A model generated the notes under the pieces. The model worked only from the letters and a program-made list of their open reading frames with translations. It had not been told where the DNA came from and made no database searches. A stretch of DNA of 62,309 bases from Salpingoeca rosetta (taxonomy: Eukaryota; Protista; Choanoflagellata), in assembly GCA_033442325.1 (NCBI GenBank), contig JAWQFM010000024.1:504185-566493 (forward strand), given 5' to 3'. Positions 1 to 62,309 of the stretch are shown one piece after another. A program made the position numbers and the translations under genes. The stretch's first letter is position 1, and the number at the start of each line of letters is the position of its first letter.

Positions 1-138
1 CTTTCGGTTGGGGTGGCGCAAGACTCCTGGAATCGTTGCCTGCAAAGCCACGCCAAACCACAGCAACAGTGAAGAAAGAATATGGCATGGTTTAAAGCGC
101 AATGGCGTGGACATATGCACGGACATGCGCGTGCACAC

Positions 139-179
<41 letters not shown>

Positions 180-487
180 GTACACACACACACAAAGTAC
201 ACTTGCTCACACAAAGTACACTTGCTCACTCACAAACACAAACACAAACACAAACATACACACCTGGTGCGGAGCTCTTTGTGTTTCCTTATGGAGATGC
301 GGATGTAGATAAACTGCACGACGACGATGATGAAGAGGAAGCCGGCGAGGCAAGCGCTGACAATAAAGGCAAACTGCCAGTCCACTTCAGACCCCTGGGT
401 CTCGATGACGGTCTGTGCAGAGACGCTGCTTGCAAGCAACGCCAGTGCAACAAGCGCACGCCAGCCCAATCTGGAGAATCGAGGCAT
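1..487 (-). CDS. Small type I membrane protein (signal peptide, short ectodomain, TM helix); continues beyond window start
   Basis: ATG at 487. MPRFSRLGWRALVALALLASSVSA resembles a signal peptide, then a hydrophobic TM (FAFIVSACLAGFLFIIVVVQFIYI) and basic stop-transfer RISIRKHK. Exon 487-264, GT intron with (GT)n, tgcag acceptor, then in-frame exon 39-1. Confidence 0.65.
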
Positions 488-1768
488 CGCGGTGGGGCTG
501 GTGTGCTGGCGTGTGGCGGCCTTTTCACAAGAAAGTCAAGAAGTTGGCGACGAAAGAATAATGTCGATGCTGTTGCTGGTCACGCTGTCGGGAAGGAGGG
601 CGCGTTGCGAAAAGAAGAAGACGAGCAAGCTCAAGCAAGGCAAAGTTTGTGTATGTGTGTGTGTGTGTGCAACGAAATCCAAGTCAAGGACGGAAGTGGG
701 GTGGTGCCAAGGCAGCGATGATAATGATGACGCTTAGGATGATGGTGTTGGCCTTGGTCGGGCTTGCACGTTGAGCGGCAGAGCAAGAAAGCAGAACTGA
801 GGCAAGAAGAATCCCGGTGCGTGGTTGGAGGGTTGGTTGTTGTTGGGTGTGGATGGTGCTATGGTGGGGGCGGGGGATGTGCAGCTGGTTGTCAGCAGCG
901 GCAGAAGCTTGAGCAACAAGAGAGGAGTAAGGCGACAAGAATGACAGTCAAAACAGCGTAAGGAAGAGAGAGAGAAGAGAAGTGGGGGGGGAGGGAAAGC
1001 ATGCAAGCTGTGCCTGTCGTCGTGTGTCTTGGCGCTGTGGCAGCCCAAATTGACTCTCCCAACCAAAACAAAACAAGATGCATGCACAGCAAAACAAGGC
1101 TTTGGCAGCACGCAGCCCACCACCAGAGCAGAGAGCAAGAGGAATTGGGGCTTGTTTTGTGGTGGTGGCTGCTTCTTCGCTTGCTTTTCGCCTGCTGCTG
1201 GCTTGTTGTAAGGGAAAACTTGCGCGCACACGGAGAAGAAAGAAGAGGCACAGCAAAAGCGCCGATACGCCCTGACGAGCTCGGGCAAAGGTTTTGGTGT
1301 CGTTGTGCTTTTTGACCAAGCGAATTTTGCGAAGATACAAGCCAAATTTCCCGGCAACACTTCCATCGCGCCGGGCGATTCAAAAACCAGAACCGCGACA
1401 AAAAAGATTGGGGTCGGTTGTGAGGAGTGGGTGGGCGATCTGCTGGGATGAGCAGACACGAGTGGGTTGGGGCGTTGTTGTTGTTGTTTGTTTCCTTCTG
1501 CCTGGCTGGTGTGCTTCTGTGACAGGTGGGGTGGTTGTGCTTGGACCTGCTGTTGTGTGCATGCACAGATGCATGCCAACCAACCAACAACAGCAAAAGC
1601 CTGACCGGAGGAGGCGCCGCTTTGCCCCTCCCTTGTCGTGGCTGGTTTCTGTTTTGGCATGTCAGGTCATCATGTCAGGGCACGCATGCTTCCCGCGCTT
1701 CCACAACAAACACAGAGCACTGCGAAGAAACCAGTCGCTTTGTGCCTGTCGTCTCTCAATCGTCCAAG

Positions 1769-1938
1769 ATGTGGGAAGAGGTGCTGCAACATCACTCTGA
1801 ATCAACACCAGCTAACACTGTGAACACGGAAGAGAGACTGCACAGATTGGAAGAGCTGCGGAGGGCACATGTGCTGACGGAAGAGCAAGCACATGAGCAA
1901 ATGCACGCTCGCTCACTCGTATGGAGAAGGGAAATAAC
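1769..1938 (+). CDS. Possible exon of a small gene with a SHOCT-like motif (boundaries uncertain)
   Basis: EERLHRLEELRRAHVLTEEQ resembles the SHOCT pattern. It is followed by a gtgag donor and a GT-rich intron-like tract. I could not reconstruct a full gene. Confidence 0.25.
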
Positions 1939-2109
1939 GTGAGCGCGTGTGTGTATGTGCGCGCGCGCGCGTGTGTATGTGTGTGCATGCGTGTGTGCAT
2001 GTGTGTGCATGCGTGTGTCTAATTTCAATTATGTATGTTGTTCACCAGTTCACCTACGACATGTAGCATAACCGTGTCAGTGCTTGGTTGTGGAAGGCAG
2101 CGACAGTGC

Positions 2110-2152
2110 AAGGGAAGGGAAGGGAAGGGAAGGGAAGGGAAGGGAAGGGAAG
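2110..2152 (+). repeat. (GGGAA)n pentanucleotide repeat
   Basis: Directly visible tandem agggaagggaaggga... Confidence 0.9.
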
Positions 2153-2511
2153 GTAGTCATGGAAACGCACAGCCAAAGCAACAACAAAAGCGAACAATAA
2201 GCACAGCACACACGAGGTGCAGCTGAATAAACAGAACAAAGGTGCAACACGGCGGCTGGAACGACAGACCGCCAGCAATGTACACACAACAAGCAGAAGG
2301 CCAACTATGGACAGCAGCAAGCAAGCAACGAAGGAGCAACAAAGTGGTGGTGTCTCAAGCATGTACATGAGTCTACGAGTGCGTCAAGCCGACAAGCAAG
2401 ATGGGAGAAGCCAGGTAAACGACAGGCTAGCTAGTAGTGTTAATCAAGTACGGGAGAAGTGGGAAGGGGGTTTGCGACACACTGTGGGAGGAAATGAACA
2501 GTGATACCACA

Positions 2512-2754
2512 TCACGCTTTGCTGGAGCCCGTCAGCTCCTCGAGCAACTTGTCGCCCAAGGAAGTGCTGATCTTCGCCGCGAGAGCCTTGCGCCCCATCT
2601 CACCTGCATGCGTGTGCGCGTGAGTGTGCGAGTGTGAGAAGGAGCAGCAAGGGGGGGGGGGAAGGGGTTGTTGAAGTGAGGGGCTTGGCACATCAGAATC
2701 GCCGGTGTGGAAGAGACACACAATACACACAAACACACAAACACACACACACAC

Positions 2755-2785
<31 letters not shown>

Positions 2786-5392
2786 CAACACAAACAACGC
2801 AACCACACACAACACAACACAAACAACACAAAACACACACGAAACACGAGACAACACAAACAACGCAACCACACACAACACAAAACACGACCACAACCAC
2901 AACCACGACCACAACACAACACAACACTCACAAAAGCACATCCGCACACAGACAAGAGCATGCAGGAGCCTGTGCGCACCAGCCATGGCGTATGGGGTGA
3001 GGCCTTCGCGGTTCTTGATGGTCAGTGATGCGCCTGAGGAGAGAAGCAAATCAATCAACTCTTCATTCCTGCGTGGAGCAAGCACCGCCCCATGCAACGC
3101 CGTGTTGCCCTGAATAATGCAATGCAACACATGACGATTGCAGAGAGTGTTCGTGTGTGTTTGGCGTGTGTTTGATGTCAAGCAGGATCATACGCATACG
3201 TTCACACACGTGCGGATATGGGCGCAGACGCAGACGCAGACGCAGACGCAGGCATGTACACACCCGCACCCACACACACACACACGCACAGACACACACC
3301 TTGGTGCTCTGCGCGTTGACGTTGGCCTCAGCATCCAACAGCACCTTCGCGCTCTCCAAATGCCCATTGCGCACGGCCTCATACAACGGCGTGGTGTGCA
3401 TGAGCGACACCGCATTCACATCTGCGCCCTGATCCAGCAACTCAAGCACGGTGTCCTCTCGTCCTTCGCCGACGTTGCTCAGCTCCTGAAATAACGCTTT
3501 TGTTGGCGCACTGCGTGTAACACGAGCAAGACCACAACAGAAACAAACATCGACATCGTGAGCGGAGACGTGGACAGCTCGCTTTGCAGCGACAGCGATG
3601 AATAACCAAACACACGAAAAGAATCATCGCACACACACACACTCACATACGCACGCACGAACACAACGCAACGCCACATACACACACACACACACCACGC
3701 ACACGCACACGCACCACGCACACGCACCACGCACACGCACACACCACGCACACGCACACACACATACAACACACCCACCTCATGCCTTCCTTGCGAGGTC
3801 CAATCTTCTTGTCAATGCGGTCCTTGCGTCGTTTCGCCAACTCCTGCAGCCGCTCCCGCTTGTCAGCCTCCGTCTCCTCATCACGACCATCACGGCCATC
3901 ACGACCAACACCAGTGCCATCGCGGTGACGGCTGCGACGCGGGGATGATGGCGCGCTTGCAAACAGCGCGTCGATATCTGATTGATGGGTTGAGCGGTGC
4001 TTCCGCGACTGGCGTTGGCGCTGCACACGATCATCATCACGGTCGCGGTCGCTATCATCATCATCACCGCCACTGCCGTCACCGCGCCTTCGCGGCCGCT
4101 GCCGCCGTTGTGTTCGTTCAGATGCAGACGAGGACAAGGCCACCGTGTTGGGCCTGCTGCTGCGATTCTTGGAGGCGGTGGTGGACCGGCCCTTGGTTCC
4201 GGTCAGAGATGACAGCGATGAAGGCGACGCTGCACGTGGATCGCGCGGGTCCTTTCTGTTCGCCGGCCGCCTTGTTGACGACAACGAGGACGATGATCGC
4301 GCCCTGTCCTTGTGCCTGTCCTTCCCCTCTTTGTCCTTGTCCTGTTTGTCTTTGTTCTTCTTCGACGCCCGGAAGGAGACGCCGCGCCGCAACTCAATGT
4401 CGTCAAGTGCAGACCCAAAGATGTCTTCGTCCTCCTTGGACAGCTTCAGCACGGACCCTGGTCGCGCTGGCTTCAGCTCCCGCAGCTTTCGCTTCTTTTC
4501 CTCCTCCTCCTCCTCATCCTCGTTGTCGTGTCCATCGCTGCTGGCATCGGCAGAGTCACCGCCCTTCCCCCGTCGTCTACGACCATGTCCACCCTTCCGT
4601 CCGCGTCGCCCCTGCTTGCTGCGCACGCGACCACCACGACCACCACCATCGCTCACATTGTCACCCGTCAGCGAGCTCGCATCATCGTCATCATCATCAT
4701 GATCATGATCGTCATCATGATCGTCAGCACTGTCGCCTTCGTCAGTCGACTCCAAGAGTGCGGCATAATCGTCACCAGCTCCGCTCCGCTGCGTGTGTAG
4801 TGCGCGCGTGCCGGGCCGCTGTCCGCGTCGCCCGAGAAGCGCATGTGCTGCTGGCCTGTACTTGCGGAGTGTGACGGTGACAATCACGCTCTCGCCGTCA
4901 TCGTCAAGCGACGCCTTTGTCACATCGCACATGCGCGGCTCTCCCAGCGCAGCCTGAGAAGCAACGACGGGTGTGTGTGTGTGTGTGTGTAAGTGTGTGT
5001 GTAAGTGTGTAAATGTGTGTGTGTGCTTGCGAAAGTGCGGTGTGCGCATGTGTTGGTGGACGACACAGCTCAAGCCAGTCGTTTGTGCGATAACCACGCA
5101 AGTGACCAGCAAAGCCATGTTGCAAACCACCCATGTCACGCCCACGGTCACGAGATGTAGAGTCCACACCGCTCACCTGGAAAGACGGTTGGTCTCGGCA
5201 GTATGCCTTGAGGTGGTGTGCAAGGTGCTCAATCTGCATGCGCCAGAACCCTTTGCCAGGGCTCACATCCCGCACACGATTGCCTGCAGGCAATGACATC
5301 GCGTGTGCAACCATGTCACCGTGTCAGTTGAGATGCAATGACGCCCAGGCACTGTCAGACACGACCTTCTGAGCCGCAAACGAACACACACG

Positions 5393-5433
<41 letters not shown>

Positions 5434-7230
5434 GCACACAAGTGTCTCACCAGCGTCAGTGGTGCCTGAAGCCTTCTGCTGTTGCTGCTGCTGCTGTTGC
5501 TGCTGCTGCTGTTTACCGTTGTTTGCTGCTGCACCGCTGTCAAGGGTGGAACCAAAGTTGAGCACGGTCGTCTGAATGCCGACGCTCTTCTGGTTCCCGC
5601 CGCGGTGGTGTGCACGTGCGTCCTTGTCAATGTCCTTTGACAACAGCTCCTTCAAGTAGCGCTTGTACTGCGGCACGGCCAGGATCTCCGACAGTGTCAC
5701 CTCGGGATGCTTGTTCATCTTGACGCTGCGCACCATATCTGCCAGTGAGCGCTCCTCGTCGTCGTCAGCCAGGTCGCCAAACAACTGCGATGGCGATGTG
5801 CGCGACGGCTGCTGTTGTTGCTCATGATGCTGCTGCGTGTAACCAAACTCGTGCTGCTGCTGCTGCTGTTGTTGTTGTTGGTGCTGGTGTGGGTAGGGTG
5901 GGTATGCAGCAGCGGCTGCTGCAGGCTGGGCGGTGGCTGTCGGTGTTGGGCCACTGTACGGCACAGTGTACTGCTGCTGTTGCTGCTGTTGCTGCTGCGG
6001 TGGGTACATGGGCGGTTGCGGGGATTGCCGGTGCTGCACTGGTTGTACAGGTGTGGGTGCAGGTGGATACAACTGCTGCAAACGCTGGCTGTAGTCGTCA
6101 TCCCACTGCTGTTGTGGTTGCTGCTGGGACGCACCACCGAGTAGGAACTCTGCGCGCTCCAGCATGCGTCGCGCTGACACCAACGCTGCGCCGTCCTCCG
6201 CAGCCATTGTCGGCTGGTCAAACCCACTGCTGCTCACACCAACACGATGGCGTTGGGGCTGCTGTTGCTGGAAGGGCCCAGCGCTGTTGGGTCGGAATGG
6301 CGCTGCGCCGCCATATTCGCCGTCACGCCGCTGCGCATGGCGGGGATCAAGCATGGGCGATGTTGAGGCAGATGCCGCAGATGTGTGCGGGCGCCGTGCC
6401 GTGCGGTTCAGCTGCAGCGTATCGCGACCAAGCGCGCGCTGGGTTGCGTACATGCCGCCACGGCCTGCGCGGGGAGGACCAACATCGCTTGTTGGTGGAC
6501 GCGGCGACCGGCGCATTGTAGACCCGCCACGCGCTCGCTGCCGGGCCGTCTGGATCAGCTCCTCAATCTCCGCGTCTTCCTCCTCTTCCTCATTGTGCGA
6601 GTCAGATGCTTCGTCCGCTGAGCCACTGTGGCGCCTGCCACGACCACGGCCCTTGCTGCGGCTGCGGCTGCGGCTGCGTCCTGTGTTGCGGCTGTGCTGC
6701 CTGCGTGCTGCCGATGTCGGTTTGCGCAGGGTGGGTTGGAACATGGACCGGCTGCGCTGTGTTGCTGTTGCGCCACGCGGCTGGTGTTGCAGGTGCTCTC
6801 CGCCGGCTTCGTCGTCCGAGTCACTGAGGAAGTGCTCGACAGTGCCGTCTGCCTCAAAGTCTGGCGTGGCGGAGCGCAGGTCGTCGATGTCGTCGTCGTC
6901 GTCGTCGTCGTTGTCATTCGCGGCGTTGTTGTCATCCGCAACCTCAAAGTACTTTGTGGTGATGGCGCTCGGGGCTGCGCGGAGGTTCTTGCGGGACACG
7001 GCGACGGCCTTGATGACGCGCCGGCCGGCGGGGAGGCGAAACGACCGCGTGTACTTCAGCGTGGGCTCCAGGGAGCTCACGTTCTTGCCTGTGTGAGGCA
7101 CGGGCTTCTCGCCCGTGGTTGTGTAGTAGATGTCCACGCCAGGGTACTCGCAGCGAATGCGCACGCGCGTCTTTGGCCCAATCACTTCCCCTGTCGGCGT
7201 GATGACGGGTGCAGGTATCCCACCAGGCAT
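2512..7230 (-). CDS. DZANK1: DZANK1-like protein (N-terminal Fn3-associated/CHB_HEX_C domain, conserved middle block, ankyrin repeats)
   Basis: Six exons join in frame via GT-AG: 7230-5451, 5283-5177, 4953-3779, 3510-3300, 3109-2980, 2603-2512. Motifs match recalled DZANK1 blocks in the same order: DIYYTTTGEKP..KYTRSFRLPAGRRVIKAVAV, SVGIQT, SPGKGFWRMQIEHLAHHLKAY...LGEPRM, ELSNVGEGRED..LLDQGADVN, GNTALH..KNREGLTPY. Confidence 0.88.
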
Positions 7231-7256
7231 GCTTGTTGTCGAACTGCTGTGGGGAC

Positions 7257-7379
<123 letters not shown>

Positions 7380-7577
7380 ATGAACGGTGCTTGATGCGTC
7401 AGCGAGGTGTTTGGTCCAAATTTTGCGGTTGGCAAACGCTCGAGTTTATGAAAGACACCCACCAACATTCTACAAACAGCTGAGCGAGCGAGGTGCTGAC
7501 ATCTTGCTTGTTTCGTAGGACCGCACGCAGACACAGACAAGACAACACGCACAAGACAACACTCGCGGCCAGTGAAG

Positions 7578-8616
7578 ATGGACGAGAATGAGCTGGTTGG
7601 CCCCGTGTCTCGGTCGATGAGGCAGGGCAGGCAGCGGCATGGTGCGTCGTTGGCACTGTGGGCGATGCCGTGGTTTCATGGAGACATGGGCCAGAAGGAG
7701 GCAGGGGCCGTGCTCTTGGAGAACGGCGTAGATGACGGCCTGTTCCTGGTGCGTGTCCCGCCAACCAAGAGCGCCTTTGTCATCTCCGTCGCGCACCGTG
7801 GCCGCATCCAGGTTTGGTGTGTGTGTGTGTGTGTGTGTGCGTGTGTGTGCTTGGGAGTACGTGTGGTTGATTGGTCATCTGTCTTGCTCTTGGCTTAAAC
7901 GAACACTTGTGGGTGTTATTGTGGGCTGCAGCACTTTCTGGTCAACGGCACTGAGCAAGGCTTGAAGCTGCCAGAGAACCCAGGTGAGTGGTTTGGTGAT
8001 GTTGTTGTCAATTGCGCACGGATCTGAGACACGTGTGTGTTTTTATATGTGCGTGTCAAGGTCATGTGTGGCATGTGTGCATGTGTTTCACGTGTCAGAC
8101 ATGGCTTTTGCTGTGCGTGCACACGTTCACTTGGCTTGAACCTGATGCCATTGTCATGGGTCAGATATCACGTTCCCCAGCATCGTGGATGCAGTCAAGC
8201 ACTTCAAGACGGCCCAGCACGGGCGCCCTGGTCCGCTGGTGCTCCCATGTCCACGGCGGTCGCAGCAGCCGCAGTCGTCCTCATCAGCGCATGCCGCAAG
8301 TCAACCGTACACCGCTTCCAACTCAACATCGCCAGCAACGGCACCAGCAACGTCAGCCAAGCCTGCAGCTGCTCGCAAGCCTGCGCCTTCAAGTCGAAGC
8401 ACAGGCAACCAACAGGCAACCACCACGTCAATGGGCTTGACCGGCAGACAAAATCCGTTTGCCAGCGACCTGTTCCCCATTCCAGCGGTGCCGTCGTCCG
8501 CCTCCACCCAGCGCTCCAACCCCCATCGCCGATCAGCACCACACATTCCAAATCCGTTCGCCGACCACGCAGCGGTACAGCGGCAACAACAGCAACAACA
8601 ACAGCAACAGCAACAA

Positions 8617-8652
<36 letters not shown>

Positions 8653-9792
8653 TACAAGCATCCAAAGGCGCTGCGGCGGGCTGCATCTGTCTCTGCTGCG
8701 CAGCCATCATCGTCATCATCATCGCCAGCATCAGTAATGCGCAGACAGCACGGCAGCGCACGTATTGGTCAGCGGGGCAGTGCCCGCCGTTCCTCCTCCT
8801 CTTCACAACAGCACAGCACAAGGCAACATGCACAGGATCTTGGGCAACAGACTCGTGCAGGCACCAGACAACAGCAGCAACAGCAACAGCACCATGTGCG
8901 ACGGAGGGAAAGCGGAAGTGCGGGCCAGCGCCGCCTCTCGTCACCGCACCACCACCAGCACCAACACAGACGAAAGCAGAGCGATCGCCATGACGCAACA
9001 GCGGTGATGTCACCACCAACAGTAGCAAGATCGACAACATTGACGTCGACAACACCCACAGCATCAGGTGGCAGGGGAGCAGAAAGCGCTGCACTCATGC
9101 CAGCAGAACCGCCACACACGGACGCGTCCATTGTTCGCTCGTTCACCATCTCCGAGCCCTTGCCAGGCGACGGCGGTGGTGTTGGTGGAGGTGGTGGTGG
9201 TGGTGGTGATGCAGCGGTGCGACGAAAGGGGACACTGACTGGGCTGCAGTTTACCTCTGCCACAGAGATTGCGCAAGGGCGGCGTTTCAACCCCTCTGGA
9301 CGGGAGGTGCTCCTGTGCGAGGGATACTTGACGAAACTTCGTGGCACTTTGCAGAACAAGGCGCGCTGGTTTGTGCTCACCTCCCACCGCCTCGCCTTTT
9401 ACACCGCAAACGCTGGTGTGTGTGTGTGTGTGTGTGTGTGCGTGTGCGTGTATGTGTGTGTATGTGTGCGTGTCTGTGTCTGTTTGTGCGTGCGTGTGTG
9501 CCTGTGTCTGTTTGTGCGTGCGTGTGTGACTGTGTCTTTTTGTGTGTATGCTGTGCATGCGTGTGTGTTGTGTTTCGTGGGGTTGTTAGTTAGCCTGCTG
9601 GTCAAATTACTCATAGCCTCCTCCCGTATCCTCTCGTTCTGTTGCATGCATGTGCACGAATTGCTGCAGGCTCGTGGCTGAGCAGTGTGAACGTGGAGGA
9701 CATTACGCGTATCCAGGACGTCGGTGGACGCAAGTTCCGTGTCGTCACACGCGTGCAATTCGGTTGGGTACAACTCTTGATGTCCTGAATCG

Positions 9793-9856
<64 letters not shown>

Positions 9857-10324
9857 GTGTGTGCGCGCGCGCGCGTGTGTGTGTGTGATGAATGAACGCG
9901 GAACAGCTTTGCTCCCCACCCACCCACCGCTCATCCATCGTACATGCATGCACGCAATGTGTTACAACATTCTCAGGCGCACCACAGCAGTACGATGTGT
10001 TGTTGGAAGCATCATCCACCGCTGCAAAGCAGAAGGTCCAAGCGCGCGCGCTTGTGTGTGTGTCGGGGTTGAGCATATGTGTGATTTCCTTGCGTCCCCT
10101 TTAGGATCGATGAACGACTGTTCTTCATGGCAGTCATGACAAGCAAACATCTCATCATTGTGTGACATGATGTGACATTGCAACATGACACATGTTCATG
10201 TGTGTGCACATGCGTGTGCTCTTGTTTGCGTTTCCCTCATCTCGATTGCAGTGGCTGCGTGCAGTCGTGATGGATGCGAGTCAGATGTCGGGCTTCAACT
10301 CCGACAACGCAGAGCTCATTGTAC

Positions 10325-10356
<32 letters not shown>

Positions 10357-10371
10357 TTGTGTATGTGTGTA

Positions 10372-10420
<49 letters not shown>

Positions 10421-10564
10421 TTTGCTATCGTGTCACCAGAGAGATGAATCGGAGCGTGCATTCCTCACTGCTTCCCCCCGTTTGGTTTTATGTTTGACTG
10501 TTTCTTCAGATTGAGGGCGCGTTGACAAAAGTGCAGCCGTTTGGCAGTGCCAGCCGAACACGAT

Positions 10565-10602
<38 letters not shown>

Positions 10603-10958
10603 TGTGTTTGTCTGTGTTTGTCTGTGTGTGTGTGTGTGTGTTTGTCTGTGTGTGTGTTTGTCTGTGTAGATCTTGTTCAGCACCTCGCACCGCCATCGCC
10701 ACTGTCACATCATGCAAATCCCTCACCCCTCACCACCGCACAACCCACCACCTCCGACGCTCATGTGTGTCCGCGCCGTGGTCAGGTTCCGGTTGACGAC
10801 GAAGAAGTTTGCGTATTTCGAGAGCGAGGGCGGGGAGGAGCTGGGGGCGGCGCAACTCGACATTATCGTTGAGATTGTCATTCTCGCCAGCGACCGCGAG
10901 TTTGTGCTCTCAACACTGCAGCCGTTCACCAAATCGGGTGCATACGAGGTGGGCAGCG

Positions 10959-10992
<34 letters not shown>

Positions 10993-11338
10993 GTTGTTGT
11001 TGTTGTGGGTGGAGCTGCATGAGTGGTTGGTGGTGGCTTCCTGCGTCAGCTGCTGTTGTAACGTGCACACACACGCACACTCACTCCCTCACTCTCTCTC
11101 ACACACGCTCCCTCACACACACACTCCCTCACTCTCTCACTCTCTCACACACACACTCAATCCCTCCCTTACCCTCACACACTCACACACCCTAACTCTC
11201 TCTCTCTCTCATACACTCACCTCCGCCCCACGGCTGCAGGTGCGGTGCCGGTGCGAGTCTGCAGATGTGCGGGACAAGTGGATCACGGGCTTGAGGAAGG
11301 CCGCGCCAACAGCAAAGTTTGTCGAATGCAGGAAGTGA
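7578..11338 (+). CDS. SH2 + tandem PH-domain adaptor protein
   Basis: SH2: [41 protein letters not shown]-rich linker follows. PH1: [22 protein letters not shown]...KQKWLRAV. PH2: [23 protein letters not shown]...RDKWITGL. About 10 exons separated by GT-repeat introns; stop at 11338. Confidence 0.85.
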
Positions 11339-11373
11339 CATGACGCAGCGCAAGCAGACGCATGTGCGTTGTG

Positions 11374-11414
<41 letters not shown>

Positions 11415-11783
11415 GCGTTGTGTTGTGCTGTGCGCGGATGAGCAGAGAAAGTTGTAGTTGTTGTTGTCTGCGTGTTGTGTTGTCGTGTGGTGTTCCATTG
11501 CTGCTGGTGGCGATGGCCATGTATGTGTGTGTGTGTTTTGTTTTCCAGTACAGAAAGAGGCTTTGGCCTGTAAATTCCCCCGCGTTATGCCCGAAGGTGT
11601 TGGTTACAACGTCGCAATCTTATGTACTTCTGTTACGCTCCCTTAGAAGTAAACATGTACAATGCAACATGATGCACCAACTTAGTATGGGCGCGCATTT
11701 GAACATCGATCAATAGATACATACATCATAGCAACTGTGCACACGTGGTGCTCGACAGCGCCCACGGGCGCGAGCACAGGCAG

Positions 11784-13622
11784 CTATGATGGCTCCGTTG
11801 TCCTCTTGCTCCTCTTATGCGGCGGCAGTTGCTGCTGTTGGTGGTGTCGGTGCGTATGGGGCCTGCGTGCCGTGTCCGCTCTATTTATGCTGGCACGATC
11901 GCCATCGCCATCACCACCACCGCCACTACCATCACCATCCTCACCACTATGGTCCTTACCATCATCACCATTATGATCCTCACCACTGCCTCCATCACCA
12001 TCACAAGGCTGCCCCGTCGTGTACATCATGCACGTGAACTTGAACCAGCGCGGGAGATTGCACTTGAGTGCGGGCGCAAACGCCAGCTGATATGTGTACA
12101 GCTCGAGCGGGCCGCCTTCGGTCGGGTCAAAGCTGTCGCCATCATCAGCGACAGCTGCAGCAGTCGTCGCAGTTGTAGCAGCAGTAGCAGCAGGAGTTGG
12201 AGTTGGAGTTAGAGCAGCTGGAGTTCGAGTAGCCGTACTTGTAGTTCCACTACTAGTAGTACTACCAGTTGGAGTAGTCGCGGCAGAGCTACTGATGGGA
12301 TTATTGCGTCGCAGGTTGCCCGGTGCACGAGCACTGCTGTCAGACACGGCCACGTTACCCGTGGTGTCATTGCCGCTCGCATGATCATCACCGTCATCGC
12401 CATATCCAGGCACGCTACCACGAGCGGGCGTGGTGTTGGGGCGCACACGGATGTAGCGAAAGCCGTCGTTCTGGGACTCGAGGGTGAAAGTGAGTGGAAT
12501 CTGCAAGAGGATGGAGGGTGTGGAGATGAGGTGCAGGCTTGGGTTGCTGAAGAAAGGCAGCAGGTCTGCGCCGTCCCCGCGCACACAGCAGCCGCGCACG
12601 TCGAGCACGTGCAAGTCGGGGAGGTGCGATACAAGCGCGTGCACCGCCGCAATGGGCACGCGGTGGCAGTTGCGCAGCGAGAGGTACACGAGGTGCGTGC
12701 ACGTGGCGAGGTGGGCAACGCCAGCGCCCGTAATGTTGCTGCTGCCCTTCAGGTACAAGTGCTTGAGACGGTGACAGCACGCGCCGACGGCAGCCAGCAC
12801 AGCATCACGGATCCGCAGGTTGCCCATGTCCAGAAACTCGAGTGATCTCAGGCTGGACAGGGCAGTGGCGATGGTGGCGTCTGCGAAGTGCGACTGACCG
12901 CGAATGCTCAGCGCCACCAAATGCCTCAAGGCGCCAATATGCCGCATGCTGGCGCTCGTCAGCTCGCCGCAATTGGCAATGTTGAGCCGGCGGAGGCTGG
13001 GCAGCGTGCTGGCGAGCGACCCCATGAACGCATCGTTGGCGTTCCAGCAGCCCTCCATGTCCACCTGCTCGATGTACATGCGCCGTGCCCTGCATGCCAG
13101 GAACTTGATGAGTGCCGGGTTGCAGTCGATGGGCTCGCCATCGCCGTTCTCGTAGCCAAAGCTATTGAAGCGCCAGAGGATCGAGGAGTCCGAGCAGGTC
13201 TCGAGCACGCGCAAGCACGCAGCAGGTGCCGCCTCGGCTGCTTTCGTCGTTGTGGTGAACGCGGCATGGTACCAGGATCGGCACGTGCTCCCAGCGCAGG
13301 CAACATCACGTGGCGGCAGGAACTTGAACACACGGATCAACAGCTCCATGGGCATCGACGTCTGCCATTCTGAAGGCTTGGGCGAAGAAGGATCAGTGCC
13401 GTTCGCCACTGACGCGCGGAATCTGGAGGAGGAGGAGGAGGAGGAGGAGGAGACTGGTGTTGAGGCAGGGGCTGCTTCGCCTTTGCTGTCGCTGTCGTTG
13501 TCGCTGTCATTGCTGTTGCTGCCATCATCATCGCCATCACTTGGCTGCCCCTGTTGTTGATCAGCGTGTGTCCTCTCCGACTCCGGTTCAACTGCAAGGT
13601 CTACCGCGCAGCAAAGCCAGAG

Positions 13623-13656
<34 letters not shown>

Positions 13657-13673
13657 GTGTGTGTGTGTGTGTG

Positions 13674-13732
<59 letters not shown>

Positions 13733-13909
13733 CAATGAGACGTCGTTCGTTCGTTCATCGCACATCACCACAGGGCAAGCAAGCGAACGGGCAAGCGAGC
13801 AAGCAAGCAAGCGCAGCATTCCGCTCTCGCTGCCCACTTCATCACAATCACCGGTCTCGGGGTTGTCCCCGCGAAGTCGACGCAAGCGACGCAAGTGGCG
13901 GCTCGACAT
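11784..13909 (-). CDS. F-box/leucine-rich-repeat protein (FBXL-like)
   Basis: F-box MPMELLIRVFKFL..RDVACAGSTCRSWY, then cysteine-containing LRRs (LRRLNIANCGELT, LKHLYLKGSSNIT, LVYLSLRNCHRV). The main exon frame stays open to an acceptor near 13601. A first exon from ATG 13909 (MSSRHLRRL) is tentative. Confidence 0.85.
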
Positions 13910-13920
13910 CACCCCTGGTG

Positions 13921-13964
<44 letters not shown>

Positions 13965-14409
13965 TGCGGTTGTACGTCAACTCCTTCTTCTTCTTCTTCT
14001 TCTTCTTCCTTTTGCTTTGTGCGTGTGCTTTATTTCCGCTTGCTTCGCTTTTCTCTCTGTTCTTTGCTTGAAGGACATGACGCTGAGGAAGAGGACACTG
14101 GGGCAGACTCCCACGCTGCTGCCACTGAGACTGCTGGGTGTCTGCTGGGTGGCGCTGGCGCTTGTTGTTGTGGTGCAACAGCAGCAGCATGGCTGGTGCA
14201 ACAGCAGCAGCATGGCTGGTGCTGTGTAGGGGAGGTGGTGCTGGTGGAGGACGATGTTATCTTTCCCACGCTCATATCAACACGAACGATCAGCCGCCTC
14301 ATGCAGCCATCAAATCACGACCCTCTTGTTGCGTATTCCTCGGTTCATTCATGGACAACACGACACCAACACCAAGCAAAACAGCGGAAGCAGCAGGCGA
14401 TAACCGCCA

Positions 14410-14522
14410 TCACGCTTGCAGGAACCGCTTGAGCGCATTCACAACATGAGGAACCTGCAAGGACGCACATGTGTGTGTGTGTGTGAGCGCCATCATAACA
14501 GGAGTACACCACAAGTTCACAA

Positions 14523-14563
<41 letters not shown>

Positions 14564-15521
14564 CACACACACACCACCACCACCCCCACCTTGGGACGGA
14601 CCTGCGAGGCGCTGACGAGCTCGACGTGGATCCTGCGGGCCTCGTTGATGTCGCGGTTGAGGACGGCAAAGACAAAGTTCTGGATGTGGCCAAGCACATC
14701 CGACGAGACGGCGACGCTGTTGGTGAGCAGCCCGTTGAAGAACTGGTCAAGCGCACTCCGCACCCGCGTCGCGTGCTTTGCCTTTGTTTCGTGTGTGTGG
14801 GTTGGAGACGCAAGGGGTGAGAGGTGCATCTTGAAATGGGCACAGGAAACAAAAGCGTTGGAGGAGACTTGCACACACAGTGCACACACAAGATCAGCGA
14901 CACAGCACACGCATATGACACAGCACATGTGCGAGACGCACATCGAGGGACTTGAGGGCGAGATCGACGTTGGTGCGGAGACTGTTGACAAACGTGACCA
15001 TTTCCGGCGACGCCTGCGGCTGCTCCCAGCACCACGTCAGGATGATGTGATCGAGGAGTTGGGGTGTGGTGATGTGAAGTGTGATTGGATTGTGGGGTGA
15101 GAAGGGCGACCGTTCGAAGACATGCGGAAGAGGAAGAGGGACTGGTAGGTTGAATGTGGTGGCGTGCAGTGCACCCCGGAACAGGTTCAGCCAAGGCATC
15201 GATGGTTCAACGTCTGTTATGCAACAAGCACCAGCAGACAGCCGCGCATGCACTCACATACCTGGACCTTTGGCTGCTCGGGCTCCGTAACAGGCGGTGC
15301 TGCTTCATGGACCAACGAGAACAGTTGAAGGTGAGGCAACGACACGATGGTGAGAGATGACTGAAGGCACAGAAAAGCAGCAACAGGCATGACGCTACAG
15401 TGCAACGCAGTTGAGAAACACTCACGTGCGTTCTTTGTTGGGTCGAAGAACATTGGCTGCTGTTGATGACGCAGGTTGACAAGGCCGTGAAGAGAGAGTG
15501 AGTGTGTGTGTGTGAGAGTGT

Positions 15522-15590
<69 letters not shown>

Positions 15591-17008
15591 GGTGAGAAAC
15601 CGGTCACACACACAGGAATACAAGAACAGACAGACACATACACGCGAACACAAGAGCACAAGAAAACGCGCACACACACATAGACATACACACACACCGC
15701 AGGTTGCGACGAGCTGGAACCGAAGCGCGGGTTGGGTCGCTTGGTTGGGATGACTGCCGGAACATCATTCCACCCGCCCTCGTCCCTGTCCTTTTGCGTC
15801 ATGGCGCCAATCGACACGCCGCCAACACCGCCTGTGCGCGCGTGCGCAGGTGCAGGTGCATGTGTGTTTGCTGCTGCAGCGGGCTGTGCGGGCGCACCTG
15901 TCCCGTTTGTCTGCTGCTGGCCCGGCATGAAGAACTGCATCGGCTGCTGCACGGGCTGTGTTGGCTGCACGGGCTGTGTTGGCTGCACGGGCTGTGTTGG
16001 CAGGTGTACTGGTTGCGTGGATTGCACCGGCTGTGTGGGTTGCGAGGGCGGTTGCGTTGGTTGCGTTGGCTGTGCTGGCACTGCTGGCTGAGTTGACTGT
16101 ACGGGAACGGCTGCCTGTGCTGGCTGAGTTGGCTGAGTTGGCTGAGTTGGCTGAGTTGGCTGGCTTGCCGGCGAGAAGAGGGCGGCAGCGTTGCCCGGTT
16201 GTGGTTGTGGCTGTGTCGTCAGCTCGCCACTCGTCGGTGCTGCCGGCGACAGCGGCGCTGCGTCCACGGGAGCAGATGCGGCGGTGTCTGCTGGCGTCAC
16301 TGCTGTGCTTGCTGTTGCTGTTGGCAGTTGTGCTGCTGATGGTGGGGCTGCTGATGGTGGGGCTGCTGATTCCAACGCAGGCGGTGGTGCGACGGCAGCG
16401 GGCTGTGTGCTGTCGGTGGCCGGCTGAGTAGGTGCTGCGCTCACAGCGGCAACGTGGGCTGGGGGTGGCGTCACAGCCACGGGTGGCGGTTGTGGCACAG
16501 ACTCCTCCGCCGTTGGCACTGCCGCCATTGGCGCTCGTGTCTCCGTTGTCGCGTGTGCTGCTGGCGGAGGCGCGATGGCCGTTGTGGCCGAGGATGTCGC
16601 TGTTGGGGCTGTATCGAGGGCGGTTGGATTGGGCGCAGACACAGCTGGCAGCACTGCAACGGGCATGAGTTTGATGTGTGTGTGTGAGTGGGCGAAAGGA
16701 GAAAGAGAGGCATTGTGTGTGTGCGCGCGCGCGTGTGTGTGTGACTTGAGGGAATTACAGTTCGCCAGCGGTCACCAGCGGTCACAAGCGGACATGCAAG
16801 CTGCATCTGTCATCGCTCAGCAAACACTCTGCATTCAGCACCCACGCGGTTGTGCCCGTATCGTGTCCGTACCGAATGCCTGCTTCTCCGGGTGGTAGTC
16901 GGGCGGGGTCTGGGGTTCGGCAGGCCCGTTCGTGTCATCCTCAATCTGCACCGGGCGGGAGATGAGGTCAGGTACACATGTGCACATGCACAGTTGCACA
17001 CACACACA

Positions 17009-17058
<50 letters not shown>

Positions 17059-17065
17059 TTCACAT

Positions 17066-17135
<70 letters not shown>

Positions 17136-17324
17136 CCGTCCAACTCATGCCCGTTGCACTGCACTGACCGGGACGCCGAAGAACTGAGCAATGGCGTCGA
17201 GATGGATGCGTTCAGACTGCGACAGCGTCTCCAACTGCAATCATGAGCGACACACGCACACACACACACACATACACGTGTGAAATTGGGATTCGTTGTT
17301 TGCGGGTGCATCCGCTGTACCACC

Positions 17325-17400
<76 letters not shown>

Positions 17401-17899
17401 TGCGCGCGCGTGTTTCTCTGTCCTTCACACATGTGCTGCACTTACGTAAGCTGGCCCACGACGAAGGTAGTTGAGAAGAGTTTGAAACTCGTTTGGGTTT
17501 TGCTCCACGAACACGGGCTGTGACATACAGAGAAAAGCAGGGTGTGAGGAAGACGCAGCAGTGTGGCGTTGAAGTACACAGGTACATGAGTACACACAGA
17601 GCAACACACAGACACAGACACACACACACATAGACACACAGGCACAGACATACACACAGGCACAGACATACACACACAGGCACAGACATACACACACGCA
17701 CACAGACATAGGCGCACCTCCTGTGTTTCTTCAAAGACGCGGCAACAGTTGGCAAGGTAGCTCTCCTCGGGCACGTCTTGGATGGTGGTGTGGGAGAACT
17801 CAAACACGGTGCCGCCAAGCTTCACAGAGAACTGAGGAGCAAACAAGACACAAATGGAGTTGAGAGTGGCAAAGAGGAAAAAGTGGTAGAAGCAAAATT

Positions 17900-17960
<61 letters not shown>

Positions 17961-18371
17961 CAAACACACCACACAAAATTCCACGACTGTACCGTACCGT
18001 CTTGGATTGGAGCTCGCGAATGGAGGCAATTTCCTCGCGCTGCTGCTCAAGACGCTCCTCTTGCTCACGAAGCTCCTGCTCACGCTGGGCCAGTTCCTCC
18101 TCCTGCACAAGTGAACCCACAACGCGTTGAGCCCAACATCAGACCACGAGAAAACGAAACAACACGTACACACGCACACGCACGCACACGCACACACACA
18201 CACACGCACACACACGCACACAAGCCGCACCCGGAGTTGGAGCTCTGCAACGTGGGCTTCAATAGCTGCGCGCACGGCGTCCATGCCAGATGTCACAGAC
18301 GACTGCACCGCCTCCAGACCAGAGGCAACGGAGCCCTGTGCATCCTCAAACGCTGCCAGGATGTCGTCCAT
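14410..18371 (-). CDS. Coiled-coil + KCTD-type BTB/POZ + Pro/Gln-rich linker + SRA1/Sec31 C-terminal-like domain
   Basis: BTB: [42 protein letters not shown]. The 73-nt exon 16945-16873 joins exon 16653-15698 in phase 1. A GGWNDVP motif is present. The C-terminus ([39 protein letters not shown]) resembles the SRA1/Sec31 helical domain. About 12 exons. Confidence 0.75.
16651..17162. repeat. Inverted repeat (17 bp perfect, 20/21 extended): 16655-16671 vs 17142-17158
   Basis: tgcaacgggcatgagtt and aactcatgcccgttgca are exact reverse complements and are not microsatellite sequence. Confidence 0.92.
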
Positions 18372-18937
18372 GGTCGGTTGTCGTGTCGATGTGGTTGCTG
18401 GGGGTGATGAACTCGTGCACCTATTTTCTGATGTCGTGCCTGTCTTCACATTAAGGCAACATGCACGACACACGACCGTGGTGGTGGAGACGACGGTGTA
18501 TTGAAACGAAAAGTGAGCGACTGGTCATACACAGCAACAACAGCAACAACAGCAGTAGCCAACACGCCACAGCACACGTACGCACACGCACAAGTGCATG
18601 CACCCCAACACGTGGCACAGAGAAGTAAAGCAAGCCAGCAAGCAAGCAAGCAAGCGAGCAGGCCAGCACGCAAGCGAGCGAGCGAGCGTTCCCACACTCA
18701 ACACTCAACGACCGACCAACCAAACCAACCAAACCCACCAAACCAACTCCTGCCAACACCGCAACCACTCACTGACGTTGAATCGGGAAAAGTGATTGAA
18801 AATACACATAGAATTCGGCAAATCGCCAACGACAACAAACCAAACACACCACCACAACACAAACACCACGCTGTCTCCTTCGTTCTGTTCTGTCTTGTGT
18901 TTGCGTCCACCAACACCTTTTTGCACGGACAAGGAGC

Positions 18938-30480
<11,543 letters not shown>

Positions 30481-31219
30481 TGCTTGATGCGCCTGCTCCA
30501 TGATAGTGACCGTTGTGATTGTGGTGACTGACCGCAACACACGTTGTCGCATCTCCTCCTTTCATTGTGTTATTTATGGACACCTCACTGATTCGATGCA
30601 CGAGTAAATGAAGATAATTCGTGGTCAGCTCACACAGTTCTTCCTCACAAATTATCATGTACACGAAAAAAAAAATTCAAACAACGCTGCATACCACACC
30701 CTTCTTCAACTGGCCAATCACAGAACAGATTGCCGCCCAGCTAGCTTGATTGCTTGGCTTGGCTTCTTGGCTTGACCCCACCTTTCGTTTGTTTTACCCC
30801 ACGCCCTACGACCCACATCTCACTGGTCGTTGCTTCTTGCTGGTGTGTCGTTGCTTCCTTCTGCTGACATCACATCGACAGCAGGTAAGCAAGTCGTGGC
30901 AGATGGCATTGGCAGGTTCCTCATTGATGACGCCATTGTTTTTCAGTTTACCCCTGCGCCACATCTGCAAACTACACCTTTGATGTGCACGCACACACAC
31001 TCACACACTTATACTCACACACACACACACACACACACACACTCTCTCTCTCTCTCTCTCTCATTCTTTCCTGCGTTTGCGCTTTACCATCGACCGCCCA
31101 AGGTGTGGACGTTCGTTCGCCCTTCCTTCACCCCGTTCTTCTTTCGTCCTTCTTCTTCTGACACAACTCCGACGTGGTCACGCTTTGCCTGCACATTCGC
31201 AGCCCAGACAACCACCGTC

Positions 31220-33623
31220 ATGGCGCTACGCCTGGCTCGTGCGGGTCTTTTCCTGCTCGCAGCAGCAGCGCTCTTCTTCATCAGCCCATTAGGTACAACC
31301 ACATCAAACACAAACACACACACACGCACACATACATGAACGCGTACACACGAGATTTGCTCGTTGTGGCGTTACCTGTTGGAAGGGTGTGTGGTTGATG
31401 TTGCATGTGACATCTTTCACGTACCGATCAAGTCTCGGCTCAGGGGCGCAGTAGCAACAACACTTCCACCAACAACACCAACACCCACAAGACCAAATGC
31501 CGTCAATCCCAAGCCACGCCAGCGGTTGCCATTTCTCACCGCTTGCTCTTGCTGCTCTCATTGCTTTCATCCTCCCCCCCCCAATATGTTGTGACAGGCG
31601 CAGAGGCAGCCTGCCCTTGCCAGAACGGCGGCACCTGTGTTGGTGACACATGCTCATGCGTGCCAGGGTTCTCTGGCGACTCGTGTGAGACGCTCGAGGA
31701 TTGCTACCTGGTACAAGCGCACCTGTACCAGCAGCTTGGAACGCTGGTGAACCCGTGCTTGAATGGCGGCGTGTGTCAGCCGTCAGGAGAGTGTTTGTGC
31801 CCCGTCACGGCATCGGGCTCCTTCTGCGAAAACATCGTCGATCCGTGCGCGGGCGATGCCAACCCGTGCCTGAACGGCGCAACCTGTGCTGTTGACAACG
31901 GCGCAGTCGTGTGCAACTGTGCGCCCGGCTTTGAAGGCAGCACGTGCAGCGAAGTTGTGCAGCCGTGCGTGCCAGATCCATGCCAGAACGGCGCCGCGTG
32001 CGTGCAGACGGGCCCAGAATCGTATATGTGTGAGTGCACCATTGGCTGGGGTGGCGACGACTGCTCTCTGGCCGTGGACCCTTGCACCTTTGACCCCTGC
32101 AACAACGGTGGCGAGTGCACTTCATCCGGTGCCGACTACTCATGCACGTGTGCCCCGGGCTTTGTCGGCCCAACCTGCGACATCGGTGCGTTGCTTGTTG
32201 TGTTGTGGTGGTTTGGTGTGCAACGTGTTCGTGTGATGTGATTGTGTGATGCACCTGCTGTGCCCGCGATTTTACCGAGAGGGTACGAGCGTTCGTGAGG
32301 GTGGGTATGCTGTGCACACACGACGAGCACCTGCACGAACTACACGGGTTGCATGGTTTGGTGTGCAAGGGGTTGGCTCTATGCTGCTTGAAGTGTACAT
32401 GTGGGTGCGTTGATTGTCTGTGCATCACCATCAACACCATCAACACGAGATCGATGCCCATGAACTTGACCGTTTCCATTTGTTGTTTGAACACACCCTC
32501 TGTATCTGTTCTGCATCGCTCTCAACTCATACAGAGTGCACGGATAGTGGTTGCGCCGAGTGCCTGACAACAGACCCGTCCGTGTGCACGCTGTGCCAGG
32601 CGCCACTGTATTTGCACGACAACGTGTGTCTTGACACGTGTCCCTCGGGCCTCGTCACTGATCCGTACTCGAGCGTTCCCAGCGACAGCACAGAGATCGG
32701 ACCACGTGTTTGCGGCGGTGAGCGACTCAGATGTGGAAGGGATTGGGTGTGTGTGTGTGTTGGAGCGGGGGTGGGAGAGACAAGGGGGAAGGCAAGAGTA
32801 CGAAACAGTGCATGCGCTGTCCAATACGTATGCATGTGCGTGTGCGTGTGCGTGTGCGTGTGCGTGTGCGTGTGCGTGTGCGTGTGCGTGTGCGTGTGCG
32901 TGTGCGTGTGCGTGTGCGTGTGCGTGTGCGTGTGCGTGTGCGTGTGCGTGTGCGTGTGCGTGTACGTGTGTGTGTGCGTGTGCGTGTACGTGTGTGTGTG
33001 TCGAAAACGAAGACCATTGCAACAGGCCTCACCCACTCGATTTCACATGACATCCATCACCGCTCACGCTGCCACCATTATCCACGACACCCATCATCAC
33101 CAACACCAAGAGTGGACTGGCGTGCCCAAGCTGGAGGGCGCGTTGTTTCACACGAGCGTCACGCCTGCGGAGGTGTGCCGTCGGCTCGGGCTGTCCTGGA
33201 GTGACGAGCTCTCGCTTGCCGCGCCCACAACCGGCCGGTCCACGGTGTGCAGCATCTGGTACCCAGGTGCAGAGCTGGTGGAGTTTTCGCCGTGCGACAG
33301 CGAGCCCCACCTGGCCAGCATCACCTGCTCCGCGCTGTGCGGGCTGAACTGCGACGTGTGCCAGGACTCGTCCACGTGTGACGTGTGCGAGGCTGGCTAC
33401 TTTGTCAGTGCTTCTGGTACCTGCGTGCCTTCCTCAGAGTGTGGCAGTGGCTTCTACGCCGACACGACCACGGGCAACTGCCAGCGTGAGTTCTAGTGTT
33501 GACAAAACGAGGGGACTGACAGTCTCGAACAGTATGCCTGACTTGTCATGACGATGGTCTTCACGCATGCAGACACACATGCGCACCCACATCACTCGCA
33601 ACCATGCACATAATGTGCGCAAT

Positions 33624-33679
<56 letters not shown>

Positions 33680-36600
33680 ACACACGCACACACACACACA
33701 CATACACACACGCGCGCGCGCGCGCAAAATGCACGCAATACACACATGCGCTTGATGCTGCTTGCTCGCCTTTCTTCCTCACCACTCCATGCCCCCATTC
33801 CCTTTCCCCCTCATTTACAGCCTGCCAGGAGTGCGCGAGTGGATCGTATGCCACCGCCACATGTACAGAGTTTGCCGACACCGTGTGCGAGGACTGGACT
33901 GTGTGCAGCGAAAACCAGATTGTGTTTATTGCGGGCTCGTCGACGCGTGACGTGGTGTGCCGCACATGCAGCACGTGCGGTGCCAACCAGTATGTGAGCC
34001 GTCGTTGCTTCGTGCAGACCGTCAACAATTTACCCGTGTTCCGTGACACCGCATGCAGCACATGCACGACCTGCGATGCCGGCGAGTTTGTGGAGCAGGC
34101 GTGCACCGCCACCACCGACACCGTCTGTGGCGTGTGCTCCACCTGCCCAACTGGGTTCTACGTCAGCACACCCTGCACGTCCGCCCAGGACACCGTGTGC
34201 AGTGCAATCACCGCCTGTGCCGCTGGGGAGTACATCAGCAAGGCAGCGACACCCAACGCCGACCAGCAGTGCTCCCCCATCACTGAATGTGTTGCTGGGG
34301 AGGAGTATCTTGCCACGCCGGCCACCGCCACCTCCGACAACGTGTGCCGCCCCATCACCGAGTGCGGCGCAAACCAATATGAGCTCCATGCTCCCACAGA
34401 GACAAGCGACCGTGTGTGCACGGCGTGCAGCACGTGCCCCACCAACGAGCACATCGTGTTGGCTTGCGGAGGCACGCAGGACACGCAGTGCAGTGGCTGC
34501 AGCACCTGCACGCCCGGCGAGACGTTCATCCAGCAGCCGTGCACCGTCTTCTCGGACACCGTGTGTGCACCGTGCAGCGAGTGCGCAGCTGGCACGTTCC
34601 TCGTCGCCACTTGCGCCGGCCCAGATGACACCGTGTGTGGACCGTGCACGCCTTGCTCCAGCACACAGTACCAGGTGGAGGCGTGCACCAGCACCCGCAA
34701 CACCCAGTGCGCTGCGCTGACGGTGTGCTCCTCGACAGAGTACGAGTCGGTCGCTGCAACGGCTACCACAGACCGCACGTGCGTGGCCGTGTCGACGTGC
34801 GGCACCAACGAGTACCAGAGCAAGGCGCCCACGACGACCACCGACCGTCAATGCAGCGCCGTGACCACGTGCACGGAAGACGAATTTGAGCGCTACCCGC
34901 CCTCGCGCGTCACGGACCGCGTGTGCGCCGCGCTGACCGTGTGCCACGCTGAGCTGCAATATGAGCTGGTGGCACCAACCACCACCTCCGACCGCGTGTG
35001 CCGTCGCCTGACCACGTGCAGCCTGGACGAGGGCACGTACGAGCTTTTCGCGCCCACGGCAACCACAGACCGCGTGTGTGCACCCGTGCGCGAGTGTGAG
35101 GAGGGCGCCGAGTATGAGGCCACCGCGCCCACGCCCACCTCCAACCGCGTGTGCCAGCCGCTCTCGCCATGCCCGGAGCAGCTGACATACGAGGCTGTTG
35201 CAGCAACCCCAACCTCGGACCGCACGTGCCTGGCGGACAAGTACTGCAGCTTCAGCGCCGAGCTGACCAACTTTGCTGGCGACGGCAGCGGCCGCGTCTT
35301 CGCCACATTCACCGACCCCACGGCCCACCTTGACCTGCAGATTGTGTCTGACGCCAAGGCGTGCGCAGACCAGTGCTTCCTGCGCAGCAGCTGCAAGGGG
35401 TTTGTTCTGGCACTGGAGACGGTGACGACGACAACGTCCGCGTCCACCGCACTCACCTGCACGCTGCTTTCGCGCCTGGGCGACGCCCACGGCGTGACAA
35501 CCGGCCTGGTGACGGCGTCCTATGCCCGCGTGGCCGTGCAGGAGTACGAGGTGCAGTCGCCGACGACCAGCACGCCACGGCAGTGTGCTGCCGTCACGCA
35601 GTGCAGCCCGGAGGTGGAGTTTGAGATTCTTGCGCCAACAGCGACAACAGACCGCGAGTGCAGCGCGCTGACGCAGTGCGAAGCCGCGGCGGAGTACGAG
35701 ACAGTGGCCCCAACAGCCACGTCCGACCGCGAATGTGTTGCGCTCAGCACGTGTAACGAGGAGCTGGAGTACGAGGCAACGCCGCCCACGGCCACCACAG
35801 ACCGCGTGTGCGAGCTGTTTACAAGCTGCCTTGCCACGGAATACGCGGTTGTGCTTGCGTCACCCACCAACGATCGCGTGTGCGAAGCGCTGACAACTTG
35901 CAACTTTGCCCAGCAGTACGAGACAGTGGCACCCACCTTCAGCAGCGACCGAGAGTGCACGGCCCTGAGCGTGTGCTCTGGTGCCGAGTACGAGCTGCAG
36001 CCGCCCTCTGTCACGCAGGACCGCGTGTGCGAGGCCGTGTCCATGTGCACGAGCACCGAATATGAGGCGCGTGCGCCCACGGAGAGCAGCGACCGCGTGT
36101 GTCTGGCGCTGACGGAGTGCCTGGCGGGCGTGCAGTTTGAGCTGCAGCCGCCAACGGCGACGACGGATCGCGTTTGCACCACATACACGGCGTGCCGCCC
36201 CCTGACAGAGTTTGAGTCTCGCGCGCCCACAACCACCACAGACCGCGTGTGCAGCCCTTTTACCGTGTGCGATCCCGCTGCCCAGTACCAGTCTGTGCCG
36301 GGCACGGCCACCTCCAACCGGGTGTGCACGGCGCTGACGCAGTGCGAGCTTGGCATCACCTTTGAGACGCAGGCGCCCACGCCCACCATGGATCGCGTGT
36401 GCTCTGCGTGCTCGACATGCGATGCTGGCGCGGGCGAGGTCATCACTGGGGAGTGCTCGCTCACCGCAGACACGGCGTGCATGGCGTGCCCGTGCCAAAA
36501 CGGCGTGCAGTGCACACAGCTCAACCCTGTGGGCTACAAGTGCGAGTGTCCAGCCGGCCTGAGCGGTGAGTTCTGTGAGATTAACGCGGACGACTGCGCC

Positions 36601-39600
36601 TCATCGCCGTGTCAGAACGGAGCAACCTGCGTTGACCTGATCAACGGGTACGAGTGCAACTGCTTCCCTGGCTGGAGCGGCGAGACATGCACGGTACTCG
36701 CAAACTGCAACGCATACCGCTTCGAGGTGCTTGCGCGCACGGGCCTGCGCATCAACCCGTGTGCACCGGGCACGTGCGACGCGGATGACACGTGCTCTTG
36801 CCCATCTGGCTTCACGGGCAGCTACTGCGAGGTGAACATTGACGACTGCGAGAGCCACGCATGCGAGAACGGCGGCACATGCGTCGACGGGGTCAACTCG
36901 TACACGTGCAGGTGTCCCGTTGGCACCTACGGTGACCTGTGTGAGTTCAACGAGGACGACTGCTTCGATGGCGCGTGCCAGAACGGCGGCACCTGTGTGG
37001 ACGGCATCAACTCTTACACGTGCGACTGCCCACCAGGGTTTGTCGGCGAGACGTGTACGGAGGAGACCATCGAATGCAGCCCAAACCCGTGCGAGAACGG
37101 CGGGACTTGCATCGAAGGGCAAGCCACCTTCACCTGCGACTGTCCGTCAGGGTTTGGTGGCCCAACGTGCGCAGACATCTGCCCACAGGACTGCGTGTCC
37201 TGCTCTTCCGCAGACGTGTGCACGATGTGCACCAACTACAAGTATCTTGATGCTGGTGAGTGCCGCGACTCGTGCGCGGCATCTTCATCGCTTGCGGACG
37301 TGTACGGTGCTGTTGAGTACAGGAGTGGCTCCTCGGCTGCCACTGCCCACGAGACGGGCCGGGTGTGCGGCGCGTGGACGGGCCAGCCCGTGCTGGACGG
37401 CTACCTCTTCCATCGCACGTGGACTGTAAATGCGCTGTGCGAGGCCATTGGTCTCGCACCACCGACAGACGCCCTGGTCGCAGCGACAGAGACCCTGATC
37501 AGCTACGACCGCATGGGCGTGTGTCGCATCTGGTACCCGAGCCAAGGCCTGGTCACCCTGGTACAGCAGCCGCCTTGCGACGACAGCGAGCCGTACGTGA
37601 GCGAGGTGACATGTAGCGCCCTGTGCGTGGACACGGGCTGCGGCGCGTGTGACCTCAGTGGTCGCTGCACGAGCTGCGTGTACCCGCAGCTGCTCAAGGA
37701 TGGCGCCTGTGTTTCAGAGAGCGAGTGCGGTGTTGGCTTCTTCGCCCACGTGGCTGAGGACGGCTCTGGCGTGTGTGAGGCGTGCACGGTGTGCGGCGCA
37801 GACGAGTACGAGACGACGCCCTGCAGCTTGGATGGCAATCGCGAGTGCGCTCCGCTCACGGCTTGCGACGCCTTTGGCGAGTTCTTCGTGCTGACGGCTG
37901 CCACGGCCACGACGGACCGCGTGTGCAAGGCGTGCACGGTCTGCGACAGCGACGCATTTGCCAGTGGCGGCTGCCAGGGCGAGCAGGACACGCTGTGCCA
38001 GCCCCTGACGCGCTGCTCCCAGGACCAGTACGAGGCCGTTGCTGCGACGCCAACGAGCGATCGCGTGTGCATGGACATCAGCAAGTGTGCAGCTGAGGCG
38101 GGCGAGTACGAGTTTGCGGCGCCAACGGCAACAACAGACCGCATTTGCTGTGCAGATGGCACGACGGGCCCGCAGTGCAGCGAGCCGTCCTCGGATTGCT
38201 GCATGAACGGTGGAACGTGCGTGCAGGATGCGCTTGGCACCGGGCGGGAGTGTGTGTGCATTCCCGGGTACGCCGGTGTCTCGTGCGAAGTTCTCCAGGA
38301 CTGTCTCATGGTGGTGGGCTACTTTGCGTCGGAGACAGGTTCGCGCCTGGATCCGTGCGAGAACGGCGGCATGTGTCAGTACGACGTGGCAGAGCAGCGC
38401 GGTGTGTGCCAGTGCCAACCCGGGTTTGCCGGCGACGCCTGCGAGGAGAGCGCATTCATGGCTGGTGACGTGATCCCTGGCTACGAGCTTGTGCACGTTG
38501 GTGGTAATGGTGGGCGTCGTTTCACCACCGCCTTTGACGCGGCCAGCACCATCCTGGTCCTGCACAACGTGCTTGAGGCCACCTGTGTGCTTGAGTGCAA
38601 CACGCAGGAGGCGTGCGAGGGCATTTTCTTCTGGCAGCGGTCGGCGACGGAGCTTCGCTGCTACCTCCTGAGCGACACTGGCTCGTCTGCTGGGGTCGTG
38701 ACCTCCACAGACTCGTTCAGCTACGCCAAGGTGCACACGACGACGACCACAACCACGACCACCACGACCACCACGACCACGACCACGACGACGACCACGA
38801 CGACGACCACGACGGACGCATTTGACTTTCCATTTTCAGACAATGGCTACGACGTTGTGTTTGCTGGGGTGCAGGGCACAAGCAGCGATGGGCCCCGCCG
38901 GTTTTCGACCGCCTTCCAGAGCCAATACGAGCTTGCGGTGCTGGACGTTGATGCGGCCATTGAGTGCCTGCAAGAGTGCGATGCACTGGATGCGTGCGCT
39001 GGTGTGTTCCTGAGGGAGGCGACAACGACCATGCGATGCCACCTGCTGTCAGACCTTGGCGCAGAAGCGGGCATTGCCACGTCCACGACGTCTCTTTCGC
39101 TGCGCAAGCTGCTGGACACAACCACAACCACGACGACGACGACGACAACAACGACGACAACAACGACAACAACGACAACCACCACGACGACGACGACCAC
39201 GGATGTGCTCGGGTTTGCGTTTGAGGACAACGGCTACGTTGTTGTGTTTGAAGGTGTGCAGGGCATGAGTGGTTCCCCGAGGCGCTTCAGCTCTGCATTT
39301 GTGCCCTCCTTGGAGTTGGCTGTGGTGAGCACAACACAGGCGCGCACATGCGTCAATCTGTGTGATGCTGATGACAGGTGTTTGGCTCTCTTCATCTTTG
39401 AGCGGTCGTCAGACTACCAGTGCCGGTTGCTTGCTGAGTTTGGGACCGAAACGGGCACTGCCACCTCCACAACGTCGCTGTCTCTCGTGAAGCTGCCAAA
39501 GACGACCACCACCACATCTACGACAACTACAACAACCACAACGACCACAACTACAACATCAACCACGACGACCACGAGCAGCACCACGACGACAACAACA

Positions 39601-42600
39601 GCGACGACAACGACCACGAGCAGCACCACAGCCATCTTTGAGTATCCATTCGATGAGAGCGAGTATGAGGTTGTGTTCAGAGGTGTGTCTGCCTTCAACG
39701 CCGGTGCTCCCGTGCGCTTCTCGACTGCATTCGACGCACGGTTTGAGCTGCAGGTCATTTCCGTGGTGAGTGTTGCAGAGTGCCTGCAGGCATGCCACGA
39801 CAGCAACACCTGCCTCGGCGTGTTTTTGCGAGAGACAACAACCACGTTGCGGTGTCATCTGCTTTCCAACTTGGGCACGCCTGAAGGTCTCCCAACGTCC
39901 ACCGCATCCCTCTCCCTGAGAAAGCTCATGCTAACAACATCAACAACGACGACGACGACCACTTCAACGACGACTGAAGAAGCAATGTCATCTACAACCA
40001 CGACGACCACGACGACCACTTCAACCACGACGACCACGACGACCACTTCAACAACGACGACAACGACAACCACTTCAACCACGACGACCACGACGACCAC
40101 TTCAACAACGACGACAACGACGACAACCGCGACCACGACCACTACCACGACCACAACCACTACTAGCACCACAACCACAACCACAACCACCACCACGACT
40201 ACAACGACCACTACTCGCACCACAACGACTACCACTACAACCATGATTAGCACGACAACAACACATGTGCTGCAGTTTGATACGACAGGTTATGATGTGG
40301 TCTTCGTCGGCACACAAGGAGGAGTGTCTTCTCCTCGCCGATTCAGCACCGCATTTGACTCGACATTCAGGCTCCCACTGACAGCCCCAGTGACGACGGG
40401 GGCAGAGTGCCTGCAGGCATGTGAGGCGGAGGCTGCATGCGTTGGTGCATTCATCTGGACACCTGATGTCAACATTCGCTGCTATCTTTTGACAGACCTG
40501 GGCACAGAGGCGGGCATTGCCACCTCCACCGCCTCCGTCTCCCTGCGGAAACTCGCCGCTTCCACGACAACGACAACAACATCCACAACGACCACCACGA
40601 CAGCAACGACAACGACGACGACCACCACAGCAACGACAACGAGCACAACAACAACGAGCACAACAACAACGAGCACAACCACAACTACTTCAACCACAAC
40701 TACTTCAACCACAACTACTTCAACCACAACTACTTCAACCACAACTACTTCAACCACAACTACTTCAACCACAACTACTTCAACCACAACTACTTCAACC
40801 ACAACTACTTCAACCACAACTACTTCAACCACAACTACTTCAACCACAACTACTTCAACCACTTTAACGACTACAACCACCAGCACCAGCACTACCAGCA
40901 CCAGCACTACCAGCACCAGCACTACCAGCACCACAACAACCAGCACCACAACAACAACCAGCACCACAACAACCAGCACAACCACAACCAGCACAACCAC
41001 AACCAGCACCACAACAACCAGCACAACCACAACCACCACAACCACAACCACAACAACAACCACCACGACGACCACCACCACGACCACCACAACCACAACC
41101 ACAACCACAACTACTACAACAACCACAGCAACCATCTCCATTGATGTGCCAAACACCGCACCTGATTTCAGCGAGACAGAGGCCACAACAACGCTGACCA
41201 TCGATGCATCCTATGACACAGTAGACCTTGCCCAGCTGCAGTCTGATGTGCTTGAGAGCTTGGCCACCACCGGTGTCAGCTCAGATGACGTGGCCTTTGT
41301 TCACTTCTACCCAGGCAGCATCAACATCCTTGTTGGCTTCCGCACGCAGGCCGCATACACAACGCTGACGGCGGCGCTGGCCACCGGTCCTCTTCCCGTC
41401 GGCAACGCCACTGTCTCCCTGCTCACGACAAGCATGCAGCCTTACGTGTCGTCGAATGACGCTTTTGTCGCATACAAGACCAGCACGAGCGAGCCAGGCT
41501 TCAACCTTGTCGCCCTTGACAACCTCAAGCCCGGCCTCAAGGTTGCGGTCACCAGCGCAGTGGGGCCGCTCAGCGTGGACATGGAAGTGACAACACCGCG
41601 CCTATCACCAACCACATTCAAGGCGGTTGTCCTGCCGGCGTCCGGCAATGTCTGGTTCAACGACCCCACCGTCTCTGTCTTTATTCGCTTTGAGGATGAG
41701 CGCGGCAGCGCACTTGTGGCGGAGGGGTCAACAGCCATTGTGACCGTGTCGCCACCAGCATCCTTGGGAGCAGCAGCATCACCCCTCACCACGGTGTGTG
41801 TGTCAAAGCTGGACGAGCAAGAGGGTGCGGTGTGCACGGCAACGGTCACCCTGCCCTCGTCATGGTTCTCCTACGAGCAAGATGAGGATGTGAGAGTGAC
41901 GGCCGCGCTGCTGAGCGACATCAGCAGCACCTCCACTGTGATTGCCGACCTGACACTCAAGCAACAGCCCTCCGTGGCGCTGGCCACTGGCTATGGCGTC
42001 GTGTGCCGGTTCCCGCAGGGCAGCGTGTTCTCCGAGAGCGGGTTTGACATTGACTGCTTTGGGCGTGCGCGGGATGGCGTTGCCCTCACGCAGTTCCAGT
42101 TGCAGCTGACGCCGTCTGCCGCCACCATCTCCTTTGGACAGGTCACCAGCACGGACATGTGGGGTGTTACCGCCCGCACAGTGAGTGGCAAGCTCGTCGT
42201 GACCGGCTCCCGCGTGAGCAGCACCGACACGGGCAGCACGGGCGATGAGTTTATGCACCTGTTCTCTGTGCGCGCCCGTGCCGGTACGACCACGTCCTCC
42301 TTCTCCGTGCGGGTCACCGTGCGCGTGCAGGAGATGCTGTCGCTCGCGGGCCGCGTTGTGCCGGTCAACTCCCTTGCCCATGTCACAGACGCGAACGTGA
42401 CGCCCACCCAGCGATCTGCGACAACAACGGTGGTTGCCGTCGACACTGCTGGCGTGCTGGCGTGGATCGAGTCGCCCTTGCTGGTGAACACGGCGCCACT
42501 GGCTCCAACGCCCGACGCCCGCGTCTCCCGAAGCATGACGGTGCTTGCCATTAACACGGATGGCACCGTCCTTGCCTCCGACAGCCACTTCTGCGCCGGC

Positions 42601-45600
42601 GCCGGCGTGACCCAGGCAACGGGGTGCACGGAGGTGAGCTTTGGATCCACAGACCCAACTGACGGCCGAATTGAGGTGACGGTGCTCCTGGGCACCGCAC
42701 AGGACACTGTGGCGCTCAACGTCATGCGCCTGGATTCCGTGCAGCTGGATGTGTCCAACACGCAGCTGCACTTTGTGACCACGGCCGCAGCGTTGGGCAA
42801 CTGCACGGGCACCTTCCAGCAGGCGCGCGTGGGCATTCGCGCCGTGTTTGTCGCCGGCGTGCGCAGCGTGATTGTGGACGTGACGCACATGGCGCCCTGG
42901 CTTCTGCAAATGTCCAACGAGGACACGGTGCAGTTGGTGGGTGCACAGGCCGGTGAGGGCGAGTACGATGTTGACCTGCATCTCGCCCTGACGGGCGGCC
43001 GCGCCGTGCTTCAGGGCATGGCCCCCGGCACGGTACAGCTGCAACTCGTGTCCCCTTCCGTGCCAGGCCTGGTTTGGGACAGCGAGGACGTGACTGTGCT
43101 GGGGTCCTCCGGACACGTCGCCACACACGTGCGCACGCTGTTGGCAGTTGACGTGCAAGTGGGCGCAGCCGCACCCTCCCTGACGGCGTTTGGCAGCAAC
43201 GGCCCCGACGTGTCAGTGGGCGTGAGCAGCAGCGTCAAGGCGTCGTTCTCCGAGCTGCTGCAGCCTGGGGTCGCCGTCTCTGTAATTGTTGATGCACAGG
43301 GCGGCGAGATCCTGGTGCTGTCCTCCGATGCAGGCCCGGTGCCAAACATTGCGCTGAACCGCGAGGCGAGCAACGCAGACGTGATGGACGTCGACGCAGT
43401 CATGCTCGCAGATGGCAGCGTGGTCATGGAGACCACTTCTGTCATTGGCGTTGTCAACACCAACCAACAAGGCCAGGATGTGCATGTGCGCACAACGGCG
43501 GCCATGTGTGGTGGAGCTGCAGTGCTGGAGGGAAGGGAGACGTTCCCGGTCCAGTTCCTCGACGTGGTCAGCGTGCAGTACAACGTGAGCACCAACGTCA
43601 TTGCCATGGCTGGCTCTCCAGCCGTTGCCGCTGGTGTGAGCAGCCGCGTGCAGCTGCGCATTGTGGCCACACGTGAGGATGGCAGCACCCGCGATGTGAC
43701 GCTTGATCCACGCGTCATCATTGACACGCAGACCTTTGGGCTCGGCGCCCTCGTCGTGGGCAGCTCCACGCAGGACGGCCGTCTGACCATCGAGGCCACG
43801 CGCGTGGTGCAGGGTGCTGCTGTTGTGGTGTCCTTTGAAGGCTTCAACCAGACCCTCCCCATCACCGTTGTTGAGGCTGTGCGCCTGGACCTGTCCGCGC
43901 ATCCGTACCCGCCGTATCCCGGTTCAGAATCTGTCTCCGCCAGCCCGCTGGAGGCCATTGGCAGCACGGGGCGGTTCCAGGAGGCGCAGCTGCTGGCGTT
44001 GCTGTCTCTCTCCAACGGGGACCAGATTGATGTGACGGCGCACCCCGACATTGAGTTTGACATCTCGGTTCCCGAGCTGTACGTGGCCGAGACGCTGCTC
44101 CTCGCCACGGGAGAGACGCTGGGCAGCGTCACAGCCTCGTTTGCAGCTGGCGGCATTGTGTCCAACGTACTGCAGATGGAGGTGACGAGCACGCAGCGAC
44201 AGGTGGCGCAGGTTGTCGTGGAGGCACCGGCCGCTCTGTCTGGGCTCATGGGCGATGTGTACGCCGGGGCCGTGCAGGTGACGCTGGTGCTGGACGACGG
44301 CACGCGCCTGCAGCACGGCTATCTCTTCAACGCAACCACGCAGCAGCCCAACTTTCCCGGCATGATCACGTTCTCCTCCAGCCAGGAGGAAGCCGTGGTT
44401 GTGGATGCGGCTACGGGCGCACTCACTATTGCAGGCAACACGAAGCGCGGCCCTGCCGTGATTACAGCCACCAGCGGGGGCGTGCAAGGGACAGCGAGCC
44501 TGCGCATCAACCTCGACGTGGCTGATCTGGACATGGACATGGGCAACCTGGCTGCCGCTGACGAGCCCATCCCGACACAGAGCACGAGCCAGGCGTTCTC
44601 CGTCCCGCTGGTGCTGCGTCTGCCAACCACGGTGGAATCTGTGGATGCACTGCAGTTTCAGCTCTCCTTTGACCCAGCTGTGTTGTCGGTGCTGTACGTG
44701 ACTGCCGGTGACGGCTGGTCCAACAGCCGCCTGTTTGTTGACATTGATGCGAGCGCGGGCGTGATTCGCTCAGGCGGCATCTTCCCGCTGCTCAAGGGCG
44801 GTGCAGACGACCCCACGCTCGTGGAGATTGCCGTCATCACCTTTGAGGTGAAGAGCACGGCGCCCGCAGGATACACGGATCTGGCGGGCCGGTTTGACGT
44901 GTTCAGCAGCATGGGCTCCACCATCGTTGCTGCCGGCACTCCATTTGTTGCCGGTGATGTCAGCGTGCTCATTCAGAGCAGCAGCAGCAGCAGCAGTAGC
45001 AGCGCCGCTGCCGCCGCTACAGCCGACAACGGGCGTCGTCGTCGTCGTAACCTGCTATCGCTTGAGCCCTTTGATGTCACCAACCAAATTGTGTTTGGCG
45101 ATGAGGGCAAGGAGGGTGTTGTCGATGTCGAAGCTGACGGTGTGCGTGGCGCAGCTCCGCGCAAGCGCCGCGATGTGCAGGTGAACGGGGACGTGAACCT
45201 TGATGGCGTGTTTGATTTGGCGGACGTGTTGTTCCTGTACGGGTACCTCGCTGGCTATAACACGGACGTGACCCCCGAGCAGCTGCTTGAGATGGACATC
45301 AACGGCGACAGCCAGATCAACACGGCCGATTTCCTCTACAGCCAAAAGGTGGTGGCCAACGAGTACCGCTTCCTGGAGGTGTCCAGGGTTGCCTCTGTCT
45401 CGCTCGCCACGGACTGCCGGTTTGTTGTGGAGGTGACGACGCGCGACGCTTCGGGAGCACCAGAGAGCGAGGACACCATTGTGTTTGTTGATCTGGAGAG
45501 CCCATCAGAGGGCTTCCACCAGCGCATGGTTGCGAGCGAGTTCCTGTTTGGCACGCCGGTCGAGGCCAAGCCCGCACCCTTCAACGGCACCATCGTGCGC

Positions 45601-48310
45601 GCAGCAGCCACGGGCAACGGCACGCATACGGTGGCATTTGACTCGAGCATTGTTGCCGGCGCAAAGGTTGGCGTGAGCTTCTTCGTGGCCACACTGGACA
45701 GCAACGGCAGCCCAAGCGCAGACCGCATTACGCCGCTGCTCACGGGCCCCTCGCTTGCCCCTTACAGCTACGTCGGCTATGCCGGTGTGGGCATCCCGAT
45801 TCAAGGCGATGTGCTCGATGTGCAGTTTTCCGATTACAACGCAAAGGTGGCGCGCACGGTGGCGCAGACGACGTTTGAGTGCATCCCAGACCCGTGCATT
45901 GCGCTGCCGTGCGAGAACGGGGCCACGTGCACGCAGGACATGCGCGATTACACGTGTGAGTGCGCAGACGGCTACACGGGCGACAGGTGCGAGGTTGACA
46001 TTGACGAATGCGACGGCCACGCGTGCCAGAACGGCGCCACGTGTGTTGATGAGGTTGGCACGTATTCGTGCAGGTGTGCTGCTGGCTTCACGGGTCCGCT
46101 GTGCGAGGTGAACGTTGACGATTGCGCCGGCAACCCTTGCCTGAACGGGGCGTCGTGCGTCGACCTCATTGACGGCTTCTCGTGCACGTGCGCGCTCGGG
46201 TTTGAGGGCGAGCGGTGTGAGCAGAACATCGACGACTGCGCGAGCGACCCGTGCCTGAACGGCGGCACGTGTGTTGACGCGCTGGCGTCGTACTCGTGCG
46301 AATGCCCCGACGGATTTGAGGGCGACCGCTGTGAGGTGAACGTGGACGAGTGCGCAGACAGCCCCTGCGTGAACGGCGACTGCCGGGACGGAAACAACGG
46401 CTTTGTGTGTGAGTGTGACGCAGGGTTTACGGGTGAGCTGTGCGACGTCGACATTGACGAGTGTGCGAGCCAGCCCTGCCAAAACAACGCCACCTGTGTC
46501 GATCACATCAACGCCTACACTTGCACGTGCCTGCCTGGGTTTTCTGGCGACGCATGTGAAGTCGGTGCGTTTCGTGTATGCGCGCGTGTGCGTACATGTG
46601 TTTGAATGCGGAATGTGTATGGGTGTGATTGTGTATGGGATTGTGTATGGGTGTGATTGTGTATGGGTGTGATTGTGTATGGGTGCGTGTGTGCGTGTGT
46701 CGTAATTTGCGTGTGTACATTCATCTGTGTGTGTGTGCGTGTAAGATGTGCACGTGGTTCTGCTCCCATGGTAACACCCCCTCACCACTCACTCACCACA
46801 GCCTCTCACCACAACCCCTCACCGTGTCCTTACCTCTCACTCACCACAACCTCTCACCATGTCCTCAACCCTCGTCGCACCCCTGCCGTGCTTCGTCGAC
46901 ACAGACTTCTGCGAGCAGCCCGAGAATGCGTGTGAGAACGGCGGCGTGTGCGTGCGCGAAGAGGAGCGCTGCGAGTGCGTTGACGGGTGGTCTGGTCGCC
47001 TGTGCACGATTCCCCCGCAGGAAATTGTGACCGTGACGCCACCGCCGGCATCCAAGTCGGGCAGCGGCAACTCTGTTGCGCAGCCCGCCATCTTTGCGGT
47101 GGTGGGAGTGATTGGGGTGCTGGCGTGTGTGGTGCTGGTGGTTGTTGTGCGACGGTACCGCGCATCGAGCTACGACACGGCGCTGGACAAGAGCACGCTC
47201 GACTGGGAGGGCATCGACGACGTGTACGACGATAGTCGCCATGCAGGCCGCAACACCTACGCGCAGAGCCCCATCGTGCCCCTTGACAGCGAGTACGAGA
47301 ACGTGCCTGCAGAGTACAGGCAGGATTTCTCCGACTCATCGGTGATGCAGTCGAGGCTTGGCGCTGAGCTGGACACTATTGCCAGCCCCGTGAGCCTGAA
47401 GCAGCAGCAGGCCGCAGACAGACAGCCCGCGACGAGTGGCGAGATTATCCGCTCGCTGCAGGGGCAGCTGGAGGGCGCCGACGAGGCGTTCCAGGCGGTA
47501 CCGCGCATCAAGCCGACGGCGACGTTTGAGACGGCCAAATCGGAGGAGAACCGCCCGCGCAACCGCTACAGCGACGTGCTGCCGTATGACGACACGCGCG
47601 TGAAGCTGTACAGCTCGGCAGAGACTGACTACATCAACGGCAACCACGTGTCGCTGCAGGCCGGGCGCCGGAACTACTGGTACGTGGCGACGCAGGGCCC
47701 CGTGAAGGGCACGCTGGGCGACTTTTGGCGCATGGTGTGGGAGCAGGGCTCTGAGATGATTGTGATGGTGGCGGCGGAGGTTGAGAACGGGCGGACCAAG
47801 TGCGAGCGGTACTGGCCGCGGGAGCAAGGTGACTACGACGCCATCCAGTACGGCGACTTTCGCGTGACGCTGCTGGGCGAGGTGGCCAACGAGGCATACG
47901 CCCTGCGCGGGCTGCGGGTGAAGAACATGATCACGGGGGAGAAGCGCTCGATCCGCCAGCTGCAGTACACGGCGTGGCCGGACAAGAGCGTCCCAGACGA
48001 CTCCAACCAGTTTCTCAAGTTTGTGGACGAGGTGGCGGTGACGCGCGACCGCCTGCTCAACGGCAACACGGCGCAGCCCGCTTGGCCGACGATTGTGCAC
48101 TGCAGCGCCGGTGTTGGGCGGTCTGGCGTCCTGGTGCTGGTTGAAGTTGCGCTGTCGCTGGCGGAGCAAGGGCTCCTGCCCCGCCTTTCCACAGTCTTGG
48201 AGGAGATGCGTGAGCAGCGCATGCTGCTGGTGCAGACGTTCCCCCAGTTCCAGTTCTGCCACAGGGCGATTATTGCTCACCTGCAGCAGCAACTGCAGCT
48301 GGAGGCGTAA
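31220..48310 (+). CDS. Giant receptor-type protein tyrosine phosphatase (about 5122 aa): SP, EGF, furin-like/TNFR-like Cys repeats, PAN-like modules with poly-Thr, SEA-like, TMEM132-like, cohesin, dockerin, EGF, TM, PTP
   Basis: Six exons 31220-31292, 31598-32185, 32535-32717, 33111-33485, 33821-46564 and 46905-48310 total 15369 nt; all introns are GT-AG and phase 1. Signal peptide [28 protein letters not shown]. About 20 EGF repeats (CQNGGTC..C.C..GF.G..C). [23 protein letters not shown] followed by RRYR. PTP motifs are intact: [50 protein letters not shown]. Confidence 0.93.
33821..36480 (+). repeat. Coding array of ~24-aa Cys-rich repeats (T.C...EYE..APT.T.DRVC), interrupted by one PAN-like module
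   Basis: Roughly 30+ units are visible in the translation. A further short block lies at about 37780-38150. Confidence 0.85.
38481..40555 (+). repeat. Five tandem ~85-aa PAN/Apple-like modules separated by poly-Thr linkers
   Basis: The signature Y.VVF.G..RRFSTAF...C...C....C.G.F.....C.LL..LG...G..TST.S.S..K recurs at about 38481, 38848, 39235, 39664 and 40291. Confidence 0.8.
40561..41133 (+). repeat. Mucin-like Thr/Ser stalk, including a 15-nt tandem repeat (acaactacttcaacc, TTTST)
   Basis: About 190 codons are nearly all Thr/Ser. A perfect 15-mer is repeated about 12 times at about 40680-40860. Confidence 0.9.
44530..45375 (+). other. Cohesin-like domain, RRRRR/RKRR linker and dockerin-like domain within the receptor PTP
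   Basis: Cohesin pattern [24 protein letters not shown]...[10 protein letters not shown]. Dockerin twin Ca-loops [23 protein letters not shown] and [16 protein letters not shown]. Basic clusters lie at 45034-45048 and 45160-45171. Confidence 0.8.
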
Positions 48311-48688
48311 TTGCTTCAATTTGGAGGCGTGTGTGTGTACGTGTACATGTCACTATTTCGACAGGCATGCGTGCACGTGAGTGGGCAATGCGGAGTACAT
48401 CATTTCTTTGTCCAATGTGCGAAACCCTGTGTGTTTGTGCTTGAGTGCGTGTCAATGCACTCTCTGTTGTTCACGTCTTACAACTTGTGTCTCTCATCCT
48501 GTGCTGACATGTGCGCAGGAGCGGGTTTGTTGTTGATTCATTGAGGTGGTGGTGCAAGTGAATAAACAAGAGTTTACCACAACACCAGGAAGCGTGCGCC
48601 CCTGATGGCGCTCGTCATGCTACACAGACACAGACACACAGACACACACACACACACACACACACAGACACACACACACACGCACACG

Positions 48689-48725
<37 letters not shown>

Positions 48726-48981
48726 GCACACACACACAGGCAGACACAGACACACACGCACACAGACACACACACGTACGGAGAGGAAGAGAACAATAGA
48801 AAGCAGGCAAGCAAGGTTGGAAAAATGTACAGCACAATGTCCAGCAAGACACGTAAACGAGGGATTCGCTCAGTTACACACATGCACACGCGCACATCAC
48901 GTTGTCGTGAACAAAGCAACCAGCAAGAACGCTGACAGAAGAGAGACAGATGCGGCGACAAACGTATCAACAGTTGATCTA

Positions 48982-52425
<3,444 letters not shown>

Positions 52426-52697
52426 GTTTTCTGTTTCCTGTGAGATCAAAGTCCTGCAATAGATTAGACAAGATCGACTGTTTGAGCCTCTATTAGGCTG
52501 TCCGGTGGCTGATACGGTCGGTTAATTTCCCCGCTTCTTATCTACCATACGCTAAACCGTGTCGATTATGCTTCTCAGAGGGAGGTCCGGCTGCGTACGT
52601 GTTCAAACAGCTTCAAAGTGTTAGCCAAGGTCTTAGTGTAGAGTACAGGTCAGTCAGCAATAAATCGGTTGGTAGCGAACCCGCATACGTTGAGGAC

Positions 52698-52742
<45 letters not shown>

Positions 52743-53137
52743 CAGCAACAACGACAACACGACAAAACATGCCATGAGCGCGCGTTCTGTCTGCCCCAAG
52801 GTGCATCAAGCAATGCCAAGCCCACCAACCACGCCACATACACACCCCACAGCCACAACCACTCCACGGCCGCAGCACACTGCATCGTGGTGGGCGTGAA
52901 CCCAGTTTGTCGCTCCTCCGTGTCACCCACCACCAAGCTGTGCTGAAAATATACTGAAAACACAGCAAAATTTCCCTACCCATCCTCGACCTCTGACAAA
53001 CAACGCGCGTTGAACTCAAGGGGAGGCACCTACGCACCTACCGACGCAACACACACTCAACACGACCGCTGCACGCTGTAACGGGACGCAGTGAATGGGC
53101 GTCCTTGATGGGCTTGCTGAAGGAGGGAGCTGGGAAG

Positions 53138-54713
53138 ATGCGACGGAATCGCTTGCACTGCAAGGCACGTTGGTGGCGGGAATCAGGCGTGGGTACAGCT
53201 CTTGTGGTGTGTGTTGCCGCCGTGGCGGTGGCTGCGGTGGCGCTGTTGGCGCCAACTGTGGAAGCGGTTCATGGTGTCTGCGCAGAGAACACGTTTCCGG
53301 CTCTGAACACAAGAGGACAGCACTTTCATTGCATCTGCCCAGATGAGTTTATCTGTGAGGGCTGCTCGCACGGGTGCCAACCCGCGATGAAGAACCGCTG
53401 CGTCAACGGCTTCATTCCATCCTGCACCACTTGCCGCTGCAGCAAAGGTGCGTGTGTATTTGCGTGTGTTCGTGTGCGTTGTAGTGTTGTGTGTTTGTGT
53501 GTGTTTTTGTGTGTTTGTGTGTGGCTGTGTCTCTGTGTGTGTGTCGCGTGCGTGTGTGTGTGTGTGTGGGTGTTGCGTGCGTGCGCGCGCGTGTGTGTGT
53601 GCACATGCACTGAGTGCACTTGTGTTGGCGTTTGTTCAAATGCACGAACACACGTGCCTGGTGTAAGTCGAGTACAGTTGCGGGAATACGTCTCACACGT
53701 TTCTGCCCCTTGTCGTCCTCCTCGTCGTCCTCGTCGTCCTTCCATCATCAGAAACGGGGGACGAAGAGCCAAGAAGGAAGCGCAAGAAGCGACCGCGTCT
53801 CGGCGACCTGGTGGATCGCATCGACGCCCCGTTCTGCGAGGCAGAAGGCGAGGCGTTCCCTGCGTCCAGAAAATACGATGGCAACGGCACGTTTGTGTTT
53901 GTGGTCAGCAACGGCCACACGGGCACCACCTTCCTTGGGCAGCTGTCGACGTGGCGCACGGTGTTTGGGCGCGTACCGCGAGGGTACGTCATCGTGCATG
54001 AGCAGGAAGCCGACAAGGCACTCGTGCAGCAGCTGCCCTTCCACGACGACTGGTGCCAGCGTGCTCTGGAGTACGTCGCCGACCACAAAGTGCCCTTTAT
54101 GCAACGAGCGCTGGACAACCTCGGCGCGCACACCTACTTTGCTGCCGGCCACCAAATCATCCTCGGCATGCTGCCTGCGCTGGCAGACATCTTGGGCGAC
54201 CGCGTGCGGTTTGTGCGCCTGCGCCGCAACCGGTTCGACACCGCCTACAGCTACATGCCCAAGCGCGGTGGGCCGTGTCAGCAGCAGTGCCACTACTGCC
54301 TGTGCCCGCTGGACAGGGCGGCGCGCTGCCCAGCGCCATCGGGGGACGTGTGGAACAGCCTCAACAGCTTCCAGCAGTACCTCTGGTCCGTGGACGAGGT
54401 GGAGTGCCAGTGGCAGGCGCTGCTACAGTCGCGACCACATCTGCAGCACATGGAAATCAACTGGAGCGGCACCATCGAGCCGTCCACCATGCAGACGCTG
54501 GCGTCGTTCCTCGGCATGACGTTTGCGGAGGATGTGCAGGTGGCGCAGACGGTGCAGTCCAATGAGCACGTGAGCAGGAAGAAGCGCGGGGAGAAGAACA
54601 TGACCCTCTTGCACGAGTGGGCGCGGGACTACGAGCAGAGGCTGCGACTGCCCCACTGCAACGACTACACGTGCATTGTTGATGCTGCTGACACGCAGCA
54701 GCATGGTACCTAG
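53138..54713 (+). CDS. Secreted or type II membrane sulfotransferase-like protein with N-terminal Cys-rich module
   Basis: Exons 53138-53447 and 53752-54713 join in phase 1. There is a hydrophobic N-terminal anchor. FVVSNGHTGTTFL resembles the 5'-PSB loop, followed by HE, and RFVRLRRNRFDTAYSY resembles the 3'-PB motif of PAPS-dependent sulfotransferases. Confidence 0.65.
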
Positions 54714-54815
54714 GCTCTCAAGTTGTTTTGCCGCGAGGGCGGTGTGGGTGGTTGTGTGTGTGTGAGAGAGAGAGTGTGTGTGTGCGTGCGTGTGTGTTTG
54801 TGTGCAAGCGTGTGT

Positions 54816-54947
<132 letters not shown>

Positions 54948-55214
54948 AGGCAAGTGCAACAACTTACTTACCTTTGACACAGTGTGACAGAACATTCGAA
55001 AATATCCACCCGTGTATGATGGAAGCGATGTAAAAGTTGCACACACGGCGTGCGTGATGCACTCAATCAATGCACACGCGTCTGCGTTGACATATGTGTG
55101 AACGTGTGGTTGCTTCCTGTGGCGTGCTGGTGTTTGCATGCATGCCCTTGCTATTGTGCGCAGGGGTTGGTCAGTTAGAAAAAAAGGTTGCTTCCTTGCC
55201 ATCACTTTCATTTA

Positions 55215-58250
<3,036 letters not shown>

Positions 58251-58357
58251 CTGCGTTCGAGGTAGGAGGAAGAGAGGAACGGTGAACATGCAACAAAGAG
58301 TTGGGGCGTGAGTTTGGTGGGGGATTGAAGCAGGACAATGGCGAGCGCACGGGCGGC

Positions 58358-58392
<35 letters not shown>

Positions 58393-58521
58393 TGAGAGAA
58401 ACGCACACACACACACAGATGCACACAGACACTGGCTCAGACAGACAGACAGACAGAGAGACAGACAGACAGAGAGACAGACAGACAGACACACTCACAC
58501 ACACACACACACACACACACG

Positions 58522-58621
58522 NNNNNNNNNNNNNNNNNNNNNNNNNNNNNNNNNNNNNNNNNNNNNNNNNNNNNNNNNNNNNNNNNNNNNNNNNNNNNNN
58601 NNNNNNNNNNNNNNNNNNNNN
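58522..58621. other. Assembly gap (N run)
   Basis: 100 Ns. Confidence 0.99.
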
Positions 58622-59002
58622 CTTGCAGCATGTGCTGTTCCCTAAGACATCTCAAGGTCGTGCAGGGCCTGCGTGCTTTTCTCTCGCATTCTGCTCCACT
58701 ATAGCCAACTCTCTCTTCTTCGATCGTCGCCCTCACCCGGCGGACTCCGCACTGAGACATAACCACTTAGACGTCGGCTATCCGTCTCGCCGCTCGCTCT
58801 AACCCTTCTCCGCTCTTCGCCGTCACGCTTCGCTGTCCATCTCTCTACTATCCTTATGTCATTTTTCGTCACACTCACACTCTCTCGTGCCTCTACTATC
58901 AGCAAAATCTTTTGCGCTCTCGTCCCGCTGCGTGTCCTCTCCTCTCGTACTCATCTCCTACTCTCGACTTCGTCTTTGTCTTACTTCTTTTTGTATGCTT
59001 CC

Positions 59003-59101
<99 letters not shown>

Positions 59102-59999
59102 ACACACACACACACGCGTGCACAACACACCACCAGCGCGGGTTCGCCACCACCATCTCTTTGGCTGTCGCCTTGTCGCACCATGGTTGGCAATTTTCAA
59201 GTACAAACACGAAAATGGCCCACAATGGGACAACACAAAAGCTGACCAACGCCGTTGCGTGTCGTTGACGAATTGAGTAGTATTTTCGTTTATGTCTTCC
59301 ACCATAAATCCGCGGAAACGGAAACAACGCCAGCCAACAGGCAGTTTTTTCGGGTGTGCGTGCAAGCAAGCAAGCAAACCCAGCCACAGAGCCGCAGTCG
59401 GGCACTGGCCATCCATTCAAGCAAGCCACGCTCTCCGCTTCGCGTTTGTCGGTTAACAAGCAAGCAAGCGAGCGAGTGAGGGTGTGCGTGTGTGTGTGTG
59501 TGTGTTTGCAGCTTCCTCTCCCCCTCTCCGTCTGTTTGATCCCCATCCGCACCCGCACAAGCGCAAAGCACTGCTTCTCCTTAGCTCCCTTTGTGTCATC
59601 ATCTTGAAAGCGCGCAACTCAACACAGCCGCAGCAACACCCGTTGCTCCACCAGCCACGAGATACTCAACCCTCCTTCTTCCCCAACAACCACCCCTCTT
59701 CCTTGGACACACCGTGCTTCAACTGCCAACGTTGAGCCGAGGTTGGTGTGCTCGTGTATGGACGTGCGTGTATGGACGTGCGTGTATCTATGGACGTGCG
59801 TGTATGGACGTGTGCGTCAATGTGTACAGGTCCACAGATGTGCGCTTGCTTGTGGCATGACAAAAGGCAACCAGAAAGAGGGAGAGGGAGCATGTCACCA
59901 TGATGTCTGCCTCCCGCCGCCACCACCACCACCACCACATCAACGTCCTCCTCACAGTCACATGGCGTGCGTTGCTCTCACGTACTCTCTCTCTCTCTC

Positions 60000-60039
<40 letters not shown>

Positions 60040-60183
60040 ACGCACTCTCACACGCACACACACACACGTTGACATTCTCTCGACCACACCACAGCTGTGT
60101 CGCCCAGGCCATCGCCAACAGCTTGCAGGCACCACACCTCCCTCCCTACATCCCCCTTCCCCACACACACACAGGCCAGCCCA

Positions 60184-62309
<2,126 letters not shown>

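Follow-up and report, generated by a model that had tools for sequence, protein, structure and literature searches.

Cohesin–dockerin pairs are tight, Ca2+-dependent and mechanically strong modules that rank among the strongest protein–protein bonds, and to our knowledge they are known almost solely from bacterial enzyme complexes. Furin cuts receptor tyrosine phosphatases of the LAR family and of type IIB at a membrane-proximal R-x-K/R-R site. The E and P subunits so formed stay associated non-covalently, and the outcome is a two-subunit receptor and ectodomain shedding. R-x-K/R-R is the consensus of furin and kexin, and KR is the classic kexin site. The S1 cleavage of Notch, the GAIN domain of adhesion GPCRs and the SEA domain of mucins share the concept of a cut juxtamembrane module that is held non-covalently and can be separated by force. 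GAIN and SEA are autoproteolytic, whereas Notch receives a single cut within one domain. In proinsulin, two dibasic sites flank a folding tether, the C-peptide, which is excised by kexin-family enzymes, and the insulin chains are held together by disulfides.

The cellulosomal cohesin–dockerin pairs of the C. thermocellum type (PDB 1ohz, 2ccl, 4fl4) are not the only relevant arrangement. Prokaryotic non-cellulosomal proteins (P0107 and Atlas clusters of about 200–230 residues) carry a cohesin and a dockerin in one chain and in the same order as described below, but with a very short linker devoid of dibasic sites and outside giant receptors; such a tandem is a possible ancestor of the module reported here. 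Cohesin-bearing giant adhesion proteins of holozoans are also on record, namely choanoflagellate and sponge cadherins (coherins, lefftyrins and hedglings), as is the TMEM132 family, with the cohesin treated alone and vertebrates having no detectable dockerin (PMC6030884); a paired dockerin and a linker with dibasic sites are not described there. Our literature search found no description of the complete module, which does not prove that none exists.

This work describes a cohesin and a type I dockerin that are encoded together at positions 44521-45378 of a 62,309-nucleotide stretch of a Salpingoeca rosetta contig (hereafter the window), within the gene of a giant receptor tyrosine phosphatase (Table 1). 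The two domains are connected by a disordered linker with two basic sites, and the dockerin is followed by a beta-sandwich, designated the X domain. Together these elements are referred to as the cassette. Both folds and the duplicated F-hand Ca loops are common to the cassette and the cellulosomal pairs, whereas the cassette modules are adjacent in one eukaryotic polypeptide, have cleavage-type sites in their linker and include a dockerin that packs on the following beta-sandwich. Neither is the cassette organized as a cellulosome, as there is one dockerin per cohesin in cis and there are no glycoside hydrolases and no scaffoldin logic.

Table 1. Features of the receptor gene and its cassette, in window coordinates
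Feature	Position	Strand	Basis
Giant exon of the receptor gene	33604..46564	+	Open frame, Pfam, stranded RNA-seq
Cohesin, nine-stranded jelly-roll beta sandwich	44521..44982	+	Pfam PF00963, AlphaFold2 model, fold comparison
Connecting linker, disordered, 61 residues	44989..45171	+	pLDDT, RNA-seq, alignment
Basic site 1, RRRRR then N, convertase-type R-x-R-R	45034..45048	+	Unit alignment
Basic site 2, RKRR then D, five residues before the first dockerin Ca loop	45160..45171	+	Unit alignment
Type I dockerin, two F-hand Ca2+ loops	45172..45378	+	Pfam PF00404, fold comparison, profile search
X domain, conserved beta-sandwich packed on the dockerin	45370..45858	+	Unit alignment, structure model
Six EGF repeats, cassette to membrane	45859..46564	+	Pfam EGF 4.7e-47 in six stretches, also EGF_CA
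Intron, GT..AG, 340 bases, GT-microsatellite-rich	46565..46904	+	79 and 42 spliced RNA reads, one spliced contig
Last exon: one EGF repeat, membrane span, juxtamembrane region, phosphatase, stop	46905..48310	+	Pfam, motifs, RNA-seq
Membrane span, hydrophobic	47087-47149	+	Hydrophobic stretch in the last exon
Tyrosine phosphatase domain	47549-48274	+	Pfam Y_phosphatase E 2.6e-73

The giant exon holds an open frame of 4333 residues that encodes TNFR-type Cys-rich repeats, EGF repeats, Thr-rich mucin-like stretches, the cassette and six EGF repeats (Pfam); about 1000 of its residues gave no Pfam match. Stranded RNA-seq covers positions 43000-46564 without a break. The apparent ATG of the frame sits within a CA microsatellite, and further exons, of EGF and Cys-rich type, are found upstream of the giant exon, so the receptor gene extends further 5'. 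The ectodomain distal to the linker, put at about 4200 residues in an earlier note on this DNA, is indeed large, but the figure is corrected here to at least 3815 residues, counted in the giant exon alone. The phosphatase is located on its own exon, which is spliced to the giant exon in the mRNA according to RNA-seq. The junction is in frame (...CEV-D-FCEQ...) and the last exon has an RNA depth of 50-270x. The catalytic motif, a ten-residue stretch that starts at 48098, is intact. With HCxxGxxR, a WPD loop, a Q loop and a single membrane span on one transcript, the protein has the features of a classical receptor-type PTP, and the EGF repeats, membrane span and intact phosphatase previously read downstream of the cassette are borne out by Pfam, motifs and spliced reads. 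The homologue P0090 shows the same order, from the cassette through EGF repeats and a membrane span to a phosphatase, and the phosphatase ends of the two receptors share 44% identity.

The cohesin was recognized by Pfam PF00963 with 28.4 bits (cut-off 24.1), and its AlphaFold2 model has a pLDDT mostly above 80. VIA-align superposed this model on the type I cohesin 4fl4_L of C. thermocellum with a Z score of 15.3 and an rmsd of 2.0 Å over 138 residues; the top ~30 fold matches are cohesins, and pilin and adhesin beta-sandwiches rank lower. The family profile matches solved cohesins as well (e.g. 2vn5_A at 2.4e-5). The dockerin was recognized by PF00404 (Dockerin_1) with 28.9 bits (cut-off 22.9). 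It contains two 12-residue Ca loops with D or N at positions 1, 3, 5, 9 and 12 and a helix after each, positions 1 and 12 of both loops being invariant across 23 aligned units, and the model shows three helices. Among 48,161 chains, the best match to the dockerin model is the dockerin 2ccl_B (Z 11.8, rmsd 1.1 Å, 62/62 residues) and the top 7 chains are all dockerins, while the dockerin profile places solved dockerins at 4e-10 to 3e-7 and calmodulins behind them at ~1e-4. The cohesin-like beta domain, S/A linker, RRRRR, RKRR and two-loop dockerin that the earlier note had read at 44530-45375 are thus confirmed by translation and Pfam, and the fold of both domains, set in advance as a test of that reading, is supported by Pfam, the profiles and the two fold comparisons. 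An X domain follows each aligned dockerin and forms part of the cassette: dockerin plus X were modeled with a pLDDT of 91.3 and a pTM of 0.88, and the only fold matches of the X domain are generic Ig/FN3/macroglobulin-like ones (Z 7-8).

Between the two domains, the linker consists of a poly-Ser/Ala stretch, basic site 1, an acidic spacer and basic site 2. It is predicted to be disordered (AlphaFold2 pLDDT below 50 over unit residues 163-221) and should therefore be accessible. Both basic sites are of the exposed type, as they lie in this low-pLDDT segment, on the ectodomain side and upstream of the membrane span. The linker is contained in the mRNA at a depth of ~35x; an intron inside it was considered and ruled out by the RNA reads, which show no splice joint within the linker. 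Throughout the 4333-residue frame, R-x-[KR]-R occurs only as the RRRRR and RKRR of the linker. Dibasic motifs elsewhere in the protein number 7, against ~6 expected by composition, so they are not depleted there and enrichment is claimed for the linker only.

The genome encodes 21 cohesins. In every case (21/21) the cohesin's own dockerin comes next on the same strand, without a single orphan cohesin among the 21. The cassettes lie in giant surface proteins, which are cadherin-type, TNFR/EGF-type or, in at least two cases, phosphatases, and several proteins carry two or three of them. Neighboring domains are EGF, TNFR, cadherin, Kunitz and PTP rather than hydrolases, and one cassette gene also encodes cadherin repeats and a TMEM132-type Ig domain. 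The cassette is therefore a generic module and not a device of the window phosphatase: the clasp noted earlier is present in this receptor but is not specific to it. Word-index homology searches with region 3634-4088 of the giant protein and with the 23-unit alignment gave no matches, close relatives included, so the taxonomic range given here is based on an exhaustive representative search and on source names for ten matches. The cassette is present in a protein of the sponge Sycon ciliatum.

The basic sites are conserved between the domains, as the earlier note had asked, both in paralogues and in distant homologues. Every readable linker among the 21 genome cassettes has basic cleavage-type motifs. 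Site 1 forms a single column block in 22/23 aligned units, and a run of at least four Arg directly follows the cohesin in 17/21 genome units; unit L028 has a short linker with one merged run of eight Arg. Site 2 is R-x-R-R at the same position in 18/21 genome units, with variants such as RVRR, RARR, RHRR, RGRR, RTRR, RMRR and others; in remoter homologues the site reads KR or RR. Over the 23 aligned units, the density of R-x-[KR]-R is 2.8 per 100 linker residues versus 0.022 per 100 elsewhere. A wider set of 36 units spans relatives at ~25-30% identity, the sponge protein among them, and the motifs are retained there as well; at least one dibasic run is found in 35/36 of their linkers, at least two in 27/36 and at least two strict furin motifs in 21/36, although the units share ancestry and these counts are not independent events. 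As background, 51-residue segments drawn at random from the same proteins had at least one dibasic run in 8% and at least two in 0.8% of cases, and at least two strict furin motifs in 0/20,000. The linker is otherwise variable, with a length of 17-112 residues and a sequence that is unconserved outside the basic motifs. Exceptions are P0112, with a 17-residue linker without a basic site, L024, with site 2 only, and L029 and several distant units, with RR or KR only. Enzymes of the matching type are encoded in the genome: convertase loci with subtilase and P domains are present on C1 and C9, and one convertase also has furin-like Cys-rich repeats. Monosiga is reported to have two kexin-like genes (bioRxiv 10.1101/802215).

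Modeling gives some indication that the two domains interact. In the whole-unit model, the cohesin, dockerin and X domain are placed together with a pTM of 0.72, although the cohesin and dockerin-X are tethered solely by the disordered linker, which points to a predicted non-covalent interface. When cohesin and dockerin were predicted as separate chains with Ca, as the earlier note had proposed, the result was weakly positive, with an ipSAE of 0.49 (runs 0.48, 0.49 and 0.49), a best control of 0.01, a partner pLDDT of at least 82 and at least 95% of contacts agreeing between runs. The calibrated ipSAE mark is passed by 51/78 solved complexes and 2/108 mismatched pairs, but 0.49 falls in the band up to 0.60, which contains only 5/78 solved complexes and all 4 passing mismatches, and the score may echo memorized solved cohesin–dockerin complexes. 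The models thus hint that the isolated cohesin and dockerin may bind each other. Of the refuting conditions named in the earlier note, those on fold, on site conservation and, in silico, on binding were checked in this way; no outcome contradicts its idea, which is partly supported.

On balance, we lean towards the cassette being a 'cleave-and-hold' joint, in which a convertase excises the connecting peptide and the cohesin–dockerin pair keeps both fragments together. The precursor would fold in the ER with the dockerin on its own cohesin, and the tether would ensure 1:1 pairing in cis. In the late secretory pathway, a kexin/furin-family convertase would then cut behind both RRRRR and RKRR, and these two cuts would remove the connecting peptide. 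From then on, only the Ca2+-dependent cohesin–dockerin bond would hold the distal ectodomain, of at least 3800 residues, to a membrane stub composed of the dockerin, the X domain, seven EGF repeats, the membrane span and the phosphatase, and the resulting joint would need Ca2+ and give way at a defined force. That cleavage occurs, that the pair binds in cis, that shedding depends on force or Ca and that dissociation affects phosphatase signaling is what we infer from these data.

The outcome proposed for the cassette is that of the LAR-family and type IIB phosphatases. In animals, however, their subunits are held within FN3/juxtamembrane structure, whereas here the cohesin–dockerin pair would hold the fragments and a peptide would be lost through two cuts. 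Compared with Notch, GAIN and SEA, the folds of the cassette are unrelated, and its cuts would hit a disordered tether that connects two separate binding modules. From the Notch S1-like heterodimer suggested earlier, the idea of two fragments is retained, but since two sites are normal, one at each linker end, excision of a peptide as in proinsulin is likelier than a single S1-like cut. Unlike the insulin chains, the fragments of the cassette would rely on a Ca-dependent protein–protein interface. The S. rosetta genome has its own GPS and 7tm_2 receptors, at loci other than those of the cassettes: of its 13 7tm_2 and 9 GPS matches, none is close to any of the 21 units. Downstream of the C29 unit, a frame with hydrophobic segments gave no Pfam match.

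It is unlikely, in our view, that the linker is cleaved without a hold in cis. The freed cohesin C-terminus and dockerin N-terminus would then find partners in trans on other cassette proteins, or the ectodomain would be shed, with a cellulosome-like extracellular network or an exchange of ectodomains as the outcome. Bacterial cohesin–dockerin systems do act in trans, the 21 cassettes in varied giant surface proteins, some with several cassettes, would offer many potential partners, and the separate-chain prediction is blind to which family member binds. The strict 1:1 adjacency without an orphan cohesin or dockerin nevertheless fits a self-contained pair, and the whole-unit model sets the cohesin against its own dockerin-X. 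Moreover, folding would precede cleavage, so the tethered partner would be greatly favored by local concentration.

Less probable still is an uncleaved linker, with the pair acting as an intramolecular clasp that hides spare length and is opened by force or low Ca2+, and with the basic runs serving otherwise, e.g. in binding sulfated matrix polysaccharides. What is conserved is [KR]-R or R-x-R-R at both linker edges rather than net positive charge, the window linker contains an acidic spacer, the distant low-Arg units use the kexin-type KR, and convertases are encoded in the genome. These observations argue for cleavage, even though some short linkers lack strict furin motifs, P0112 has no basic motif at all, and P0107 and the Atlas clusters, with their adjacent cohesin and dockerin and no basic linker, demonstrate that an uncleaved tandem exists. 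That the basic runs arose by chance, through composition and triplet-repeat slippage, and that the domains are functionless relics is very improbable, because site 1 of the window (CGT x5 beside an AGC repeat) would be compatible with slippage only in isolation, whereas motifs at the same two positions recur in 35/36 units at ~25% identity with Arg codons that vary between units, the background motif rate is 130-fold lower, the Ca-binding residues do not vary and the models of both domains have high confidence.

Cut-yet-held surface receptors include Notch, adhesion GPCRs, mucins and LAR-type phosphatases, and how they arose is a long-standing question about the origin of animal cell signaling. 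If the cleave-and-hold reading is correct, animals' closest relatives and a sponge, as an early-branching animal, would have solved cut-and-hold with borrowed bacterial-type parts, and the joint would be widely used, at no fewer than 21 places in the S. rosetta genome. The reading is directly testable, as the predicted neo-N-termini, NLLSLEP... and DVQVNGD..., are known, the small domains should fold alone and choanoflagellates are transfectable, and the cassette could serve protein engineering as a genetically encoded eukaryotic 'cut-and-hold' module. A broader interpretation, which we put forward tentatively and consider rather doubtful, is that the cassette may predate animals as a building block of receptors that are cleaved and held non-covalently. 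It would consist of prokaryote-type cohesin and dockerin but match GAIN, SEA or the Notch NRR in function, and in the receptor described here removal of the distal ectodomain would switch phosphatase activity or clustering. In that case, choanoflagellates and sponges would have giant adhesion proteins made up of fragments that are chained by Ca-dependent, force-rated joints, and proteins with two or three cassettes would consist of three or four pieces.

The joint that the earlier note had treated as a feature of one phosphatase belongs to a cassette housed in varied giant proteins: a profile of its cohesin part matched 21 places in the searched genome (55.4 Mb, 68 contigs). This genome is eukaryotic, and its domain content and recovered relatives indicate a choanoflagellate. 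The finding is better restated as a genome-wide, evolutionarily conserved cassette of a cohesin, a predicted excisable linker, a dockerin and a β-sandwich (X) domain. A dockerin lies 3' of the cohesin on the same strand in 21/21 cases, and genome-wide profile searches found no orphan cohesin among the 21. The gap between the two domains is 100-300 bases in 20 cases and ~760 bases, spanning a masked stretch, in one. The dockerin-part profile matched 23 places, two of which are weak and isolated and may be EF-hand-like loops. The cassettes occupy giant open frames, the longest with 7568 codons and some carrying two or three, next to cadherin, Kunitz, TNFR-type and EGF repeats or a TMEM132-type Ig domain; two of the cassettes lie ~234 kb beyond the window. 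A second receptor phosphatase carrying the joint is probably encoded on contig C23. Two cassettes on different contigs (L004 and L005) are nearly identical in protein sequence, which reflects recent duplication or else a region duplicated in the assembly. Coordinates are collected in the table.

Coordinates of receptor features in the window and of cassette-related loci in the searched genome (G000; C, contig; L, locus)
Feature	Position	Strand	Description
Upstream frames	31543-33496		EGF repeats and furin-like Cys-rich modules, resembling internal parts of the giant exon
CA/GT microsatellites	32800-33000; 33604-33700; 46590-46760		Occupy introns and the giant frame's apparent start
Giant open frame	33604-46605	+	4333 codons; contains 44530-45375
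Five repeats	~38700-41600		Residues ~1700-2650; ~100-residue Cys-containing module, weak match to PAN_4; long mucin-like poly-Thr/Ser tracts between repeats
Modeled unit	44503-45867		455 residues
Linker site 1	45034-45048		RRRRR
Linker site 2	45160-45171		RKRR
Intron	46565-46904		GT..AG; 79 and 42 spliced RNA reads and one spliced contig
Intron repeat	46620-46800		Reads of other loci pile up on the opposite strand
Exon 3' of the intron			One more EGF repeat, membrane span, phosphatase
Membrane span	47087-47149
C23 cassette	C23:650116-650784
Second phosphatase domain	C23:660694-661644		~10 kb 3' of the C23 cassette, same strand
L004	C5:1864871-1868326		Cassette almost identical in protein sequence to L005
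L005	C12:49545-52988		Cassette almost identical in protein sequence to L004
L020	C24:800300-802050		Masked/undetermined stretch (X) within the linker, beside poly-Ser and poly-Gln coding repeats
Copia-type retroelement frame	L031:4956-7577 (C29)		Integrase, SH3-like domain, RVT_2; ~5 kb 3' of a cassette
Lone dockerin-profile match	C4:205507-205686		E 8.5e-5, no cohesin; tandem phosphatase gene ~6 kb downstream
Lone dockerin-profile match	C18:328619-328798		E 8.5e-5, no cohesin

In the window, the translation of 44530-45375 runs from a β-rich domain through a poly-Ser/Ala tract, RRRRR, an acidic spacer and RKRR to two 12-residue D-x-N-x-D-type loops, each with a helix after it. This order bears out the linker, basic sites and Ca-loops first reported. 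Six EGF repeats follow the dockerin within the giant frame, and the next open frame encodes a classical tyrosine phosphatase domain (Pfam, E 2.6e-73) with intact motifs, including the Q-loop. Stranded RNA-seq (two runs) covers 43000-46564 gap-free at 12-110x depth, and the intron, the sole splice joint within 43000-48400, joins the giant exon to the phosphatase exon in frame (...CEV-D-FCEQ...). Cohesin, linker, dockerin and phosphatase thus share one mRNA that retains the linker, and the arrangement described in the earlier note is confirmed. The apparent start codon of the giant frame falls within a CA microsatellite (MHTHTHT...), and the upstream frames probably represent more 5' exons of this gene, so that the distal part exceeds the 3815 residues of the giant exon. 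Assembly and RNA (two 2026 runs and one contig set) differ at 44145 (A>G) and 45558 (G>T) in all reads and at 45744 (G>A) in 46/48 and 76/78; all three are third codon positions and look like strain differences.

Both domains flanking the linker are ordinary members of their families, cohesin and type I dockerin. Pfam identifies Cohesin on one flank (28.4 bits, cut-off 24.1) and Dockerin_1 on the other (28.9 bits, cut-off 22.9), and the cassette profiles also match solved cohesins and dockerins by sequence; the dockerin profile scores dockerins above calmodulins. The unit was modeled with an alignment of 23 cassette units (mean pLDDT 80.4, pTM 0.72), and pLDDT falls below 50 only at residues 163-221, the linker. 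The cohesin model superimposes on a type I cohesin of C. thermocellum (Z 15.3, rmsd 2.0 Å, 138 residues); cohesins fill its top ~30 structural matches, and pilin and adhesin β-sandwiches rank lower. In a second prediction of dockerin plus X domain (pLDDT 91.3, pTM 0.88), searched independently of Foldseek against 48,161 representative chains, the best seven matches are dockerins, led by 2ccl_B (Z 11.8, rmsd 1.1 Å, 62/62 residues). All 23 units keep the same residues at positions 1 and 12 of each Ca loop. The X domain has a generic Ig/FN3-like sandwich fold (Z 7-8) and packs rigidly on the dockerin in the model.

The linker is conserved in its basic sites. The 4333-residue frame contains two R-x-[KR]-R motifs, both in the linker. 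In 18/21 genome units, at least four Arg residues occur just past the last cohesin strand and R-x-R-R a few residues ahead of the dockerin; the other three show eight consecutive Arg within a short linker, the second site only, or two RR pairs (one unit each). Site 1 forms a single alignment block in 22/23 units, and the majority consensus is RRR and RxRR. Across the 23 aligned units, which share descent, R-x-[KR]-R occurs 33 times in linkers (1164 residues) vs 9 times elsewhere in these proteins (41,407 residues), a ~130-fold enrichment. The remainder of the linker (17-112 residues) has no conserved sequence, and Arg codons vary between units; the basic sites are therefore conserved at the protein level, despite the CGT x5 repeat encoding site 1 in the window. 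To judge from the sequences, these motifs persisted while all surrounding linker changed.

Distant relatives, recovered when 1.84 billion representatives were searched exhaustively, retain the pattern (RRRR/RxRR, or KR) and include cadherin-type giants and a protein source-labeled Sycon ciliatum (calcareous sponge). In the homologue P0090, EGF repeats, a membrane span and a phosphatase end 44% identical to that of the window come after the cassette. The label of P0090 as a bacterial metagenome-assembled genome (Rhodobacteraceae) almost certainly reflects a wrongly binned eukaryotic contig. The same may hold for P0112 (Myxococcales), which has EGF repeats and a linker without basic site.

Structure prediction also bears on binding. 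A pTM of 0.72 suggests a predicted non-covalent interface between cohesin and dockerin-X, since the cohesin is tethered only by a disordered linker and three unplaced domains would score lower. The separate-chain prediction proposed in the earlier note (cohesin residues 1-162, dockerin 224-292, two Ca ions) weakly supports binding, with ipSAE values of 0.48, 0.49 and 0.49 (best control 0.01), partner pLDDT of at least 82 and contacts agreeing at least 95% between runs. The ipSAE mark is reached by 51/78 solved complexes and 2/108 mismatched pairs, and values up to 0.60 comprise only 5 of the same 78 complexes but all 4 passing mismatches; this pass could also reflect solved complexes of the family already known to the predictor.

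We slightly favor the reading in which the precursor would fold with the dockerin seated on its own cohesin, a convertase would then excise the connecting peptide, in much the way that proinsulin loses its C-peptide, and the distal ectodomain would stay on only via the Ca-dependent cohesin-dockerin bond. This reading rests on two modules that look competent to bind, a disordered tether bearing two conserved convertase-type sites, strict cis pairing, expression and the presence of convertases: at at least two genome loci a proprotein-convertase P domain comes after a subtilase domain, and one of these loci extends into furin-like Cys-rich repeats. The cleave-and-latch idea of the earlier note is partly supported: it survived every refutation test run in silico, with cleavage and binding as the steps that we infer. 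Trans pairing or shedding after cleavage is an unlikely outcome, and an uncleaved intramolecular clasp, with another role for the basic runs, appears slightly less probable still; the latter draws support only from a few units that lack strict sites and from prokaryotic proteins in which cohesin and dockerin stand in tandem, joined by short, non-basic linkers. A chance origin is highly improbable: compared with random 51-residue stretches from the same proteins, and counting units that share descent and are thus non-independent events, at least one dibasic run occurs in 35/36 units vs 8%, at least two in 27/36 vs 0.8%, and at least two strict furin motifs in 21/36 vs 0/20,000.

In function, such a cleaved receptor would come closest to the LAR-type phosphatases processed by furin and to Notch S1, GAIN and SEA; the cassette system is not a cellulosome. 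Two kexin-like genes are reported from the choanoflagellate Monosiga (bioRxiv 10.1101/802215). Cohesin domains are already known from the cadherins of choanoflagellates and sponges and from TMEM132 (PMC6030884); the same paper notes that no dockerin homologue can be detected in vertebrates, and it describes neither a partner dockerin nor a cleavage linker. Our literature search, with some key older papers outside its reach, found no published description of the cassette. If the favored reading is true, this receptor and some twenty other joints of giant adhesion proteins would each have a defined breaking point.
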